Assembly: GCA_964610875.1 (NCBI GenBank)
Contig: CAZSWP010000016.1
Location: forward strand, 1 to 64,000
Direction: 5' to 3'
Source of the DNA: an uncultured archaeon
Lineage (GTDB): Archaea > Asgardarchaeota > Thorarchaeia > Thorarchaeales > Thorarchaeaceae
Length of the DNA: 64,000 bases
The notes under the pieces: generated by a model
Told to the model about the DNA's origin: nothing
The model's input: only the letters and a program-made list of their open reading frames with translations
Database searches by the model: none
Translations under genes and position numbers: made by a program
Shown: positions 1-64,000 of the stretch, in pieces
Layout: every line of letters starts with the position of its first letter
How positions within the stretch are numbered: the first letter of the stretch is position 1

Positions 1-52
1 ATTCACTAAAGAAATGTCCAACTTTGACCAGATTTCTTGTAACTGTTGGCAA
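1..52 (-). CDS. Possible 5' end of a gene running off the left edge (MPTVTRNLVKVGHFFSE...)
   Basis: TTG at 52 preceded by AGGGG; frame open to the window edge; too short to identify. Confidence 0.3.
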   Translation of the reverse strand, partial: MPTVTRNLVKVGHFFSE

Positions 53-178
53 CCCCTATTTCAATAATCAAGAAAAGTGTAAAAGCAAAACACTGTTTAT
101 TCTATTCGGGAATCGTTCCATCATTTCTGATTTTCAAGTAATTCCTATGGTCTACGATATTTTAGACTATAGAAGAAC

Positions 179-262
179 TCAGAATGGTTCTATATCAGGG
201 TCTGGGTCAATTCTAGAGTATGGTTCTATATCAGGGTCTGGGTCAGTTGTATAACATTTCAT
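179..262 (-). CDS. Putative 27-aa micropeptide MKCYTTDPDPDIEPYSRIDPDPDIEPF
   Basis: Manual translation, ATG 262 to TGA 179; internal in-frame repeat; paralog at 433-492. Confidence 0.55.
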   Translation of the reverse strand: MKCYTTDPDPDIEPYSRIDPDPDIEPF

Positions 263-503
263 GTTAGTTCATATATTCAATCAGAAAGACCAGTGTTACG
301 CACGTTATTTGATTATAGTATAATTAGATTCGGCCAAGAATGAATCAGAGTGGTAAATCATGCTACACCTCCCCCATTATCATGCACGAGCTTAAATTGC
401 AGAGAGCAACACGTGAATTGATATGGAATTCCTTATAATCGCAAAACGAATGGTTCTGCATCAGGGTCTGGGTCAGTTGTATAATATCTCATGTTAGTTC
501 ATA
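184..503. repeat. Three direct copies of ATGGTTCT(AT/GC)ATCAGGGTCTGGGTCA (184-209, 220-245, 450-475); 220-273 and 450-503 form a ~54-bp near-identical duplication
   Basis: Read directly from the sequence. Confidence 0.95.
433..492 (-). CDS. Putative 19-aa micropeptide MRYYTTDPDPDAEPFVLRL
   Basis: Manual translation, ATG 492 to TAA 433; same upstream TATGAACTAAC context as the 179-262 copy. Confidence 0.5.
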   Translation of the reverse strand: MRYYTTDPDPDAEPFVLRL

Positions 504-545
504 ATGTACAAAGCGGAATTAAACGAAATCATGGGTGTAAATGAA

Positions 546-803
546 ATGATTATTGAGACCACAATTCTAGTAGCAATTTATGCTGTCTGGATTATCATTC
601 TTGTAAATTCAATGGTATCCAGCGAAGAGATTTCGTTGACGATAGCTACACTACCATTCATAATAACATTCCCGATTACATTACTCCTTACAGCCATACT
701 AGAACCTCAACTCCCTGGGGTATTCACAATAAATTTTGCAATTATTCTGGTAGTTGGCATACTACTTTTTGTACGTTGGATTATGGCAATAGCTGGGGAA
801 TGA
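546..803 (+). CDS. Small membrane protein, about 3 TM helices, unknown function
   Basis: Hydrophobic ORF; start at 546 chosen, 504 also possible. Confidence 0.7.
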   Translation: MIIETTILVAIYAVWIIILVNSMVSSEEISLTIATLPFIITFPITLLLTAILEPQLPGVFTINFAIILVVGILLFVRWIMAIAGE

Positions 804-834
804 AATATTAAGAAACTAGAGGGAGTCCTGACAG

Positions 835-993
835 CTAATCTTTGCGTTTGAACTCGGTATAACCGCATCGACCACATGAGAACCGATTGAAGTGTTCTGC
901 CATATAGGTGCCCTTTTCACAACGTGGGCATGCTCTCTTCTGAGATGTGACCTTGCCGCTCTTTGAATCAACTTTATACATTTTATGTGACAT
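835..993 (-). CDS. rps27ae: 30S ribosomal protein eS31 (S27ae)
   Basis: Not in ORF track; MSHKMYKV...CPRCEKGTYMAEHFNRFSCGRCGYTEF zinc finger; directly after rps24e. Confidence 0.95.
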   Translation of the reverse strand: MSHKMYKVDSKSGKVTSQKRACPRCEKGTYMAEHFNRFSCGRCGYTEFKRKD

Positions 994-996
994 TAA

Positions 997-1293
997 TTAG
1001 CCCTCCGCAGATTTTTTGCCCTCGTGTCTCTTAACGATATGGTCAAGTTCAACCAGTTTCATCTTTTCTGGATTTTCGTAGATTCGTGCAAATCCCTCAG
1101 ATACTCCTAGACCATACTTTGTTTCCATCTGTCTGACAACAACAGCCATAGGGTCTGCATCAAACTGTGCGACTATCTTATCTTTTACGTCCGCCCTACT
1201 TGGAGTTCCAGTACCTCTGTGGTCTACTCTGAACTGAATCTCTTTCCTTGCAAGGGGTTTATTCTCCTTCTCATGGAGTATCTCAAATTTCAT
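997..1293 (-). CDS. rps24e: 30S ribosomal protein eS24
   Basis: ENKPLARKEI, GTPSRADVK, YGLGVSEGFARIY motifs. Confidence 0.95.
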   Translation of the reverse strand: MKFEILHEKENKPLARKEIQFRVDHRGTGTPSRADVKDKIVAQFDADPMAVVVRQMETKYGLGVSEGFARIYENPEKMKLVELDHIVKRHEGKKSAEG

Positions 1294-1392
1294 TGGTATC
1301 ACTCTTGAAATGCACGGCCCGTGCCAGCAGCGGGTCAGGCACTCGACTTGTGGTTGTCTAATAAAGTTTTCACCACTGACAAATTCTAGCAG

Positions 1393-1605
1393 TTATCTCA
1401 CCTTAAGGGCGTACTTGCCAGGTTTATCTATGTTGAGCCGCTCTGCAATGTATGAGCTCTTTCGAGGGTCATCATGTGGGTCCTTTCCTGGCAGAATCAC
1501 AACTATTCCTGTGTAAGAGGTAGATAGATTGGTACTTCTGCAATTGGGACACTGAGGTTCAGTCGTGAGATAATGACAATCACGACATGCTTTTGCTCTT
1601 GCCAT
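1393..1605 (-). CDS. spt4: Transcription elongation factor Spt4 (RpoE2)
   Basis: KACRDC...CPNC, PGKYALKVR. Confidence 0.95.
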   Translation of the reverse strand: MARAKACRDCHYLTTEPQCPNCRSTNLSTSYTGIVVILPGKDPHDDPRKSSYIAERLNIDKPGKYALKVR

Positions 1606-1620
1606 TGAATTTCCCTTCGT

Positions 1621-2205
1621 TTACTTCTTCTTCTTTGATTCACCACGGGCTGCCTTGAGGTCTTCTTCAACCCATGATGCTTCAGGCCCAATTTTCCCAA
1701 GGAATGGTTGACGCATGGTCAGACCGAGTTTCCCTGATCGGTTTCCAGATTCGAAACTAATAGACGTTATACGGGCTCGCACTTGGTCCCCCTCAGATAG
1801 GGTTCTGCCTGTTTCCTTTCCAAGGAGAGAATTGCCCTTTGAGTCCTGTGTTATGAAATCATCGCAGATCTGACTCACATGGCACAGACCATCTAATGGT
1901 CCCATTCTAATAAATGCTCCAAAATCCATGAGCTCGACCACATTTCCTTCAACAAGTTCTCCTCGAACTGGTTTGAAAACGAGTACCTTATACTGGACTG
2001 TATGGTAGGTTGCTCCATCTCCAGGCATAAGACGTCCTTGTCCAATCTCATCAATATCTATAACAGATATCATTAGGCCAATATCTCGGTCCAAGACATT
2101 CTCACTTGATTGTCGAAGGTGATTCAGTGCAGCTTTTTCTATTGGCTCACCGAACTCACTTGGGGGAATCCTTACAATATCACGGACCGTTACAACTGAA
2201 TACAT
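1621..2205 (-). CDS. rpo7: RNA polymerase subunit Rpo7 (RpoE1)
   Basis: VRIPPSEFG, PGDGA, FGAFIRMGPLDGLCHVSQI, GLTMRQPFLG. Confidence 0.96.
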   Translation of the reverse strand: MYSVVTVRDIVRIPPSEFGEPIEKAALNHLRQSSENVLDRDIGLMISVIDIDEIGQGRLMPGDGATYHTVQYKVLVFKPVRGELVEGNVVELMDFGAFIRMGPLDGLCHVSQICDDFITQDSKGNSLLGKETGRTLSEGDQVRARITSISFESGNRSGKLGLTMRQPFLGKIGPEASWVEEDLKAARGESKKKK

Positions 2206-2332
2206 TTCTAGAAGCTCCTTGTATTAGATTGATGAGTTGTAGAACAACCAGACCTCAGAATGCGCATAATCTGAGTCCACCGGCTCAGCGGTGGAACGCT
2301 TTACTAAACATAAAAACGTTGTGACAAGACCA

Positions 2333-2734
2333 TCAAATCACAATTCCTTCTAACTCGAGATGTTTTCTCCCTCTCAACATCAATACTGGAATTCTTGCTT
2401 TTCGTGCTCTCTCTCTCAATTCTTTATCATTTGTTGCAAGTATACCCTTTATTGCACCTGTATATTCTAACAATTGGTCATCAACAGAACCGGACAGCCC
2501 TTGTGACGGTACAATTTTACATCTCTTTGATATATCCTTTGCAATTCTGAACATTCTCAGTTCTAATCTATCTTGAGTATTCGCAATCTTGTTGTCTATC
2601 TCTTTCAAGACTGATTCTAAAAGGACAAACTCGATTGTCTGTTCAATCACGCGTTCTGTTTCTTTGAAGATGTCCACACCGAATTGTGCAGGTACTGCAA
2701 GAAAGTTTGTGTCAACGACCACCGTGATTGGCAT
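2333..2734 (-). CDS. PIN-domain nuclease, Fcf1/Utp24-like
   Basis: VVVDTNFL, VDD, ATNDKELR; conserved position after aIF2-gamma. Confidence 0.85.
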   Translation of the reverse strand: MPITVVVDTNFLAVPAQFGVDIFKETERVIEQTIEFVLLESVLKEIDNKIANTQDRLELRMFRIAKDISKRCKIVPSQGLSGSVDDQLLEYTGAIKGILATNDKELRERARKARIPVLMLRGRKHLELEGIVI

Positions 2735-2756
2735 ATCGTCACACCACTTTAACAGG

Positions 2757-3995
2757 TCAGACTTCAGCGTAGCCAATAAGCCGCCATTTGTTTTCCACAC
2801 GTCTACCTATTGCAATTCGTTGACCGGACTCTGCTACTACAGGACGTTTCAAAGACATCTCAATCTCATCACCGTGAAGTCGGGTAATCACACCAACTGT
2901 AGCAGCGGTTCCAACAACTAACATTAAGGGTTCTTTCAGTTTCAAGTTCTCTACAGCTTTCTTCGACTCAGAACCAACCACACGTTCCATCAGAATGGGT
3001 TTGACCATTATGGAATCAATAACTTCTGGCATCTTACTTACTTTACCTACAACATTACCAACAAGTCGGTCAGCACGGGTCATAGATGGGTCTAACATAG
3101 TTCCAACCCCAATCAACCCTCCTGGATACGCTTCTTCTAGAGAATTGCCACTACCTGAAAGAAGGCTTGTTACTTTTGCTCGAATGGGCTCAAATCCCTT
3201 ATCGGTCTTATGTCCCGGTGCTATCTCTATTTCGTCACCAATTTTCAACTTGCCTTGGACAATCGAGCCACCCACTACTCCTCCAGTAATGTCTTGAGGA
3301 AGGGTCCCTGGTTTATTGATATCGAATGAACGTGCAACAAACATCTTGGGTGGTGCATCGCTATCTCTATCAGGAGTAGGAATCACTTCTTCTATGGTCT
3401 GAATGAGCAAGTCAGCATTTGCACCAAACACGGCTGAGAATGGAATTATAGGTGCATTCTCTGCAACAGTGCCTTTGATAAATTCCTTGATCTGTTCGTA
3501 ATGTTCCATTGCTTCTTCTTTTGATACCAGTTCTATCTTATTCTGGACAATAATGATATTTTTCACGCCAACTATCTCAAGTGCATGAAGGTGTTCTGAA
3601 GTCTGTGGCATGGGACAGGGCTCGTTGGCAGCGATAACAAGGATTGCACCATCCATGATACTTGCACCGCTCAAACATGTGGCCATCAGTGATTCGTGTC
3701 CTGGACTGTCTACAAACGAAATCTCTCTAAGTACCTCTACATCTCCTCCACATTTTGGACATTTGTTGTCCTTTAGTAGGTGTGAAGTTGTGAATGATGC
3801 CGGTTCTTTGCATTTCTTACACTTCACGAGTGTAGTTGCAGCATATCCTAGTCTAATAGAAATACCTCTTCTTACTTCATCTGAGTGTCGATCTGTCCAT
3901 TCTCCAGTGAGGTAACTCACCATTGTTGTTTTTCCGTGGTCGACATGTCCTAATGCGCCAATACTAACTTCTGATTGTCCTTCGTACTTTGTCAC
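2757..3995 (-). CDS. eif2g: Translation initiation factor aIF2 gamma subunit
   Basis: GHVDHGKT, RGISIRLGY, DSPGHE, QNKIE, WRLIGY. Confidence 0.97.
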   Translation of the reverse strand: MTKYEGQSEVSIGALGHVDHGKTTMVSYLTGEWTDRHSDEVRRGISIRLGYAATTLVKCKKCKEPASFTTSHLLKDNKCPKCGGDVEVLREISFVDSPGHESLMATCLSGASIMDGAILVIAANEPCPMPQTSEHLHALEIVGVKNIIIVQNKIELVSKEEAMEHYEQIKEFIKGTVAENAPIIPFSAVFGANADLLIQTIEEVIPTPDRDSDAPPKMFVARSFDINKPGTLPQDITGGVVGGSIVQGKLKIGDEIEIAPGHKTDKGFEPIRAKVTSLLSGSGNSLEEAYPGGLIGVGTMLDPSMTRADRLVGNVVGKVSKMPEVIDSIMVKPILMERVVGSESKKAVENLKLKEPLMLVVGTAATVGVITRLHGDEIEMSLKRPVVAESGQRIAIGRRVENKWRLIGYAEV

Positions 3996-4113
3996 CGAAG
4001 TCTCACTTCCGACTGTCCCTTGTTACAGTCAGACTCAATCAGTTCACATATGAACTCTATGGTCCGAATGTTTAGAATGAACTTGAAACCAATATTCTCA
4101 AGATTAATGCGAG

Positions 4114-4497
4114 CTATACAGCTTGAGTGATCAGTTCCTCGATAGGTGTACTGCCTTTCTCTTCAATACGCATATTGACTTGAGAAATATCGGGACTCAA
4201 CTCGCGTCCTCTGACCATTTTACGCTTCGCAATACCCTCTCTCTTAGGTTTGAAACCAGGACGGCCACGGATGAGGATTCTTCTCTTTCCGCTTCCATGA
4301 ACATCACGACGGATTGGAAAACCTGATGTGTCACTACCACCAGTGATTTTTAGCTTGTATCCTGGTAAGCCTAGTGAGTCACCATTGACAATATCTCCAA
4401 CTGTTTTTCCAACCAATGAGTTTGTCTTAGCATCATCCAATTCGTATTGGACTGCTGTTCCTGTTTCTGGGTCACTGATTACAAGCTTAAAAGGCAA
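4114..4497 (-). CDS. rps6e: 30S ribosomal protein eS6
   Basis: FKLVISDP, LKITGGSDTSGFP, RKMVRG. Confidence 0.96.
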   Translation of the reverse strand: MPFKLVISDPETGTAVQYELDDAKTNSLVGKTVGDIVNGDSLGLPGYKLKITGGSDTSGFPIRRDVHGSGKRRILIRGRPGFKPKREGIAKRKMVRGRELSPDISQVNMRIEEKGSTPIEELITQAV

Positions 4498-4660
4498 CTA
4501 ATTCTCGCCTACCTAATGTGTTTTTGTTGGTCCATTCAATGGACAACAGCGCTAGCGTCTTGAATTCACCTTTTGAGGATTGCGGTCTGTCTATCTTACG
4601 CACAGGTCAAAATCATTATAACTGACATAAAGATGCGTTCTCTATCATTCCCACTGTGAT

Positions 4661-5827
4661 GTGATACTCGTGGACATATTTACCGCCTTACTAATAGTAT
4701 TTGCAATATACATTCTTGTTTACATAATTGGTCAAGCAGTTGGTGTTGAGAAACTTAAAGAGCGCGGACTTGAAATCGGCACTCCATTCTTTATCATGTA
4801 TAAGACCGAGCGTCTTAATGCATTCCTTACCCGAGTTGGAAAGAAATTTCCACGAGCATTCTTCAATTTGGGGGTTGTTGTTGCCTTTGGTGGCATGTTA
4901 TTCGGTTTCTGGCTTTTTACTGATAATTTATTGAAATTCTTCATTCGGCCAGAAGCTGCAGGTGGTGTAGTACCAATTATCCCTGGCGTTACAATCACCG
5001 GATTACCTCTGGTGTATATGTTAATAGGAATCGCAATTACCCTCCTCACTCATGAATTTGCACATGGCCTCGCATGTTCAAAAGATGATATACCCATTAA
5101 GAGCTCAGGATTAATATTTTTCACACTGTTATTCGGAGGCTTTGTAGAACCCGATGAAGAAACCTTCGAGAATGAAGCCAGTCCAAGAGACAGGATGCGA
5201 ATGCTTGCTGCTGGCTCTTTTATGAACCTGATATTTGCAGTGATTTTTATGCTAGTCTTGGCAAATATGACCGCTGTACTATCATTAGGCTTCAACCCTC
5301 CAAGTGGTGCATACATCTACGATATTGCTCCAGAGTCTCCAGCATCCGAAGCTCTCTCAATTGGTGATGTGATTGTAGGATTGAATGACACTGAGATAGA
5401 AACATGGAACGAAGTATCGTTCTTTATGAACAATGCAACATCTGGGAGCCAATTGACGATACATACACTTGATGGGTCTGTAACTATCATACTTGCTGAA
5501 AGCGAAGCGAATGCAACACGAGGGTATATTGGGGTCTATGGTGCTGACTATTGGGAGCCAAAGGTGCCCTTTATTGACCCAATGTTTGCATTTCACTTTC
5601 AACAGACTTTCGTTTGGGGCTTTGTCATATTGCTCTCAATCGCGTTGTTCAACCTTCTTCCCATTCCAGTCTTTGATGGTGACAAGCTCTTGAAAAATAT
5701 CCTAACATTGATCACAGATGATGAACGAAAGATTGCATTTGTTATGTGGCCTGCTAGAATTGCCAGTATTGTGATAGTTGTATTGAGTGTAGTCTTGTCG
5801 CTGATAATGGGTAAGGGCCTATTCTAG
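4661..5827 (+). CDS. Site-2 protease (M50) with PDZ domain
   Basis: HEFAH, AAGS, FNLLPIPVFDG; PDZ-like SPASEALSIGDVI. Confidence 0.92.
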   Translation: MILVDIFTALLIVFAIYILVYIIGQAVGVEKLKERGLEIGTPFFIMYKTERLNAFLTRVGKKFPRAFFNLGVVVAFGGMLFGFWLFTDNLLKFFIRPEAAGGVVPIIPGVTITGLPLVYMLIGIAITLLTHEFAHGLACSKDDIPIKSSGLIFFTLLFGGFVEPDEETFENEASPRDRMRMLAAGSFMNLIFAVIFMLVLANMTAVLSLGFNPPSGAYIYDIAPESPASEALSIGDVIVGLNDTEIETWNEVSFFMNNATSGSQLTIHTLDGSVTIILAESEANATRGYIGVYGADYWEPKVPFIDPMFAFHFQQTFVWGFVILLSIALFNLLPIPVFDGDKLLKNILTLITDDERKIAFVMWPARIASIVIVVLSVVLSLIMGKGLF

Positions 5828-5909
5828 ACTCTCATTATAGAAACCTCAGATAGGTGGACATTCTATCTGAGTAAATAAGGCAAGATCCTGAACAAAATAA
5901 AGACCGAAG

Positions 5910-6317
5910 ATGATTACTGCACAAACAATCTCTAGCACTGAGGTCTGTGAGAGAGGAAGAAAGACCCTTACAGATTATCTCTCTCTATTCCTTCCAAGTT
6001 CATGGCAAGAACCACTTGCTCGTCTAAGGCTTATTCTTACAGCAAATGGCACTCCTGACTGGGAGGCCCTCAAAGGACAGGCACTATTATTCTTTGAAGA
6101 GCGCCGTTTGTCTTCAGACAGAGTTGAGTTACTCGCCCGAATCGAGAGGCTTGCTGATGCATTCAAAGATCTATATGCAGCTATCTCTCCTGCTGAATGG
6201 CATAAGAGTATCGATGACATAATCCATGCAGCCAATTTCAGAACCTCAAAAGTTGCAATTCATACAAGTCCATTCCAAAAGATTGCACATGACGAAATAG
6301 AAGAAGATGATGAATAG
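5910..6317 (+). CDS. Hypothetical helical protein
   Basis: Clean ORF filling the gap; no motif recognised. Confidence 0.65.
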   Translation: MITAQTISSTEVCERGRKTLTDYLSLFLPSSWQEPLARLRLILTANGTPDWEALKGQALLFFEERRLSSDRVELLARIERLADAFKDLYAAISPAEWHKSIDDIIHAANFRTSKVAIHTSPFQKIAHDEIEEDDE

Positions 6318-6447
6318 AAACATCAGCGTGCTTCATTCAATGCTACAAAGAATACTTGCATGATAGCTACCTTAGTGGAATCCAGGACCAAATGAGTACT
6401 CTTAACAACATTTGACTAGGTCTATTGATTGTCTGGGGCATCACACT

Positions 6448-7383
6448 ATGACCATTAAGTGTTCGAAATGTGAAAATACTGCTGTCTATCTCAGAAGACA
6501 CACTGCAGAACGACTTTGTCGTGACTGTATCAGACACACCACTATAGATAGAGTTAGGCGTACCATAAATGGATATCAAATGCTGAAGGAAGACGACAGA
6601 ATCATCGTTGCTATCTCTGGTGGTAAAGACAGTGCAGTCTTGTTGGATATTTTGTATCGACTTGAAGAGAACTATGAACAGTCAGAGATAATTCCTGTGA
6701 CAATAGATGAGGGTATTAGAGGCTACCGTGACAGGGCATTACTTGCAGCAGAGAAAATGACTGCTAGTCTAGGGCTGAAACTACAAATCTATTCATTCAA
6801 GAGCCTTTTTGGACTCTCACTTGACGAGATAGTAGAGAAACGTGATGAAGAGAATGCTGTTGGAGCATGCTCATATTGTGGGGTACTTCGAAGAAAAGCA
6901 ATCAATGCTGCTGCCAAAGAACTAGAAGCCGATGTTGTAGCCACTGGTCATAATCTAGATGATGAAGCACAGACCATTATGATGAATATGATGCGCGGAG
7001 ACAGCCTTCGAATCCTTCGTACAAATAGATCGCGACTCAATCCAATACCGGGCTTTGTTCCCAGAATAAAACCCGTAATGCTTCTCACAGAACGGGATAT
7101 AGTCGCATATGCTCACAACTTCGATCTTCCTTACCATGATGTTCCATGCCCATACGCTGTAGAGGCTTATAGGAACGATCTTAGAGAATTTTTGAATGAG
7201 ATGGAACACAAGAGACCTGGTACACTGACAGCGATTCTAAGATCTGGAGAGGCTATAACAAAAGCGCTTGAAGAAAATATACCGCCATCCGAATTCAAAA
7301 CCTGTCAAATATGTGGGTCTCCAACACCTGCTGACATTTGTAAAGCATGTAGAATGCTTGAAACCATCCGAAAGAGGGGATAA
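6448..7383 (+). CDS. ncsA: tRNA 2-thiolation protein, NcsA/TtuA/Ncs6 family
   Basis: SGGKDS PP-loop, CSYCGVLRR, TGHNLDD, terminal CxxC zinc fingers. Confidence 0.9.
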   Translation: MTIKCSKCENTAVYLRRHTAERLCRDCIRHTTIDRVRRTINGYQMLKEDDRIIVAISGGKDSAVLLDILYRLEENYEQSEIIPVTIDEGIRGYRDRALLAAEKMTASLGLKLQIYSFKSLFGLSLDEIVEKRDEENAVGACSYCGVLRRKAINAAAKELEADVVATGHNLDDEAQTIMMNMMRGDSLRILRTNRSRLNPIPGFVPRIKPVMLLTERDIVAYAHNFDLPYHDVPCPYAVEAYRNDLREFLNEMEHKRPGTLTAILRSGEAITKALEENIPPSEFKTCQICGSPTPADICKACRMLETIRKRG

Positions 7384-7386
7384 GCA

Positions 7387-8088
7387 ATGGCAAAAAGACC
7401 AGAGATATCACATGACATGCGCAAAGTCATCTATGACGATGCACACTGGTCTAGACTAAGTAAATTGAGGAAACGTGCATTCGATGTTATGTCAGCTTTG
7501 AAAGCCACTCGTTTGTCCTCTTATGTCTACGGTTCGGTGGCGCGAGGTGATGTTTCTGAATCTTCAGATATCGACATCATAATTCCCTCTGTTGTCGCAA
7601 GCTACAAGATTGAATTGGCCATTACTAATTATATTCGTAGAGAACTGGTACAAGCAACACCTTCCTCTGTACTAAAGGGACATATTCATCTCGACGAAAA
7701 TACAGTCATCACATTTCCCTTGTTCAAAATGATGCAACGTGAACGTGATTTCTATGCTTGGGGCGGGATGGTGAATGCCAGTCAAATTGAAAATGATATA
7801 CGAGTTCCTGGTGTAGATAAACGATTGATGTTGATTGAACCTACAAAAGATGGTCATATCGAATCAGGGGTCATTGGACATGAGAGTATGGTTTGTAAGA
7901 AACTGGATGTTGCCCCATCGATTGCCCAAGAGCGCGTAAGAGTGCTTACTAGACGGGACACTGTAGGGAGAACCGGTGTCTATATCACACGAGCACTTCA
8001 TCCTGATGAATCATTTGAAGAGGTAGCAAAACAGCTTCAGGATGAAGACCCTGCGTTGCGACGTACTATCATGAGAAGAGAAGGTTGA
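7387..8088 (+). CDS. Nucleotidyltransferase-domain protein
   Basis: YGSVARGDV..SDIDI, RVPGVDKRL. Confidence 0.85.
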   Translation: MAKRPEISHDMRKVIYDDAHWSRLSKLRKRAFDVMSALKATRLSSYVYGSVARGDVSESSDIDIIIPSVVASYKIELAITNYIRRELVQATPSSVLKGHIHLDENTVITFPLFKMMQRERDFYAWGGMVNASQIENDIRVPGVDKRLMLIEPTKDGHIESGVIGHESMVCKKLDVAPSIAQERVRVLTRRDTVGRTGVYITRALHPDESFEEVAKQLQDEDPALRRTIMRREG

Positions 8089-9209
8089 CTAATGAAATGA
8101 GAAGAATCATTCGTGAACTTGTAGGTCGTTCATATCTTGTGGGAACACTTCCTAAAGGGTGCAAGTTGTGTGCTGAAGGAAAGAAGATGGTTCTTTTTGT
8201 CACAGGTATCTGTGATAGCTCGTGTTATTACTGTCCTCTATCGGAGAACAAAATGGGTAAGGATGTAATATTTGCTGATGAAATGCCTGTGGAAAAAGAT
8301 GCAGACATTATTGAAGAAGCGCATGCAATAGGCAGCAAAGGTGCTGGAATTAGTGGTGGTGACCCTTTGAATGTGCTTGATCGGACACTCCACTACCTCT
8401 CACTACTAAAAGAAAACTTTGGTACGGATTTTCACACTCATCTCTATACCAGTAAGTCAACTGTCAACAACGAAACAATTGAGGCATTAATCGATGCTGG
8501 ATTGGATGAAATCAGATTTCATCCACAGACTAAAGATTTGAGTGGAATCAGAACAGCATTGGCACACAGTATTGATGTGGGGGTTGAAGTACCTGTCATT
8601 CCTGGTGCCGATGAACGACTAAAGGAGCTGATTGATAATCTAGAGAATCTGGATGTGAAATTCATAAACCTCAACGAACTTGAGGCAAGTGAAACTAATT
8701 TTGAAAAACTGACCCGCAAAGGAATGAAATTGGTTGGAATGCATACTGCAAGTATTGAAGGTAGTTTTGAAACCGCAATGAAAGTATTGGAATGGGCTTC
8801 AAATCATACTCAATCAATCTCAGTCCATTACTGTTCTGCCCATTACAAAGATGCAGTTCAGATGCGTAATCGTCTTGAACGACGACTTGAGAGGGTCATT
8901 CGACCTTTTGAGATGCATGACGATGAAGACGCCTTATTGGTCCTAGGAATTATCAGGGCACAACACGGTTCATCTCTAACAATTGATGATTTGTTCTCAC
9001 TTCAACGGGAACTGAACGAATTAGAAATTCCTGAGGAACTGTACAATCTTGATAAAGTCAGAATGAGGATTGAGATTGCTCCTTGGGTTCTTGAAGAAAT
9101 CATTGACGAGTTACGAAGATTTACATTGACTACAACAAAACTTGAGATGGGCATTGCATATGAATATCCTTCATATGACAGACTCCAGACACTTTTTGAG
9201 CCCCTTTAG
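8085..9209 (+). CDS. Radical SAM protein (conserved archaeal family)
   Basis: CDSSCYYC, GGDP, LDEIRFH, FINLNELE. Confidence 0.9.
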   Translation: MTNEMRRIIRELVGRSYLVGTLPKGCKLCAEGKKMVLFVTGICDSSCYYCPLSENKMGKDVIFADEMPVEKDADIIEEAHAIGSKGAGISGGDPLNVLDRTLHYLSLLKENFGTDFHTHLYTSKSTVNNETIEALIDAGLDEIRFHPQTKDLSGIRTALAHSIDVGVEVPVIPGADERLKELIDNLENLDVKFINLNELEASETNFEKLTRKGMKLVGMHTASIEGSFETAMKVLEWASNHTQSISVHYCSAHYKDAVQMRNRLERRLERVIRPFEMHDDEDALLVLGIIRAQHGSSLTIDDLFSLQRELNELEIPEELYNLDKVRMRIEIAPWVLEEIIDELRRFTLTTTKLEMGIAYEYPSYDRLQTLFEPL

Positions 9210-10298
9210 TTACTCACCAATGTTAAAACGTAGGAGGGCTGCAATACCCCCGATATTCTGTAATTGGTCTCCAGCTGGATGTTCTGTGGACACAACATGG
9301 AATTTTCCTCTGGTTTTTTCAGTATCACGTATTATTTGGTCAATTTTACGACGTTCTTGTTCATTACCTTCACGTAATTTCTTATCCGTTATTAGCAGCT
9401 CTTCAACTGCACCATATTGCACCGCTCTTGCCACTTCTTGGTCTCCATAGGTACCCATTCCGTCACCCTTTGCAATATGCTCCATAATTTCTTCCATGAG
9501 CTGGGTTTCTGTTTCAAGTTTAATCCCTTTGAGTGCCTTTGAGATGACTCCTCTATACAATATCTCTTTAGCACCGGGTACTCCTATAGAATTTGTATTC
9601 TCTGTGACAACTGGCGGTAAGTCTTTGATACCTTCTTTCAGTAGGAATTCCTTGAAATGGTCCTTAACAAAGCCTGGTCCTGCAATGACAATCAATCCAA
9701 AGGAGCTCTGTTCAAGTTGTGCACGTATTGCAACAACGACTTCCCCAAAAAAGTCCTTGACTGTAGAATCGTACGTCTTCTGGTCGCCTCGTTTTCTTGA
9801 AATACTGGAACGAATACGTACAGCCTCTTTTATGCCATAGTCTGCGACATAGAACATCTCTGCAATCTCATCTTCAATTGTTACAAGGAAAACAACATCA
9901 GCTTCGTGGGCCTTTTCTGCCTCCTTCAGTCGATTTAGCAGATATTTTGGCCAAGACTCTTTGATGATCGTCAATGTATCTCCTGGCTCAATGTTAATTG
10001 TGTGATAACTCCCTAGACTGACATAGTCTGGTGGCCCTTCAAGAATAGTCCCCTTCAGTCTTACCCTGTTTGTGAAGGAATGGAATGACACATCTTCGAC
10101 CTTGATTTTCAAAGTCATTGGCTTTCTGATGCTCTCTTGTTTCCTACTATCATCATCACCAATTCTGACACGCCTGGTTGTTCTTGATATCACTATATCA
10201 TCGGGTAGTACTACATTATACAGATGCCATAAATCATCGATGTACTCTATTTTAACTACAATTTTGCCGTCTTTCAGGTAGCGTTTCAGAATCTTCAC
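9210..10298 (-). CDS. pelA: Ribosome rescue factor pelota
   Basis: DDLWHL, GSYHT, IAGPGF, GGIAALLRF. Confidence 0.95.
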   Translation of the reverse strand: MKILKRYLKDGKIVVKIEYIDDLWHLYNVVLPDDIVISRTTRRVRIGDDDSRKQESIRKPMTLKIKVEDVSFHSFTNRVRLKGTILEGPPDYVSLGSYHTINIEPGDTLTIIKESWPKYLLNRLKEAEKAHEADVVFLVTIEDEIAEMFYVADYGIKEAVRIRSSISRKRGDQKTYDSTVKDFFGEVVVAIRAQLEQSSFGLIVIAGPGFVKDHFKEFLLKEGIKDLPPVVTENTNSIGVPGAKEILYRGVISKALKGIKLETETQLMEEIMEHIAKGDGMGTYGDQEVARAVQYGAVEELLITDKKLREGNEQERRKIDQIIRDTEKTRGKFHVVSTEHPAGDQLQNIGGIAALLRFNIGE

Positions 10299-10325
10299 TG
10301 TGAATCATTCTACCCATGGCAGAAG

Positions 10326-11759
10326 TCAGAAGAAATAGTCTCCGTAAGAGTCAGTTGACGAATGTCTACTATATTGTCGCATATTCGTGGGATTTGCAAC
10401 ATCTATTCCCTGATATAATTCATATGCATCCTCAACGTGAGCCTTATCAACCAATGCCAGGTTGTCCTTTACTGCTAGATCTCCTGCCATTCGAATCAGC
10501 CCTCCTAGTTCACGTAGACGCAGGGTGATTGCATCTCTCTGTCCATCGAACTGTAGTGCTATACGTTCAGCATATGCAATGATAGACTCTACGCCATCTA
10601 CAGAAAAATGGGGGATCCTTCCATCCTCTTCTACTGTTTGTGCAATAAACTGAACTATACCCTCCATTGAAGATGTACTCTTTTTCATCCATGCCTTCAA
10701 CATTATCTCATATCCGTAGCCTTTGATTCGGGACCTGAGAGGGGGTATTATTTGCGATAGGTCTTCTATATTGCATGCTGCAAAGAGTAGAAAATCACAT
10801 GGCACATTGTCAACTCTTACTGAAGCTCCTGAGCTATGTGGATTATGTGCTGTGATGGTATATGAACGGTCTTGCATAGCGGTCAATAGATGTTTTTGAT
10901 ATGATCCAAGGGCTGCAATCTCGTCAACATAGAGGATTCCTTCATGCGCCTCATGTATCGCTCCAGGAATTACTCGTTTGTGTGGAGGAAGGCCAAGTCC
11001 CTCGGCACTACCATATGGGTCATGTCGTACATCTCCTAGGAGTTCGACAGGATTTGTACCACTGATACGAACAAATCTACTGGCATTTTGTGAAATCAAT
11101 AGATGTTCATCATCATGTACTGTATTCTCACTTGGTGCTTTCTGTTCGTAGGGAATACGACTCACAAAAATCAAGTCTTCAGGGGTTCTTGTATATGTGA
11201 CTTGATAGACGTCATCGTGTATATCTTCATTTCTCGAGAAGGTGGCCAAAGCGGGTTCATTGATTACATCTAAGGCATGCATTAACCCGTGAAATGAATC
11301 AATGGTGCCCCATTCTGACCTCTTCATAGAATTGCATTCAAGACAGATATTGAACTCGGGAGATGATAATATCATACATCTCGGGCATCTATACCCCATA
11401 ACAACCGCTACCTCAAATGGCAGTTTCTCAGGTCGTATATACAGACTCTCTGGTTCTACATAATGACTTACATTCTCAGCTGGTTCCTTTGCCACTATCC
11501 TGATAAAGGGGCGTTCTTGTTGTTGCTGGTTTCTCTGAATTCTAATCTCCTGTGTGGGCTCTGGCAATAGGCTGTATGCTGCCTTAGCCAACAATGATTT
11601 TCCTACACCCGGTACCCCACACAGAAGCACATGTCGTCGTTGCATCACTGCAGTATGTACAAGTGTCACTGCTTGTTCTTGTCCAAGAATCTTCGCAAAT
11701 GGGTCCTTTGGTATTATGATTGTTGAAGTTTCCTCAAGACCATCAAGCAGTGAACCCAT
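10326..11759 (-). CDS. LonB-like AAA+ ATPase without protease domain
   Basis: GVPGVGKS, LLGDVRHDPYG, GAIHEAHEGILYVDEI, PLRSRIKGYGYE, LRLRELGGLIR; ORF ends before any Ser-Lys protease domain. Confidence 0.85.
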   Translation of the reverse strand: MGSLLDGLEETSTIIIPKDPFAKILGQEQAVTLVHTAVMQRRHVLLCGVPGVGKSLLAKAAYSLLPEPTQEIRIQRNQQQQERPFIRIVAKEPAENVSHYVEPESLYIRPEKLPFEVAVVMGYRCPRCMILSSPEFNICLECNSMKRSEWGTIDSFHGLMHALDVINEPALATFSRNEDIHDDVYQVTYTRTPEDLIFVSRIPYEQKAPSENTVHDDEHLLISQNASRFVRISGTNPVELLGDVRHDPYGSAEGLGLPPHKRVIPGAIHEAHEGILYVDEIAALGSYQKHLLTAMQDRSYTITAHNPHSSGASVRVDNVPCDFLLFAACNIEDLSQIIPPLRSRIKGYGYEIMLKAWMKKSTSSMEGIVQFIAQTVEEDGRIPHFSVDGVESIIAYAERIALQFDGQRDAITLRLRELGGLIRMAGDLAVKDNLALVDKAHVEDAYELYQGIDVANPTNMRQYSRHSSTDSYGDYFF

Positions 11760-11844
11760 ACTATTGATACCTCTCACTATTCTCACTAGAACTCAAGTGT
11801 GGAATTGATTTGATTGTGAGTAATACGTGTGAATTAAATTGATA

Positions 11845-11900
11845 GAAAAAGAGGAAAAAAATGGATTATTACTGATTCCTCATCAGTGCAGCAATAATCC
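11845..11900 (-). terminator. Stem-loop plus U-tract after the OsmC gene
   Basis: GGATTATT/AATAATCC and ACTGAT/ATCAGT stems followed by a T-rich run on the minus strand. Confidence 0.55.
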
Positions 11901-11909
11901 AAACATATT

Positions 11910-12356
11910 TCATTGATACTCAATATCAAGACTGGTGACTAGTTTGACGCAGGAACCAATCAGACAGTTGCCTATCGGGCAGTTTGCATGTGATAATTCA
12001 AAAAGACGTTCGAGTCTTTTTTCCGGCACACCCTCTGGAACTGTTACCTTAGTATCAATAATAATAGTAGTGAATTGACTTTTTCCTGTATCATCATCTG
12101 TTTCATATTCACCAGTGATACTGGACCTCAAATCAATCAGTTCAATACGTGCCTTTTCTAATGCAATCTCGAAGACAAGATTGACACATGCACCTATTGA
12201 AGCAAGAAAGAGGTGATGTGGACTGGTAGTGTCAGTCGTGTCCATTACCATGGGTGGTGGACACACATTGACATGACGATTATTTCCAATGGTGACAGAG
12301 TGGATCTGTTGTTCTTTGGTCTTTTCAAGACTTGCAGTAAATGTTGATGTAGCCAT
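11910..12356 (-). CDS. OsmC/Ohr family protein
   Basis: SPHHLFLASIGAC ... NCPI. Confidence 0.85.
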   Translation of the reverse strand: MATSTFTASLEKTKEQQIHSVTIGNNRHVNVCPPPMVMDTTDTTSPHHLFLASIGACVNLVFEIALEKARIELIDLRSSITGEYETDDDTGKSQFTTIIIDTKVTVPEGVPEKRLERLFELSHANCPIGNCLIGSCVKLVTSLDIEYQ

Positions 12357-12485
12357 TAGCGTCATCTCTTTTGTGTAATCATGCATAAACTATGCTGTTA
12401 CAATGCACTCTTGAATTGTAAGTATTAAAAAAGATGCGAATGTGGTCAACCAATCATGACCACAAACTCAATGAATGAAACGAAT

Positions 12486-13751
12486 TCAGTCAAGATTCAG
12501 GTCTTCAAAGGTAACAATCTGCATTTTTGAAGGACGATTATCAAGGTCTGCAACGGCAGCACTGATTATCAGACCAGTACTCTTTTTCATGGCAAGGTCC
12601 ACCAATCTCTGAGTGACGACACCATCAAAGACGACCGTCGTGACATCATCCTGTACTTCAAGAGTCTTCGCCAATTCTGCTACACCACACTCAACAATAA
12701 CTTGTTTCTCTCTATTATAGAGGACTGCTTTAAATGACTCTTTCATCTCTTTTGCTTTTTCTACAAACTCTGGATCAACAGCTACAGTCTTCTTACGAGT
12801 TCTTGTTTTACGTGGTATTGAAGGCGGTTCTCTCTCATCTTTTCGTTTGTCTTTTCTCTCTGGTCCTGTCTTTCGTCCAGATTCCTTTCTCTTGGTTTCA
12901 CCCCTTTGCTTGCTTACCAGGGCAAGTGCCTGATCAGCTGGGATGCGTGTTTGAAGAGCCTTTGTAATCTCTCTACGAGTAAGTTCTTCAACCTCTTTTC
13001 CCTCTAATGCTCTTGCAATGAAATCCACTTTTGCAACTTGCATCAACTCACGTAGTATCAAATCACCACCACGGTCACCATCAAGAAATGCAATAATGGT
13101 CTTCCCTCTTTTTCTTGTCAATTCTGATATTGACTTGGGAACATGAGTACCTTCTACTGCAATCGCATTATTAATCCCGTTTTTCATCAAATTCAAGACA
13201 TCTGCACGGCCCTCAACAATAATTATTTCCTTACTGCTTGATACTTCTGGACCCGCAGGGAGTTTATCTGGGCCATATTTCACAATGGATTTTCTCTTTC
13301 CTTTTGAAACAGCAGATGTGATCTCTTCTGTACCGGGTGAGATATCTTCCTCCCATCCTTTCAGAATTGAGATTGCTCGACTAACAACTCTTCTTCGTTT
13401 TGCACCCCTGATATCTTCCAGTTTCTGTAGTTTGACCTTTGCTACACAAGGGCCAACTCGGTCAACTGTTTCAAGCGAAGCTGCGAGAATTGCGGTAGCT
13501 GTCTTGTTCAGTGATACAGGAATCACAATCTCTCCCTTACTATTACCACCCTTTGATTTGATGGCAATCTGAATTCTTCCTATTCTTCCTGTTTTTTGGA
13601 GCTCTCTTAAGTCTAGGTCTTCACCTAGTAACCCTTCGGTCTGACCGAATAGTGCTCCAACTACGTCTGGTTTGTCTACGACCCCTTCGATCTCAATCTT
13701 TGCACGAATGACGTATTTTGCCGTGCTGGAGTCGAATTCACCTGTTCCTAT
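12486..13751 (-). CDS. dnaG: Archaeal DnaG (TOPRIM, exosome-associated); probable ATA start
   Basis: IIVEGRADV and DGDRGG; conserved N-terminus (KYVIRA...GVVDKPDVVGALFGQTEGLLG) lies upstream of the ORF-track start at 13526. Confidence 0.93.
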   Translation of the reverse strand: MGTGEFDSSTAKYVIRAKIEIEGVVDKPDVVGALFGQTEGLLGEDLDLRELQKTGRIGRIQIAIKSKGGNSKGEIVIPVSLNKTATAILAASLETVDRVGPCVAKVKLQKLEDIRGAKRRRVVSRAISILKGWEEDISPGTEEITSAVSKGKRKSIVKYGPDKLPAGPEVSSSKEIIIVEGRADVLNLMKNGINNAIAVEGTHVPKSISELTRKRGKTIIAFLDGDRGGDLILRELMQVAKVDFIARALEGKEVEELTRREITKALQTRIPADQALALVSKQRGETKRKESGRKTGPERKDKRKDEREPPSIPRKTRTRKKTVAVDPEFVEKAKEMKESFKAVLYNREKQVIVECGVAELAKTLEVQDDVTTVVFDGVVTQRLVDLAMKKSTGLIISAAVADLDNRPSKMQIVTFEDLNLD

Positions 13752-14216
13752 GTCTATACACGTCTCCTATGATAGCTGCACGGCTCAGAACCCAAGTCTT
13801 TGGGCAAACTGTTTGCACTTTTCGCTCCAAGACCTGAAACTAATCTTCTAATTCAGGTCACACTGTTAACACAGTGAACTTAATCCCATTATTACCCTAC
13901 ATATGCAAGCTGTGAATGTGATGAAGTTGTGAATGATGATTATCCTGTGAAATGCGTGGCGGTTCTAACGAAAGCACGAATTTTGCTTGGGTGAGAGCTC
14001 CGGCAGCGCTATATGATGTAATGATATTAATCATGAATGGACGGTACAATCTTATGCACAGTCCTAATTCACGTGTCAGTTGTCGATGATGCCTTTTGAA
14101 GATGTCGTTATCACCATATATTATGCTCTCAGATATTTGTGAATCGATTCATAATCGCGCTATTTGACAATCCTAATAACGGAAATCTTCCATACTGGTA
14201 TTGTTCAGGAGAGAGC

Positions 14217-14484
14217 GTCCCATTCACGAGGGCACACTGAGAGTAATCTATGACGTGTTGCGCATTGGGTGGGCCACAGCCTGAGCATATGCCTGTCAGC
14301 AATTCAAAACGAGCCTTAACGGACGTGCATGATGGGGATGTTCCATCCTGCAGATGATTTGCATGTCACCCCGGTTTCGTACATGACAGGTCGGTCGATG
14401 CCAGATTACCCGATGCGAGACAGTTCAGCTGAGCCGGATGTTCATCTGATGCTATGATGCTGAGAGTTAGTGTGAAGGGATACA
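14217..14484 (+). ncRNA. Three-hairpin box H/ACA pseudouridylation guide RNA
   Basis: Three hairpins, each with lower stem, pocket, K-turn and 3' ACA (14276, 14381, 14482); pockets complementary to conserved rRNA; T-tract at 14507-14510. Confidence 0.82.
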
Positions 14485-14514
14485 GGTATCGGCCACTGTT
14501 CCTCTCTTTTGTCA

Positions 14515-15192
14515 TTAGAGTTCAAACTCTCTTGTTTCACCTGGTCTGATCACTTCGACTTTGACCTTAATTCCCATATCTGCTATTTTCTGCCAGAATT
14601 TCTTGGGGTCCGTTTCAATAACTGGAAATGTATCATAGTGCATTGGAACTACATATTTGGGTCGGATAAGCTTGGTTGCCATTGCTGCTTCATCAATACC
14701 CATTGTGAAATACGAGCCCACGGGCGCAAAAAACAGGTCCGGTTTGTAGAGTTCTCCAAACAGTTCCATACTTGCGTGCAGTCCGGTGTCACCAGGGTGA
14801 TAGAATGAAGAGCCATTTGAGAACTTCACAATGAAACCGGTGGGAGTCCCACGTGAACTTGAGTGATGTGATTGAACCATAGTGATTCTCACATCATTTT
14901 CTGTGACACTACCACCAATATTCAATGTGTGTACATTCTCTACTCCATCTTCTCTTGCTTGCAAGCCAAGCTCATTTACTGCAACAAAATAAGCTCCGGT
15001 CTTTTTGCAGATTTGAATCGCTTCATCATATCCATGGTCTCCATGGTCATGAGTCACTAGGCAGAAATCTACCTCTTCTACATCTTCCACCTTGATAGGT
15101 GATGTTGGACCCGATAGCCATGGGTCTACAAAGATGACCTTCTCATCTGCTTCTATCTTAAATGCTGAATGTCCAAGATACGTTACTTTCAT
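14515..15192 (-). CDS. UPF0173 metal-dependent hydrolase (beta-lactamase fold)
   Basis: LGHSAF, THDHGDH, YHPGDTG, PMHYDTF. Confidence 0.92.
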   Translation of the reverse strand: MKVTYLGHSAFKIEADEKVIFVDPWLSGPTSPIKVEDVEEVDFCLVTHDHGDHGYDEAIQICKKTGAYFVAVNELGLQAREDGVENVHTLNIGGSVTENDVRITMVQSHHSSSRGTPTGFIVKFSNGSSFYHPGDTGLHASMELFGELYKPDLFFAPVGSYFTMGIDEAAMATKLIRPKYVVPMHYDTFPVIETDPKKFWQKIADMGIKVKVEVIRPGETREFEL

Positions 15193-15300
15193 GATTGTCC
15201 TCCTCTCGGTAAAGTTCTCTCACATCTCACTTGTATATTTCGAAATGAGCTCTTAGATGAACATTAATAGTCCTCTGTACTGAGAGAACGAGAAACACTC

Positions 15301-16221
15301 ATGACATCGAAGCCCCATCCAGACTTTCTGAAAGCAGGTATGATTGCAGGTCGTGTGATTGAGGAAGTTGCAAAAGAGGTCAAACCAGGCGTAAAGGTGC
15401 TCAAAATCTGTGTTCTGGCAGAGAGAAAAATGCTTCAATATGGCGCCAATGGTCTTGCTTTTCCTTGTAACGTTTCAATCAATAATGAAGCAGCACACTA
15501 CACTAGTCCCTATGGTGATAGTCGGGTGTTTTCTGACAAGGGCCTTGTGAAGATTGATCTTGGTGCGCAGGTCAATGGATATCTGTCAGACACAGCGGTC
15601 ACCATCGATTTAGATGGATCTTATGAACCGTTCATGTCAGCTGCAAGAGAGGCTCTTGAGGCCGCAATTGATGTCATCCGACCAAAAACACGTTTAGGTG
15701 AGGTTGGTAGTGAAATCGAGAAGACAATCAAAGAACATGGTCTTCAACCTGTACATCAGCTTACGGGTCACCAACTGAAACCTTGGCTTCTACATGCAGG
15801 AAAGAATGTCCCTAATGTAGGAATGCGTCTGAGTTCATCGATGAACTTGGGTGAAATGTTTGCAGTAGAACCCTTTGCCACCGATGGAAATGGAACCATC
15901 AAGAGTGGAAAGCACTCCTATATTTTCTCCAACATCATGAAAAGCAAGAAGAAACTCGACAAGATCTCTCTCAGAGTCAGAAATGCAGCCCGAAAACGTT
16001 TTGGCACTCTTCCTTGGGCATCAAGGTGGCTACATGGCAGTAAGAGTTCTATTGATATTGATGCTGTTATACATACTTTGGAACGAGCTGGAGTCATTCG
16101 AGGTTATCCTGTATTAATTGAGGGTAAGGATGGTATGGTATCTCAATTTGAGCACACAGTCTTTGTGGCCGAGGAAAGTGCGATTGTCACAACACGAAGA
16201 CCTGAAGAATTGAAGACATAG
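15301..16221 (+). CDS. map: Type II methionine aminopeptidase, paralog 1
   Basis: AAHYT, KIDLG, GYLSDTA, LTGH, AVEPF, QFEHT. Confidence 0.92.
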   Translation: MTSKPHPDFLKAGMIAGRVIEEVAKEVKPGVKVLKICVLAERKMLQYGANGLAFPCNVSINNEAAHYTSPYGDSRVFSDKGLVKIDLGAQVNGYLSDTAVTIDLDGSYEPFMSAAREALEAAIDVIRPKTRLGEVGSEIEKTIKEHGLQPVHQLTGHQLKPWLLHAGKNVPNVGMRLSSSMNLGEMFAVEPFATDGNGTIKSGKHSYIFSNIMKSKKKLDKISLRVRNAARKRFGTLPWASRWLHGSKSSIDIDAVIHTLERAGVIRGYPVLIEGKDGMVSQFEHTVFVAEESAIVTTRRPEELKT

Positions 16222-16270
16222 ACAGAACCTGTTAAGTAGTCTTATTTGATATTGGAAATCGGTCAAGAAT

Positions 16271-17167
16271 ATGGAAAAACCCAATGCCTCTCAGATAAAG
16301 GCTGGTCAGGTCGCAGCCAGAGTCATGAAAGAGATTGCGGGCGATATCAAAGGAGGAGCTAAGACTATCAGTATCTGTACGAAAGTGGAGAAGTTGATAA
16401 TCGATTTGGGTGGTAGACCTGCATTTCCTTGTAATGTTTCAATTGATAACGTTGCATCTCACTATACCTCTCCCCCTAATGACAGTTCTACTATTCCTGC
16501 TGATGGTATTGTAAAGGTGGATCTTGGTGTACAAATTAATGGATATTTATCTGACATGGCAAAGACATTCGTCTTAGATGAGGGTCTAGAGGCACTTGCG
16601 CTAGCCACAGATGATGCATTGGCGGAAGCCATTATCGCTTTTCAACCGGGAGTAAGATTAGGAGAGATTGGAGGGGTAATCGAGAGAGTGATTAAGATAT
16701 ATGGTCTAAAGCCAATAAAGAACCTAACTGGCCACAATATGACTCGCTTCAGACTCCATGCAGGCAAAAAAGTGCCAAACGTAAAGACTCGGTCCTCAGA
16801 TGAGATTGAAATCGGTGAATGCTATGCGATTGAACCTTTTGCCACCAGTGGTGCAGGGTCTGTTGTGGACAGTGATTTGGTGTATATCTTTGCAAACACT
16901 GGAAAAGTCGTAGAGTTAACTGGGAACACTGAGAAACTACGATTACATCTTCGTAAGAAATATGGTCCTCTCCCTTTCACACTACGGTGGATTGGAACTA
17001 AGACTAAAGACATCGACCTTGTTGAAGAGATTAAGAATCTGATGAAAGAAAAAGTAGTTCGTGGATACCCTGTTCAGGTATCCAAGAAAGCACGACCTGT
17101 GAGTCAGTCTGAACACACGGTCTTTGTCACTGAAAAAGGACCAAGGGTTCTAACAGAGTTGAATTAG
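16271..17167 (+). CDS. map: Type II methionine aminopeptidase, paralog 2
   Basis: ASHYT, KVDLG, GYLSDMA, LTGH, AIEPF, QSEHT. Confidence 0.92.
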   Translation: MEKPNASQIKAGQVAARVMKEIAGDIKGGAKTISICTKVEKLIIDLGGRPAFPCNVSIDNVASHYTSPPNDSSTIPADGIVKVDLGVQINGYLSDMAKTFVLDEGLEALALATDDALAEAIIAFQPGVRLGEIGGVIERVIKIYGLKPIKNLTGHNMTRFRLHAGKKVPNVKTRSSDEIEIGECYAIEPFATSGAGSVVDSDLVYIFANTGKVVELTGNTEKLRLHLRKKYGPLPFTLRWIGTKTKDIDLVEEIKNLMKEKVVRGYPVQVSKKARPVSQSEHTVFVTEKGPRVLTELN

Positions 17168-17535
17168 AAGGTTTCTTTGTCCTCTTCCTTTTCTTCCTTA
17201 ACGATATAGACGCCTTCAATAGTCATTGTGCCGTCACATTTTGGACATGACGCATCGACCTGCTTGAGAATGTAGTCTCCCTTTTCAAAGGCTCTAATCT
17301 CCTTAAAATCGCACTCGGGTGAATCACAGCGAATTTCTGTAACTGTTGGTGGAGGTGGCTCTTCTTCCTTCTGTTTTCTTCCTGCTGTTAATAAGCTGAA
17401 TCCTACTGACATGACCATCAAACCAACTATGAACCAGATATAGGAGAATGCTGGGTCTCCATTCATACCAAAGAACACAATTGCTGCTCCAGCCGCGGAA
17501 ATTAGGATACCGATCAATTTTGAAATAAATCCCAT
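17164..17535 (-). CDS. Two-TM protein with C-terminal zinc ribbon
   Basis: CDSPEC...FEKGDY...CPKC..M.IEG.Y; co-oriented with DUF1512. Confidence 0.75.
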   Translation of the reverse strand: MGFISKLIGILISAAGAAIVFFGMNGDPAFSYIWFIVGLMVMSVGFSLLTAGRKQKEEEPPPPTVTEIRCDSPECDFKEIRAFEKGDYILKQVDASCPKCDGTMTIEGVYIVKEEKEEDKETF

Positions 17536-17546
17536 TCTATCTCACC

Positions 17547-18674
17547 TCAAAGCCCAATACCAATTGTATTTCCAATCCCTGCCAGTATTATTTTTTCACC
17601 TGGTTTGGTACGCTTGGATATCGAAAACTTGATTCTCTCAATCACTTCTGGAACTGAGTCTAAAATCCGTTTTTCCATGACTCCAATAGCTGCAGCTTCA
17701 TTCTGTTTCACAACGATTGCTTCAATTGGAATTTTGTGAATTGTTGCAGTCTCTTCAATTGCATGTTTCTCAGGACCTGGGTCTCCTATTGCTGCACCAG
17801 TACCTTCCGATACACGTGCCATCTCTTCTCCCTCAAGCTTTAACGCAGCATCAACAGTGATTATACGTGCAATCTGTCCGTTATTCTCTTCAATTATCTT
17901 CTTTACTGCAAAACCTGGCTTACCAACGGTTCCTCCGGGTCCTGTTGCTCTAAGAGCATAGACAGTACGCCCGTCCGCTTGAACAGGATAATACCCGACT
18001 TCCCTGGAAATTTCTTGTACGTAGTCATTTGCCTTAGCACCATACTCTCGTGCAAACTTAGTCACTACAAGAGGACCAATACCATCACCTATCGGTTTAC
18101 CTTGGGCAAATGCGTCAAGTGCATCATAGTATGCTTTCGCTAAACGCATAATCTCTGGTAATTGCATTTGAATCTGCATTATGAGTATCTGACTACCTGT
18201 CTTCTTTCCAAGAAGATAGAAGTGCCTTACAATTCGGAATATTAGACCTAGGACCTGTGTTACTTCCAATGTGTTCTCAAGGGTCTGTTGTTGGGCTTGA
18301 GTTGCATCTGGTGCAAGGTCCACCACAAACTCTTGGAACCGGTCTCTCCGTTCATCCAAAAGATGGTCCAGGCGTTTCAGCACTCCAGCTGGATCAAGGT
18401 CTACTGGCATTATGGTGAAATAGTCCAACCATCTGTCAATTTCTCCTGCAACATCTTCTTCGGACTTTCCATATTCTTTGAATGTATTGATGGCTGCTTG
18501 TCTTGATTCGATTGCCATCTTCTTTAGTTCGATCAGTCCTGCTTCAATTTGCTTTAGCCATTGCCACATCTGTATCTTTGCACCATAGAGGGAGATTATC
18601 ATGATGAATGCAAAGAATGCCAGATTGATTATCCAGCTAAATTCAGAACCTTCTTGAAACGGAAATTGCATCAC
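17547..18674 (-). CDS. DUF1512 family protein
   Basis: PVDLDPAG, PIGDGIGP, GPGGTVG, DAALKLEGE, GIGNTIGIG. Confidence 0.88.
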   Translation of the reverse strand: MMQFPFQEGSEFSWIINLAFFAFIMIISLYGAKIQMWQWLKQIEAGLIELKKMAIESRQAAINTFKEYGKSEEDVAGEIDRWLDYFTIMPVDLDPAGVLKRLDHLLDERRDRFQEFVVDLAPDATQAQQQTLENTLEVTQVLGLIFRIVRHFYLLGKKTGSQILIMQIQMQLPEIMRLAKAYYDALDAFAQGKPIGDGIGPLVVTKFAREYGAKANDYVQEISREVGYYPVQADGRTVYALRATGPGGTVGKPGFAVKKIIEENNGQIARIITVDAALKLEGEEMARVSEGTGAAIGDPGPEKHAIEETATIHKIPIEAIVVKQNEAAAIGVMEKRILDSVPEVIERIKFSISKRTKPGEKIILAGIGNTIGIGL

Positions 18675-18799
18675 TATCAGTCCGAGGCACTCAAGTAGGG
18701 CTTTAATGGTTTCTATTTATACATGCCAAGAGGGCATGTATTTTCACAATTAGCAATGCTGAAAAAGCTAGTTTGGTAATGAAAAACTGGTGATTACTG

Positions 18800-19762
18800 A
18801 TGGCCCGTGCAAGAGCACAGATGATACAGGAAGTTGCAGACCAGCTAGAAGAAGCCGGATTCGACCTTTCTTCTCATTGCGATGTACGGCCAAGCTGTTT
18901 TGACCTCGTTGCACGGAAGAACGACCAACTCATTCTGGTGAAAGTTCTGGCCAATATCGATGCGTTGACGCGCAATGATGCAGTTGCATTACAATTGGTA
19001 GCCCATTTCTTTAATGCAACTCCTTTGATTGTAGGGCATACTACACGTCGGGGCACACTGGATGAGGGTGTCGTCTACAAGCGTTATGGCGTTTCTACCA
19101 TTACTCCGACAAGTCTACACGATATTATCTCTGAAAGGCAAATGCCACGTGAGTTTATTCAGCGTGGCGGAAGATTTGTGGCAATCGATGGAAGTAAACT
19201 GAGAGAGGCACGAGTTGCAAAGGACATTAGCAAAGAACGACTGGCTAGTTGTGCTGCAGTATCAACAAGAGCCATTCTTGCATATGAAAAGGACGAAATG
19301 GATGTCAGTGTGGATGTTGCAGAGCGATTAGAAGAGGTACTCGAAACCGATCTAATCATTCCAATAGACCTACTCACAGAGAAGCAGTCTGTGGTTGAAT
19401 TAAAGCAGATACAGCAACCAGCAGACATCCCTAATCTTGAGCGGCGTGTCAACGAATTCTTCGAGCGACTGGGTATGACCGTTCTTTGGACTGACCGTGC
19501 ACCGTTTCATGTTGCCGCTAAAGAAGAAGGCCCTCCTTTGATGTCTGGTATTGGGTCCCTTACTAACAAACACTTACAGAAACGACTTGAGATTCTAAAA
19601 AGTGTGTCAAAAGTGACTGAATCTGATACATTGATAATCGTTGAAGAAGGTAAAGCAGAAGAGAGCTTCGCTGACCTTCCAGTAATTCGACAGCTGGAGC
19701 TAAATGAGATTGAGAAGCCTCGTGAATTAAAAAAGATATTATCTGAAAGGTCCAGTCACTAG
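18800..19762 (+). CDS. Archaeal HTH transcriptional regulator (nuclease-like plus HTH)
   Basis: SCFDLVAR, KVLANID, GVVYKRYG, RGG..V.IDG..LR HTH. Confidence 0.85.
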   Translation: MARARAQMIQEVADQLEEAGFDLSSHCDVRPSCFDLVARKNDQLILVKVLANIDALTRNDAVALQLVAHFFNATPLIVGHTTRRGTLDEGVVYKRYGVSTITPTSLHDIISERQMPREFIQRGGRFVAIDGSKLREARVAKDISKERLASCAAVSTRAILAYEKDEMDVSVDVAERLEEVLETDLIIPIDLLTEKQSVVELKQIQQPADIPNLERRVNEFFERLGMTVLWTDRAPFHVAAKEEGPPLMSGIGSLTNKHLQKRLEILKSVSKVTESDTLIIVEEGKAEESFADLPVIRQLELNEIEKPRELKKILSERSSH

Positions 19763-20436
19763 AAATCAAGCAACGTCTGTTGTTTACTGTCATCCATTAT
19801 TCTAACGACCGATGCCCAGGTCCTTCGAACTATTGGGGGAAAATCTCTGTGTTCCAAGTACCAATCTCTAACAAACTTCTTTGTCTTGGGATCATTGGGA
19901 TAGCCTGATCCAAAGTCACCGTATTTCGAATGAAGTCGTCGAATCTCCTTATCTCGCTCTACCTTGGCAATGATTGATGCTGCTGACACTATCGGATACC
20001 TCAAGTCTGCCTTGTGTTCAGATACTATGCGGCATTTACCCACCCCGTCCCCAGCTAGACGTTTCACAGTAGCTCCAAATCTGTCAGCAATCACATCTGC
20101 AGCATCAAGATAGACCTCCCTTGGGTGTAGTTCTAAGAGCGTCTGTGCAAATGCTTTCATCTCTATGGTGTTCAGGCTCACTCCTCTGTTGCGCAGTCTA
20201 TCGATGGTTCTGGCTGAGATTTTTCTAAGTACAGTCTTCAAGGCAATTCTTTTTATTTCAGGAAATAGAGCTTCCCGTTTCTTAGGTGAGAGCAACTTTG
20301 AGTCCTTAAGACCGAGGGAGAGTATCTCTCTCATTCCCTGTGTATCAACAACGACTCCACACACCACTAGAGGACCGATCATCGGACCTCTTCCTGCTTC
20401 ATCGATACCCGCAATGCCATGAAGTGGGCTGTTCAT
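19759..20436 (-). CDS. rnhB: Ribonuclease HII
   Basis: GIDEAGRGP, DSK, AASIIAKV, GSGYP, PIP-box-like QQTLLDF. Confidence 0.96.
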   Translation of the reverse strand: MNSPLHGIAGIDEAGRGPMIGPLVVCGVVVDTQGMREILSLGLKDSKLLSPKKREALFPEIKRIALKTVLRKISARTIDRLRNRGVSLNTIEMKAFAQTLLELHPREVYLDAADVIADRFGATVKRLAGDGVGKCRIVSEHKADLRYPIVSAASIIAKVERDKEIRRLHSKYGDFGSGYPNDPKTKKFVRDWYLEHRDFPPIVRRTWASVVRIMDDSKQQTLLDF

Positions 20437-20546
20437 AGACCTGTCAACTCTGTTCCAGCTTATTAGTATATACGAAACCTTCATATCGAGTTCCGATGAC
20501 TCGCAGTTCACCGGCCTGATCGACTAATGGTGTTTAATCAAGTTCC

Positions 20547-20713
20547 GGGGACATGGCCTAGTTCGGTATGGCGACGGGCTCCAGATCTGGGCTCACTTCG
20601 AGTCCTGAAGACACGGGGTCAATAAACTGGCCGTCGTCAGAAGACACTCGTAGAACGCAGGGATAACCTCGTTCGAGGAACGATCGGGAGTTCAAATCTC
20701 CCTGTCCCCACCA
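20547..20713 (+). tRNA. tRNA-Trp(CCA) with two introns (20585-20645, 20652-20680)
   Basis: GGGGACA/TGTCCCC acceptor, CT-CCA-GA loop, GGGAG-TTCAAAT-CTCCC T arm, encoded CCA. Confidence 0.9.
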
Positions 20714-20850
20714 TGTTTTCTGTAGTGGACCTTCACTCTTTAACTAATTTTACAACTTAATATTCCACTATTAGTTACTATTTATTGGATTGTTGAAATT
20801 GATTCGTTTCACACAAGAGAGTTGACATTTTTCTGAGAGTTCGATGTAAT

Positions 20851-21832
20851 ATGAGAGAGTTCCAAGAATATGAGGAGCGAGATGAGATTATCAAACTTTT
20901 CACTCTGAAATTGGACAGCACTAAGGAGTTAGCAGAGCAGTATAATTCACCTACAAAGAGGAATATTGAAAGAATTACTGAGAAGGAAGTTTTGTTGTTA
21001 GATACTAGATGTAAATTTGATAGTGCCATAGATTTACATCCACAGATTCGATTATGGAAACATTTCGATGAAAAATATGACCTTGCTGTTAGATAATTCA
21101 ATTTGGAGAGTCCTGAATCAGCCAGAACTCCGGAACTCGTGAAAGTCTTGGATTATCTTGAGATGAAGAGACTATATGAAAGAGAGAATGGACCATTAAA
21201 CGTTTCAATCGAATCAATGAGAGATTTGAAGAAACTCATCAAAAATCCACAGGATTTCACTCAAATAGACTATGTGATGTGTGAAAAATTCTTTCAGGTA
21301 CGTAATGATTGGTCAAAAACTCAATTGGCACTCGGAGACCCCTGTCCACTCCAGCCTTGGTGGTGTACTCCTTCTCTCCGATGGACTCCTTCAAGAGGTT
21401 CCCACCAGGAGCAAGGAAGGGGATCTGCAGGACGACCCTACCATCTCTGAACACGATGCGGGGTGGAGCAATTCGACGGGAGTTCTTCAGTTCGTGGATA
21501 CGTTTCTTTGTTTGGACGACCTCATCAGCATCCTTCCCGAGCTTTCGCTTAAGGGCAGTGAGCTTGTAGGTGAGGTGCTGTATCTGGATGTTGTTCTTCA
21601 GCTGCTGGTGCATGTCCTCGAACCCCATCGTGTTCAATCATTCCTCCAAATACATCTTGGATGGAAAAATAATTCAAATCGATTCTACGGTTCTGAGAGA
21701 ACAAGTAATATCGTAGAAAGTCCCTTCACCACAGAACCACGCACTCCGAAAATAGCAAAGGATGCGTTCTACTTAAATTTATTCCGAACTTTTCTAGAAT
21801 GTCACCAACTCAATCTGGTAGTGCATCATTAG
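20851..21832 (+). pseudogene. AT-rich disrupted hypothetical gene (in-frame TAA at 21094-21096 plus 313-bp insertion)
   Basis: ORFs 20851 and 21103 share a frame; removing 21326-21638 joins them to the 21639-21832 frame. Confidence 0.6.
21326..21638 (-). mobile_element. Internal fragment of a TnpB/Cas12f-like gene flanked by TCAAT direct repeats
   Basis: Translates to ...VLQIPF...KAGVDRGLRVP (RuvC-I-like); GC-richer than flanks. Confidence 0.7.
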
Positions 21833-22029
21833 CAACATACTTGAAAATCAATCCAGTACTCCACCTATAAAATCTGTATTAGTGAAAGATTACAGCTTGT
21901 ATGCTAATTGATGAGAAAGCAACTTGCTTAGAATACGGAGAATATAAGCAAGTCCTTTGCTTGATATTGCTGAAATCACAAGTGTATTTTAACTAAAAGC
22001 TGCCTCTATTATCTGATATAGGAAGTGAG

Positions 22030-22878
22030 ATGGTGCTCAAGAGAACCCCTATCATTGTCATAACTATGTTTGCAGTGTTATTGTTATCTATCAATGGTGT
22101 AGCAGCACAGGAACCAGGTGGAGGTCCCTCTAGGTATTATTCCGAGGCAGGTGCATTCACATATAGGGCGTCATTTCAATTACAGGACGGTTCTGAAATC
22201 TTCCTCCTCCGTAGTGCGTATACTGCCACATTTTACTCCCAAATGCAGCCACCAACACGGCATCATTACTTCTCAGTTTCAGTAGGTTTCTATTATGGCA
22301 AGACCATGTTGAATCGCCCAATTATTCAAAATATCACTTTTGAATCACTATCATTCTATCCCAAATGGAAAAATAGTGCGGGATATAGTTTCAATCTGAT
22401 TGATGACAGTGCTATTTTCACAGTTAATGGTACTGTCAGAGATGGAGAACGTTTGGGAGGATTCATGCTTATTGATGATAACGCGCTCAGTCAATATCTT
22501 CCCATGATTGGTGGTACCTATGTATTCAAAGACCTTTCATTCCATCTAATTGATGGTACTGTCTTTACCCTAGGTGACATCTCAATTGAGTTAGAGAAGA
22601 ACAACAACAAGTGGCTCCCAGAGAATGCCATTATAACAGGCTCTGATGATGTCACGTATGAGAGTGATGATCAGTATGCATACATAAAGATGGATGCGAG
22701 TACCCCACTCATTGTATTTGTAGACTTAATTGTTGGGTCTGCTTTGATTGCTGCTTTCTCTATCATCGTCATTGCGCTTGTACTACACTTGAAGGGAATT
22801 ATCACACTACCAATAGAGCGAATACGGTCTGTTGTATCCACACAGGAACCGATTACAGCAAAGGGCAGGAATCCCTAA
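22030..22878 (+). CDS. Secreted protein with C-terminal membrane anchor
   Basis: Signal peptide ending VAA-Q; C-terminal TM helix. Confidence 0.75.
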   Translation: MVLKRTPIIVITMFAVLLLSINGVAAQEPGGGPSRYYSEAGAFTYRASFQLQDGSEIFLLRSAYTATFYSQMQPPTRHHYFSVSVGFYYGKTMLNRPIIQNITFESLSFYPKWKNSAGYSFNLIDDSAIFTVNGTVRDGERLGGFMLIDDNALSQYLPMIGGTYVFKDLSFHLIDGTVFTLGDISIELEKNNNKWLPENAIITGSDDVTYESDDQYAYIKMDASTPLIVFVDLIVGSALIAAFSIIVIALVLHLKGIITLPIERIRSVVSTQEPITAKGRNP

Positions 22879-22883
22879 TGTAA

Positions 22884-23129
22884 CTATTCAGGAATCTGAA
22901 TCCAGAGAATATTATTTCCTCTAAGAAGAATCTCGCCATATTTAGCTTTGATCTCGCTCTGGCCCTCATCAGTATAGTCAAGTTCTTCGGCATCACCAAG
23001 TGTTAAGTTCATATAAACATCGCAACGGGTGAGACGACCTCTGAAAATTCTTTGGTCTTTGAGTTTTATAGAAACAACGTTATTCAGATGCTGTTCTAAA
23101 GCCTTGATTGGCATCTTTTCTGCAGACAT
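22884..23129 (-). CDS. Sm-like (Lsm) protein
   Basis: GRLTRCDVYMNL and ILLRGNNI Sm motifs. Confidence 0.92.
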   Translation of the reverse strand: MSAEKMPIKALEQHLNNVVSIKLKDQRIFRGRLTRCDVYMNLTLGDAEELDYTDEGQSEIKAKYGEILLRGNNILWIQIPE

Positions 23130-23235
23130 AGAGGTTACCTCTTGATGTGCCCCTTGGTGTACATTATAAAGCCTTTGCCTAAGCATACAAATACTTGCCT
23201 AGAATCAAAATATGAACAGTCTGAGGTAAATACCA

Positions 23236-24240
23236 GTGACAAGAAAGGTATGTCTTGGGATAGAAGGAACAGCTCATTCATTTGGCGCAGGTGTTGTGAC
23301 CAGTGATGGTAAGGTTCTATCTAACGTTTGGGATATGCTTTCCCCAGAAGAAGGAGGTATCCACCCCAGAGAGGCAAGTAGACATCACTCAGACATTGGT
23401 CCTGACATAATTGGTAGGGCAATAGCAGATGCAAAAATAACATTCAATGATATAGATTTGGTAGCCTTCTCTCAAGGTCCTGGTCTTGGTCCCTGTCTTC
23501 GTACTACTGCTACTATGGCTCGAACACTAGCCCTCAGTCTAGATACTCCGCTTATAGGAGTCAATCATTGTGTTGCACACATCGAAATAGGTCGTCTGGA
23601 GTCCGAATTCTCTGATCCCGTCACAGTATATGTTTCCGGGGGGAATTCACAAATCATTGCATTTTCTGGAGGTAGATATCGGACTTTTGGAGAAACACTT
23701 GACATCGCCATCGGCAATATGCTCGATGTCTTTGGAAGACATGTTGGAATGCGGTTTCCCGCAGGCCCCGTAGTGGAACAAGAAGCAAAACGTAGCACAA
23801 CCTATCATGCACTCCCCTACTCAGTGAAAGGTATGGATCTGAGTTACTCGGGGATGCTTACTGCAGCAAAGAGACTGTTTGATGAAGGAGTCCCAATTCC
23901 TGAGATATGTTACAGCATACAAGAAACCGCTTTTGGTATGTTGGCAGAGGTTGCTGAGAGAGCAATAGCCCACACCAAGAAGGAACAACTCCTGCTGACT
24001 GGTGGGGTAGCGAGAAATAATCGACTACATGATATTCTCGATGGCGTCAGCAAAAGACATTCTGCGGTATTTCATAGAGTTTCTCCACCATTAGCTGGTG
24101 ACCAAGGTGCAATGATAGCATGGACTGGACTTGAGCAGTACCTTGGTGGCGACAGATTAGACATTGAAAACTCTCACGTACGGCCAAAATGGCGGACGGA
24201 TGAACAGGACATAATCTGGAGGGTAGATGATGCAGCGTGA
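23236..24240 (+). CDS. kae1: KEOPS t6A synthase Kae1
   Basis: LGIEGTAH, GIHPREA, NHCVAHIE, VSGG, DQGAMIA. Confidence 0.96.
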   Translation: MTRKVCLGIEGTAHSFGAGVVTSDGKVLSNVWDMLSPEEGGIHPREASRHHSDIGPDIIGRAIADAKITFNDIDLVAFSQGPGLGPCLRTTATMARTLALSLDTPLIGVNHCVAHIEIGRLESEFSDPVTVYVSGGNSQIIAFSGGRYRTFGETLDIAIGNMLDVFGRHVGMRFPAGPVVEQEAKRSTTYHALPYSVKGMDLSYSGMLTAAKRLFDEGVPIPEICYSIQETAFGMLAEVAERAIAHTKKEQLLLTGGVARNNRLHDILDGVSKRHSAVFHRVSPPLAGDQGAMIAWTGLEQYLGGDRLDIENSHVRPKWRTDEQDIIWRVDDAA

Positions 24241-24859
24241 GCTAATAACCCTTGGAGCAGAAGCAAAGATTGAGAAGGTAATTATCTGGGGTGAAGAATA
24301 TATCCAAAAAACTCGTCCTGAGAAACCATATCTCCTTCCTGCTATTGATATTATGTTACGTAAAAATCGTACCGGTCGTGAATGCAAAGTTCTATCCCTA
24401 GCTCGTTCCTTTGGCATTCCTACACCTGCAGTTCATTCAATTGACATGTCTAATTTCATCATCCTAATGGACTTTATAGATGGCAAACAATTGAAGGAGA
24501 TTGCTATAGAAGCTCCAATGTCTGAACTAGAGCTCCTCTGTAAGGAGTTTGGTTCTTCTCTAGCGCTTCTACACAAGGGTGATGTGGTCCATGGAGACCC
24601 AACTACGAGTAACATAATTGTACAAAGCAGCTCAAAACTATGGATGATTGATTTTGGACTTGCTGAGTTGAATGCAACAATTGAGATGAAGGGAGTAGAC
24701 CTTCACCTTGTAAAGCGCGCATTTGAAACCACTCATTGGAATAGGCAGGACAAAATGCTACAGATGACCATAGAAGGCTACGTATCAGTAATGAAAGATG
24801 ATGCTGAACCAATATTATATCGTATGGATGAGATACGGGAACGTGGTAGATATCACTAG
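24227..24859 (+). CDS. bud32: KEOPS kinase Bud32
   Basis: [21 protein letters not shown]. Confidence 0.95.
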
Positions 24860-24962
24860 ACTCTCTCAGTCTGCAGTCAGAAGGCAATCTTTATATCCAA
24901 TCTACTCGGCGATGGGCAGGACCCGAGTTCTTGGGACTCAGATTTATTCAGAGGTCAAACCG

Positions 24963-25421
24963 ATGGCAAGAATGCACACACGACGCAAAGGCCAGTCCAG
25001 TAGTAAACGTCCTTCCACACCACAGATTCCTGAGTGGGTGGATAAAGATGCTGCTTGGGTGGAAGAGAAGGTAGTCGAACTAGCTAAAGCAGGTAACACG
25101 CCATCAATGATTGGTATAATCCTTCGTGACCAGTATGGAATTCCATTGGTGAAAGTCATTACCGGTAGACGAATTATGGATATTGTTCGCGAACATGACC
25201 TACAGAGAAGGGTTCCAGAGGACTTGAGAAACCTTATTGCAAAAGCCGTGACAATTCGCAAGCACCTTGAAGAACATGGAAAGAAAGACTATGTTTCCAA
25301 GAGAGGCCTGCAGTTGATAGAGAGTAAAATTCACAGACTCTCTAAGTACTACAGGAAGAAAAAAGTGCTTTCTGCAGATTGGAAATACTCTCCTGAACAA
25401 GCTGCTGTATTGCTTCGGTAG
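24963..25421 (+). CDS. rps15: 30S ribosomal protein uS15 (S13e)
   Basis: [35 protein letters not shown]. Confidence 0.97.
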
Positions 25422-25456
25422 TTTTATCATTCAAACCTTTACTTGCTTTTCTCAGG

Positions 25457-26731
25457 ATGAGTAAAGAGGTCAATCTACCCACTACAATTAAGTCCTTATC
25501 AAAATCCTATTCATCGATGAGGATATCAAAGGGGTCACGTATCGTAGTTTTGGCAGCACCGGAACCTGCCTGTATCGCATCAGCTGCAGTAATAGCTCGT
25601 ACTGCAATTGAGAATAACAGAGTATTTCACGTTCGATTCATAGACCCCTCTGATTCTATTAATGCTAAAGTCTTGGATGTTGGAAAAAATTCTGTAGGTG
25701 TGCTTGTTGGCATAAATGCTCCTGAGGATTTTTCGTCCGAATCACCTCTCATTCCACTGAATCTCCATGAAAGCGATCGAACGCTCGCTATCAATACCTT
25801 GGCATTTCTGGACTCTCAGCTGGATATAAACCAAGAATCAGTAACATTAGCAGCTGTTATCGCGCTTTTGGAGTCAAAGCAATCCAATTCATCACAATCG
25901 ATCATTAAAATGGCCACAGATTATAATAGATTGAGAGAACAAAGAGGGTTCAAACTACCAGGGCGCACTCACATTTCCACTATTGATACCCTACAATTCA
26001 GCATTTACCCATATCTAGATGGCATTACTGGTGTAAATGGGCGATGTGAGAAGATTCTCCTTGAGGCTAATATTCCCAATACCAAGTGGCAAACGCCTCT
26101 GACCCAACTCAATTCCGAAGAGGCTCAAAATCTCACCGCAAATCTTCTACCATTGGTTTCAAGCAAATATATTCCAACCATTCTTGGCACCGATTATGAA
26201 TTAACAGAAGAGAAACCAAACACCCCTGTCAGATCCCTCGCTACTATCAAAGCATTTGCTAAAACAGTATGGGCGCGTAGAGAGATGGGGCTTCTATTGG
26301 GTGTTTTAATTGGTGACCGAGCTAGAATCCTCAGAAGGCTCATTGATAGTTATGACACTCATACTCGAAATACAGTGATGGCAATAAAGACACTCATGGT
26401 TTCACTGAATGATGCTGAAAGTAAAGTGCGCTTCAGACTGCGATCTATTATTACTCCTACAGAAGGAACCGCTCCTGAAGTGTTACCAGATGTAGGTCGA
26501 ATACTGTTTGAAACCATAATTACTGACCATGAAAAATTCCTAGTCATGAACTCGGGTGGGACAGTAGAGATTGTATGGTCCAGTGGCAAATACACTACAA
26601 ACCAAATTTTGTCATGTTTGACTAGTTCGGGGATATCCGCAGTATCGACATCATATTGTTCAGCTCGTGTTTCTGCAGTTTCAAGTAAAAAGATGAATAC
26701 ACTTCTTGAAACATTAGATGAGATCGATTAG
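25457..26731 (+). CDS. Degenerate DHH/RecJ-like protein (GAN/Cdc45-like)
   Basis: Position between rps15 and pcc1; GFKLPGR...PYLDGITG-type segment; catalytic DHH motifs not seen. Confidence 0.65.
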   Translation: MSKEVNLPTTIKSLSKSYSSMRISKGSRIVVLAAPEPACIASAAVIARTAIENNRVFHVRFIDPSDSINAKVLDVGKNSVGVLVGINAPEDFSSESPLIPLNLHESDRTLAINTLAFLDSQLDINQESVTLAAVIALLESKQSNSSQSIIKMATDYNRLREQRGFKLPGRTHISTIDTLQFSIYPYLDGITGVNGRCEKILLEANIPNTKWQTPLTQLNSEEAQNLTANLLPLVSSKYIPTILGTDYELTEEKPNTPVRSLATIKAFAKTVWARREMGLLLGVLIGDRARILRRLIDSYDTHTRNTVMAIKTLMVSLNDAESKVRFRLRSIITPTEGTAPEVLPDVGRILFETIITDHEKFLVMNSGGTVEIVWSSGKYTTNQILSCLTSSGISAVSTSYCSARVSAVSSKKMNTLLETLDEID

Positions 26732-26741
26732 AGGTAGCAAT

Positions 26742-26984
26742 ATGGAAACTGTAATCATTAACATAGTTTTTTCTGATGAAGACACAGCCACTCACATACT
26801 AGACTCAATTGAACCTGACAACAGACCACTGCCAGAAGGAATTCATATACTATGTAGGGTAGAAGATTGTAACCTCATCATTGAAATATCATCTACACGA
26901 GGTATTGATAGTTTGAGAAACACGATAGAAGATATATTGAGTGCTATAGATCTCTCTCACCGAACTATAACCTCTATCAAATGA
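26742..26984 (+). CDS. pcc1: KEOPS subunit Pcc1
   Basis: SIEPDN, SLRNTIEDIL. Confidence 0.85.
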   Translation: METVIINIVFSDEDTATHILDSIEPDNRPLPEGIHILCRVEDCNLIIEISSTRGIDSLRNTIEDILSAIDLSHRTITSIK

Positions 26985-26994
26985 TCCTCCCGTA

Positions 26995-28449
26995 CTAATT
27001 TCTTTTAGACGTCAACCGTTGATACTCGGCTTTTGCTTTTTGTCGGGCAATATCTGCCATGTCATCTGTAATAAAGCCCCTCTGTACAGCACGTTTGAGA
27101 AGATGTTGGTCAATTATTCGAGTTTCACCACGTTTCGGATTCACAACATCAATTTCCAAGTCAACATACCTTACTCGACAGGGTGACGATCCATTACTAG
27201 GATACAACTCTATTCCTGTGTTTATGTTAACATAGGTTCCTTTCAGCTTTCCCTGACGTGAAAAGTAATCCGTGACAAGACGCATAGAACCCGGAATTGC
27301 ATGGGTGATGGCATAATCTCCATCGTCCCTTGGCACATCAACATCATCACTGTTCTCAGGAGTCATTTTCAGTTTCCGTGTTGTGTATCTGAACTGTCTT
27401 CGTATAACGACCTCGTTCTGATTGACTTCAATAACTCGTCCACGGGCTAATACTATTGCTCTTCCATCAAGTTTCACATGTTCAATATTGATTGGGTCAT
27501 TTGTTCTTGGCATTTCTCTGCCTACAACTTTCTCAAGTTTAGAAGTAACATAGTTGAGTTCCTCTGGTCGTTCTTCTATCATCATCTCTGCAAAATCCAC
27601 GAGTGGGGAATATCCCGCGCTCTTGTAGAAATGGTGTCTTTCAACGGTGGGTTTGATTTTTCCTCGTGTCTTATCCAAATTTTCCTTTACTTCAGCCGGA
27701 AACTCAATATCGGCATTACTCGTTCCTTCAAATAGAATACCAAAGTCTTCCATGTCATTGTATTTATTGTAGATGCCTTGAGCTACATCCAACAGGTCTT
27801 CAACTTCGTCTCGTAGTTCTTCCTCTGTAAGTCGCATTGCAGCAGTTCTCCAGAGAATACCCCAATCATCTGTGTGTTGTTTTAGTTTCTTGCCAAGAGC
27901 GATAAGAGAACGCCTCTCTTCTGGGTCTTTTATCTTCGTACTCAATCTCACTACTGATTCAGGTAGCAATACCACTGCACGTCCTGGAACAGTAATACTT
28001 GAAGACAATATTGGTGCTTTTCGTCCATAGTCATGAGCTCGTACTTGCACCATCATTGTACTCCCAGATCTGGCACTTCGGTCTGGTAAGAGGCCTGTTA
28101 TGGTTCCCAAGTCAATACGCATATGACCTGTTCTATCATCTCTGCCAACAACACGTGCTCTGTATATTGAACTCTTTGCGACTCTGGGTGTACGCGTTAT
28201 GACCCAGCCAAGTCTACGTCGTAGAACATCAGTCAAACGCGTGAGAATATCTTCATAGGCAATAGCTACTATACCTTGGAGGTCACTCCTATCCCAGATA
28301 TCAATATCCGGAATATCATCTCGATAGGGTAATCCAAACCTTCTTGCCACTTCCGGGGTCGGTTGAACCATATCAAAATGGTTCTGTAGCAGTATTTGGG
28401 TTAGTGATTGTGAATAGATTCCTCGTATCCTTGCCTTTGTCATACACAT
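26995..28449 (-). CDS. fau-1: FAU-1/AubA RNA-binding ribonuclease (RNase E/G-like plus DUF402)
   Basis: RIRGIYSQSLT, WGILWRTAA, HHFYK, YVNINT..E, YVDLEIDVV. Confidence 0.88.
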   Translation of the reverse strand: MCMTKARIRGIYSQSLTQILLQNHFDMVQPTPEVARRFGLPYRDDIPDIDIWDRSDLQGIVAIAYEDILTRLTDVLRRRLGWVITRTPRVAKSSIYRARVVGRDDRTGHMRIDLGTITGLLPDRSARSGSTMMVQVRAHDYGRKAPILSSSITVPGRAVVLLPESVVRLSTKIKDPEERRSLIALGKKLKQHTDDWGILWRTAAMRLTEEELRDEVEDLLDVAQGIYNKYNDMEDFGILFEGTSNADIEFPAEVKENLDKTRGKIKPTVERHHFYKSAGYSPLVDFAEMMIEERPEELNYVTSKLEKVVGREMPRTNDPINIEHVKLDGRAIVLARGRVIEVNQNEVVIRRQFRYTTRKLKMTPENSDDVDVPRDDGDYAITHAIPGSMRLVTDYFSRQGKLKGTYVNINTGIELYPSNGSSPCRVRYVDLEIDVVNPKRGETRIIDQHLLKRAVQRGFITDDMADIARQKAKAEYQRLTSKRN

Positions 28450-28526
28450 ACACGTCGTGCATTATTTGCCGAAAACCGTCCTCAGGCGGCGGCTTTCTCA
28501 CACTCTCCTTGGGTAGTTACTAGAGG

Positions 28527-28793
28527 TCAGTCACGAATAGGATCAAGTAGGCTTGAAACATGCCAGATTTTGGTCCTCGCCTGTTTTGGGCAGTTCGGGT
28601 CCTGACTCGGCTCATCAAGAATTGAAATGACATTCTGAGCTCTCACCGCTGGAGAATCAGATTCATTTTCCAGAACATCAATTGCTTCATTTGCTGCACG
28701 CCGGATATTCCTTGGAACTGAGGAATCCTCAGATATCTGCTTAAGCAAGTGTTTACTATGGTCTATGCTCCTCTGTATTTCGGGGTCCATCAT
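28527..28793 (-). CDS. UPF0147 family protein
   Basis: DSSVPRNIRRAA, DPN.P..ART.IW. Confidence 0.9.
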   Translation of the reverse strand: MMDPEIQRSIDHSKHLLKQISEDSSVPRNIRRAANEAIDVLENESDSPAVRAQNVISILDEPSQDPNCPKQARTKIWHVSSLLDPIRD

Positions 28794-28952
28794 GGACTCA
28801 CCTCTGAATAATCTTGACGCACAAATGGAGTGCGAACAACAAAAAACCAACACGACCGTTCAGCATATCAAGATTGTGCTAAGGCTCTATACAAGCTACT
28901 TGTTCCAGCTTAGCTTATATCGTTCCTATGTAGGAGTCTTTTGTGAAGAAAC

Positions 28953-29309
28953 ATGTCCGAGAAGAAAGAGGCTCCAGTTAAGAAAATGGCTGAACTCCTC
29001 AGACAAGGAGCAACCATGCTGGCAGAAGCGTGTCCTCAGTGCGGGTCCCCGTTGTTCAAGGTTGGGGAGGACCTCTATTGTGCATCATGTGACCGTAGAA
29101 TCGTTATTGTCCATTCCGATGAAGAGGTAGAATCAGAGGCAGTTAAGGGACTACTACCACAACTGAGAGAAACCCTGCTGAACAAACTAATGGGATTAAA
29201 TGAAATCGTGGAGAATGAAGATGATCCCGAAGCCTTGACCAAGCTAGCAAACCTCATGGTTCTGCTTTTGCAGGCCTTAAATCAACTCGAATCAATGTCA
29301 CGTAGATAA
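28953..29309 (+). CDS. UPF0148 / SSSCA1-like zinc-ribbon protein
   Basis: MAELLRQGATMLAEACPQCGSPLF...YCASC. Confidence 0.9.
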   Translation: MSEKKEAPVKKMAELLRQGATMLAEACPQCGSPLFKVGEDLYCASCDRRIVIVHSDEEVESEAVKGLLPQLRETLLNKLMGLNEIVENEDDPEALTKLANLMVLLLQALNQLESMSRR

Positions 29310-29343
29310 AGATGGTCAAAGCTGTTACAAAGAAGTGGTGGTA

Positions 29344-29988
29344 TCATTTCTTGGCTGAACCACGTCGTAGACGTGCTCTTCTCTCTTTGACTTCTTCTGG
29401 ACCTTTCAGGACCTTGCTCTTTCTAATCTCACACTCTCTAACTGGAATGATTTTCTTGACCTCTTCATGTACATCTGCTGCGAGGTCTCCCAGAACAACC
29501 TTCTGGACAAGCTCGTCAAATCCATATTTCTTAGCGTGGGACCTGATTACCTTCTCAATCGACTTTCGGATAGAGTGTTCTTGGCTGGTCTTAGCTCTAG
29601 TTCCTGTAAAAACAATAACAGAAATTCGCATGAGATAGTCATCTTTGGTAAGAATCGGACCAATCCAGTCAATTCTAGTAGTACCTCTTCGAACAAGTCC
29701 TCTAAGATAATCCGAGCTCCACTCGTGACCATAGAATGTGGTCTTTGCTTGTTGACCTTTAACATCAACAATCTTGAACTTCAGTTTGACATGAATCTTA
29801 TCAAAATCTCCTGTCAGATCATACAACGTTGGTTGAACAGTACGGCCTAACAATTGATCTGGGTCTGCAGCCGGAGTTTCTCCAATGTCTTTACTTTCAA
29901 AGTAATCCGGAGAGATGATCTGATACCACTTCTTTTCTCTCCACTTGTCACGTGTTCTGGCTGCTGCCTGTCTACTTCTTGAGGACAT
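29344..29988 (-). CDS. rps3ae: 30S ribosomal protein eS1 (S3Ae)
   Basis: DKWREKKWY, GRTVQ.TL.DLTGD, DYLRGLVRRGTTRID. Confidence 0.96.
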   Translation of the reverse strand: MSSRSRQAAARTRDKWREKKWYQIISPDYFESKDIGETPAADPDQLLGRTVQPTLYDLTGDFDKIHVKLKFKIVDVKGQQAKTTFYGHEWSSDYLRGLVRRGTTRIDWIGPILTKDDYLMRISVIVFTGTRAKTSQEHSIRKSIEKVIRSHAKKYGFDELVQKVVLGDLAADVHEEVKKIIPVRECEIRKSKVLKGPEEVKERRARLRRGSAKK

Positions 29989-30236
29989 TTGACTATCACA
30001 CTCGTATTTGACACAATTCTTGTGTCTCGAGAATTGCAAATTGTGCCAACTGAGCTGTTGGCGCCTCGCCGACATCTAGTGAGATGAATAAAAACATTTG
30101 CCAAGAGGCGAAGCCACGACTCATCCCACTATAATCTCTCTTTTAATGGTCTTGACCATGTTGTTACAACTATCTGGTTATCATCACAACAAACTAGATA
30201 TTCACTACCCTATGGGTAATACTAGGTCGAGTAAAC

Positions 30237-30374
30237 ATGAGTAATGTTGTCTGTCCGAAATGCGGCTATGAAGATGTAGGACTTGTAAAGAAGCAAATCA
30301 TAGCTCCTGGCAAATTCCATAGGAACTGGCGCTGTCCAAGATGTAGCCATACTTGGGATACAAAAGACGAATGA
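30237..30374 (+). CDS. 45-aa zinc-ribbon microprotein
   Basis: Not in ORF track; MSNVVCPKCGY...WRCPRCSHTW. Confidence 0.75.
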   Translation: MSNVVCPKCGYEDVGLVKKQIIAPGKFHRNWRCPRCSHTWDTKDE

Positions 30375-30426
30375 ACTCCACGCCAAAACTGTTAAAATCA
30401 GATCGTCGTGGGATACTTCACGCTAC

Positions 30427-30514
30427 GCGGAGGTTGCCAAGCCAGGTCAACGGCGCAGGACTTAGGATCCTGTTCAGTAGTGATTCGCGAGTTCGAATCT
30501 CGCCCTCCGCACCA
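30427..30514 (+). tRNA. tRNA-Leu(TAG)
   Basis: GCGGAGG/CCTCCGC acceptor, CAGGA-CTTAGGA-TCCTG anticodon arm, long variable region, CCA. Confidence 0.95.
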
Positions 30515-30867
30515 TAATTTCTTTTCATCAATCTCTTCTATTATGGTTCATTATCTTACCTCGTATGAGTTGAAAGATCAAGTCTATTTTTCCCAAAGAA
30601 TCTGCAATTGGTAAATCGTAGAATGGCATTACTTTTGAAGAGAGGACATCATGGATAAGACATCCATACCATCAAGGTTGACTACTCACTGGATTACTTT
30701 GTACAGAGGACGAATTCAATATGTACTTCGTAATTTCCACCTATTTTGCTGAGTATATCAAATAGATGTTTGATATTCAATTTCGCTTCTAAATCATAAA
30801 TATTGGAATAAAACCGATATAAAATAAATAGCTAATATTCTCTCTTAATAGTTAATATACTAATTAT

Positions 30868-32742
30868 CCTGACAAATGTACGAGTTCAAAACCTCTCTTG
30901 CAGACAAGAAGGGGAGTGAACTCAACTGACTCAAGAAACGGGTCAGAAATTAATATACTATAGGCGAAAAGATAATGGCTCGGTCCAAGGGTGTGACAAT
31001 CGCGGTGAAGGTCCCAATCAAGTGGGAAGTCATGACCGTGAGGACTAAGCAGCGTCTCAGACAGACCGTTGGAAGAGACACCAGAATCATTCATGCATAT
31101 CTAGGGATAATCGAACAGCATGAGGACGAATTGCTAACAGGCAAAGATAGGACCAGAGTTGATGATAGTAAACTAGACCGACTGACCATGACCGCGCTCA
31201 AAGTGAAGAAAGGCAACGAACAACGAACCTCAGTCCCTCATGATTTCAAGGATAGATTCCCACGAGCCTCTCCTAATGAGATTGGTGAGTGTCGGAAGAC
31301 TGCTGTTGCATTATATGAGATCTATCTGAAGTTGGATGACAAGAAAGGACATTCAGCCTCGCGTCCGACATCCATGAAAAAGTCAGGTCGAATTCCTCGA
31401 TGGGTCTTCTCTCAAAGGTTCAAGATAGTTGAAAAGCAGACATGTGTGACTCGATGGTGGCTTGACCTCAGGGACTCGTTTGATTCGGCATTAGAAGATC
31501 GTGCTCAACATGACCGCGTACTCATCCCCTTAAAGATGGCTCCCTTTCATCTGAACCAGATTCAAAGAGGTGAGGTGAAAGCATTGCAGGTCTTCACTGA
31601 TAGAACGGGGAAATGGTGGGTGACATTTGCTGTCCGATTACCTTCCTGTGAAGAAGATGAAAATGATCTTCCAGTTGCTATCTTAGGTATAGACCTGGGC
31701 ATAGAGAAGGCTGCTTGCTCGACACTCCTCACTCCTGAGAAGACAAGAGAGAGCCGGTTCTTTGTCCAGAAGGAGAAGGTTAAGCGGATTAAAAGATACG
31801 ACAGGCTTGTTGCTGCTCTCCAGAGAGAGATGGACACTCGCCGAAATGACGGGAAACAATGCGATAAGATAGCCAAGAATCTCCGCGATATCCGCTATAG
31901 ACGTAGGAATATAGCCAGAGAATATGACCGTGTCCTGATTCGTCATATCCTTGATTATATCTCGGAACTCTCCGAGAGGTATACACTCTATGTAGCCGTT
32001 GGTCGCCTGAAGAATATACGAGTGCGTGCAAGACGCGGTAACTACCGTGGTAGAAAGTTTCGAGGGATATTACACTCGTGGGCATTCCACCGAGTGACGG
32101 ATGGTATCAAACACGGACTTGCACAGATGGGCTGGAAGGTCGATGGAAAAGACCCTCGTTTTCGAGCTGTTCCTGAAGCATGGACCTCTATCATCTGTTG
32201 GAAGTGTGGTGCTAAAGGCAAGCGGCCCAAGCAAAACTACTTCTATTGTCCATCCTGTGGGTACAAGACCAATGCTGATAAGAATGGTAGTATTAACATT
32301 ACAGCACGCATGCTTACGCTCACAAAGTCACTGCACTCTGTGAGAGGACTAGGTCTGTGGACTAGAGCTCTGGATAGAGTTCGACGTGCGCGTCCGAAAG
32401 CCCGAAGGAAGAAGCCTTCACGAGGGAAGTCCTTATTCTCCAAGAAACGAACTTCATCAGGTTCCGGAGAGTCCGCAGCCGTTCACCATGCTCAGACGAG
32501 CCTCACCAGCTTCAGTGATGATGCTGGGGTGGGTGATGATGACCCTGCTGTGGGAAGAACTGTGGAAACGCTCTCTGTCGCTGAGAGTGATGACTCGGCA
32601 AAAAGACAGGAGAAAGAAGTCCGGTCTGTGGGAGGGATACCATCCCGATGATGCCAGACAATGCTCTTGCTGATTGCAAATTCTCATGGCGTTTGCAAAG
32701 TGGTGACACTGGCAGGCGAGGGACGGAACACAGAAGTTTCAA
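30868..32742 (+). mobile_element. Non-autonomous IS200/IS605-family (tnpB-only) element
   Basis: Left hairpin GAGTTCA..TGAACTC (30882-30923) after TTAT; right end ...GTTTCAA; GC-richer than flanks; ends are inferred. Confidence 0.7.
30975..32651 (+). CDS. tnpB: TnpB RNA-guided endonuclease
   Basis: LGIDLG, VAVGRL, VPEAWTS, CWKC/CPSC zinc finger, NADKNGSINI. Confidence 0.92.
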   Translation: MARSKGVTIAVKVPIKWEVMTVRTKQRLRQTVGRDTRIIHAYLGIIEQHEDELLTGKDRTRVDDSKLDRLTMTALKVKKGNEQRTSVPHDFKDRFPRASPNEIGECRKTAVALYEIYLKLDDKKGHSASRPTSMKKSGRIPRWVFSQRFKIVEKQTCVTRWWLDLRDSFDSALEDRAQHDRVLIPLKMAPFHLNQIQRGEVKALQVFTDRTGKWWVTFAVRLPSCEEDENDLPVAILGIDLGIEKAACSTLLTPEKTRESRFFVQKEKVKRIKRYDRLVAALQREMDTRRNDGKQCDKIAKNLRDIRYRRRNIAREYDRVLIRHILDYISELSERYTLYVAVGRLKNIRVRARRGNYRGRKFRGILHSWAFHRVTDGIKHGLAQMGWKVDGKDPRFRAVPEAWTSIICWKCGAKGKRPKQNYFYCPSCGYKTNADKNGSINITARMLTLTKSLHSVRGLGLWTRALDRVRRARPKARRKKPSRGKSLFSKKRTSSGSGESAAVHHAQTSLTSFSDDAGVGDDDPAVGRTVETLSVAESDDSAKRQEKEVRSVGGIPSR

Positions 32743-32925
32743 TCTGTTGTGGTTCGCTCACAATATTCATGAAGAAACAGATCATCTAAACCTTGCGCCT
32801 TTGACGTTTTGTACTTATTTCAAAGCAATAGTTGTTATGTTTAAACAAATAATAGAAACATTGAATATAATATTAAGGCTCTTTTTTCTGTTAGTTGGTA
32901 GAAAGGCAATCGAAGAGGTAGCACT

Positions 32926-33456
32926 ATGCAACGAATAGACATCTCATTATTTCCTCAAAGAGGGAGTAATGACTGTCTAATTGCTTGTGTTATGATGATT
33001 TTAGAATGGGCAAAAGCCAACTACCCTGAAGTTGCTTCTTACAGTTACGATGCACTTGTAAAAATTCTTGGAATGACCGCAACAGGAACCAAGTTTTGTG
33101 ATGTGACTAATCTTAACAAAGATCGTCGAAACAAAGAATGCAAAGTTCAACTCGAATTCGGATGTGCTCCAACTTCTCTTCATTTTGTTATAGAACAAAT
33201 ACAACAAGGACTACCAGTCATTGTTTATCTTCTTCAGGAGCATTATGATAATAAAGTTCAACATGCTGTAGTTGTCAATTTCATATCGACAGATAAAACG
33301 AAAATTGGGATATTGGACCCCTTAAGGCCCAAACCGATAAACAAATCAACAGGGGCATTCTTAGAAGAGTGGGAACAGTTGCTTAAATATACAATTTATG
33401 TAAAAATAAATGAGATTGAAGACTTAACATTATATTTAGGAGATGACTCAGAATGA
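32926..33456 (+). CDS. C39-like cysteine peptidase
   Basis: Q...NDCLIAC, QHAVVV, ILDP (Cys-His-Asp). Confidence 0.8.
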   Translation: MQRIDISLFPQRGSNDCLIACVMMILEWAKANYPEVASYSYDALVKILGMTATGTKFCDVTNLNKDRRNKECKVQLEFGCAPTSLHFVIEQIQQGLPVIVYLLQEHYDNKVQHAVVVNFISTDKTKIGILDPLRPKPINKSTGAFLEEWEQLLKYTIYVKINEIEDLTLYLGDDSE

Positions 33457-34394
33457 ATATACAGGAAGACATAGTCAGTTATCTTATTCAAAACTATGGG
33501 CATTTAGTTCTTAGTGACAGTCCTGAGTACAATGAAGAGTTAGAACTATGGATTTCAAAACTACACTCTGATTATCCTATTCTCATACAGGATGACAAGA
33601 AAGGGAAAAAAGAAATACACTTTATCAAAATTCATTCATTAGGATATATTGTTTTTAATAGCCAGAAGCAAATCGTGAGAGATAAGACGACTTCAGATGA
33701 GCAAGTTGTGTTAAGAATTGAAACATATCTTGATATGTGGAGAACATATGCAGAAAATATCGTTGTTTCAGCCTCAGCAGAAAGAATAGCAAAATTGAGT
33801 GAAGTATCTAATGTATTGAATCCAATTTATGAGATAATCACATTCGTATCAGATAGCAATTTCATCAGCCTGTTTCATTTTGAAAAGGAACGTACTGATA
33901 AAAGAAGAAAGGCGAAACAATATCTAGCAATGCTTGAAGATTTAAAACTACTCAGAAGACATGATAATGGATACGTACCAGGAAATCTTTTCGTTGCTCT
34001 GAAAGAGCAAACAGATGCATATGATCAATTCATGGAGAGCATTTATGCAACTATTCTAAAACATAGATATTCGTTCTTACGAAATGTTCTAAATTTGAGT
34101 AATTTAGAAACCGTCATACGAATTGCTAACATTGTATACTATCCAGAATTACATACGAGAGAGTCTGTTCCTAGAGATAGGAAAACTCTCGTAAGAGAAT
34201 ATACACTAGAATATCGACTTGAAATCACTGAACCTCGTATGAGTGGCTATCTGAAAAAACTTGAGGAATTAGATGTCATACGTATCGAGTCAGGGTTCTA
34301 CCAAGGTAATGATGAACTCCGTACAAAGATGTTTGATATCCAAAAAAGCATTGAATCTCCCGAATCATTGTGGTCTGTTCCCATTCCTGTTTGA
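33453..34394 (+). CDS. Hypothetical protein with probable winged-helix domains
   Basis: ATGA overlap with the peptidase gene; YLAMLEDLKLL and YLKKLEELDVI wHTH-like segments. Confidence 0.7.
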   Translation: MNIQEDIVSYLIQNYGHLVLSDSPEYNEELELWISKLHSDYPILIQDDKKGKKEIHFIKIHSLGYIVFNSQKQIVRDKTTSDEQVVLRIETYLDMWRTYAENIVVSASAERIAKLSEVSNVLNPIYEIITFVSDSNFISLFHFEKERTDKRRKAKQYLAMLEDLKLLRRHDNGYVPGNLFVALKEQTDAYDQFMESIYATILKHRYSFLRNVLNLSNLETVIRIANIVYYPELHTRESVPRDRKTLVREYTLEYRLEITEPRMSGYLKKLEELDVIRIESGFYQGNDELRTKMFDIQKSIESPESLWSVPIPV

Positions 34395-34439
34395 GAAAGA
34401 AAATAAGGTAATATTTTTGAAACCTATAATTACAATGAA

Positions 34440-34475
34440 TAGTGATTCGCGAGTTCGAATCTCGCCCTCCGCACC
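34440..34475 (+). repeat. attR: duplicated 3' end of tRNA-Leu
   Basis: TAGTGATTCGCGAGTTCGAATCTCGCCCTCCGCACC exact copy. Confidence 0.95.
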
Positions 34476-34535
34476 GTTGCTATTGTTTTTCCAGTCTTCG
34501 TTCGATTTATCTTCTTGATTAGCATATAGAAACCT

Positions 34536-35009
34536 ATGTCAGAATCAGGATATCTCGATAAATTGAAGCAATATCTCAGTTTTCTGTTCACAAAATACGA
34601 GTATAAAATCACATTTCATGAAGACTCGATGAATTTTGGTAATAAGTATACACTTCTTGAGTCTGATGATTTGATTATTGCGGTAACAAGAGATAGAGAT
34701 CTCATCTCTCTTGACGTTCGTAACAATGATGGTGAGGAGGTGCCAAGGGACAAACACTATCGATATTTCTTTGACCTGCTAATCATTTTGAGGTCATTGG
34801 GTGCTCCTGAAGAAAAGAAAATTGAGTTAATGACAGATACAACTGATGAAGGGCAGCTAAGTGCGTTATCTGCAGCCCTAGAAACCTACTACAAGCAGAT
34901 TCATGACATGTTCAGTCCAGAGAAGGTTGAAACAACCAAGAAGGAGCTCAGGCGCCTTGAAATGTCGCAAGTTGAAGAGATCTTTGGGCTAGATGATAAT
35001 GATAGCTAA
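34536..35009 (+). CDS. Hypothetical acidic protein
   Basis: Clean ORF; no motif recognised. Confidence 0.65.
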   Translation: MSESGYLDKLKQYLSFLFTKYEYKITFHEDSMNFGNKYTLLESDDLIIAVTRDRDLISLDVRNNDGEEVPRDKHYRYFFDLLIILRSLGAPEEKKIELMTDTTDEGQLSALSAALETYYKQIHDMFSPEKVETTKKELRRLEMSQVEEIFGLDDNDS

Positions 35010-35079
35010 TTCTCATTGATGTGAACATCGATACTGTTATCTCTCCCAGAGATATGTTATAGGCAACTCAACAGAAAGA

Positions 35080-35430
35080 GTGTCGATTATGAAGTATCTA
35101 TTTCTAGCAACAAACGACAACAAAATGCATCTCTATCATCTTCTCCTGAATGCCAACAATTTCCATGAGAATGGTCACGAGGTAGCAGTCATTCTAGAAT
35201 GCGCATCACCAAAGCTACTGATTGGTATTGCTAATGGTTCAATTAAGCTCCCGGTCTTTGACAAATCTATGGAGCTGGGAATCATAGACTCAGCATGCAA
35301 AGCCTGTACAGCCGCATTTGAAGCCACTGATGCCGCAAAACAGCTTGGGGTTCTTCTCAAAGGTGAACTCAGTGGACATAGCGACTTACTGAGGTTCGCT
35401 GCAGATGGTTTCACGATAGTGACTTTCTAG
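35080..35430 (+). CDS. DsrE-like protein
   Basis: HLLLNA, ACKAC, GHSDL...GFTIVTF. Confidence 0.7.
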   Translation: MSIMKYLFLATNDNKMHLYHLLLNANNFHENGHEVAVILECASPKLLIGIANGSIKLPVFDKSMELGIIDSACKACTAAFEATDAAKQLGVLLKGELSGHSDLLRFAADGFTIVTF

Positions 35431-35505
35431 TTTCATCTAGACAATACATATTGCGCCAAGCACGTGTCTTTATAGAAGTCACTAGGTCTATAAAAGCGAT
35501 AAATA

Positions 35506-36012
35506 ATGCTCTCGAAGACAAATATTCTCTCAATCGTTCTGATAATCTTGGGACTTCTATCAGCTGTTCTAGTGAACGGAATAAACAATTCTGAAGTTGT
35601 AGTTCCAGGCTATTCCGTTGGATATGACCTAGCAATCTACGGGGAATACGCATTTGTTTCAAACAATGATGATGCAGCTGTCATTGATATTAGTAATCCA
35701 GGCAGTCCAATTCGTATGAATCAGATTCAACTGGATGGTGCTTTTGGATTGAAAATTGTTAATGATACACTATATGTTGGCAGTCCAAATGATGGACTAG
35801 TTCTAATAGATATCACCACACCCTCGAACCCAGTGATTCTTGAGACGCACCCACTCGTGAATAATGTATATGATCTCCTTGTCGCTGGGAATTTTGTTTA
35901 TGCAGTAAGTACTCCTTCACAAATGTGGCTCTGGGTAATCCTTATCTCTCTTCTCTCAGTAGGAATGGTCATTTTCTTCATACCGTGTCTCAGGAAAAGA
36001 ATAAGTAATTGA
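35506..36012 (+). CDS. Short membrane-anchored LVIVD-repeat protein, possibly internally deleted
   Basis: VIDISNPGSP and LIDITTPSNP repeats; TM segment at both ends. Confidence 0.7.
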   Translation: MLSKTNILSIVLIILGLLSAVLVNGINNSEVVVPGYSVGYDLAIYGEYAFVSNNDDAAVIDISNPGSPIRMNQIQLDGAFGLKIVNDTLYVGSPNDGLVLIDITTPSNPVILETHPLVNNVYDLLVAGNFVYAVSTPSQMWLWVILISLLSVGMVIFFIPCLRKRISN

Positions 36013-36033
36013 AAATAAAACCTCAAAAGAAAC

Positions 36034-36166
36034 TGGCGCCGGGGGTGAGACTTGTTCCTCGTAGACGAACTGTCTACACGTTTGAACTCACGGGTCATAA
36101 AGACAGCGGTTTTCTTGCGGATCTTACGATTCGAGACCGCCTCCATAGCCACTAGGAGACCCCGGC
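36034..36166 (-). tRNA. tRNA-Ser(CGA) with two introns (36111-36129 at 37/38; 36052-36081 in the T-loop)
   Basis: GCCGGGG/CCCCGGC acceptor, GCGGT-CTCGAA|A-ACCGC, GTGAG-TTCAA|GT-CTCAC, GCCA end. Confidence 0.92.
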
Positions 36167-36206
36167 TCTATGTTCTTCTGTGTCATGAAGTATTCTAGAT
36201 TTAACA

Positions 36207-37598
36207 TTAACTCTGAAGCTCATCTAGAACCCGTTTCATAATATCCATGGTTTTCTTTTCGAGCTCATTCAAAGTCCTTTCTGTTTTTGCTCCGATGTAG
36301 AGTCGTGCCTTTGGTTCAGTTCCAGAAACTCTAACTAGGACATAAGAACCATCTTCTCTGTTTATTCTGATCCCATCATCATCTTGTGTGCTCTCAATGC
36401 CTGTAATCTCATCAACAAGTAACTCTTGTACTCGTGGGAGAAACTTTGGCTTAATCTCATCGGGACAGGGGACATTCTCTCTTAGCATGGGATATTCTGG
36501 AACTGATTTCATTAATTCAATACACGAATTATCGCCATGCTCATGAATCATCTGGGATATACGTGCTGCACCAGTAATACCATCCATCCACATTCCCAGT
36601 TCCATGAATATTGGTTTCCAAGGCTCTGAAGCGAAGATAATGTCTTCATGTTTACCAACGAATTTTTCTTGAAGCGAACCAAGTGGTGCTCGTATTATTC
36701 TCCCACCTGTTTTCTTGACAAGCTCATCAATCACACTGGATGTATCAATGGAAACAACTACTGTCCCTCCACCTTTTCGTTCTATTTCATCCCGTGCAAA
36801 GAGTGCTATTATCCGGTTTTGATCGATGAAACGACCCTTTTCGTCAATTACTGCAAGTCTGTCTCCATCTCCATCATGAGCAATACCTACTGCGAAGTCA
36901 GAATCTTTCATCACTTGCATGATGTCCCCAAGATTCCGTGGAGATGGTTCTGCTAACCGCCCTGGAAAATGCCCGTCAGGATGTGAATTTATTGTAGTGA
37001 CTTTGAAACCCAATTCTCTCAATAGGTGTGGTGTGTAGTAACAAGCAGCACCATTTGCCGCGTCAATCAATACCGGCATCTCTTCCCCTTTGTCACCTCT
37101 GTTACTCAGAAATTGATGTACACGCTTGAAATAGACTGGTCTGATGTCCCATGAAGTAGTTCTTCCAATCTTATTCCACTCTGCAGAAATGAACTCTCCA
37201 TCTCTTACTCTCTCCTCCAAGAACACTTCTTCCTTTCGCACAAACTCTCTACCCCCCTTGAAAAATTTGAAACCATTATCAGTAGGTGGATTATGACTGG
37301 CTGTGATAACAACAGAAACATCAGTTTCCAGCATAGCACTATGAGAAGCAACGGTCGGCATGGGGGCATTCCCAAGGTCTATGATATCTGTCCCAGTAGA
37401 AATAACTCCTGAAACAAAGGCGTTCTTCAACATCTGGTTCGATGTACGGGCATCTGTTCCCACCCCAACGATGCCTGCACCCTTTAAATACGTACCAAGA
37501 CCTCTTCCAAGTCGCATAGCAAGGTCTACAGTCACCTTTTCGTCAATTCCTCCCCGTATCCCGCTTGTTCCAAATATCTTCTCAGTCAATCGTTTCAT
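36207..37598 (-). CDS. Phosphohexomutase (GlmM/PMM family)
   Basis: FGTSGIRG, TASHNP, DGDGDR, RVSGTEP. Confidence 0.92.
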   Translation of the reverse strand: MKRLTEKIFGTSGIRGGIDEKVTVDLAMRLGRGLGTYLKGAGIVGVGTDARTSNQMLKNAFVSGVISTGTDIIDLGNAPMPTVASHSAMLETDVSVVITASHNPPTDNGFKFFKGGREFVRKEEVFLEERVRDGEFISAEWNKIGRTTSWDIRPVYFKRVHQFLSNRGDKGEEMPVLIDAANGAACYYTPHLLRELGFKVTTINSHPDGHFPGRLAEPSPRNLGDIMQVMKDSDFAVGIAHDGDGDRLAVIDEKGRFIDQNRIIALFARDEIERKGGGTVVVSIDTSSVIDELVKKTGGRIIRAPLGSLQEKFVGKHEDIIFASEPWKPIFMELGMWMDGITGAARISQMIHEHGDNSCIELMKSVPEYPMLRENVPCPDEIKPKFLPRVQELLVDEITGIESTQDDDGIRINREDGSYVLVRVSGTEPKARLYIGAKTERTLNELEKKTMDIMKRVLDELQS

Positions 37599-37601
37599 CT
37601 C

Positions 37602-38576
37602 CTAGTTCTGTGGAAGTGCTAGGTCTGCAATGTCCTTTGCAGCTTCACCAATTCGCAAGAGGCTGTCAATGACGAACAGCTGGGTCTGTGGTTGTCCATT
37701 TAGCATAGATATTATATCTTGTCTTAGCTTCGCAGTGTTTTCTATGAGATCCTTCTCTGCAGTAATCACCCATGCCACCTTTTCAGAATCGAATTTGAAG
37801 AGATTGGAAACGGATTTCGATAGCATCTCTTTAACTTGAGTTGCAATTGGTTCCATTTTTTTCAATATCTTCGAATCAATTACGTCATGCGTTCTTGAAG
37901 CAATATCCACAGCAAGGTCTGCAATGCGTTCAATGTACTGTACTGCCAACCGAAAATCAAGAGCTGATACCGGTGAGATCTCCATTGCTTCTGATATGCG
38001 GGGATATTGTATTGCCAGTCTCAACTCTCTGACTATGAGAAAGAACAGTCTATCGACCTCTTCATCCCGCTGAATCACCGCATTTGCTAGGTCACGGTTC
38101 CCCTTGAAATATGCCTCAAGACCATCATTCAACATTCTTGAGGCAATGAGATTCATCCTTCTCATGGTCTTATGAACGGGTAGTGTTGTTGGATCAACAA
38201 GACACTGAATCACTATCTGTTGGTCCGTTTCATCTGTGATCTCGAGTGCTACAAAACGCTTGATAATATGTCGCAGAGTTTCTCGTTGTTCGTTAGTGAT
38301 AGCTTTCTCTGCAACAATCTTGATTTCATCAAAACCTAGCAGGTATTTACTAGTGATTGACCACCTCAGGTTGGTTTCTATAGGTACTGTTGTGGACCGA
38401 CTCTCTCCTGGTTTAGGCAATCTTGGGTCAACGATCAGACAACCGTCTTCTCGTTCTGCAACGACTACAGGGTCGCCCTTACTCAAATTCTGTCTGGTAA
38501 CCCATTCCTTCGGCAAGATAATTAGATATGAACTGCCACTCTTGCCACCGGTCTGTTGAAGTCGTCTAATATTCAT
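37602..38576 (-). CDS. AbrB-PhoU phosphate uptake regulator
   Basis: RRLQQTGG..SYLIILPKEW, DEEVDRL, ERIADLA. Confidence 0.9.
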   Translation of the reverse strand: MNIRRLQQTGGKSGSSYLIILPKEWVTRQNLSKGDPVVVAEREDGCLIVDPRLPKPGESRSTTVPIETNLRWSITSKYLLGFDEIKIVAEKAITNEQRETLRHIIKRFVALEITDETDQQIVIQCLVDPTTLPVHKTMRRMNLIASRMLNDGLEAYFKGNRDLANAVIQRDEEVDRLFFLIVRELRLAIQYPRISEAMEISPVSALDFRLAVQYIERIADLAVDIASRTHDVIDSKILKKMEPIATQVKEMLSKSVSNLFKFDSEKVAWVITAEKDLIENTAKLRQDIISMLNGQPQTQLFVIDSLLRIGEAAKDIADLALPQN

Positions 38577-38735
38577 GGAGATACATCCTAACCTTTGTCA
38601 GTTTAGGCAACGCTAGATTATAGATGGCGCCTAATACGCTTACCGCAGCACATCATTTTCTATCTATCTCATCTAGTTATTGGTCACCTATGACAGACAT
38701 TTTATGTCAAACCTTCTCCAACTATCAGTGATGCT

Positions 38736-40373
38736 TTGTTGACTTCACTAGACCGACGTTCAATTCTCACTCGAATTATCAATGCAGGGTTCCAAATCAC
38801 CCCTGATGCATTAGACTATATTATGAGTCTACCCTCTCCAATAGCAATTATTGAAAATTTGATTCAAGAGTGCATTTCAGATGATTCCTGCACAATGATA
38901 TCTCCTATGACTATCACTGACTACCTGGGGAAACAATCCGAAAGCGAAATATATGATGCAGTTGAGATCGAAGACTCTTCTGAACAGGAACCTCTTCCAA
39001 CGGACTTATCTATTAATGACACAGACATACCTCAACCAACATCAGATGAACGTATACTCATTCTCAAGAACCCCCAATATGACTCTGTAGGCTCTTCTGG
39101 AACAGTAGAGGATTTTCTAGCTCTTTTCAAAGACCGTTTTAAGAGAATTCACAAAATCTACATGAATAGGATTGACACGAGTACTGCTATTTCTCCAAAG
39201 TTGGCATTTACCAGAAAGGAAGAGGCTCGTGCATACAAAGCGCTCTCTCGCGAGGGCGGTAAACGTCGTAGGCGTCCACTAACCAAGGTAATTGGTATGG
39301 TGCGAGATAAGAGCGTATCTAGGTCTAGGAATGTGATAATCCAGCTTGAAGATGCTGAAGGAGTCATAATGTGTGTGATTCCTGCAACCCGTCAAGGATT
39401 GAAGGGTGCACAATTAGCTGCTAAAGGGAATTCTATTCTTCTTGACGAAGTAGTCTGCATTGCAGGTTACGTTGACGAAGATGGTCGTATGATTGCTGAT
39501 GATGTAATCTTCCCCGATATTCCTACTTCTCGTAACATCGGTAGAGCCACACGTGATGTCTATGCTGCATTCATTTCTGACATTCATTGTGGTAGTAAAG
39601 AATATCTGGAGGACGAATTTGATACTCTTATCAACTGGTTCCGAGGTGAAGATGTAGATGAAGCAGATAAAGACATGTCCGTGAAAACAGAGTATCTCTT
39701 CATTGCTGGGGATATAGTTGATGGAATTGGGGTCTACCCAACTCAGAAAGATGAACTTCTCATTCCTAACCTCTACGATCAATACGCATTCATAGCCAAG
39801 AAACTCCGTCGACTACCAGAGCGAGTTACCGTAATAGCTATTCCGGGTAATCACGATGCTTGTAGACAAGCTCTGCCCAGACCTCCTTTTGCTGAGGAGT
39901 TTGCTCAACCCCTGTACGAGCTTGGCGAACATATTATGCTGCTTGGTGAACCTGCTCTTATCGAAGTGGAAGGTGTTAAGATACTGTTGACGCATGGGGA
40001 CTCCATGGACGACCTCGTTGTGAACAGTCCTGGTGCATCATATACTAAACCTGAGGTTGGAATGCGAGAACTACTGGTGAAAAGACACTTAGCTCCCGTC
40101 TATGGTGGCAAGACTGAACTAGCTCCTCTGAGCCGCGATTGGCTTGTACTGGAAACACCTCCTGATATCGTCCATTTTGGCCACTCTCATCATAATGCTA
40201 TAGACAACTATAGGGGCATACAGATCATAAACTCAGGTACTTTTCAGGCGCAGACTGATTTTATGAGAAAGCAAGGGATAGTACCAACTCCGGGTATTGT
40301 CACTTTCATCAACCTCCAGAATGGCCATCCCACACCGAAATTCTTCTATGATGTTGATAAGTTTGCACAATAA
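38736..40373 (+). CDS. DNA polymerase D small subunit DP1
   Basis: ISDIHCGS, AGDIVDGIGVY, PGNHD, RHLAPVYG, GHSH, NSGTFQAQT. Confidence 0.95.
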   Translation: MLTSLDRRSILTRIINAGFQITPDALDYIMSLPSPIAIIENLIQECISDDSCTMISPMTITDYLGKQSESEIYDAVEIEDSSEQEPLPTDLSINDTDIPQPTSDERILILKNPQYDSVGSSGTVEDFLALFKDRFKRIHKIYMNRIDTSTAISPKLAFTRKEEARAYKALSREGGKRRRRPLTKVIGMVRDKSVSRSRNVIIQLEDAEGVIMCVIPATRQGLKGAQLAAKGNSILLDEVVCIAGYVDEDGRMIADDVIFPDIPTSRNIGRATRDVYAAFISDIHCGSKEYLEDEFDTLINWFRGEDVDEADKDMSVKTEYLFIAGDIVDGIGVYPTQKDELLIPNLYDQYAFIAKKLRRLPERVTVIAIPGNHDACRQALPRPPFAEEFAQPLYELGEHIMLLGEPALIEVEGVKILLTHGDSMDDLVVNSPGASYTKPEVGMRELLVKRHLAPVYGGKTELAPLSRDWLVLETPPDIVHFGHSHHNAIDNYRGIQIINSGTFQAQTDFMRKQGIVPTPGIVTFINLQNGHPTPKFFYDVDKFAQ

Positions 40374-40384
40374 ACATCAATGGT

Positions 40385-41650
40385 CTATTTGAGTAGTTGT
40401 TTTGCCACTTTAGAAAGTCTTGGGTCCTCATCAAGTATGGTTCCAATCTGTTTCTTGCTCACTGCAAGTCGGATTTTCTTTGTTCTGCCATACCTGCCTT
40501 TGGAAACAACTGTGGTATTGATTAATCCTAACATATCCAATTCACTAATCAAATCACTGACTCTACGTTGTGTCAACGTGTCCAGAGAGAGTGTCTTGAC
40601 TATCTCGGAGTACATATTGAAGCACTCTCCAGTGAAAATATCACGTTTGCCACTGGCTGCTAGTGCATAGACTGACAGGAGTACCGCCTTAGACTGCATT
40701 GGTAATGTCTTCACAGTTTCCGTTATAGTGTCACGTTCGATAAACTTCTGTGCCTCTCTAACATGTTCCTGAGTGACCAGATCATCTCCCTTTCTTTCGG
40801 CAAGTTCTCCTGCAGTTCTGAGGAGGTCTAGTGCTCGGCGTGCGTCCCCGTGTTCCTGAGCTGCAAGGGCTCCTACAAGGTTTATGACACCTTCATCTTC
40901 TATCACTCCGTCATTGAATGATATTGCTACTCGTTGTTGCAGAATTCCTCTGAGTTCTACGGCATTGTAAGGTGGAAAGATGACTTCCTCTTCTCCAAGT
41001 GTAGACAATACACGCGGGTCCAGCATCTCCTTGAATTTCAGGTCATTGCTGATTCCAATAATAGAGATTCTACTGTTCTCAAGTTCACTGTTCATTCGAG
41101 TCAGACCATATAGAATATCATTACCTTGGTTAACATCACGCTTGACAAGGCTATCAACCTCGTCCAATACCACAACCAGAATGCTTGATTGTTCATCGAG
41201 TTTTCTCTTCAAAATTGACCTGATCTCGTCGGTTGGTAGACCAGTAAATGGCACTTCTGACCCATCTGGCATAGTTGCATCAATACCCGTACAGAGCTTT
41301 CGAAGTACACGATAATTTGTTCCAACAATACGACAATTGATATGCACATCAAGTGGGGGCATAATCCCACTCTGTTCTGCTTTCTCTACTAGAGTTCTAA
41401 GGACATATCTTGCTACAACCGTTTTTCCAGTTCCGGTCTTTCCATAACATAGGATGTTGGAAGGTGGTGCTCCTCGGAGTGATGGACCCAGGATTGATGC
41501 AATACGACTCATCTGATCATCCCTATATGGTAGATCGTCAGGAACATATGTTGGTCTGAGTGCATTTCTATTCTTGAAAATTGCCTGACCCTGTATGAAC
41601 TTATCAAACAACTTATCCAGTTTCGGTTGCTTGCTCAACTGCTGGTTCAC
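40385..41650 (-). CDS. cdc6: Orc1/Cdc6 replication initiator
   Basis: GKTGTGKT, LDEVD, FPPY, GDARRA, GRYGRT. Confidence 0.96.
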   Translation of the reverse strand: MNQQLSKQPKLDKLFDKFIQGQAIFKNRNALRPTYVPDDLPYRDDQMSRIASILGPSLRGAPPSNILCYGKTGTGKTVVARYVLRTLVEKAEQSGIMPPLDVHINCRIVGTNYRVLRKLCTGIDATMPDGSEVPFTGLPTDEIRSILKRKLDEQSSILVVVLDEVDSLVKRDVNQGNDILYGLTRMNSELENSRISIIGISNDLKFKEMLDPRVLSTLGEEEVIFPPYNAVELRGILQQRVAISFNDGVIEDEGVINLVGALAAQEHGDARRALDLLRTAGELAERKGDDLVTQEHVREAQKFIERDTITETVKTLPMQSKAVLLSVYALAASGKRDIFTGECFNMYSEIVKTLSLDTLTQRRVSDLISELDMLGLINTTVVSKGRYGRTKKIRLAVSKKQIGTILDEDPRLSKVAKQLLK

Positions 41651-41681
41651 TCCAGTAATTATACGACCTCCACAAGAAACC

Positions 41682-41738
41682 TAGCTTTCTTCCAGTGGGG
41701 GCACCCTTGTTTCCACTGGAAATCTCCAGATAAAGCTA
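41682..41738. promoter_or_regulatory. Inverted ORB (origin recognition box) pair upstream of cdc6
   Basis: TTCCAGTGGGGG (41690, +) and TTTCCAGTGGAAACAAGGG (41722-41704, -). Confidence 0.75.
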
Positions 41739-41831
41739 CGTATTACATCGGTGGCTTTTTGGACAACTAATAAGTTCATGAGCCAGCCAGTTGCCAGATG
41801 TTCGAACAACCAGAAAAGAGTGATCCGCCCA

Positions 41832-42464
41832 ATGCGTTTGAGAGACCTAGAGATAGAGCTTCAACAAATGAACCGGCATACTGAACATGAGGTATCTTTG
41901 GAGAGCTATCCCACTCCTGCCCCAATCGCAGCAGCCATATTGTTTGCAGCAGAGATGGAACATAGCGACATCCACGATAAGACCGTTCTTGACTTGGGTT
42001 GTGGCGATGGGATCTTTGCACTTGGCGCTGCTCTACTTGGAGCAAGATGTGTTCTAGGAATTGACCTACAAAGCAAAGCCTTAAAGGCTGCTCGCGAGAA
42101 CTCAACACGGCTCGGGATACATGATAAAGTAGACCTAGTACTAGGAGATGTTTCCTCCTTAGAACTACTAGGAACTGTTGACACTGTGATGAGTAATCCA
42201 CCATTCGGTGTTAAAAATAGAGGCGCAGACCTTAGATTCCTGAAAAAGGCAATATCTGTTGCCCGGGTGACGTATAGTATTCACCTTGCAGGTGATAAGA
42301 ACAGAGCATTCCTGGAGCATAAGATTGAAGCTCTAGGTGGAAATGTGACACAAATAGAAACATTTCAGTTTCCAATTGCAAAAATCTATGAATTCCACAG
42401 GAAAATGAAACATCTTACGAAAGTTGATCTATACCGCATTGAGAGTGTGAAAGTAAATGGCTGA
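41832..42464 (+). CDS. METTL5-like N6-adenine RNA methyltransferase
   Basis: LESYPTP, DLGCGDG, NPPFG. Confidence 0.88.
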   Translation: MRLRDLEIELQQMNRHTEHEVSLESYPTPAPIAAAILFAAEMEHSDIHDKTVLDLGCGDGIFALGAALLGARCVLGIDLQSKALKAARENSTRLGIHDKVDLVLGDVSSLELLGTVDTVMSNPPFGVKNRGADLRFLKKAISVARVTYSIHLAGDKNRAFLEHKIEALGGNVTQIETFQFPIAKIYEFHRKMKHLTKVDLYRIESVKVNG

Positions 42465-43194
42465 TGTAAAAAGCGGTGACACTGTTGTACCGGGGGACCA
42501 ATTGTGCGTTATTGAAGAGCTCTTGCCGAGCTATGGGACTTATGAAAAAGACGGTGTTGTATTTTCGGCAACAGCAGGAACCGTATCTATGGATTTGAAA
42601 GACAGAAAAATTAGCGTATTCGACCCGAGCGGTGGAATGCGACTTGCTTTACCTGTTGAGGGCGATATTATTGTTGGTGAAGTGACTTCAGTATACGACC
42701 AAAGAGCTGAGGTGACAATTGCAAAGCGCAATGACGAGTACTTTCTGAGTGGCCTCGTTGGTGAGATACATATCAGCAATGTGACCCGGCGATATGTGAA
42801 AAGCATGCACGATGTGACAAAAATAGGTGATATAATTCGTGCAGTATCTCTAAGCACACATATAATACCTGTTGAACTCAGTCTTGTCGGAACCGAGTTT
42901 GGAGTCATCTATTCAGAATGTGTGAAGTGTGGGGCTCCTCTGACACTTACAACACACAACAACATGGTCTGTCTCAGATGTGAATATCGTGACACCCGTG
43001 AGGTAGCTGAGGATTACGGACAACAATTTGGTCTTGAACCACGACCTGACCTTGCTCCTCGACGAAGACGGTACGACCGAAGAAGTTATGATGATAGGCG
43101 TCGCGGAGGGCGACGTAGTAGTGACCGAAGAGGCGACAGAAGTTCAGATCGTCGCGATAGTAGAAGAGGTAGCAGCAGAGATAGGAGAAGATAG
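42457..43194 (+). CDS. csl4: Exosome subunit Csl4 with Arg/Asp/Ser-rich tail
   Basis: VVPGD..EE, S1 domain, C-terminal zinc ribbon. Confidence 0.9.
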   Translation: MADVKSGDTVVPGDQLCVIEELLPSYGTYEKDGVVFSATAGTVSMDLKDRKISVFDPSGGMRLALPVEGDIIVGEVTSVYDQRAEVTIAKRNDEYFLSGLVGEIHISNVTRRYVKSMHDVTKIGDIIRAVSLSTHIIPVELSLVGTEFGVIYSECVKCGAPLTLTTHNNMVCLRCEYRDTREVAEDYGQQFGLEPRPDLAPRRRRYDRRSYDDRRRGGRRSSDRRGDRSSDRRDSRRGSSRDRRR

Positions 43195-43196
43195 AT

Positions 43197-43487
43197 ATGG
43201 AACCAAAGATTATTGAAGAATCTCGCTATGAGATTGTTTTTGAAATCAGGGGTGAGGGTCACTCATTCCCAAATCTATTACGAAAGACTTTGCTTGAAGA
43301 ACCAGCTGTTGAGTTTGCCGGTTATAATATTGACCATCCGCTGTTGGCCAATCCTGTGTTCACAGTAAGGACAAAGCGAAGGCAGGCAAACACAGTCACA
43401 AGAGATGCTCTTGAGAAGATACTTGCAAGGACTGAGGAGTTTCGAAAGAAATTCAGTCAAGCAGCAAGTGACTTCGGTGAGAGTTAA
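43197..43487 (+). CDS. rpo11: RNA polymerase subunit Rpo11 (RpoL)
   Basis: GEGHSFPNLLR, AGYNIDHPL. Confidence 0.94.
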   Translation: MEPKIIEESRYEIVFEIRGEGHSFPNLLRKTLLEEPAVEFAGYNIDHPLLANPVFTVRTKRRQANTVTRDALEKILARTEEFRKKFSQAASDFGES

Positions 43488-43522
43488 TCAAAATAAATAG
43501 AACTGATAGCCGGTGACCATCA

Positions 43523-43939
43523 TTGTGGGACTTCTTAGTTGAACATGATTCAGCTGAGAGTGTCATGCGGGACCAGGGTCTCGCACAAATTGGTGACACC
43601 CTCACAAATCTGTGCTATTCATTGACAAAGTCAATTGTGCTGGAACGAGCTAATGGAGTCAAAGTGAGGGACAGTGTACTCGCACGAGCAATACGATCAA
43701 CGTCTGTCTATGATCAGATTGGCCGTCGGACAGATATTGGTAGAGCTGCTGATGCGTACGAGGCTATTCTTGCTTGGTTGTGGCTAAAACACAAAGTGAC
43801 CATCAAAGAGATTGTAGAGTTTCTCGTCCCACACTTAAACATTGACCATGAAACCAGTAGAAAAGAAGAAGGGGCAATTGCTGCAATAGCCTTTCAATCG
43901 TTATTAGAACACGTAAAGGATAGACTTCCAAACATATAA
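43523..43939 (+). CDS. Archaeal ribonuclease III-like protein
   Basis: LAQIGDTLTN, ADAYEAILAW. Confidence 0.8.
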   Translation: MWDFLVEHDSAESVMRDQGLAQIGDTLTNLCYSLTKSIVLERANGVKVRDSVLARAIRSTSVYDQIGRRTDIGRAADAYEAILAWLWLKHKVTIKEIVEFLVPHLNIDHETSRKEEGAIAAIAFQSLLEHVKDRLPNI

Positions 43940-44275
43940 TGAGTAATTGTGTTATTCTCACAAACTAGTATACTATCCAGTTGCTTTTACTGAATATCTG
44001 CCGAGCGGTTGATTTTTCGTTGTTTCAGTAGAACTAAGATAATGATTGATATAAAACCGTTCCAAACCCATGGTGAAAGTAAACACCATTAGTAGCATGA
44101 CACACTTCGAGGGATTACACATCTACTATTTCATACCCCCTTTTATCAAAACATCTTATGTCCTACCATTTAATCATTCAATTGCAGGTGACTATTGCTA
44201 GGAATTAGAATATGTCGCTGCCACAAATCCTTTAATTGGATATGATACTTCGAACGATACTCGGAGTCTTACAAA

Positions 44276-44599
44276 ATGCAATTCTGTGAAAAATGTGGCG
44301 CAATGATGATGCCTGCAAAAGGCGATGATGGAAAAAGGATCTTACAATGCAGGAGTTGTGGCCATACGGAATCAGCAACAGGTCAGATGAAGGTTGAACA
44401 GACAGTAGAGAAGACTCCTCGTGATAAGATAATAGTGGTAGAAGACGAGAGCATTCCTATGCCCAAGACAGCTGCAACTTGTCCAAAATGTGGGCACAAT
44501 GAAGCCTACTACTGGACAGTCCAGACACGTCGAGGTGACGAAGGAGCTACTGAATTTTATAGATGCACAAAATGTGGCACGACTTGGAGACGGTATTGA
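44276..44599 (+). CDS. tfs: Transcription factor S (TFS/RpoM)
   Basis: FCEKCG, QTRRGDE, two zinc ribbons. Confidence 0.94.
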   Translation: MQFCEKCGAMMMPAKGDDGKRILQCRSCGHTESATGQMKVEQTVEKTPRDKIIVVEDESIPMPKTAATCPKCGHNEAYYWTVQTRRGDEGATEFYRCTKCGTTWRRY

Positions 44600-44910
44600 A
44601 GGGGTTCAGTGTAAATAATTACGTAATGTTAGAACTTTCAAATATCATTGTTTTGAGTAAGATTAGAAAGAGCATGACTTTTTCATCAAGACTCCATAAC
44701 CTAAGTATTAATGAAGAAACTCAGAAAAAGATTGGAATCTACTCAATTCAGGGTCAAAGTAGTCAAGTATAAATTTTGTACAATTAAGAAGACAAATTCA
44801 ATATTCAGAAATTAGATTGGAAAAGGAAATCCCTTCCTGTAAGGATGTATCAGAAATGATTTTAGCTTGTCAACAGATATGCCAAGGACTAGCTCCTTAA
44901 GTAGTGAATT

Positions 44911-46314
44911 CTAACCAAAGAATTGTTCAAAATCCTCAATAGATAGTTGCAAACAATTAGGTAATTCTTCAAATTCACTAAACCATTCCTTTACAGTGTC
45001 CAACTGTAAGGGTTCTCTCTGAGACGTTACCAATACAGGTAGAATCATCTTTCCTTCCAATCCCAATTGTTTCAATCTAGTTTCTGATGATGAAACAATA
45101 TCTGCCCATTCTAAGACTTCAATACGATCAGCTTTGTTGTCAAGTACTCTCTTATAGAAATCAGAATACGGAATGAACATGAGGTTTGCTTCAAGTTCAA
45201 TATCTATGAAAAAATCATGTGCCTTACACGAAATTACATAGAGTGTATCTTTATTGGAAGCCAAAATATCGATTTTTATTCTCTCTCTTCTATAATATTT
45301 TAACTTCTCAATTGATTCTTCATCAATTCCTTGAAAATCAATTTCTGTGAAATCTACATTGAGATTAGTCTGTGTTTCAATTCTTTGTTTGACGAAATCA
45401 TTGAAACACTCACCATATTCAGTCTTTAATTTACCACCAGTATTGATAATCTTTGACAACCAAACAGATGTTAATGATATGGGAGGTTTACCAAACATGT
45501 AGCTAAATTCATCTTCTCCAGAGATTGGATAGTATATACATGATGCAGGATTGGAACCAGGATTGTATGTTAGATGATCCAATACACCAATCCATTCATA
45601 ACTAGGAATATGTTCGAAAATTGATGTTAGATATTCTTCTTTTCGAAGTAATGTGAAAGATCTACCAATATCTCGTCCTGTATACTCAATTTTCATGAAT
45701 TCATTCTCAATTTTCGTGATGGTTTCGAGACTCATTCCAAACGAACTGAAAAGCATGTATGATATCTCATCAAAGTGCTCCACAAGAGAGTGAGTTTCAA
45801 AAAAATGATTAAACCAGTCTAGATTAGTGCCTTTTTCCACGAACCATTCACTATATGAATCACGATTTGAAATGGTACCAAACGATGGAGTTCCATTCGA
45901 ATCAATTTCAATTTTGAAATGATTTGATTCTTTACACTGATGGATAAGTGATTTCAGAGGAGATATTTGTGGTCGAAATGTGTGAAGTGCAGCTTTTGCA
46001 TAGAACAACTTCTCAGGATCGTGAAGGATGATTTTTGTTGATTTTAGATAAGATTTAGATGGTTTGAAGAGATTTCTTTCAAGCAGACTGTCAAGTACCA
46101 TAACAGTATCATGGAGTTCTATCAATAACATTCTTCTTTTACTGGTTTCTTCTGTTCGTTGGATTTTTCTAGGCAGGATATCAAGAATTCCAGATATGAC
46201 TAGTGTTGAGAATTCATCCTCAATACCACAGATGTATCTCTCCAAACCATTATTCGCTCTGTCCAACTGCTTTTGAAGATAACTCAATACTTTTTCCTTG
46301 CCCTCCAAAATCAT
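44911..46314 (-). CDS. AT-rich hypothetical protein with C-terminal PD-(D/E)XK-like domain
   Basis: KIDILA...YVISCK ... PVLVTS pattern. Confidence 0.6.
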   Translation of the reverse strand: MILEGKEKVLSYLQKQLDRANNGLERYICGIEDEFSTLVISGILDILPRKIQRTEETSKRRMLLIELHDTVMVLDSLLERNLFKPSKSYLKSTKIILHDPEKLFYAKAALHTFRPQISPLKSLIHQCKESNHFKIEIDSNGTPSFGTISNRDSYSEWFVEKGTNLDWFNHFFETHSLVEHFDEISYMLFSSFGMSLETITKIENEFMKIEYTGRDIGRSFTLLRKEEYLTSIFEHIPSYEWIGVLDHLTYNPGSNPASCIYYPISGEDEFSYMFGKPPISLTSVWLSKIINTGGKLKTEYGECFNDFVKQRIETQTNLNVDFTEIDFQGIDEESIEKLKYYRRERIKIDILASNKDTLYVISCKAHDFFIDIELEANLMFIPYSDFYKRVLDNKADRIEVLEWADIVSSSETRLKQLGLEGKMILPVLVTSQREPLQLDTVKEWFSEFEELPNCLQLSIEDFEQFFG

Positions 46315-46945
46315 CAGAATTCACCAGTACTCAACAAAACTATCTGAATACTATATAGTAGGTATTTGATATTAACTTCTACTTGCATTCAGACAAGATT
46401 ATTCAGATAAATCACTGAAAGAACACGATTAATCTTCGATTTTGAGAGTAATATGAAACAAGATTAATGTTCTCTCAAATACCATCAAGTTAAGAGCTTC
46501 AACACACCAGAGGAGTTCTGGATGTACTGTCACTATACCTGACTCGCAAGTGTTCGCCTCTGCACCATTTCCAGTTATAGAAGTTGACAATTAAAATCCA
46601 TATTTAATGCAGCTGAATCAAGGAATATGCAGGAGTTTTTTGTCTAAACCAAAAGTGAAAAAACATGACACCACTTGTTTTATTATTTCAAAAAGGACAT
46701 AACTAGTTTGAATAGTGTTACGGCTGTGCAAATGGAACCAGAAATAAAGCCTTTATGAACTCAAAAAACTATTAAAATGTCTATTATTACTACGTTTTGC
46801 GTAGCATTTTCTATCCTCTCTCAATTCATATATTAAAGATACCAAATCCCGTAAACCAGCTAGACCAAGCACCTAAGTAATCCCTTGTTCATACATTCTC
46901 TGGGAGTTATGCCCCGCGAGTGGGGAATATATTCTCCTATTCTGC

Positions 46946-47278
46946 ATGGAAGAGTGTAAGATGACAGAAGAAAAGTCGACGCCGACATGGGTGTGGATGC
47001 TACGAGGATTTGCAGCCCTCATACTCACAATTTTACCACTGATGGGTGTCATGTTCATCGTATTAGCTGTGGGAATCATACCAAACGTCTGGCTTGAGAA
47101 GGACAATGACCTGTTGTTGGAAGTTATCCCTAGGATTCTCGAAATCGAAACTGGATATACCGGAGTAACGACTGCAACTATCAGCTTTTCAATGCATCGA
47201 ACTGATACTATTTCCAAATTTGAAACTCTTGGTTTCAGGAAAATGCGTGAGAGCATATCTATGACTAAAAGGCTCTAG
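46946..47278 (+). CDS. Small membrane protein or gene remnant
   Basis: One hydrophobic segment; in the accessory region. Confidence 0.35.
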   Translation: MEECKMTEEKSTPTWVWMLRGFAALILTILPLMGVMFIVLAVGIIPNVWLEKDNDLLLEVIPRILEIETGYTGVTTATISFSMHRTDTISKFETLGFRKMRESISMTKRL

Positions 47279-47480
47279 GTTGCATTCTTACAAATAGACC
47301 TATAGCTAGAAAGAGTCAATTGGCCTCTATTACTAGCAATCTTTGCTCTAGTGACCATGTACAAAGTGTAAGCTCAGTTTTGTTACTTGACATGGAGAAA
47401 TTACGGTGGGTAAAATTTTCATCCCTCTCGGAGTATGGGAGTGGACTTATTATCTAGCTTTGATAGACTACAACCTGTAG

Positions 47481-47852
47481 GTGCGAAGCTTGTCAGAAGA
47501 GAAGAAGTATCCACGAAAGAGATATGCACCACTCTGTACTGTCAAAAGCATGTCTGCAGATACAAAGAACCCCGTTCGAATACTTTGTATTGTAGTGGAA
47601 ACTGCAGAAGGCGCAGCTCTTGTTCAAGATATCTTTGATAAAATGGACAACCAGGGGTCAATCAGAGTCATTGTTCCTGAAGAATTAGAACTCGCCAAAA
47701 AGTACATGTTGATTGGAGATATTAGTGAGGACTCAGAAGGCCTTAAGTTAATTGCATCATCTGTGTATGATGTCGACACTCTTGATGTCAAGCTTTACAA
47801 GGAAACAGTGAAATTGGAGGAAAGAGTTAACCGAGCTAACCACTCACCATAA
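47481..47852 (+). CDS. Small OB-fold protein, RPA3/RPA14-like
   Basis: RKRYAP..., VRILCIV, C-terminal LDVKLY helix; directly upstream of PCNA. Confidence 0.65.
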   Translation: MRSLSEEKKYPRKRYAPLCTVKSMSADTKNPVRILCIVVETAEGAALVQDIFDKMDNQGSIRVIVPEELELAKKYMLIGDISEDSEGLKLIASSVYDVDTLDVKLYKETVKLEERVNRANHSP

Positions 47853-47870
47853 TTCACTGGAGGAACCATA

Positions 47871-48626
47871 ATGTTTCACGCAACACTGGATAGCACCAAG
47901 ACATGGAAACAGATTGTGGACTCGTTAGCCACACTCTTAACAGAGGTCCACTTTGTCATTTCCGAAACTGGTGTTACACTACGTCAATTAGACTCTTCAA
48001 AGGCTGCGATGGTTGACCTGACGCTTCCATCAGGAGTCTTTCAGGAGTATGCATGTAAGGGAGAACATGATGTCTGTCTGGGAATGGATGAACTGGCCAA
48101 AGTCAGTAAGAGAATGGCCGGGGATGATGTACTTGATTTCAGTCTGGATGAGAAGGAGAAACGTTTTGAAATCAGGATGACGGGGCAAGCTGAGCGAAGA
48201 TTCAGCCTGCAATTATTGACTCCCCCTGAAGACCGTAGCAAGAAACCGAATCTCTCCTTTGAAGTGAAAGCAGAACTAGATGCAAACTCCTTCAAGCAAG
48301 CAGTCAAAGACATTGGTGTTATATCTAATCATATCAAAATCGTTGCAGACGGTGACACATTGCGTTTCCTTGGAGAAGGGGACACTGGTGAAGCGGAGGT
48401 CTCTCTGAAGAAAGGTGATGATGACTCTCTCCTCATCGATCTCAAGGTAGACAAGAAAGCCACTGCAATGTATGCTCTCAGCTACTTGTCGGAGATAGCA
48501 AAGGCGATGGCAAGTAATAATCTCATGTTACAGTTCAGCTCTGACAAACCCATTCTGTTGGACTTTGCAGTTGCTGAGGGTGGAAGAATCAGTTTCATCT
48601 TAGCACCCAGAGTTGAGAGAAGGTAA
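47871..48626 (+). CDS. pcn: PCNA sliding clamp
   Basis: LDSSKAAMVDL, YALSYL, FILAPRVE. Confidence 0.95.
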   Translation: MFHATLDSTKTWKQIVDSLATLLTEVHFVISETGVTLRQLDSSKAAMVDLTLPSGVFQEYACKGEHDVCLGMDELAKVSKRMAGDDVLDFSLDEKEKRFEIRMTGQAERRFSLQLLTPPEDRSKKPNLSFEVKAELDANSFKQAVKDIGVISNHIKIVADGDTLRFLGEGDTGEAEVSLKKGDDDSLLIDLKVDKKATAMYALSYLSEIAKAMASNNLMLQFSSDKPILLDFAVAEGGRISFILAPRVERR

Positions 48627-48651
48627 TCCGTGATGACAATGGTGCTTCCAG

Positions 48652-50052
48652 ATGGCGAACGATACCAAGGAACGTACCCGTAGGTTCCTTCAGCTACTGT
48701 TCCAAGATTATTATAGAACACATCATGATAGTGTGAATATTCCTGCCAAAATCCATATGCGTGAATTTGGTGTTGAGAGCTGGTACTATACTTGGAGATG
48801 CAATATTCGTGTTGAAAAGACAGAAGACGGGTCTGAGATCAAATCAGGATGTGGTGAGAGTGGTACATCATTTCTACCTCTCACAGAATGTCCATCTTGT
48901 GGGTCCACCGACTTAGATATCACAAATTGGTCCCGTCATCTGGGTTTTAAATCAAAGGACCTTCTTCTTAACGAGATTGTCACAAACGTTCCTCACAGTG
49001 TTTATCATTCATCCGCATTCTACGAGTTTCCTATTGCAAGAAGAATGATTGAGAAAAACTGGCAAGGTGCAGAATTAGTCTTTGATATAGATGCTGACCA
49101 TCTTGACATTCATTGTGCTGATAATCATGATGCGTGGATGTGCTCTAATCCAGAGTGCGAACATAAAGGAACTGGAAGACCGCCGGAAAAATGCCCCGAG
49201 TGTGAAGGTGATTCCTTTTCATCTTTCAAATGGCTATGTGATAGATGCTTGGAACGTGCCAAACGCGATACAGTCAAACTTTACGATAAATTTCTCCTAA
49301 AACACTTTGGTATAGATGAAGACAAGACAATCCTGAATTACAGTGGTCACAGAGGGTATCATATTAGAGTTAATGACCCAAAGATTCACGAACTTGATTC
49401 TAATGCACGTTCTGAGATTGCTCGATACATCACAGGAGATGGGCTGAGTAGCAGCATAACCTCTAAAGGAAACCTACGAGTGATTCCCACAGGCGAACTA
49501 AGAAGCTGGCAATTACCCTCCATTGCAAGACGTATTGCTGATGCCATGATTGCATTTATTGACAATCTTGACTTTTATGAAGGAAATGACAGATGGCTAA
49601 AGTATTTGGTTGAGGGGAAGAAGGATGCAATTGACGGTCTTTCTAGAAACCCCCCGATTTTGAGTTACAAGGTAAAAGGCATTGGAGTAAAATCGTGGCA
49701 AGAGATTGTCGAACAGGCAATCACGTTCTACAATGCCGAAATTGATTTGCCTGTCACACATGACATACATCGTGTAATCAGGCTCATAGGCAGTCTTAAT
49801 GGCAAAACCGGATTTACTGTGAACCACCTAACTCGTGATCAGCTGGACGACTTTGATCCATTTGCAGACCCTTTGGCATTTGCAAACAATCAGTCCATAA
49901 AACTGAGAATCCCTGAAATGAGATTCAGTGTTCCGGAATTCAGAATAGGTGATGACCTATATGGTCCGTATAACAATACCAATGAGGAACTTCCAATGCC
50001 TGCAGCAGTGTTCCTAATGTGCAAGGGGATGGCATCCTATGAGCGATCCTGA
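48652..50052 (+). CDS. priS: DNA primase small subunit PriS with Cys-rich insertions
   Basis: REFG, ELVFDIDAD, SGHRGYH, D.HRVIRL.GSLNGKTG. Confidence 0.93.
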   Translation: MANDTKERTRRFLQLLFQDYYRTHHDSVNIPAKIHMREFGVESWYYTWRCNIRVEKTEDGSEIKSGCGESGTSFLPLTECPSCGSTDLDITNWSRHLGFKSKDLLLNEIVTNVPHSVYHSSAFYEFPIARRMIEKNWQGAELVFDIDADHLDIHCADNHDAWMCSNPECEHKGTGRPPEKCPECEGDSFSSFKWLCDRCLERAKRDTVKLYDKFLLKHFGIDEDKTILNYSGHRGYHIRVNDPKIHELDSNARSEIARYITGDGLSSSITSKGNLRVIPTGELRSWQLPSIARRIADAMIAFIDNLDFYEGNDRWLKYLVEGKKDAIDGLSRNPPILSYKVKGIGVKSWQEIVEQAITFYNAEIDLPVTHDIHRVIRLIGSLNGKTGFTVNHLTRDQLDDFDPFADPLAFANNQSIKLRIPEMRFSVPEFRIGDDLYGPYNNTNEELPMPAAVFLMCKGMASYERS

Positions 50053-50692
50053 TTATATCAATATCCAAAACGCATGGGAAGATGAGCAAGATGACTCCGC
50101 ACTGAAGGATCTTGAGGATCTCAGACTGAGTAAGATGGCAGAAGCATTATCTCGAGTACGACTACAGCTTGCTGAAACTCCATCTGAAAAGGAGATTGAA
50201 GCAGAAATCCTTACCCAACAAGCCCTCAATATGGAGTATATGCTGAAAGACCTCCTACATATGCGTCGTAACAAAATCATCTCAGATGTTCTACGAGGTG
50301 AAACCCCTTCAGGTATAATGACATTATCCGAGGAAGAGTTCTACAATCGCCTCTCAAGAGCTTTTACCAGCCACACAGAGTTCACCGAAGAAGTCCTTAC
50401 TGGTACACCTCCTCCCACATTGCGAAAAGAGGATCCTCCTAAGAAGAAGAAAACTAAAGATAAGAAAAAATCTGAGAAGGAACCTGATGATGGATTGCAA
50501 TACATTATGGTGCGATTCACTCGTGAAGTAGAAGAGGAATTCGTTGGGATGGACGAGATAGTGTACGGCCCATTTGGAAAAGAGGACATTGCAACAATCC
50601 CCACTGCTAACGCAAGAATCTGGCTTCGTAATGGTACAGCAGTACGTGTCATTGCAGACGATATTGAGAGGGAAGATGACAATGAAGAGTGA
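50039..50692 (+). CDS. GINS subunit, Gins15/Gins51 type
   Basis: RRNKI, EEEFY, FVGMDEIVYGPFGKEDIATIP..NA B-domain; follows priS. Confidence 0.85.
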   Translation: MSDPDYINIQNAWEDEQDDSALKDLEDLRLSKMAEALSRVRLQLAETPSEKEIEAEILTQQALNMEYMLKDLLHMRRNKIISDVLRGETPSGIMTLSEEEFYNRLSRAFTSHTEFTEEVLTGTPPPTLRKEDPPKKKKTKDKKKSEKEPDDGLQYIMVRFTREVEEEFVGMDEIVYGPFGKEDIATIPTANARIWLRNGTAVRVIADDIEREDDNEE

Positions 50693-50981
50693 GAATATTC
50701 TTGAATCACTTCACAAAATCCGGCAACTGGTAGATGCGATACAACGCGATATGACCAGTGACTCACAAAAGATGCGTGTTGCTCTGTCAAATATAATGCG
50801 TCTTTTGAATAGGGAGAAGGGGACTATTACTGATCTTGGTGGTACCCCAGATGACCTTCTAAAGTACCTACTAACCCTGTCAAACGAGCATGAGAACAAG
50901 ATAGTGATAACAATCGACAGTGTCACAAAAGACCTCGATGAACTGATTATAGCGGTAAATCGTGATGTACGAAACGGCTAA
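50682..50981 (+). CDS. Hypothetical helical protein
   Basis: Overlaps the GINS stop; operon position. Confidence 0.6.
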   Translation: MKSENILESLHKIRQLVDAIQRDMTSDSQKMRVALSNIMRLLNREKGTITDLGGTPDDLLKYLLTLSNEHENKIVITIDSVTKDLDELIIAVNRDVRNG

Positions 50982-51006
50982 GTGTATGATTTCCTCCTAC
51001 CTATAC

Positions 51007-51216
51007 ATGTCACCAAACAAGAGATGGATTTTGTATATCGCGGCCATTATTTGCATAGCACTTGCACTAATCGGTGGCATGATGTATCCCCTAAACCAGC
51101 TTGATATCATCAGTATTCTAGCATATGAAGTAGTGGTCATCTTTTTTATGTTGGCCATCATCAAACTCATTTATGATAGGGGACTTCCAGACAACACAGA
51201 ATATGAACCAATGTAG
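51007..51216 (+). CDS. Small two-TM protein
   Basis: Two hydrophobic helices. Confidence 0.6.
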   Translation: MSPNKRWILYIAAIICIALALIGGMMYPLNQLDIISILAYEVVVIFFMLAIIKLIYDRGLPDNTEYEPM

Positions 51217-51322
51217 CACGCTGTCGTTCTTTTGTCGAACCACATCTTTTAATATCGGATTAAATCAGGCTCAATTACAAGCTAGCCTATGTGCCATTTA
51301 GATATCTGGTGGTTCGACTCTT

Positions 51323-51865
51323 ATGACAGAAACAGACGAAAAAACTGGTCCTCCTGAAACACTGGTTGAACCTGTTGACATGTCCACGCTGGACCAGGGA
51401 TTCAGGGATGAAATAAAGAGCATGCCCCATGGCGAAGCACTCTCAGCCTGTTTTGCATGTTCTACTTGCACTGCCGCATGTCCAATTGCAAACATGTGGG
51501 AATACAAACCACATCAGCTAATTCGAATGATAATTCTTGGTATGCGGGAAAAGGTACTGTCCTCAGACGAGATCTGGTTATGCCTGACTTGTTTTGAGTG
51601 TCAGGAACGATGTCCTCAGAATGTACGTGTCACTGACATCTTATTTGATTGTAAGAATTTAGCAGCTGAAGAAGGAAAGATTCCTAGCAACATCGTGGCC
51701 CTTGCTCAATCATTGATGTCAGATGGTCAGCTCTATGTCATCACAGCGGATTGGGAACGTGAAGATATGGAACTAGAACCAGAGCTTCCTGGTCTTTCTA
51801 CTGATGAAATCAAAGAGATTTTGAAAAACACTCGGACCGGTAAAATTGTGGGAGGAGATGAGTAG
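51323..51865 (+). CDS. hdrC: Heterodisulfide reductase subunit C
   Basis: CFACSTCTAACP, IWLCLTCFECQERCP. Confidence 0.9.
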   Translation: MTETDEKTGPPETLVEPVDMSTLDQGFRDEIKSMPHGEALSACFACSTCTAACPIANMWEYKPHQLIRMIILGMREKVLSSDEIWLCLTCFECQERCPQNVRVTDILFDCKNLAAEEGKIPSNIVALAQSLMSDGQLYVITADWEREDMELEPELPGLSTDEIKEILKNTRTGKIVGGDE

Positions 51866-52732
51866 ATGCCATCATATAATCTCTATATGGGCTGCAGTGT
51901 TCCAGCTAACTACCCCAACTATGAAGCATCAATTTTCAAAGTAGCGGAACTATTTGATATGGAACTGAACTACATGGAAGGGGTGGCATGTTGTGGAAGT
52001 CCTAATCTTCGAGCAATAGATTATCTAGGCTGGGTGCTTGTTAATGCCAGAACTCTAGCTATTGCTGATAAGAATGGACAAGATATCATCACACCATGCA
52101 ATGGCTGTTTTGGTTCACTAAAAGATGTTCATCACTTACTAATGCATGATAAAGAATATGTAAAGAAGGTAAACAAGGAATTAAAGAAAGAGGGCCTTGA
52201 GTTTACTGGACGAGCAAAACCTCGGCATTTTGTTGAGGCACTCTATACAGACATAGGCATTGAAGAAATAAAGAGCAAAATCAAAAAACCACTAGACGGT
52301 GTAGGGATTGCAATACACTATGGTTGTCATCTTTTGCGTCCTAAAGATGTCACTGAGATTGAACCCGAGTATGTTGCTGAGCTAGTTAGTGCCACTGGCG
52401 CAAGTGTTGTTGAATATCATCTCTGGAAACAATGTTGTGGCGCAACGGTATTGCCTGTGAACGAACCTCTGGCAATTCGACTAGCACGTGATAAACTCAA
52501 ATCAATGAAAGATGCTGGTGCTGAATTTGCAACAGTGATCTGTCCTGCATGCTGCAACCAGCTTGATCTACAACAGTTGGGATTGAAGGAGTCGTATGGT
52601 GAAGAATACAACCTGCCAGTACTGTTCTACCCTCAGATACTTGGTCTTGCTTTGGGTCTTGACGAGGAAACAGTTGGTCTTGAGATGAATCGTGTATCAG
52701 CTAATCCGATTCTTGAACATCTTTCAGGTTGA
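51866..52732 (+). CDS. hdrB: Heterodisulfide reductase subunit B
   Basis: Two CCG domains (CCG..CNGC; HYGCH..CCG..CPAC). Confidence 0.9.
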   Translation: MPSYNLYMGCSVPANYPNYEASIFKVAELFDMELNYMEGVACCGSPNLRAIDYLGWVLVNARTLAIADKNGQDIITPCNGCFGSLKDVHHLLMHDKEYVKKVNKELKKEGLEFTGRAKPRHFVEALYTDIGIEEIKSKIKKPLDGVGIAIHYGCHLLRPKDVTEIEPEYVAELVSATGASVVEYHLWKQCCGATVLPVNEPLAIRLARDKLKSMKDAGAEFATVICPACCNQLDLQQLGLKESYGEEYNLPVLFYPQILGLALGLDEETVGLEMNRVSANPILEHLSG

Positions 52733-52745
52733 GGTGTGTAGTAAG

Positions 52746-53996
52746 ATGTCTGACCCAGTCCTTGTCATTGGTGCTGGCGTTGCAGGGATGACCGCAGCTG
52801 TTGAGCTTGCGGACTCTGGTATCAAGACCATATTGGTAGAACGTCTAAATACCATTGGTGGCAATGCTCTTGACCTCTACAAAGCATTTCCCACCGATGA
52901 TTGTTTCTATTGTTTTGAAGGAAACAGGTGGCGTCCTGGCATCAGAAAATGTTTCTATAGAAGTGCTATGACTGACCAGCCAAATATTGACCTTAAAATG
53001 AACACAACTGTTGAGAAGATCACAGGGGATCCTGGTAAATTTGAAGTCACATTGAAGATCGGTCCAAAATATATTGACCCGAAGAAATGTATAATGTGTG
53101 GACTCTGCCTGAAGGAGTCAAAGGCATTTCAATTAATATCCCCACAATGTCAACCACAAGCAGTAACATTCAATCCTGAATTACTTGATGATGCTGCAAA
53201 GAAAGCAACAGAAGACTGTCCTACAAAAGCAATTGATCTAGATGCTAAACCCTCTGAGGATATAATAAAGGTTGCAGATATTGTGATTGCAACTGGTTTT
53301 CATGAGATGCAACCCTCCACAATCGACGAATACGGTTATGGAAGGCACGCAAATGTAATAACACAACTCGAACTAGCCAAGATTCTTGACCCTCTTGAAG
53401 AATCTGGGGGTAAACTTGTTCGACCCTCTGATGGTAAGACTGCCAAAAATGTGATGATGGTACAATGTGTTGGTAGCAGAGATGAGAATTACTATCCATA
53501 TTGTTCCAAGATATGTTGTGTATTTGCATTAAAACATGCTAATATTATCGTCAACGAACTAGGTGCTGCAAATGTCAGTGTCGTATACATGGACATTCGT
53601 ACCTACGACCGACATGAACGATACTACCGCGACTCCCGTACTGGTGGTGTTGACTTCATAAGAGGACGTATCACAAGCGTTGTTCCCGATACGGATGGGA
53701 CTTTGACAATCACTGTTTATGACTCCTTACTAAATCAATATCTAAAGACCGAAGTAGATTTGTTAGTGCTATCATCAGCTCTTGAACCCCCTGAAGGTGC
53801 GAATGAGTTGATTGAAGCCTTAGGTCTAAAGAGTGCTAGTGGGTTTGTCGCTCCTGAGGATCCCACTTCGGAGAACGAAGTTGTGGCAGGTCCCCATGTT
53901 TATGCATGCGGCACTGCCTTAGGACCAGCTGAAGTACCAGAGAGTGTCACACAAGCACGGGCTGCTGTGTCAAAGATTATTCAGAGCAGGATGTGA
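52746..53996 (+). CDS. hdrA: HdrA-like FAD/Fe-S subunit (short)
   Basis: GAGVAG, FPTDDC, QCVGSR, CSKICC, YMDIR. Confidence 0.88.
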   Translation: MSDPVLVIGAGVAGMTAAVELADSGIKTILVERLNTIGGNALDLYKAFPTDDCFYCFEGNRWRPGIRKCFYRSAMTDQPNIDLKMNTTVEKITGDPGKFEVTLKIGPKYIDPKKCIMCGLCLKESKAFQLISPQCQPQAVTFNPELLDDAAKKATEDCPTKAIDLDAKPSEDIIKVADIVIATGFHEMQPSTIDEYGYGRHANVITQLELAKILDPLEESGGKLVRPSDGKTAKNVMMVQCVGSRDENYYPYCSKICCVFALKHANIIVNELGAANVSVVYMDIRTYDRHERYYRDSRTGGVDFIRGRITSVVPDTDGTLTITVYDSLLNQYLKTEVDLLVLSSALEPPEGANELIEALGLKSASGFVAPEDPTSENEVVAGPHVYACGTALGPAEVPESVTQARAAVSKIIQSRM

Positions 53997-54000
53997 TACA

Positions 54001-56166
54001 ATGACAAACACTAAGACTCCCATTCTACTATGCACCTGTGGAAAACAACTTGGCCTAGACTATGATTTCCTTTCTTCCGAACTCAAGAAACTACCCGATG
54101 CAGGGTCCATAACAATATGTGATACTCTATGTCAAGAAGATGGTCTTGCTGAGATTGTATCTAAACTTGATGAGAGTGAAGGCAGACTTGTAATAGCCGC
54201 CTGTACCAGTCAGAAGATACAACCTCGTATTGACAACTTTGTGTCCGATAAAGGTAAAGACCCATCATCAGTGCGTTATGTAAATATCAGAGAGCACTCT
54301 GCTTGGGTACATCCTGACCCTAAATCGGCGAGCAAGAAATCACTTGATATGATTCGTGGTGTTCTTGCATCCATGTCTACAGTCGAACCTCTAACAATTG
54401 ATGAGAAAGATATTGCAAATCATGTGACAGTCATTGGTGGCGGGATTGCAGGAATTGAAGCGGCACTCGGTCTTGCTTCACTTGGCTATGATATAGCCCT
54501 GATTGAGAAGGATGAACATCTCGGTGGACATGTTATTCAGCTACCTGTGGTTGCTCCTACTGAAAAATCCGGGAAAGAGATTATGAGCGGTCGCCTTAAA
54601 GATATAGAAGCAAGTGATAAGATCAAAGTAATTACAGACGCCCATGTAAAGTACGCTGAGGGTGAGATGGGCGATTTCAAGATACATTACATTTCAAAAG
54701 ATAAAGAAGAGAATGTCTTGAACACATCTGCAATTGTCATGGCAACTGGCTTCAAAGAGTTCAAACCTACAATGATGGATGAGTATCGGTACGGCAAGAA
54801 TCCTGATGTGATAACCCAATATGAACTCTCAAAGAAACTGGCCGAAGATGACCTCACAAGAGTATCAGATGGTGGACCAGTCAAAGATGTCGTTATGATA
54901 CAATGTGTGGGCAGTCGTTCAGAAGAGTACAAGCGAGACTGTAGTAAGCTCTGTTGCACGTTTGCCATTGATAATGCACTTGAAATCAAAGAACGAGTCC
55001 CAGATGCACAAGTACGGATTGTGTACATGGACATACGAGTACCCTTTGAGAATGAAATGATATACAAAAAATCACGCGAGATTGGTGTTGACTACATTCG
55101 TGGGCGAATTAGCAAGATCTGGGAGAATGACAATGAAACACATGTTCAGTTCTACGATTCCCTCATGAATAAGTACTTTGAAGTCAGTCCTGACCTTGTT
55201 GTACTCTCTTCTGCTATTCTACCTCCTGATGGAATCGAAATCCTATCTGAAACAATGGGTTATATTTTGGAAGATGATGGTCATATCAAAGAGCTCTACG
55301 GGAAGCTACGACGAAATGAAACTCGTCGTCGTGGTGTACTTGCTGTGGGAGCAGTTACAAGACCACAATTTGTATTCGAAGCGGTAACAGACGCCCAAGC
55401 CGGCGCACTTGTGATACACAATGAACTACAGAGTGGCAAAATCAAGAAACTCGCCCGAGGTGCTGTATTAGATATTGACGAATGTGTTGGTTGTAGTCTG
55501 TGCGAACAACAGTGTCCCCGTGGAGTTCCTCTTATGATAGAACAGACAGAAGCTGAGGCAGAAGATGAAGATCAGAAATTACTTTTCAAAGCCGCTATTG
55601 ACACATTGAACTGTCATGCATGTGGAGTCTGCCAGAGTCTCTGCCCCTCTGGAGCAACACAATTGAATTTCTTGACAAATGAACAGCTCTGGTCTCAAAT
55701 AGAGAGCACCCTCAATAATGCTACTGCTGAAGATGCAATTACTCTCTGTTTTTATTGTGAAGAATGTGCTGTGTCAACTATTGACATTGTAGGCACACGA
55801 AAAACGGAATACGCTGCAAACACACGCCTGATACCCGTACCCTGTGCTGGTCGAGTCAGTATCATTGATATTTTGAAGGGTTTCGAGAACGGTGCAAGCA
55901 CAGTCATGATTGCTGCATGTGAAACCGATCGTTGTCATGTGGGTGGCACCGGTAATGAGATTGCACAGGTTCAAGTTGATGTTGCCCGTGAGATCTTGGA
56001 GGCGATTGGTTGGAATGGAGAAAGGGTAGAGATGTTTAGAATGTTCAGTGCAGAACCTGACCGTTTCACCAACGCTATCAATGAAATGACAAGACGCGCC
56101 CATGAGCTAGGGGCTTCCCCTCTGCACAAAGGCACCGCTGGAAAATGGAAGGAGGTTGAAAAATGA
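54001..56166 (+). CDS. hdrA: HdrA-MvhD fusion
   Basis: NIREHSAWVH, GGGIAG, QCVGSR/CSKLCC, ferredoxin, C-terminal MvhD (FYC..C, PCAGRV, AC...CH). Confidence 0.88.
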   Translation: MTNTKTPILLCTCGKQLGLDYDFLSSELKKLPDAGSITICDTLCQEDGLAEIVSKLDESEGRLVIAACTSQKIQPRIDNFVSDKGKDPSSVRYVNIREHSAWVHPDPKSASKKSLDMIRGVLASMSTVEPLTIDEKDIANHVTVIGGGIAGIEAALGLASLGYDIALIEKDEHLGGHVIQLPVVAPTEKSGKEIMSGRLKDIEASDKIKVITDAHVKYAEGEMGDFKIHYISKDKEENVLNTSAIVMATGFKEFKPTMMDEYRYGKNPDVITQYELSKKLAEDDLTRVSDGGPVKDVVMIQCVGSRSEEYKRDCSKLCCTFAIDNALEIKERVPDAQVRIVYMDIRVPFENEMIYKKSREIGVDYIRGRISKIWENDNETHVQFYDSLMNKYFEVSPDLVVLSSAILPPDGIEILSETMGYILEDDGHIKELYGKLRRNETRRRGVLAVGAVTRPQFVFEAVTDAQAGALVIHNELQSGKIKKLARGAVLDIDECVGCSLCEQQCPRGVPLMIEQTEAEAEDEDQKLLFKAAIDTLNCHACGVCQSLCPSGATQLNFLTNEQLWSQIESTLNNATAEDAITLCFYCEECAVSTIDIVGTRKTEYAANTRLIPVPCAGRVSIIDILKGFENGASTVMIAACETDRCHVGGTGNEIAQVQVDVAREILEAIGWNGERVEMFRMFSAEPDRFTNAINEMTRRAHELGASPLHKGTAGKWKEVEK

Positions 56167-59081
56167 AGAAGTCCTCTACGCCTCCTGCTGTTCCTCCAAA
56201 AAGACAACGAATGTTAGAAATGATTCTGGCATTAGGAGGTCTTAAGGAAGAAAAAGCTATTCCACTAGGTAAAGTGAATGAAGCAATTGAGGATCTGAAA
56301 GATGAACTCAGTCCGTTACTTGAATCTATATTTGCATTTCCAGAAACCTATTTTACCGACTTTCAGAAAGCTATTGAACAAGTAGATCTCTCCTCAGAGA
56401 TCAATGACCCAGGGGTTCTCCAATCAACAATTGAGCCTCTTAAAGAGGCAGTCACTATCTCTGACACAGCTTCTTTGAAAGAGATCCTTAGTATGTTTGA
56501 AGAATCTCTCAAAGCTTCTGAATCTGTTGGAGAAGAGGAATCCGCGTTCCAGAAAAATATAGGGGCAATAAAAGCCGCACTCAAGACTGACCCTGAAACT
56601 GCTCTACTCTTACTTCAGGAATATTTGGGCATCACTTCTCGCTATGGTCAACCACCTTGTCATGACGCCTGCCCTGCTGGTGTACATACACAGAGGTTTG
56701 TCAACCTCATGCGCGATAAGCAGTTTGATGAGGCTTTAGCGCTCATGCGAAGTACTTACCCATTCCCTGGCACATTAGGTCGTGTATGTAATGCACCCTG
56801 TGAGGAAGGCTGTCAAAGGGGTCAGATTGACCAATCAGTAAGTATTAGAAACCTTCACAGATTCCTAGCTGATAATGAACGAGCAAGTGGAAAGATTCAT
56901 GAACCAACTCCTGCTATTGACAAAGAACAAAGAGTTGCAGTAGTCGGAGCAGGTCCTGCTGGAATTGGCTGTGCCTATGATTTAGCACGAATGGGTTATC
57001 CTGTTACTATATTTGAAACAAAACCTGAGAATGGTGGCCTTCTACGATATGGAATCCCCTCATATCGTCTTCCAAGAGATGTTCTTGATGAAGAGATCAC
57101 CTATGTCAAGAAGCATGGTGTAGATATTATCAACGGTGAACAAATCAAGAAACCAAGTGAACTTCTTGCAAAAGGTTTCAGTGCAGTGTTTATTGGAACT
57201 GGGGCATCTTCTAGTCGTAAGTTGCGTATCGAAGGAGAAGATGCAACTGGTGTATATCACGCACTGGAATTCTTAGATGAATTCAATCTTGGTAAGAAAT
57301 TCAAACTGGGTAACCGAGTAGCAGTCATTGGTGGCGGAAATGCAGCTATAGACTCAGCACGTGTCGCTCTTAGGTTGGGTGCTAAGGAAGTTGTCATTGT
57401 TTATAGACGATCCAAAGAAGAAATGCCTGCAATCGCCTCCGAGATTGAAGATGCTGAACACGAAGGTATAGACATCAAAATACTATCTTCCCCAGTCAAA
57501 ATTATTGAAGAAAATGGAAAAGCCACAACTTTACGTTGTATACAAATGAAATTGGGAGAACCTGATTCATCGGGTAGAAGAAGACCCGTTCCTATACCTG
57601 ACTCAGAGTTCGACATAGATATTGACAGTGTGATTGTTGCTATTGGTCAGGGTATTGATGCTGAAGATTACTTCCCAGACCTCGAGTATTCAGAATGGGG
57701 CTTGATAGAAACAGACTCCAATACTTGTCAAACAAGTGTTGAAGGTATATTTGCTGGTGGCGATGCAGTAACGGGTCCAGCAACTGTGGTCAAAGCAGTT
57801 GGTGCTGGAAAGAAAGCTGCAAAGGTAATAGACAGTTTTCTGCAAGGAGAAGAAATGGTTCAAGACATACCTGTCTATGATAAGATTATTGCCACTGTTG
57901 CTGCGGAAAAAGCCCAAGCAAAAGAGGGCAAACGGGCGGAAATGCCAGTATTGGAACCAGAGTCACGTGGTGAGAGCTTTGATGAAGTCGAACTTGGATT
58001 TGACCCTCCTATGGCTGTCACAGAGGCTGGCAGATGCATCAATTGCTCCCTTTCCAATATGGATGTTACCGTCTATGGTGATAGACTCGCCTCAGAAATC
58101 AGAAAGAAAATCATGAAGCAATTTGTCCAGGATGAAGCTGAAAGGGGTCTTATTCTCTCTATTGTCAGAGAATATGGAGCATTGACAGCAAAGGACTTGC
58201 ATGAGAAGACAGACATCCCACAGAATCGTGTATTTGCACATCTCGTTCAAATGAAGAGGAATGAAGATTTGGTCTTGGCTGGAGAGGACCACGGCTATGT
58301 CCTATACGATGTTCATCGCACTGCAACCGAGATTGAAACCGCAATTCAAACAGTATCAAGTCTATCTCAACAGTTAGCAAAAGCAAGAAAGGAATTAGAT
58401 GAAATCCTTGCTGATCTCAAAGCTACCGATATTGGGAAACTGGCTGCTGCTCTTGAAACCTATTCAAAGGCACGTGACAAATTGACCAAGGTGACAGTCA
58501 GCGGATCTGTAATTGCAGAGGATGCTCTCTCTCAAGTAGAAGAGAAAATCCAGTCTGCAGTCTTGCTAGCATATAGGACTCGGGCAAAGCTTCCATCCAC
58601 TCGACCAAAGGTTGCCTTAGAGAGCCTTACAGATGTTGATGTACCATCAGTATTGGAAGAATACAAGAGTCAGATGGGTTATGCTCCACTTCTTGGATTT
58701 GGCACCATCGAATGGAATCACTCCAGATGCCTGGGTTGTAAGTCTTGCGAACTCGAATGTCCAGAAGATGCAATCAATCTCGCCCCTGTACTTCGTATAC
58801 CAGAGGTCTTTGAATTTACAGAAGAATCCCTTGACAATCTCCCCGGCAATAGGAGTCTTTTCTATAGGACTGTCAAATCACTTGCGGTGAAAAAACCGGT
58901 GGATAATATCATTCTAGAAGAAGAATCTCCAGGTTTCGGGTCAGTGGAAATTGACCTTTGGCTCTGTGTTGCCTGCCGCACATGTGTTAGGCGTTGTCCT
59001 GGCCCAGAAGATGGTGCATTAGACCTTGAACTCAAGTGGAGCCTTCCTGAGGTAGTGAAACAGATAACTTCTGGTGTATAA
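56163..59081 (+). CDS. GltD/NfnB-like NAD(P)H flavo-Fe-S oxidoreductase fused to wHTH, coiled-coil and ferredoxin regions
   Basis: PPCHDACP, LGRVC.APCE..C, GAGPAG, GGGNAAID, GGD; CLGCKSC...CP and CVACRTC...CP. Confidence 0.85.
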   Translation: MKKSSTPPAVPPKRQRMLEMILALGGLKEEKAIPLGKVNEAIEDLKDELSPLLESIFAFPETYFTDFQKAIEQVDLSSEINDPGVLQSTIEPLKEAVTISDTASLKEILSMFEESLKASESVGEEESAFQKNIGAIKAALKTDPETALLLLQEYLGITSRYGQPPCHDACPAGVHTQRFVNLMRDKQFDEALALMRSTYPFPGTLGRVCNAPCEEGCQRGQIDQSVSIRNLHRFLADNERASGKIHEPTPAIDKEQRVAVVGAGPAGIGCAYDLARMGYPVTIFETKPENGGLLRYGIPSYRLPRDVLDEEITYVKKHGVDIINGEQIKKPSELLAKGFSAVFIGTGASSSRKLRIEGEDATGVYHALEFLDEFNLGKKFKLGNRVAVIGGGNAAIDSARVALRLGAKEVVIVYRRSKEEMPAIASEIEDAEHEGIDIKILSSPVKIIEENGKATTLRCIQMKLGEPDSSGRRRPVPIPDSEFDIDIDSVIVAIGQGIDAEDYFPDLEYSEWGLIETDSNTCQTSVEGIFAGGDAVTGPATVVKAVGAGKKAAKVIDSFLQGEEMVQDIPVYDKIIATVAAEKAQAKEGKRAEMPVLEPESRGESFDEVELGFDPPMAVTEAGRCINCSLSNMDVTVYGDRLASEIRKKIMKQFVQDEAERGLILSIVREYGALTAKDLHEKTDIPQNRVFAHLVQMKRNEDLVLAGEDHGYVLYDVHRTATEIETAIQTVSSLSQQLAKARKELDEILADLKATDIGKLAAALETYSKARDKLTKVTVSGSVIAEDALSQVEEKIQSAVLLAYRTRAKLPSTRPKVALESLTDVDVPSVLEEYKSQMGYAPLLGFGTIEWNHSRCLGCKSCELECPEDAINLAPVLRIPEVFEFTEESLDNLPGNRSLFYRTVKSLAVKKPVDNIILEEESPGFGSVEIDLWLCVACRTCVRRCPGPEDGALDLELKWSLPEVVKQITSGV

Positions 59082-59173
59082 GGCCAAGTGAAATTTACTG
59101 CCATTGCAAAATCCACAAATATACTAGAAGTCAATCTTAGGCATTACTCTATTCACGAGGGGCTTGCCAAATA

Positions 59174-60376
59174 ATGATTGACTTTTCACTTACTACGGAA
59201 CAACGGGAATTACAGAAAAAGGCACGTGAATTTGCACAAGAATACATGTTGCCTTATGCCGCATATTATGATGAAACCGGAGAGTTCCCAATGCCCATCA
59301 TCAAAAAGGCATGGGAACAGGGTCTTATGAACCTCGGAATACCTGAGGAGCTTGGTGGACCCGGTCTCGGCATTGTCGAAGCCTGCATCGTGGTTGAAGA
59401 AATGGCTGCTGGTTGTGCAGGCATGACCACCAGCATCTATGCCAATTCACTTGGACCTGAACCCATACTGATTGCTGGAAGTGATGAACAGAAGGAGAAA
59501 TATCTTCGCCCACTGATCGAAGAACCAAAACTCGCATCCTTTGCGTGCTCTGAACCCGGAATGGGTAGTGATGTTGCAGGTATAAAGACCACTGCCACAA
59601 AAAATGGAGATGAATACATCCTCAATGGTTCTAAGTTCTGGATTACTAACGCACCATATGCCGATTATTTCACAGTCTTTGCCTCACTTGACCCCAGCAA
59701 ACGACACAAGGCACTATGTGCGTTCATTGTGGATGCAGATACAGAGGGTGTCAAGACTGGACGTCCTATTGAGAAGATGGGACATAGGGCTTCAGCTACA
59801 TCTAATATTGTTTTCAGAGATGCACCAATCCCAGCTGAAAACCTTCTGGGCATGGAAGGCATGGGCTTCTTGATTGCCATGCAGACCTTTGCTATGACTC
59901 GTCCTGCAATAGCTGCATTTGCCACTGGTCTTGCTCGTGCAGCAATGGAATACGCTAGAGATTATGCCGACCGAAGAGAAGCATTCACCAAGAAACTCAA
60001 GGAATTCCAAGCAATTCAGTTCAAACTTGCAGAGATGTATATGAAAGTTGAAGCCTCTCGGATGCTCTATTTGAAAGCAGCTTGGGCTGCAGACACATCA
60101 GGTGACTCTACGGTACCTGCCTCGATAGCCAAAGCATATTCTACTGATGCTGCAATGTGGATTGCTAGTGAAGCTTTACAGATTCATGGGGGTTATGGCT
60201 ACATCAAGCAATATCCTATTGAGAAACTCTTCAGAGATGCAAAACTCTACCAGATCTATGAAGGTACCAGTGAGATCCAACGCCTGATTCTTGGGCGTCA
60301 TGTACTCGACGGATATGATCCAGCAATGGAAAAGATACCCAAATGGACGGGGCAGAAAGCACCAGACTGGGAGTAG
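59174..60376 (+). CDS. Acyl-CoA dehydrogenase
   Basis: [33 protein letters not shown]. Confidence 0.95.
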
Positions 60377-60468
60377 GGCATTTTTGGCCCCTCCCTCCTC
60401 ATTTTCTTTCCGTACAATTAGATAGTCTTATATGAAGAACCTTCGAGCTCGAGTCTGAGGACATAGAA

Positions 60469-60630
60469 ATGCCCGGTTCACATGGATCACTAACAAAGGC
60501 TGGAAAGGTACGCGAGTCCACTCCTAAAGTTAAAGGGCGTGAACGTCATACTCCCATTCCTCGTGTTCGAAATAAGAGGAACTTTCAGAAGCGATTTGTA
60601 CGCGGCAGAACTGTAGGACAACAAAAGTAA
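60469..60630 (+). CDS. rps30e: 30S ribosomal protein eS30
   Basis: Not in ORF track; MPGSHGSLTKAGKVRESTPKV...PRVRNKRNF. Confidence 0.95.
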   Translation: MPGSHGSLTKAGKVRESTPKVKGRERHTPIPRVRNKRNFQKRFVRGRTVGQQK

Positions 60631-60639
60631 TCTCTGTAG

Positions 60640-60670
60640 TAGAATCTGCCAATTTTCCTAGTAGATTCTA
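60640..60670 (+). terminator. Stem-loop after rps30e
   Basis: TAGAATCTGC/GTAGATTCTA inverted repeat. Confidence 0.45.
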
Positions 60671-60897
60671 TATTCAGTATTTCATCCTAATTTTGTATTC
60701 CAACCATAAATGCAGACAGTTTCTTTTCTGATTTTAATAGAATAATTATTCATTAATTATTCCGATTGCTCTTTCCATCATCTTTTAGTGGTCACCTCTG
60801 CCATTATATAATGGGATCAAAATTAGTGAATGATTTCTATCGTACTCACGGTGGGAGATGCAATCTCTGAATGTGATTTGATTATAGGGGTGAGTGA

Positions 60898-61470
60898 ATG
60901 AAAACGAGGTTCTGGTGTACAATACTCATCTGTACTATGTTTAGCATACCACCAATATGCACAATATATACGGGACCAACATCTAGAAGCTGTTTTACTC
61001 CAAGTGATAGTTCTGGTCCTGAGTTTCTTGATGTTACCAGTCAGTTTTATGATTCTCATCAAGACATGGCACCAGTATCTGATCATCTCTTCCTACATGT
61101 CACTGTATACGATGAAGATGGTATTGACACAGTGATTGGAAGCTATAGTGAGGTAGAATCCGACACCTGGAACAACATCACGATGCAGTTTGCACAGGGC
61201 CATGGTGACGGCCAACTAGAATACAATACCACTGGTCCAAGTTATACTCTCGACCTATCTAACAGGACAAAACAGTATAATGTCCAGTATTATGCCAATG
61301 ACACCCTTGGCAACTGGAATGCGTCGGAAATCGTACTGTATTCCGACAACATTCTAGTTTATCCTAGTTCATCCTTCAGACAAATGGAGATATTGACCGT
61401 AATTTCTCTATCAGTAATTATACTAATGGTAATTAGGACCTACATTTACAGAAGAAAGAGGTCTACATGA
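60898..61470 (+). CDS. Secreted Ig-like protein with C-terminal TM anchor
   Basis: DSSGP..., YYANDTLGNW, TM plus basic tail. Confidence 0.75.
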   Translation: MKTRFWCTILICTMFSIPPICTIYTGPTSRSCFTPSDSSGPEFLDVTSQFYDSHQDMAPVSDHLFLHVTVYDEDGIDTVIGSYSEVESDTWNNITMQFAQGHGDGQLEYNTTGPSYTLDLSNRTKQYNVQYYANDTLGNWNASEIVLYSDNILVYPSSSFRQMEILTVISLSVIILMVIRTYIYRRKRST

Positions 61471-61525
61471 GATGATTTAGTCCTGAATTTTGATAGAAGA
61501 TATATTTTCTATTTTGATAACTTGT

Positions 61526-61708
61526 CTAATAATGATACCGCCTTCGGTGACGTTCAACATCATCTGTTGGCGTATTTCGCTCAATCTCATATTGTGCTTT
61601 ATCCTGAGTTTTAACGAAACCACGTTCTCTCATACTGGGAGCAAACACAACTAACAGAATAACTACGACCAGAAGTAACAGGCCACCAACCAGATAGACA
61701 TCCTGCAA
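61526..61708 (-). CDS. Small single-TM protein
   Basis: N-terminal TM; co-oriented with pyrK. Confidence 0.5.
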   Translation of the reverse strand: MQDVYLVGGLLLLVVVILLVVFAPSMRERGFVKTQDKAQYEIERNTPTDDVERHRRRYHY

Positions 61709-61782
61709 ATGAAAACCACCACAAGAATTACTTGATTTTAATCCAGATAAGGAATTTGTTTCTGCAAGTATCTATACAAACA

Positions 61783-62607
61783 TCAACAATCGTTCTTGAT
61801 ACCCATCCCATCTCTGTGATATCTGCCAAATTCTTCTATTTTCTCAAGTCTAGTTTGGTCAAATACAGGACCGTCCATACAGACCAGTTCTCCTGTGGGA
61901 TCCAGACTACAGGTCCCACAGATACCACATCCACATTTCATGTATCTCTCCAGTGATGCTTCAATTGCAATACCCTGCTCTGTAGCAAGTTTGAAGGTTA
62001 AATGCATCATCAGTTCAGGTCCACAGGTGTAAATCCTATCAAAGTCATTGTTTCTCAACAGAGTCCTGAGTGCATCCGTAGCTAATCCCTTTTGTCCCAT
62101 TGAACCATCATCAGTAGTAATCACGAGATTGAAGACTCCACTGGAAATCTTCTCCAAGTCATAGAGAATGAGCTCATCCTTTGTCTTTGCTGCCCATATT
62201 GCAGTCACTTTGATATCCTGTTCTAACAAAACCTTACAGAGAAAATACAATGGTGCTACCCCAACTCCTCCGCCTACTAGAAGAGCATGTTCATAGTCAG
62301 AAATGGTAAATGAATTACCAAAAGGCCCTCTAATACCTATCCAGTCCCCAGTCGTAAGCTTACTCAGAGCTTCTGTAGCGGGTCCAATAATCTGTACGGT
62401 AATACCCGCTGTTGGCTTCTTCCAAGATGCAACACTCATAGGTATCTCATCCACATCAGGAATCCAGACCATTACAAATTGACCTGGGAGAAAGTCCCTA
62501 TCAGGCATATCGAAATAGAGAGTGACTGCTCTAACAGACTCCTCTACGGCCTTTTTTATCTGCACAGATATTGGTGCTCCAGCTAGCTTATCCACATCCA
62601 TGGTCAT
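61783..62607 (-). CDS. pyrK: Dihydroorotate dehydrogenase electron transfer subunit
   Basis: PGQFVM, RGPFG, GGGVG, CGP, MKCGCGICGTC. Confidence 0.93.
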   Translation of the reverse strand: MTMDVDKLAGAPISVQIKKAVEESVRAVTLYFDMPDRDFLPGQFVMVWIPDVDEIPMSVASWKKPTAGITVQIIGPATEALSKLTTGDWIGIRGPFGNSFTISDYEHALLVGGGVGVAPLYFLCKVLLEQDIKVTAIWAAKTKDELILYDLEKISSGVFNLVITTDDGSMGQKGLATDALRTLLRNNDFDRIYTCGPELMMHLTFKLATEQGIAIEASLERYMKCGCGICGTCSLDPTGELVCMDGPVFDQTRLEKIEEFGRYHRDGMGIKNDC

Positions 62608-63473
62608 TTCCTCCCTGCAAGTCCCACGATATCTGATATATTCTTCAAGCCATGTTCTTCCAGATATCCTTTGACACCCTGTTTAATCTCACTAAAGACT
62701 TCTACTCCTTTGAGAAGGGCGGTCCCAATCTGAATGGCGCTTGCTCCTGCAAGATGCATCTCAACAGCATCTTCCCATGTTGTCACCCCTCCTACTCCAA
62801 CTATAGGGATGTCCAGCGCATGATACAGATCATAGATACATCTGACAGCAATAGGAAACACTGGTGGTCCTGAGAGGCCTCCTACAAGGTTTCCCAGTAC
62901 TGGTCGTTGCTGTTGAATGTCTATCTTCATAGCTCTTACAGTGTTTATTGCGACAACTGCATTAGCTCCGGCACGCTCAGCTTCTTTTCCTACCGATACA
63001 ATGTCGGATGCATTCGGTGTTATTTTTGCGAGAAGTGGAACATCGACCACATCTCGAACAGTCTTCACATAGTCATAAGTCAGGTCTGGACTGTGGGATA
63101 TTGTAGCAATCTCTGCATGTGGACATGAGAGATTCAACTCAATTGCATCAGGCCGCATCTCAATACCCTTGATGGCCACTGACCTGGTTTCTTCAGGAGT
63201 ACTTCCAAATATACTGAGCACAACAGGAACCTTGTGTGCTCGGAGTATTTCTATCTCCTCCTCGAAAGCATCGATACCTGGATTGGTGAGGCCAACAGCA
63301 TTAATCAGTCCGCCGTGGGTAGGGGTCATGACCGGTCCAGGATGTCCTTTTCTTGGGACTGGTCCAATGGACTTGGTGACTACTGCATCAGCTCCTGCAA
63401 GATAAACACGTTTCATGATGGATGCCGTAACACCTAGAATCCCTGAGGCAAGCCAATATCCTTCAATCTTCAA
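62604..63473 (-). CDS. pyrD: Dihydroorotate dehydrogenase 1B catalytic subunit
   Basis: NAVGLTNPG, ELNLSCP, KITPN, GGLSG. Confidence 0.94.
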   Translation of the reverse strand: MKIEGYWLASGILGVTASIMKRVYLAGADAVVTKSIGPVPRKGHPGPVMTPTHGGLINAVGLTNPGIDAFEEEIEILRAHKVPVVLSIFGSTPEETRSVAIKGIEMRPDAIELNLSCPHAEIATISHSPDLTYDYVKTVRDVVDVPLLAKITPNASDIVSVGKEAERAGANAVVAINTVRAMKIDIQQQRPVLGNLVGGLSGPPVFPIAVRCIYDLYHALDIPIVGVGGVTTWEDAVEMHLAGASAIQIGTALLKGVEVFSEIKQGVKGYLEEHGLKNISDIVGLAGRK

Positions 63474-63581
63474 GTTGACCCAACCTTCGACCTTGTCACA
63501 AAGGTATATGGTAATAAGCGAAGCGCCTTCGACAGACTTATCCGAAAGTCAGTCATTCATGCACTCTGGAGATGTTAACTA

Positions 63582-64000
63582 TTGGTCGTTTACCTGATAC
63601 AGACAGTGTTCGGTCTTTTCCTACTAGATGATAATGGAGAAACAAAGGCACGTGTCATTTACTATCCTGATGTCGAACGAGCCGCGAATGAGATCCGGTC
63701 TATCAATGAAGACACTGCTACTCAAGGGTTGAAAGACATGATATCTAAGATCGAGAATATTTCATTTGACTCGATCCATGTGATGAACACTGCAATGGGC
63801 CGTCTACTTGGTGATATGACCACTTATGATGTGAGTGCTGAAGAAACATCTCCTGTCATCAAGCTCTTCATTGGCACCCAAGACACACATCTCCAAAAAG
63901 AAGGCATTGTGGAATCGAAAGAAGAAGCCCAAATATTCAGACGCGACGTAGGAATTATGGTATCGCGTTCCATGATAAGCGAGGCGAGTGAGGAGAGAGA
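63582..64000 (+). CDS. nop5: Nop5 (Nop56/58) C/D sRNP protein, N-terminal part, truncated by the window edge
   Basis: MVVYLIQTVFGLFLLDDNG... ending ..SEASEER, typical of the Nop5 N-terminal domain and coiled-coil start. Confidence 0.7.
   Translation, partial: MVVYLIQTVFGLFLLDDNGETKARVIYYPDVERAANEIRSINEDTATQGLKDMISKIENISFDSIHVMNTAMGRLLGDMTTYDVSAEETSPVIKLFIGTQDTHLQKEGIVESKEEAQIFRRDVGIMVSRSMISEASEER

Follow-up and report, generated by a model that had tools for sequence, protein, structure and literature searches.

Proline-rich micropeptide genes, usually adjoining the gene of a predicted Lrp-like protein, in an Asgard archaeal lineage

Peptide-receptor cassettes have been described in Bacillota, both as the RRNPP systems, for which an overview is available (PMC10075063), and as SIP/RopB, a leaderless communication peptide system (PMC10518010). 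By analogy, these cassettes, and the leaderless communication peptides in particular, appear to offer the closest described logic to the genes that we report here from an Asgard archaeon and its relatives. As in RRNPP and SIP, a very short peptide gene adjoins the gene of a cytoplasmic protein with a DNA-binding-type domain, and conservation is centred on the C-terminus of the peptide, presumably its active part. The Asgard peptides likewise evolve rapidly while their linkage to the partner is kept, and additional peptide genes stand on their own. Unlike RRNPP, however, the Asgard arrangement has no TPR receptor; its partner is modelled as an Lrp/AsnC-like protein with winged helix-turn-helix (HTH) and RAM parts and an unmatched N-terminal half. 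The Asgard peptides also differ from those of RRNPP and SIP in being acidic and proline-rich, without a signal sequence or hydrophobic character, and many consist of tandem cores. Further, the host is an archaeon.

The window analysed here comprises the first 64 kb of contig C16 in the 3.75-Mb assembly of this genome (G000). Two micro-ORFs lie near its start, both on the minus strand. Micro-ORF 1 (262-179) starts with ATG and encodes MKCYTTDPDPDIEPYSRIDPDPDIEPF in 27 codons, followed by a stop. It holds two tandem cores, DPDPDIEPY (copy 1a, 218-244, minus strand) and, 36 nt further on, DPDPDIEPF (copy 1b, 182-208, minus strand), which are joined by SRI, and the stop codon stands immediately 3′ of the final Phe. 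Micro-ORF 2 (492-433), likewise ATG-started, encodes MRYYTTDPDPDAEPFVLRL in 19 codons before its stop, with a single core, DPDPDAEPF (copy 2, 448-474, minus strand), and then a four-residue tail, VLRL. A repeat finder run on the window placed the three core copies in register, at spacings of 36 and 230 nt. Positions 220-273 are 93% identical to positions 450-503, and GACCCAGACCCTGAT is an internal direct repeat. The 54-nt block takes in the 11 nt, TATGAACTAAC, that precede each ATG and are identical between the two frames (263-273 before ORF 1 and 493-503 before ORF 2, minus strand). The earlier note on this DNA had given both ATG-started frames exactly so, and its three in-frame DPDPD(I/A)EP(Y/F) copies, its frame-preserving internal duplication (the 36-nt tandem period of ORF 1) and its shared upstream stretch were all recovered in our analysis.

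These 11-mers occupy the position at which relatives carry a Shine-Dalgarno-like GGTGA/GTGAAC site. The copies in this genome have ATGAAC in place of a clean GGTGA, one mismatch from the GTGAAC of three related loci (L185, L193 and L206). A hairpin begins 5 nt past the ORF 1 stop (143-174, minus strand; energy z = -2.05 against shuffles), with T-rich runs beyond it at around 80-95. The 27-residue product of ORF 1 is absent from a collection of 15 billion proteins.

Comparison within the genome indicates that these frames are genes. Across the 3.75 Mb there are only four instances of the motif DP[DE]P[DE]x[DE]P, three in the window and one on contig C4, and all four copies sit in ATG-started ORFs of 15-29 codons, counted from stop to stop. 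The C4 copy reads MKYNDPDPDIEPF and then a stop. Over nine codons, the core of this copy and window core 1b are separated by four substitutions, all of them synonymous and none non-synonymous, such that the encoded protein is the same. Since only 16 of 81 single changes would be silent, random substitution would give this outcome with a probability of about 0.0015. Where the copies differ in length, they do so by 6 nt or 36 nt, both multiples of three, and keep the frame, and the flanks of the C4 and C16 copies are dissimilar except for a short ATNATGAANNAANATGA stretch around the start. Because every substitution that separates C4 from C16 is silent and the length differences are frame-keeping, the two window micro-ORFs appear, on this comparison, to be real, translated small genes and not chance frames. 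A point on the other side is that ORF 1 and ORF 2, compared with each other, show non-synonymous changes alone. Conservation thus acts at the codon and not the nucleotide level, a check that the earlier note had asked for, and the copy found elsewhere has its start codon and keeps its frame, where that note would have given up its reading had such copies broken frame or lacked a start. Its proposal of an array of peptide precursors therefore stands in part: these are peptide genes with repeated cores, while the RiPP chemistry that it attached to them fares poorly, as discussed below. A profile HMM (A2) built from the four motif copies matches the window ORFs with E-values of 1.3e-8 (37.8 bits, ORF 1) and 1.7e-8, which speaks for consistency only, the model having been built from those same copies.

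The same comparison weighs against a non-coding reading, in which the repeats would be DNA or RNA elements (protein binding sites or small RNAs, for example) with one frame open by accident. Such a repeat might explain why the 54-nt similarity reaches 11 nt upstream of the ATG and why GACCCAGACCCTGAT recurs internally. It sits badly with the synonymous-only substitutions and the two frame-keeping length differences, with the dissimilar flanks, and with the members in other genomes, which share protein features and not DNA. Rfam returned no match at the locus in window positions 1-3000, with one weak match elsewhere in that interval, and inspection by eye for a C/D-box RNA found no canonical C box. 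We consider this explanation very improbable.

Bases 1-55 of the window, which are also the first bases of contig C16, are the end of a MITE-like repeat, 125 nt from micro-ORF 1. Their identity to the opening 55 nt of a dispersed repeat, 221 nt long, is 96-100%. This repeat end turned up in eleven further places, and the six copies that were read over their whole length (221-222 nt) share 98.6-99.5% identity; taken over at least 11 copies, the identity is 98-100%. One complete copy lies on contig C13 (57417-57637, equivalent to L145:2918-3138). The repeat has sub-terminal inverted repeats (CAAACTTGGACA and TGTCCAACTTTG) and no long ORF, and Rfam finds nothing in it. Several contigs (C1, C16, C27, C30 and C65) begin or end in it. 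Because window base 1 is the first base of the contig and the 55 nt match a dispersed repeat, what had been read as a co-oriented gene starting at 52 and leaving the window is the end of a MITE-like element at which the assembly broke, and no gene start.

The gene on the other side is a neighbour outside the peptide system. It encodes a small membrane protein (504-803, plus strand) convergent with rpS27ae, which is kept in 35 of 40 relatives and always adjoins rpS24e-rpS27ae. Matches begin at residue 13-15, so that translation probably starts at the ATG at 531 or 546; a start there leaves a gap of 40-55 nt to the divergent micro-ORF 2.

Searches by sequence did not lead from these genes to their counterparts in other genomes. 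No micro-ORF homologue was found with the exact motif in 60 relatives or in the GTDB species representatives, with PDPDxEPF-stop in JGI metagenomes, or with a 15-position HMM in 60 family genomes, and the matches that the motif scans returned were chance ones within large ORFs of unrelated bacteria. The exact-motif scans came back empty because the family shares protein features and not sequence; its members across genomes have no DNA sequence similarity. Relatives were instead reached by synteny, through homologues of the 665-aa protein encoded next to the C4 copy, and 45 loci of such homologues were fetched and examined. In 33 of the 45, a micro-ORF with a core ending in Pro-Trp or Pro-Phe adjoins the 665-aa gene. 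The commonest layout places it 56-230 nt upstream and co-oriented (about 24 related loci), while in seven loci it is downstream, convergent or on the opposite strand (L160, L170, L180, L195, L198, L174 and L203). The linkage is strong: 25 qualifying ORFs lie within 350 nt of the 665-aa gene (30 kb in all), where 0.23 would be expected, against two in the remaining 256 kb of these loci. The same filter found zero P-[WF]-ended micro-ORFs in 29 control loci around rpS24e/S27ae.

The peptides of this family consist of a single core or of several in tandem, each about 12-18 residues long and ending in Pro-Trp or Pro-Phe. Examples are MKPGEPSCPEPW, MGPLEPHPEEPW and MSYNDPPTGGPQPEPF, with MITKIFDPGDPDDEPWSCKTFDPGDPDDEPW as a multi-core form. 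The stop codon usually follows the last core directly, and many members are only 12-16 residues in total. A Shine-Dalgarno-like GGTGA/GTGA site precedes the ATG by 4-16 nt in 19 of 27 ORFs, compared with 3.7 in shuffled sequences. The 60 nt past the stop have a mean folding z of -2.67 relative to shuffles, with 17 of 27 below -2, and a T-run often follows the stem. The window ORFs share peptide-level traits of the family. With 27 and 19 codons they lie within the range of short, ATG-started, Pro- and acid-rich frames (about 10-90 codons), ORF 1 repeats its core in frame with a 36-nt period, and the cores end in EPF-stop in ORF 1 and in EPF plus four residues in ORF 2. They are members of an undescribed, lineage-wide family of proline-rich, Pro-Trp- or Pro-Phe-ended peptides, in its local, Phe-ended and very acidic version. 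We found neither a Pfam family nor a paper describing this family, so that the earlier statement that the motif belongs to no recognised family holds for Pfam and for the literature searched, and gives way in that a family exists across the lineage.

Selection acts on these peptides as wholes. Between tandem cores within one ORF there are 27 synonymous and 7 non-synonymous nucleotide differences (the poorly periodic L209 left out), and therefore the whole core peptide is under selection and not its final codons alone. The most conserved part of the micro-ORFs is the last three codons before the stop. On the partner-protein tree, the terminal residue has switched between Trp and Phe independently at least 5-6 times, and the requirement seems to be for an aromatic end and for no particular residue.

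A short frame that ends in this way could also act in cis. Arrest or leader peptides acting at termination include TnaC of E. coli and the PPW-ended upstream frame of AZIN1. The Asgard genes resemble these in being short ORFs that end in Pro-aromatic-stop, often stand upstream of a gene and have a hairpin behind them. Translation of the micro-ORF, slowed at Asp-Pro or Glu-Pro bonds or at Pro-Trp/Phe-stop, might control a hairpin terminator and hence read-through into the next gene. The commonest layout, with the micro-ORF upstream and co-oriented and the hairpin in between, fits such a role, as do the strong conservation of the last three codons and a second setting found in five other genomes (L213, L225, L232, L233 and L238, in G012, G036, G003, G018 and G063). 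There, a divergent gene for a 286-aa MarR/HTH_24 protein is accompanied by a PEPW-ended micro-ORF, 30-60 nt before an operon of a conserved soluble protein (82 aa, with a range of 82-102 aa) and an MFS transporter. However, no gene for such a leader to regulate is seen downstream in this genome: ORF 1 is followed by its hairpin, the T-runs and the MITE with which the contig begins, while the C4 copy stands behind the partner gene, with a convergent ThiF-like gene ahead of it. Placement beside the partner gene is variable, as the seven downstream or opposite-strand loci show. Unlike in TnaC and AZIN1, the whole core is selected and not a stall motif alone, and it is often duplicated, from which a sensor stalling at termination would gain nothing obvious. 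We regard control in cis as unlikely, and the earlier suggestion of Pro-rich leader peptides for a downstream gene is not supported, the supposed gene at 52 being a MITE end.

A further HTH protein is encoded near a micro-ORF in one more genome: at L239 (G030:C10:99293-102307), MNDPPKNPPEPW lies about 130 nt from a divergent gene for a 448-aa protein with an AsnC-type, NirDL-like HTH. Neither this 448-aa protein nor the 286-aa HTH protein of the second setting was accepted into the 665-aa family, to which they have no significant similarity.

The 665-aa protein itself has homologues in 36 of 40 same-family genomes, at 22-28% identity and frequently with two to four in one genome. Neither a Pfam family nor a PDB sequence match was found for 41 partner proteins. 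An HMM of 41 homologues matched 178 clusters among 1.84 billion representative proteins, and the family is therefore narrow; all of the best 150 of these clusters are full-length relatives or fragments. Its AlphaFold model is confident (pLDDT 84.8, pTM 0.85). Residues 317-663 match NirDL, a siroheme decarboxylase in which two Lrp/AsnC-like modules are fused (Foldseek E 1e-4; VIA Z 10.3 over 267 aligned residues), and residues 487-643 match whole Lrp/AsnC regulators of about 140-156 residues (Z 5-5.6, 135-149 aligned). The C-terminal half is thus modelled as a tandem Lrp/AsnC-like module of the NirDL type, with winged HTH and RAM, the defining combination of Lrp/AsnC being present in the predicted structure only (residues 487-643). 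The model superposes on NirDL and on complete Lrp/AsnC proteins, and so resembles Lrp/AsnC, NirDL and AhbA/B (PDB 4czc, 4czd, 2cfx and 1i1g). Unlike Lrp/AsnC, the partner has 316-360 extra N-terminal residues and no sequence-level match to Pfam HTH_AsnC or AsnC_trans_reg. Known members of Lrp/AsnC, NirDL and AhbA/B also differ in what they bind, which is amino acids or tetrapyrrole and not gene-encoded peptides. No TPR protein is among the structural matches listed for the model, and Pfam gave none either. Residues 1-360, folded alone, have no structural match above Z 3.6. Protein Atlas gave weak leads only.

Could this protein be an enzyme that matures the peptides? Yeast alpha-factor, cyanobactins and fungal dikaritins are made from multi-core peptide precursors. 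The Asgard ORFs share with them tandem short cores in one ORF with the same end residues, an organisation typical of some RiPP classes. The peptides could accordingly be precursors of a modified peptide or cofactor, with the winged-helix part of a new maturase holding the peptide in the manner of a RiPP recognition element, and the N-terminal half modifying the C-terminal Pro-aromatic. That this half is structurally unmatched and still contains invariant residues (P97 and E150) would fit an enzyme, and so would the best match of the C-terminal half, NirDL. Next to the C4 copy are the genes of a GH3-family adenylating enzyme (L144:9279-10862, minus strand) and a ThiF-like protein. In the 45 loci, the recurrent neighbours are a convergent Ig-like surface protein (16), rubrerythrin (9), GH3 (6, including this genome) and DUF1512 (5).

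These leads do not extend far. GH3 recurs beside a single subclade of the 665-aa protein (L169, L174, L182, L187 and L190, together with this genome), and among the five other GH3-linked loci a family micro-ORF occurs in L174 alone, about 570 nt from the gene as against 197 nt here. As for the ThiF-like gene, it is convergent, with a TGA within its frame, and the only association with a transporter is that with MFS in five genomes, in a different context. No ATP-grasp, radical SAM, YcaO, lanthionine synthetase or peptidase gene recurs, by Pfam, among the C4 ORFs and the recurrent neighbours in the 45 loci. Unlike in alpha-factor, cyanobactins and dikaritins, the cores are not separated by spacers or protease sites, their surroundings lack known processing or modifying enzymes, and the peptides carry no export signal. 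A leader region before the core is absent, and the members of 12-13 residues leave no room for one. With a Lrp-like protein as the conserved neighbour and no modifying enzyme recurring, the graspetide or RiPP chemistry first proposed for these cores is not supported, and a maturase role for the 665-aa protein is, in our view, improbable.

This genome has at least four peptide genes, two in the window, one on C4 and one on C3, and one full-length partner gene, which lies on C4. A tblastn search with 45 homologues returned the C4 gene alone. The C4 peptide gene stands 197 nt downstream of it, within the 350 nt used to define adjacency, and is followed by a perfect palindrome and then the convergent ThiF-like gene. 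The HMM of the 665-aa family has weak partial matches in this genome, to the C-terminal Lrp-like module, in two ORFs: one at the locus of the C4 peptide gene (C4:47180-47614, minus strand, E 7.5e-7, within a 494-aa ORF at L144:11112-12596) and one at C16:67597-68166 (plus strand, E 6.5e-6). The C3 family member, MKYNKTDPGKPPDEPFSK, was found by a looser scan (C3:128204-128260, equivalent to L272:3705-3761, minus strand) and is an orphan between photolyase-related and IF-2B-family genes. The same scan gave a possible further member, MSFNFKTWPDGPEDPPW, at C77:5420 (plus strand). The window ORFs lie between the rpS27ae operon and the contig-end MITE with no partner gene within 350 nt; they and the C3 copy are orphan paralogues.

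The ThiF-family gene is flanked by the C4 micropeptide gene and the GH3-family gene (L144:8460-9260, minus strand, equivalent to C4:44459-45259). Its one in-frame TGA (LAQLGF-TGA-KFRIGDL) falls just past the nucleotide-binding glycine loop, and may reflect a nonsense mutation, a sequencing error or codon recoding.

Relatives commonly carry orphan copies whose features are intact. One genome, G016, has a two-core micro-ORF and no detectable partner gene (the genome is about 90% complete). A genome-wide count of the PEPW-stop pattern showed no excess over a reversed-pattern control, and yielded orphan copies. The window pair could nonetheless be recent duplicates that landed beside the rpS27ae operon and are decaying without a function of their own. 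Their position is unique to this genome, as no family micro-ORF occurs at rpS24e/S27ae in 29 relatives, and a MITE lies close by. ORF 1 and ORF 2 differ by non-synonymous changes only (K/R, C/Y and I/A). The first core of ORF 1 ends in Tyr, and in ORF 2 the stop no longer comes straight after Phe; the tail of four residues there is longer than the two-residue tails after Pro-aromatic in the related loci examined, so that ORF 2 may be drifting and both frames may be decaying. Against such decay, both retain the ATG, the upstream 11-mer, the reading frame and a complete DPDPDxEP core, core 1b has kept the same protein as the C4 core through four DNA changes, and intact orphans occur elsewhere, including the one on C3. 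We think it unlikely that the window copies are functionless remnants.

We favour the view that these are stand-alone peptide genes, probably encoding trans-acting partners of the Lrp-like protein, with the window copies as orphans, and we give it a probability of roughly 50%. The usual adjacency of the micro-ORF to the gene of the Lrp-like protein suggests a peptide-and-partner pair. Because the micro-ORF can also follow the partner gene or point towards it, it is better seen as a separate gene than as a cis element. Each gene would be a compact unit of Shine-Dalgarno-like site, ATG, ORF and hairpin. Its peptide, whole or cut after each Pro-aromatic, would act in trans as the cognate partner of the Lrp-like protein, either as a ligand or as a substrate, with the exposed aromatic C-terminus as the likely contact point. 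The window and C3 orphans would then act on the product of the single partner gene on C4. Several observations count against this view. The window copies adjoin no partner gene, one such gene stands against at least four peptide genes, and most micro-ORFs in relatives are upstream and co-oriented, a layout that also fits a cis-regulatory role. The two-core micro-ORF of G016 has no detectable partner gene, the copies in this genome have no clean GGTGA site, and the window pair shows the possible signs of decay given above, with non-synonymous changes alone between its two frames. Moreover, the predicted Lrp-like fold is by itself no proof of peptide binding, its best structural match, NirDL, being an enzyme.

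We speculate further, and more tentatively, that the micropeptides and the Lrp-like protein form an Asgard peptide-and-receptor signalling system, which we think less likely than not. Genome-specific leaderless peptides, set free either whole or after cleavage behind each Pro-Trp/Phe, would bind the ligand domain of the protein through their aromatic C-terminus and switch its activity, and orphan copies such as the window pair would supply further inputs. If so, Archaea would gain their first described gene-encoded peptide-receptor pair, with a receptor fold unlike the bacterial ones.

Genes this small escape annotation. In the archaeal group closest to eukaryotes, they reveal here a pairing, present across the family and under strong selection, between micropeptides that evolve fast and a single Lrp-like protein specific to the lineage. 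The present locus contributes an acidic, Phe-ended variant to this family. It also indicates that one genome may hold at least four peptide genes per full-length partner gene, and that copies of the peptide gene are able to move to unrelated sites. If the partner protein is an enzyme, it would represent a new peptide-modifying fold. If the two are ligand and receptor, peptide-based regulation or communication in Archaea would become directly testable, with peptides that are short enough to synthesise.

Follow-up and report, generated by a model that had tools for sequence, protein, structure and literature searches.

Locus and Transcript

The window, meaning the whole stretch of 64,000 nucleotides that was analysed (positions 1 to 64,000 of contig CAZSWP010000016.1, assembly GCA_964610875.1), carries a Toprim/DnaG gene (12486-13526, minus strand) and a gene of the metallo-beta-lactamase fold (14515-15192, minus strand), and the gap between them holds an RNA gene of about 300 nt on the plus strand (14202-14494), which bears no annotation and comprises three H/ACA hairpins. 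The genome had been taken for that of a probable Asgard archaeon from its letters alone, and the neighbouring dnaG loci in GenBank are indeed titled Candidatus Thorarchaeota. A TATA-like promoter element (CCUAAUAA, 14172-14179, plus strand) precedes the first paired base by ~24 nt, and since a CTAATAA(C) box is kept at the same spacing upstream of the first outer helix (S1) in nearly all host-family homologues, we infer a promoter role for it. Downstream, a pyrimidine/T-rich tract (14498-14511, plus strand) probably acts as the terminator, a role suggested by a similar T/C-rich tract 3′ of the last outer helix (S3) in most homologues. Together the conserved upstream box and the T/C-rich tail bound the transcript and give its length of ~300 nt.

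Several features surround the RNA gene. A ~26-nt element (UUUGAAGAUGUCGUUAUCACC...) at 14095-14120, which precedes the sRNA by ~85-110 nt, recurs in some 25 out of 47 related loci and could be a promoter or operator for either dnaG or the sRNA; the remainder of the spacer between these two genes shows no conservation in the related loci. Conservation of DNA in the dnaG frame extends to ~13780 (window 13527-13780) in 37-39 related loci, past the first ATG/GTG/TTG start at 13526, which is consistent with a non-standard start codon of dnaG. The sole 5S rRNA candidate of the genome is found just past the window (G000:C16:65988-66137, minus strand), scoring 37.1 bits where the Rfam cut-off is 38.

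The three-hairpin RNA is probably expressed, as suggested by a metatranscriptome contig from two marine-sediment runs of one study, which is ~96% identical to 14210-14433, with zero cover of the flanks, and which ends before 14434-14494; these data consist of contigs only, and the source of the contig is a ~96%-identical relative. The contig differs from the RNA of the window at nine positions in all, five of which are listed. Three of these five fall in apical loops or the variable part of a guide, and two keep or improve pairs (14310 C>U yields U-G; 14400 G>A replaces G.U by A-U). Adapter sequence abuts the contig end at 14210, the first base after the 5′ strand of S1.

Three Tandem H/ACA Hairpins and Their Covariation

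The initial annotation recognized an archaeal three-hairpin H/ACA layout here, and each of the elements it listed was found again in place. All features below are on the plus strand. Hairpin H1 (14219-14273) is built of a lower stem CCCAUUCA/UGGGUGGG (14219-26/14266-73), a pocket with 5′ guide CGAGG (14227-31) and 3′ guide GCAU (14262-65), an upper stem (14232-37/14255-61) and a K-turn with UGA (14238-40) opposite UAU-GA-C (14249-54), capped by GUAA; its ACA box (14276-14278) lies 14 nt from the upper stem and is invariant in 17/17 homologues. Hairpin H2 (14309-14380) has its lower stem at 14309-15/14373-80, a pocket with 5′ guide UUAACGG (14316-22) and 3′ guide CACCCC (14367-72), an upper stem (14323-29/14360-66) and a K-turn with UGA (14330-32) opposite GAU-GA-UU (14353-59), followed at the same distance of 14 nt by ACA box 2 (14381-14383), which reads AUA in one homologue. 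In hairpin H3 (14409-14479) the lower stem (14409-11/14477-79 plus 14413-16/14470-73) is broken by a 1x3 internal loop, the pocket consists of 5′ guide GAGACAG (14417-23) and 3′ guide AGUUA (14465-69), and above the upper stem (14424-29/14459-64) lies a K-turn with UGA (14430-32) opposite UAU-GA-U (14453-58). ACA box 3 (14482-14484), within an ACAG that is invariant in the host family, was correctly placed by the initial annotation; its spacing is 17 nt by our count, not 18.

Compared with the usual 14-16 nt, H3 thus stands at 17 in the window and in most relatives, and at 15 nt in the relative G013, whose lower stem is uninterrupted. The haloarchaeal sR-h45 system tolerates 17 nt (PMC7075261). 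The three K-turns match the consensus, with UGA 3′ of the upper stem and a 3-nt bulge, G-A and one base opposite, so as to form G.A, A.G and a third non-Watson-Crick pair in all three hairpins. Counted from the foot of the upper stem, the distal G.A pair is at 9, 10 and 9 bases in H1, H2 and H3, and the motif is kept in homologues; according to the archaeal H/ACA rule the K-turn lies 9-10 layers above the pocket (PMC7075261).

A lower stem in the expected range of ~7-9 bp, an internal-loop pocket and an upper stem are present in all three hairpins, and every stem covaries. Across 17 aligned full-length homologues, the 83 proposed pairs have 90.1% of their cells paired, versus 34-43% for slid partners, and 46 of the 83 pairs have changed on both sides; none of 500 shuffles reaches any of the observed measures. 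Conservation of the ACA boxes and K-turns across homologues, along with covariation of the helices, is what the initial annotation had expected of a genuine guide, and both are seen. The minimum free energy fold of the single sequence was no better than shuffles (z = -0.28), and folding of either strand gave the same outcome, so structural support rests on the comparison across genomes.

A search of Rfam, which the initial annotation had also proposed, gave no family match at the gathering score, nor any when the limit was relaxed to E = 10, the HgcG family (RF00064) included. We read this miss as divergence across phyla and GC content. When the three modules were searched for paralogues in their own genome, only self-hits were returned.

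By blastn the RNA was found in 21 of 24 host-family genomes and in 0 of 16 outside the host family, and a covariance model of H3+S3 matched exactly once, at full length, in each of 62 genomes among 151 sampled across the Asgard phylum, in many families. Models of H2+S2 and H1+S1 match directly upstream of H3 in the ~18 distant Asgard genomes checked, which indicates that the tandem H1-H2-H3 build is phylum-wide. H1 is missing in four host-family genomes (L012, L013, L017, L022), where unrelated sequence takes its place; in L012 this is a long plain hairpin that S1 still encloses. In all 24 Thorarchaeota MAG loci with enough flank, the RNA lies upstream of dnaG and divergent from it. In the closed 3.6-Mb Asgard genome G081 (G081:C1:1838818-1840345; L145, L159) the RNA lies near the 3′ end of the 23S gene, not by dnaG, at a distance estimated at a few hundred nt, and it is possible that it is co-transcribed with the rRNA there.

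The synteny with dnaG kept throughout Thorarchaeota might point to a cis-acting leader or regulatory structure of dnaG or of the metallo-beta-lactamase-fold gene. We regard this as hardly credible, because both neighbours run on the other strand, the RNA comes with a promoter-like box and a T-rich end of its own, the copy of G081 sits just downstream of a 23S gene instead, and guide pockets and ACA boxes would be of no relevance to a leader.

Outer Helices Enclosing Each Module

An outer helix of its own, which covaries and is absent from the initial annotation, encloses each hairpin along with its ACA box. S1 pairs UGUUCAGG (14202-14209) with CCUGAGCA (14280-14287), with five of eight pairs compensatory and 90% of cells paired. 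S2 pairs CCUGUCA (14292-14298) with UGACAGG (14384-14390), the latter directly 3′ of ACA box 2; 94% of its cells are paired and two pairs are compensatory in the host family. S3 pairs GGUCGAUGCC (14393-14402) with GGUAUCGGCC (14485-14494), which directly follows ACA box 3, and seven of its ten pairs are compensatory in the host family. In distant Asgard genomes the sequence of S2 is wholly different with its pairing retained, and all ten pairs of S3 are compensatory among 18 such genomes, in an alignment that was fitted to the model. As the 3′ strand of the outer helix begins 0-1 nt after the ACA, the box sits in an asymmetric internal loop.

In most non-Thor Asgard genomes S1 takes the form 5′ GC-GAU-GA-N-GG ... 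CC-N-GA-GC 3′ (L142, L146, L147, L149, L153, L155-L157), which is a box C/D-like K-turn and for that reason probably one more L7Ae site, whereas the helix at this place is plain in Thorarchaeota and in family f19. Such a K-turn around hairpin 1 could serve both as an additional L7Ae site and as a clamp that keeps the ACA in its internal loop, confers independence on the module, or defines processing and end protection. For the outer helices in general, we infer that they insulate the three similar modules from one another as they fold, and shield the ends of the RNA. Whether a closing helix per module amounts to a required, hitherto undescribed layer of H/ACA RNA architecture is a more tentative idea, which we hold possible but rather doubtful. 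If it is true, H/ACA RNPs of Asgard and some other archaea would assemble unlike the Pyrococcus paradigm. The closing helices, with the C/D-like K-turn around hairpin 1 of other Asgard lineages, are the one aspect from which something new on H/ACA RNP assembly might be learnt.

The same exact bracketing of each hairpin and its ACA by a covarying helix would also be expected if the locus encoded a polycistronic precursor, with S1-S3 as processing stems that are cut to free three single-hairpin H/ACA sRNAs, and the adapter-bearing contig end at 14210, just past the 5′ strand of S1, suggests a defined RNA end. We nevertheless consider this unlikely. The contig runs unbroken through 14210-14433 across the 3′ strand of S1, S2, H2 and the 5′ strand of S3, inspection of the sequence showed no bulge-helix-bulge geometry in S1-S3, and the comparable archaeal guides Pf7/Pab40 and sR-h45 work as multi-hairpin RNAs (PMC2377435, PMC7075261).

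Predicted Targets in 23S rRNA

The MAG of the window contains no 16S rRNA gene and, of 23S, just the final ~310 nt, so targets were read from the rRNA of relatives in the host family (15 23S and 14 16S genes) and are given in E. coli numbering. Matches to these genes span 2932-3871 nt for 23S and up to 2411 nt for 16S, and some of the 16S matches are split into pieces, suggesting that several family members carry introns or insertions in these genes. Bipartite complementarity to the relatives' rRNA was found for all three pockets, canonical for H1 and with four to five target bases left unpaired for H2 and H3.

Under the strict canonical rule (the 3′ guide, then U-N, then the 5′ guide), H1 has a single match, CUUGC-UU-CCUCG in 23S, which is present in 8/8 relatives that have both H1 and 23S. 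Judged by the sequence of E. coli 23S and its modified bases, CCUCGAUG corresponds to 2498-2505, and the predicted target of H1 is then position 2496. The initial annotation had likewise aimed H1 at ~U2496, in the string UGC-UA-CCUCG, and the canonical pairing around U2496 in relatives' 23S agrees with that site, with the base N corrected from A to U. The H1 of the window itself, with its 3′ guide GCAU, gives just 3+5 base pairs; eight is the stated minimum for guide-target pairing (PMC7075261).

The same strict search with H2 and H3 returned no conserved match in the 15 23S and 14 16S genes of relatives. For H2, a 16S target at ~U1085 had been put forward and has to be abandoned, as the host-family 16S reads GAGGUAUCAGCUUAAGUGCUG there and is unable to pair. 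All 12 host-family 16S genes (L039-L052, ~position 1060) read GCAACGAAUGAGA where the archaeal norm is GCAACGAGCGAGA, and AACGAGCG is found nowhere in these 12 genes. No tRNA target of H2 was found among the 17 tRNAs that aragorn detected in its own genome. A perfect canonical target, GGGTGTNCCGTT, occurs 39 times in 47 host-family genomes versus ~45 times for the reversed control, all matches being at unrelated, mostly coding places, and was rejected. Two other 23S sites (~1808; ~2820, after the sarcin-ricin loop) were likewise dropped for want of covariation with the guide.

When a larger unpaired loop is permitted, H2 fits 23S GGGU/UUAGA/CCGUU around U2586, between helices 90 and 93, where ACCC of the 3′ guide pairs with G2581-U2584 and AACGG of the 5′ guide with C2590-U2594; the pairing is non-canonical in that ~4 target bases are left unpaired. 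Among the 600-1100 uridines ranked in each of 11 relatives, the site at U2585/2586 came first in eight and second in three. Guide and target also change together, the guide AACGG accompanying CCGUU in 23S and GACGG accompanying CCGUC. The relative G004 is the only one in the host family with CCGUC in its 23S and the only one with the guide GACGG, and the combination of CCGUC and GACGG recurs in non-Thor Asgard genomes. The 3′ guide of the latter reads AACCCAG, and its two A's pair with U2584 and U2585; U2585 apposes a C in the Thorarchaeota guide and an A in other Asgard lineages. With the C.U apposition counted, U2586 is 14 nt from the ACA, while U2585 would be 13, and for this reason U2586 is the favoured predicted target, with U2585 as a possible, less favoured alternative.

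For H3, helix 69 had been named as the target by the initial annotation, and the region holds, but the H69 sequence UAACUCUGACUGUCU on which it had staked the assignment is lacking in the relatives; H69 of the host family reads GGGAC-UAACUAUGA-GUCUC. The 3′ guide GUUAG pairs with CUAAC (1910-14) and the 5′ guide GAGAC with GUCUC (1920-24), in a non-canonical manner that leaves the loop UAUG(A), four to five target bases, unpaired. An earlier register of ours, with an invariant CA on U1917-G1918, was dropped when other Asgard guides proved to have GA(A/G) there. H69 is the top-ranked site of H3 in six of ten relatives, and here too guide and target change together: GAGAC accompanies GUCUC in the host family, and GAGAG accompanies CUCUC in other Asgard archaea, where the genomes G081 and G025 have CUCUC in H69 and the H3 guides of non-Thor Asgard, these two included, read GAGAG. 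In genus g10 (L012, L022) the H3 guides are altered to GAGGCAG and GUUUG, and the pairing with H69 is weaker. From these pairings we predict U1915 in the helix 69 loop as the target of H3, and probably U1917 too. One hairpin is known to serve both positions in Haloferax volcanii, where SL2 of sR-h45 was shown experimentally to make Ψ1915 and Ψ1917, and where an unpaired UVUN and the ACA box were shown to be required for sequential formation of Ψ1940 and Ψ1942 (E. coli 1915 and 1917) (PMC7075261).

The non-canonical pairing of H2 and H3, with four to five target bases unpaired in each, and the ACA distance of 17 nt in H3 could also be taken to mean that these two hairpins are non-catalytic, chaperone-like binders of 23S rRNA. 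Against this, hairpins of such geometry are catalytically competent in H. volcanii, with its unpaired UVUN and an ACA distance of up to 17 (PMC7075261), the predicted sites are known haloarchaeal pseudouridines (PMC2584109), and the ACA boxes and K-turns are strictly conserved. We find such a role very improbable, and regard H2 and H3 as probable catalytic guide modules.

Proposed Function

The protein machinery is encoded in the genome, as had been proposed for checking: Nop10, Gar1, two proteins of the L7Ae family and Cbf5, the last scoring 442 bits with the equivalog model. In the mechanism that we propose, L7Ae would bind the K-turn of each hairpin, and Cbf5-Nop10-Gar1 would bind both lower stem and ACA box, the ACA adjoining its helix being the putative Cbf5 site. 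The two strands of each pocket would then pair with 23S rRNA on both sides of a uridine, which Cbf5 would isomerise to pseudouridine, while the outer helix would close each module of hairpin plus ACA. H1 would act on U2496 with a canonical unpaired UN, H2 on U2586 in the strand that joins helices 90 and 93, and H3 on U1915 and probably U1917 in the loop of helix 69 with UAUG(A) unpaired. To judge from the complementarities, the most likely role of the RNA is to guide pseudouridine formation at three core sites in the large rRNA. Because of its architecture and targets, the Rfam model being unmatched, it is very probably the Thorarchaeota ortholog of the pan-archaeal three-motif guide known as Pf7, Pab40, Pho40 or Afu4 (HgcG), with predicted targets U2496, U2586 and U1915/U1917.

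The RNA is thus known in kind, and the outer covarying helix of each module is its one undescribed feature. As a gene, it is new to Asgard genomes, being unannotated and invisible to Rfam, and our literature search, in which one query may miss the slash in "H/ACA", yielded no description of H/ACA RNAs in Asgard archaea. The predicted sites correspond to the most conserved pseudouridines of the large subunit and so provide testable Ψ predictions for Asgard ribosomes.

Comparison with Known Guide RNAs

The initial annotation also held that such a guide in an Asgard genome bears on the origin of eukaryotic snoRNAs, a bearing that appears weak to us, as every feature of the RNA is archaeal and Pf7/Afu4 of Euryarchaeota are its orthologs. 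Yeast snR191 and human U19 are cited as guiding the two conserved pseudouridines of H69 (PMC5029457). These RNAs follow a hairpin-hinge-hairpin-tail plan that includes H and ACA boxes, lack K-turns and use a separate hairpin for each H69 site, whereas the Asgard RNA combines K-turns with one ACA for each hairpin and shows neither an H-box hinge nor any eukaryotic trait. Since it is wholly archaeal in design, no eukaryote-like intermediate is shown by it.

Closest to it is the Pf7/Pab40/Pho40/Afu4 RNA (HgcG, RF00064) of Thermococcales and Archaeoglobus, which likewise has three adjacent motifs with K-turns and ANA boxes. According to Muller et al. (PMC2377435), its motif 1 targets P. abyssi 23S position 2588, the "true" target of motif 2 of Afu4 and Pf7 corresponds to P. 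abyssi 2678, and motif 3 targets P. abyssi 2016 in stem-loop 69. An offset of +92 between P. abyssi and E. coli numbering, derived from the statement of the same paper that Pab35 makes the RluE, RluB and RluC sites, turns these positions into E. coli 2496, 2586 and H69, so that the target set and its order equal those of H1-H2-H3 in the Asgard RNA. The Asgard RNA differs in having no detectable similarity to the Rfam model, and in the outer closing helices of its modules, a comparison made for Pab40 by its published transcript start: in P. abyssi RNA-seq the 5′ end of Pab40 is the first base of motif 1 (PMC4652768), from which it follows that at least S1 is absent there.

A shortened relative is found in haloarchaea, where HP1 and HP2 correspond to stems II and III of Pf7 and stem I is absent (Grosjean et al., PMC2584109). 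In sR-h45 of H. volcanii, SL1 guides Ψ2605, which is E. coli 2586 between H90 and H93, and SL2, its UVUN being unpaired, guides Ψ1940 and Ψ1942, which are E. coli 1915 and 1917 (PMC7075261, PMC2584109); the target order of its hairpins is the same as in H2-H3. SL1 also places two A's on U2584 and U2585 (PMC7075261), as do the H2 guides of non-Thor Asgard, but its pairing is described as a typical UN, where Asgard H2 leaves ~4 bases unpaired. Unlike the Asgard RNA, sR-h45 lacks motif 1 and has a 56-nt spacer and an H box between its hairpins, and its two-hairpin form resembles that of the host-family loci without H1 (L012, L013, L017, L022). One three-module guide, directed at H69 and two sites of the peptidyl-transferase centre, therefore appears to be common to Asgard archaea, Thermococcales, Archaeoglobus and haloarchaea.

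What the first reader, a model, noticed from the sequence alone, without database searches (positions are those of the whole stretch)
30975..32651. TnpB with a Fanzor-type rearranged RuvC catalytic site
Seen: RuvC-I Asp (31692) and RuvC-III Asp (32277) are intact. The canonical RuvC-II Glu position has Gly (VAVGRL, 32001), and a Glu appears 58 residues later in VPEAWTS (32175), where canonical TnpBs usually have Pro. Established: this Gly plus downstream Glu arrangement is described for Fanzors and a subset of TnpBs. At 558 aa the protein is large. Inference: an active RNA-guided nuclease with a TAM near TTAT and a guide starting TCTGTTGTGGTTCGCTC. Worth placing relative to Fanzor origins given the probable Asgard host, although the rearrangement may be convergent.
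Basis: partly seen in the sequence, partly recalled or inferred. Interest (0 to 1): 0.7.

Follow-up and report, generated by a model that had tools for sequence, protein, structure and literature searches.

The report
Asgard TnpB with relocated catalytic glutamate
This is an intact, selection-maintained RNA-guided TnpB nuclease gene of a Thorarchaeota genome. Its catalytic glutamate sits in the alternative position that is already known from many TnpBs and from Fanzors.

Summary
ORF 30975-32651 encodes a 558-aa TnpB with D240, Gly343 at the canonical RuvC-II position, Glu401 six residues before the zinc finger, and D435.

The arrangement is not new. It is the published Ealt / TnpB2 / RIIr class. 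Fifty-six of 59 of the nearest cluster representatives share it.

The protein has D-L-G in RuvC-I, not the D-P-G that marks Fanzors and pro-Fanzors. Its nearest solved relatives are Cas12f and TnpB, not Fanzor. An Asgard link to Fanzor origins is therefore not supported.

The gene is under purifying selection (dN/dS about 0.1-0.2) and is followed by a covariation-supported structured RNA.

The element actually ends at 32784/5. The TAM could not be determined.

The family is multicopy across Thorarchaeota. It is usually paired head-to-head with a ~1,800-aa protein whose N-terminus folds like Cas1, which probably corresponds to the published aCas1-TnpB group. The window copy is a solo one inside a tRNA-Leu island.

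Two features are unexplained:
- a left-end block that is complementary to the right end, with compensatory changes;
- locus-specific 13-15-bp promoter-like direct repeats.

The parts
30427..30514 (+). tRNA-Leu gene. Its last 36 nt (30478-30513) are repeated at 34440-34475.
   Evidence: ARAGORN, Rfam tRNA, perfect 36-nt direct repeat.
30852..30862 (+). DR1: a TATA-box-like direct repeat (TTAATATACTA) just outside the left boundary of the TnpB unit. It is identical to DR2.
   Evidence: Within-locus DR1/DR2 identity averages 12.3 nt, against 6.7 nt between loci. Alignment.
30865..30947 (+). Left-end block. The conserved TACGAG is at 30879-30884. It is followed by a hairpin, GAGTGAACTCAACTG (30915-30929), and then the CTGAC...GTCAG hairpin. 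The block contains an inverted copy of the right end.
   Evidence: Conserved in 31 or more loci. Homology to solo copies starts 12-17 nt before TACGAG. Complementarity to the right end with compensatory changes.
30950..30960 (+). DR2: a second copy of the TATA-box-like repeat, 14 nt upstream of the tnpB ATG. It is the probable promoter of a leaderless tnpB mRNA (inference).
   Evidence: The promoter role is inferred from spacing only.
30975..32651 (+). tnpB ORF, 558 aa. Key codons: D240 (31692-4), G343 (32001-3), E401 (32175-7), C408/C411/C425/C428 zinc finger, D435 (32277-9). The tail 491-558 is disordered.
32325..32742 (+). Candidate omega-RNA scaffold. It overlaps the last ~108 codons and continues about 90 nt past the stop codon (32649-51).
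   Evidence: Synonymous third-position diversity falls from 0.52-0.62 to 0.25-0.28 from codon ~451 on. The consensus structure has 31 pairs, 22 of them with compensatory changes. No Rfam family matches.
32743..32785 (+). Conserved right end. CTGTTGTGGTTCGCTC (32744-59) is complementary to the left-end block and carries the GTTCACTCA-type motif. It is followed by a short variable stretch and then AAGAAACAGATCA(T), which is the terminus.
   Evidence: The motif is the same as the one described downstream of Asgard aCas1-linked tnpB genes (PMC10691335).
32786..32805 (+). First flanking bases (CTAAACCTTGCGCC...). This is where a guide would start under the canonical TnpB model (inference).
   Evidence: The sequence is unique in the genome. 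It is shared only with the copy at the same tRNA-Leu site in another genus, L038.
32926..34394 (+). Other cargo of the tRNA-Leu island: a C39-like peptidase ORF (32926-33456) and a 313-aa ORF with no family match.
   Evidence: Pfam PF03412 at E 1.3e-8; no hit for the second ORF.
34440..34475 (+). Right copy of the 36-nt tRNA-Leu 3' end (att-like repeat). It closes the 3.96-kb island that holds the TnpB unit.
   Evidence: The same arrangement, with a 30-nt repeat, occurs in L038 from another genus.

Best explanation
The ORF encodes a functional RNA-guided DNA endonuclease of the TnpB family. It belongs to the already described class in which the RuvC-II glutamate has moved from its canonical strand (here Gly343) to a position six residues before the zinc finger (Glu401). 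The catalytic triad is D240-E401-D435.

The gene is the core of a ~1.92-kb unit (about 30865-32785) with four parts:
- a conserved left-end block;
- a TATA-like promoter;
- tnpB;
- a long structured 3' RNA that overlaps the last ~108 codons and runs to a sharply defined right end.

By analogy with characterised TnpBs, the RNA scaffold binds the protein and a 3' guide directs cleavage next to a TAM. The guide is most likely read from the DNA just beyond 32785. This step is inferred, not shown.

The unit belongs to a multicopy Thorarchaeota family. That family normally sits head-to-head with a ~1,800-aa protein whose N-terminus has a Cas1-like fold. This is probably the published aCas1-linked Asgard TnpB group, in which aCas1 is the presumed integrase. 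The window copy is a solo derivative carried in a small island bounded by tRNA-Leu repeats. It is old and is not recently mobile.
For: Identity and catalytic layout.

Match to the published D{P}G...E-x6-CxxC...CxxC...D expression from D240 to D435: with PMC10711439.

The Gly-for-Glu substitution with a compensating Glu is described, and the alternative Glu was shown to be needed for cleavage, in PMC10691335 and PMC10530073.

Fold: AlphaFold2 mean pLDDT 81.7 and pTM 0.74. The best structural matches are Cas12f and TnpB ternary complexes.

Selection: dN/dS is 0.096 against the copy at the same tRNA-Leu site, and 0.11-0.23 for nine other pairs.

RNA: 31 conserved pairs, 22 with compensatory changes. 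Synonymous diversity halves from codon ~451.

Ends.

Family spread: 41 of 61 genomes of the order, with up to 14 matches per genome.

Partner protein: more than 55 head-to-head pairs, read by hand. Cas1 and casposase structures match model residues 12-266 at Z 9.5-13.3.

The GTTCACTCA motif downstream of aCas1-linked Asgard tnpB genes is in PMC10691335.
Against: No activity, RNA or cleavage data exist for this family.

The tools return no model coordinates, so the distance of E401 from D240 and D435 was not measured.

The closest in-genome paralog is only 73% identical. Copies sit at the same tRNA-linked sites in different genera. This is what one would see for an immobile, possibly exapted gene.

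A stretch of about 40 nt after the paired scaffold is conserved and unpaired, instead of being followed at once by variable flank. The guide position is therefore uncertain.

Sequence-level tests did not detect Cas1 in the partner protein. The Cas1 assignment rests on fold, and for a helical domain.
Confidence: 0.75

Rival explanations
1. The protein belongs to, or lies near the root of, the lineage that gave rise to eukaryotic Fanzors. In this reading the shared Gly plus downstream-Glu site reflects common descent through an Asgard host.
For: It has the same Ealt position, six residues before the first CxxC, as Fanzors (PMC10711439). The host is an Asgard archaeon. Mimivirus Fanzor2 is a clear structural match (rank 22, E 7e-11).
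Against: RuvC-I is D-L-G, not the D-P-G that defines the Fanzor/pro-Fanzor clade. None of 180 fetched homologs has DPG with Ealt. The family profile is far closer to Cas12f (4e-38), which keeps the canonical Glu, than to Fanzor2 (1.6e-16). Fanzor1 (SpuFz1) does not appear at E <= 0.01. The published phylogeny derives Fanzors from cyanobacterial IS607 TnpBs. The rearrangement occurs in several TnpB branches. No phylogeny with Fanzor sequences was run here.
Confidence: 0.03
2. The gene is a domesticated, non-transposing TnpB that works with the Cas1-like giant protein in a host or defence function. Alternatively it works alone as an RNA-guided regulator. In either case it is not a transposon homing nuclease.
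For: No near-identical copies exist in the genome. Copies are kept at the same tRNA-Leu and tRNA-Gly sites across genera. Purifying selection is strong. Head-to-head pairing with the giant protein persists across wide divergence of both proteins. Archaeal TnpBs in general show little recent mobility (PMC10691335).
Against: The catalytic triad is invariant, unlike nuclease-dead repressor TnpBs. The family reaches 14-19 copies per genome. In genome G016, TnpB units are 77-87% identical over about 1.9 kb with sharp ends, while most of the neighbouring giant genes do not align at DNA level. This suggests that the unit moves or is exchanged.
Confidence: 0.15
3. The guide RNA is made of two parts. 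A short RNA read from the left-end block pairs with the conserved 3' segment (GTTTC..CAGTTG.GGTTCACTC) in the way a tracrRNA anti-repeat pairs with a repeat. The left-end block is an inverted copy of the right end that the Cas1-like partner inserted into the tnpB promoter. That insertion produced the 13-15-bp duplication.
For: Left-right complementarity: 310 of 337 cells are paired, 10 cells changed on both sides with the pair kept, and only 1 of 2000 partner shuffles reaches the observed value. There are 18 G.U-type against 4 A.C-type mismatches on the sense strand. The 3' segment is left unpaired in the cis consensus fold. A TATA-like box lies 15-17 nt before the block. The repeats have the size of casposase target duplications, 14-15 bp (PMC6977970). 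The partner has a Cas1-like fold. The nearest solved relatives are tracrRNA-using Cas12f enzymes.
Against: Inverted repeats at the two ends of a transposon give the same complementarity and the same co-variation without any RNA role. No RNA data are available. Related sequences inflate the shuffle test. The duplication flanks only the ~85-nt block, not the unit, and solo copies lack DR1. No spacer-like hypervariable segment was found.
Confidence: 0.1

Closest known systems
RuvC-II-rearranged TnpBs: 'TnpB2', e.g. Thermoplasma volcanium TvTnpB (PMC10530073); 'RIIr' branches such as RIIr-5 (PMC10691335); the Ealt / D-Phi-G clade (PMC10711439)
   Same: Gly replaces the canonical RuvC-II Glu. A conserved Glu lies six residues before the zinc finger. 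RuvC-I is D-Phi-G. The domain order is the same. A 3' non-coding RNA is present.
   Different: The protein is larger (558 aa) and has a disordered ~110-aa tail that overlaps the RNA gene. No Y1 or serine TnpA is present. The element ends carry an inverted repeat. Which RIIr branch it belongs to was not determined.
Asgard aCas1-associated TnpB groups (Cas1H-Asgard-1/2; PMC10691335)
   Same: The host is an Asgard archaeon. A GTTCACTCA-type motif lies downstream of tnpB. Most family members sit next to a large protein whose N-terminus has a Cas1 fold.
   Different: The window copy has no Cas1-like neighbour. The segment upstream of the motif is only moderately variable here, and it co-varies with a left-end block that the paper's main text does not mention. 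Identity of the two families is inferred from the shared motif and the fold, not from shared accessions.
Fanzor1/Fanzor2 and cyanobacterial pro-Fanzors
   Same: The catalytic Glu is in the alternative position. The overall fold is TnpB-like (Fanzor2 9b0l, TM 0.50/0.59).
   Different: RuvC-I is DLG, not DPG. There is no IS607 serine recombinase. The sequence is much closer to Cas12f than to Fanzor2.
Cas12f (type V-F), e.g. AsCas12f (8j12) and OsCas12f (9nzq)
   Same: These are the best sequence and structure matches among solved proteins (profile E 4e-38; Foldseek E 9e-17, TM 0.50/0.64).
   Different: Cas12f keeps the canonical Glu, which aligns with G343. It is linked to CRISPR arrays and uses a tracrRNA. 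No CRISPR array lies next to this gene.
ISDra2 TnpB / IS200-IS605 OMEGA system
   Same: An RNA-guided RuvC nuclease whose guide RNA is encoded at the 3' end of the gene and overlaps it.
   Different: ISDra2 has the canonical Glu, about 400 aa, a Y1 TnpA partner and ends without the inverted repeat seen here. Similarity is weak (profile E 6e-10).

Membership tests
TnpB (RNA-guided endonuclease superfamily) | RuvC-like split nuclease domain with a D..E..D triad and a C4 zinc finger between RuvC-II and RuvC-III | tested here: met
   PF07282 at 44.4 bits, above the 26.3 cut-off. D240, E401, D435, C408, C411 and C425 are invariant; C428 is present in at least 90%. NCBIfam guided_TnpB scores 82 bits, below its 100-bit cut-off.
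TnpB (RNA-guided endonuclease superfamily) | TnpB/Cas12f fold (WED, REC, RuvC, TNB) | tested here: met
   The AF2 model has pLDDT 81.7. Foldseek top hits are Cas12f and TnpB ternary complexes at E 1e-16 to 1e-10.
TnpB (RNA-guided endonuclease superfamily) | Conserved structured RNA (omega/reRNA) at the 3' end, overlapping the ORF | tested here: met
   31 pairs, 22 with compensatory changes. Synonymous-site constraint from codon ~451 on. Expression was not tested.
TnpB (RNA-guided endonuclease superfamily) | TAM-dependent RNA-guided DNA cleavage | not testable with these tools
   This needs biochemistry.
Ealt / RuvC-II-rearranged TnpB class (TnpB2, RIIr) | Non-acidic residue at the canonical RuvC-II Glu position | tested here: met
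   G343 aligns with the Glu of AsCas12f. Gly occurs in 56 of 59 nearest representatives.
Ealt / RuvC-II-rearranged TnpB class (TnpB2, RIIr) | Conserved Glu six residues upstream of the first CxxC | tested here: met
   E401-x6-C408. The published regular expression matches from residue 240 to 435.
Ealt / RuvC-II-rearranged TnpB class (TnpB2, RIIr) | The alternative Glu reaches the active site | not testable with these tools
   Model coordinates are not returned. This was shown for other members in PMC10530073 and PMC10691335.
Fanzor / pro-Fanzor lineage | DPG motif in RuvC-I together with Ealt (PMC10711439) | tested here: not met
   The motif is D240-L-G. The DPG expression does not match this protein or any of 180 fetched homologs.
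Fanzor / pro-Fanzor lineage | Association with an IS607 serine recombinase or a eukaryotic transposase | tested here: not met
   No such gene lies beside this copy. No recombinase-like cluster recurs among the flanks of 39 loci. The only recurrent neighbour is the ~1,800-aa protein.
Fanzor / pro-Fanzor lineage | Phylogenetic placement within the Fanzor clade | not tested
   No Fanzor sequences could be brought into a tree. Indirect evidence: profile E is 1.6e-16 to Fanzor2 against 4e-38 to Cas12f.
IS200/IS605 element | Y1 TnpA in the element or elsewhere in the family | tested here: inconclusive
   None was seen next to 39 family loci. The genome was not searched with a Y1 model.
Cas1H-Asgard (aCas1-linked) TnpB group | GTTCACTCA motif downstream of tnpB | tested here: met
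   The window has GTTCGCTCA at 32751-32759. The consensus across loci is GTTCACTCA. The motif is quoted from PMC10691335.
Cas1H-Asgard (aCas1-linked) TnpB group | Adjacent Cas1-homolog gene | tested here: not met
   This holds for the window copy, which has no such gene on its contig. For the family as a whole the feature is met. There are more than 55 head-to-head pairs. The partner's residues 12-266 match Cas1/casposase at Z 9.5-13.3. Sequence tests for Cas1 were negative.
Cas12f (type V-F CRISPR effector) | Adjacent CRISPR array | tested here: not met
   No array-like repeat family was found in 29500-36000.

The most novel reading that the evidence does not exclude
The family records a Cas1-driven step from a transposon guide RNA towards a two-part, CRISPR-like guide. 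In this reading the Cas1-like partner has inserted an inverted copy of the element's own right end into the tnpB promoter and duplicated 13-15 bp of target, as casposases do. The RNA read from that insert pairs with the repeat-like 3' end of the omega-RNA, as a tracrRNA anti-repeat does. Re-insertion over time would keep both the duplication and the complementarity locus-specific.
Probability: 0.08. Interest if true: 0.85.

Novelty: new member of a known kind. Interest (0 to 1): 0.4.

Why it matters
The relocated glutamate itself is textbook by now. The value here is negative: an Asgard host does not bring this TnpB closer to Fanzors.

The family around it is more useful. It is a widespread Thorarchaeota module that joins an apparently active Ealt TnpB, a very long structured guide-RNA gene and a giant Cas1-fold protein. 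Its ends show RNA-type covariation across 1.8 kb and casposase-sized duplications.

If these features reflect mechanism, the family would be a natural system for asking how Cas1 integrases and TnpB nucleases first came to work together.

It is also a candidate compact nuclease of the class reported to lack collateral cleavage.

Tried and rejected
There are therefore no transcript data.

(2) I searched for a locus-specific match between the variable left-end parts (DR1, DR2, spacers) and the 3' RNA or its flank, in either orientation. Own-locus matches (mean 6.3 nt) were no longer than between-locus matches (6.4 nt). A self-targeting guide for the repeats is rejected.

(3) I looked for target-site duplications flanking the whole unit by eye in solo copies (window, L038, L080). 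None was found.

(4) I looked for terminal repeats enclosing both the giant gene and tnpB in L066. None was found.

(5) Cas1 in the giant protein by sequence: hhalign against the genome's own Cas1 gave probability 0.3. Pfam at E <= 10 gave nothing relevant. NCBIfam, Pfam on the first ~1,250 residues, and the ESM Atlas also gave nothing. Only the fold search found Cas1.

(6) Rfam has no family for the 3' RNA. There is only a sub-threshold C/D-box hit, 17.6 bits against a 39-bit cut-off.

(7) The collection scans returned few loci: 9 from genomes and 5 from metagenomes. Most loci came from the genome search.

(8) A first anchored count of left-right pairs mis-anchored several loci and was discarded. 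It was redone on the alignments.

(9) A bulge-helix-bulge splicing motif in the left-right duplex was considered. The bulges (1 nt and about 3 nt, 7 bp apart) do not fit the 3-4-3 pattern. This was judged by inspection only.

(10) The sigma-70 promoter and intrinsic-terminator scan is not relevant to an archaeon and was not used.
Full report
**Observation**

The window has an uninterrupted ORF at 30975-32651 (+) of 558 aa.
- D240 at nt 31692;
- G343 at 32001, in VAVGRL;
- E401 at 32175, in VPEAWTS;
- D435 at 32277.

The protein matches the Cas12f1-like TNB domain above Pfam's cut-off. It also matches NCBIfam's guided_TnpB, Cas12f2 and IS607_TnpB models, all below their cut-offs. HMMER alignments to solved Cas12f chains put G343 on the canonical RuvC-II glutamate. 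They leave VPEAW as an insertion just before the conserved TS..C..CG zinc-finger start.

**Is it more than chance?**

The same genome holds six further full-length paralogs (44-73% identity) plus fragments. All of them keep Asp / Gly / downstream Glu / Asp.

More than 500 homologs were found, the closest at about 70-75% identity. Those that carry a name come from Candidatus Thorarchaeota MAGs.

An exhaustive HMMER search of 1.84 billion cluster representatives found 1047 relatives. Among the 60 nearest long ones:
- 56 of 59 have Gly at the canonical site;
- 58 of 59 have Glu at the alternative site;
- the one canonical-Glu homolog lacks the alternative Glu.

In a 55-sequence alignment D240, E401, D435 and three zinc-finger cysteines are invariant, and G343 is present in at least 90%.

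**What is known about this arrangement**

The arrangement is published in three papers.
- Altae-Tran et al. describe two major clades and eight large branches with an altered RuvC-II. In the largest of these (RIIr-5) glycine replaces the glutamate and an alternative glutamate compensates. Some branches are nearly restricted to archaea (PMC10691335).
- Jiang et al. call such proteins TnpB2. They showed that TvTnpB cleaves with an NTGAC TAM, that the alternative Glu of a Fanzor is essential, and that these enzymes lack collateral activity (PMC10530073).
- Yoon et al. define Ealt as a Glu six residues before the zinc finger. They split Ealt proteins into a D-Phi-G clade and a DPG clade. Only the DPG clade contains Fanzors and the cyanobacterial IS607 'pro-Fanzors' from which Fanzors are derived (PMC10711439).

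Their regular expression for D{P}G...E-x6-CxxC-x12-18-CxxC-x4-8-D matches this protein exactly from D240 to D435. The DPG version does not match. Of 180 fetched homologs of at least 350 aa, 152 match the non-DPG expression (148 of them DLG) and none matches the DPG one.

**Relation to Fanzors**

The AlphaFold2 model is confident for residues 4-490 (mean pLDDT 81.7, pTM 0.74). Residues 491-558 are disordered.

| Comparison | Cas12f | Other TnpB | Fanzor |
|---|---|---|---|
| Foldseek rank | AsCas12f and OsCas12f first (E about 1e-16) | ISFba1 TnpB rank 11; ISDra2 TnpB rank 23 | Mimivirus Fanzor2 rank 22 |
| Family profile against PDB sequences | AsCas12f 4e-38 | ISDra2 TnpB 6e-10 | Fanzor2 1.6e-16; Fanzor1 not found at E <= 0.01 |

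The family is therefore nearer to proteins with a canonical glutamate than to Fanzors. Together with the missing DPG motif, this argues against the hoped-for link to Fanzor origins. I could not build a tree with Fanzor sequences.

**Is it functional?**

dN/dS is 0.096 against the copy at the same tRNA-Leu site in another genus. It is 0.11-0.23 for nine other orthologous or paralogous pairs.

From codon ~451 onward, synonymous third-position diversity falls from 0.52-0.62 to 0.25-0.28, while amino-acid diversity does not fall. The long disordered tail is therefore largely the protein-coding shadow of an overlapping RNA gene. This explains the large size.

Downstream of the stop codon, RNAalifold on 32 loci gives 31 pairs, 22 of them with compensatory changes. 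Rfam has no matching family.

**Ends and guide**

DNA homology between the window and about 20 other loci runs from 30817-30879 to 32761-32782. Alignments of about 35 loci show the following right end:
- the scaffold;
- GGAACACAGAAGTTTC;
- a moderately variable ~11 nt;
- GGTTCACTCAC;
- 3-12 variable nt;
- AAGAAAYRGGTYA;
- unrelated sequence.

Seven paralogs of one genome (G016), 77-87% identical and with unrelated flanks, all end at ...TAGGTTAT. This corresponds to window 32784/5.

Under the canonical model a guide would start at about 32786 (CTAAACCTTGCGCC...). That sequence is unique in the genome.

The left boundary lies 12-17 nt before a near-invariant TACGAG (window 30879). This is judged from copies in other contexts. 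I could not define a TAM.

**Context**

The unit lies in a 3.96-kb island bounded by a perfect 36-nt repeat of the tRNA-Leu 3' end. The island also holds a C39-like peptidase ORF and an unassigned ORF, and it has no integrase.

A copy in another genus (L038) sits in the same tRNA-Leu context with a 30-nt repeat and shares the first ~19 nt of right flank. Three other copies from different genera abut the same tRNA-Gly(TCC).

The copies are old and mostly fixed in place.

**The usual partner**

In 25 of 39 loci a large ORF lies upstream of tnpB on the other strand. It is about 1,850 aa (P0121), is annotated only as hypothetical, and has no Pfam or NCBIfam match. It occurs almost only in Thorarchaeota.

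I compared the coordinates by hand. This gave more than 55 head-to-head pairs, covering TnpBs from 44% to 100% identity to the query. The window's genome has such pairs on three other contigs (C78, C3 and C37). Contig C18 holds two more copies of the large gene, one of them next to a distant 735-aa TnpB-like ORF. The window's own contig has none.

The first 1000 residues of the partner fold with pLDDT 77.
- An all-against-all structural search matches residues 12-266 to the catalytic domain of Cas1 and casposases. There are at least ten separate entries, at Z 9.5-13.3.
- The same search matches residues ~690-940 to RecA/KaiC-type ATPases.
- Invariant D494, near-invariant E516 and invariant K518 look like a PD-(D/E)xK motif (inference).
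- Sequence-level tests for Cas1 were negative.

PMC10691335 reports Asgard Cas1 homologs next to TnpB, with a conserved GTTCACTCA downstream of tnpB. This family therefore most likely is that group.

**Unexplained anatomy**

(a) *Left-right complementarity.* The left-end block contains GAGTGAACTCAACTG..CAAGAAAC, which is the reverse complement of the right-end GTTTCTTG.CAGTTG.GGTTCACTC. Over 15 positions in 23 distinct loci:
- 310 of 337 cells pair;
- 10 cells changed on both sides with the pair kept;
- G.U-type mismatches outnumber A.C-type 18 to 4 on the sense strand;
- only 1 of 2000 partner shuffles reaches the observed pairing.

This fits either terminal inverted repeats or RNA-RNA pairing between a 5' leader or small RNA and the 3' end of the omega-RNA. 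Relatedness of the loci inflates the shuffle test.

(b) *Promoter-like direct repeats.* A 13-15-nt TATA-like sequence occurs twice in each locus, once just left of the block and once between the block and the ATG.
- The two copies agree within a locus (mean 12.3 nt) but differ between loci (mean 6.7 nt), even between orthologous loci.
- Four solo copies (L038, L059, L060, L080) lack the outer repeat.
- The repeat has the size of casposase target duplications (14-15 bp; PMC6977970). However, it flanks only the ~85-nt block, not the whole unit.
- It is not matched by any 3'-encoded sequence.

(c) *A paralog without either feature.* One paralog (L003) lacks both the left block and the GTTCACTCA segment. 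The two features therefore come and go together.

**Verdict**

The sequence observation is correct and the protein is very probably an active Ealt-type TnpB. This is a new member of a known kind. The Fanzor-origin angle is not supported, and the proposed guide is wrong. The interesting residue is the family's Cas1-linked architecture and its end structure, which I could describe but not explain.

Noticed in passing
L066:8465-14038 (-) (G022:C37). Own genome: C18:61277-66568, C18:17410-22317, C78:3536-7774.: A ~1,600-1,900-aa Thorarchaeota/Lokiarchaeota protein family with no Pfam or NCBIfam match sits head-to-head with this TnpB family in more than 55 places. Residues 12-266 have a Cas1/casposase-like fold (Z up to 13.3). 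Residues ~690-940 have a RecA/KaiC-like fold. D494, E516 and K518 form a PD-(D/E)xK-like motif. The C-terminal ~850 aa were not examined.
   Followed up: partly
window 30852-30862 and 30950-30960; all family loci: Two copies of a 13-15-nt TATA-box-like sequence flank the left-end block. They are identical within a locus and differ between loci, including orthologous loci. This implies concerted change. The mechanism is unknown.
   Followed up: partly
window 30915-30939 versus 32735-32759: The left-end block is the reverse complement of the conserved 3' end of the RNA region. There are compensatory changes and an excess of G.U over A.C mismatches on the sense strand.
   Followed up: partly
L051, L055, L064 (tRNA-Gly TCC); L024 (tRNA-Arg); window and L038 (tRNA-Leu): Six of about 37 family copies lie at or within tens of bases of the 3' end of a tRNA gene. 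Three of them are at the same tRNA-Gly in different genera.
   Followed up: partly
L003 (G000:C12:84514-85926): This paralog (53% identity, 496-aa frame) lacks both the left-end block and the GTTCACTCA segment, but it keeps the terminal TGTAAGA..GTTA motif. It may represent an ancestral or reduced form.
   Followed up: no
L080:6095-6553 (G016:C230): An inverted ~460-nt partial copy of the tnpB 3' end plus the right end lies about 2.9 kb upstream of a solo TnpB unit.
   Followed up: no
L012 (G000:C18:~22700-24900): A 735-aa TnpB-like ORF with an N-terminal extension is also paired head-to-head with a giant Cas1-fold gene. It is about 31% identical to the query over the RuvC/zinc-finger part. 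The representative P0153 of similar length has the Gly/Ealt layout.
   Followed up: no
L038:1203-1321: The tRNA-Leu gene of the related genome carries about 30 extra nucleotides relative to the window's gene, and ARAGORN does not call it. This may be an intron at a non-canonical position.
   Followed up: no
window 32532-32586: There is a sub-threshold Rfam hit to a C/D-box sRNA (sR28, 17.6 bits against a 39-bit cut-off, E 0.14) inside the RNA-constrained tail of tnpB.
   Followed up: no
window 32926-34394: A C39-like peptidase ORF (PF03412, E 1.3e-8) overlaps by ATGA with a 313-aa ORF that has no family match. These are the only other genes of the tRNA-Leu island.
   Followed up: no
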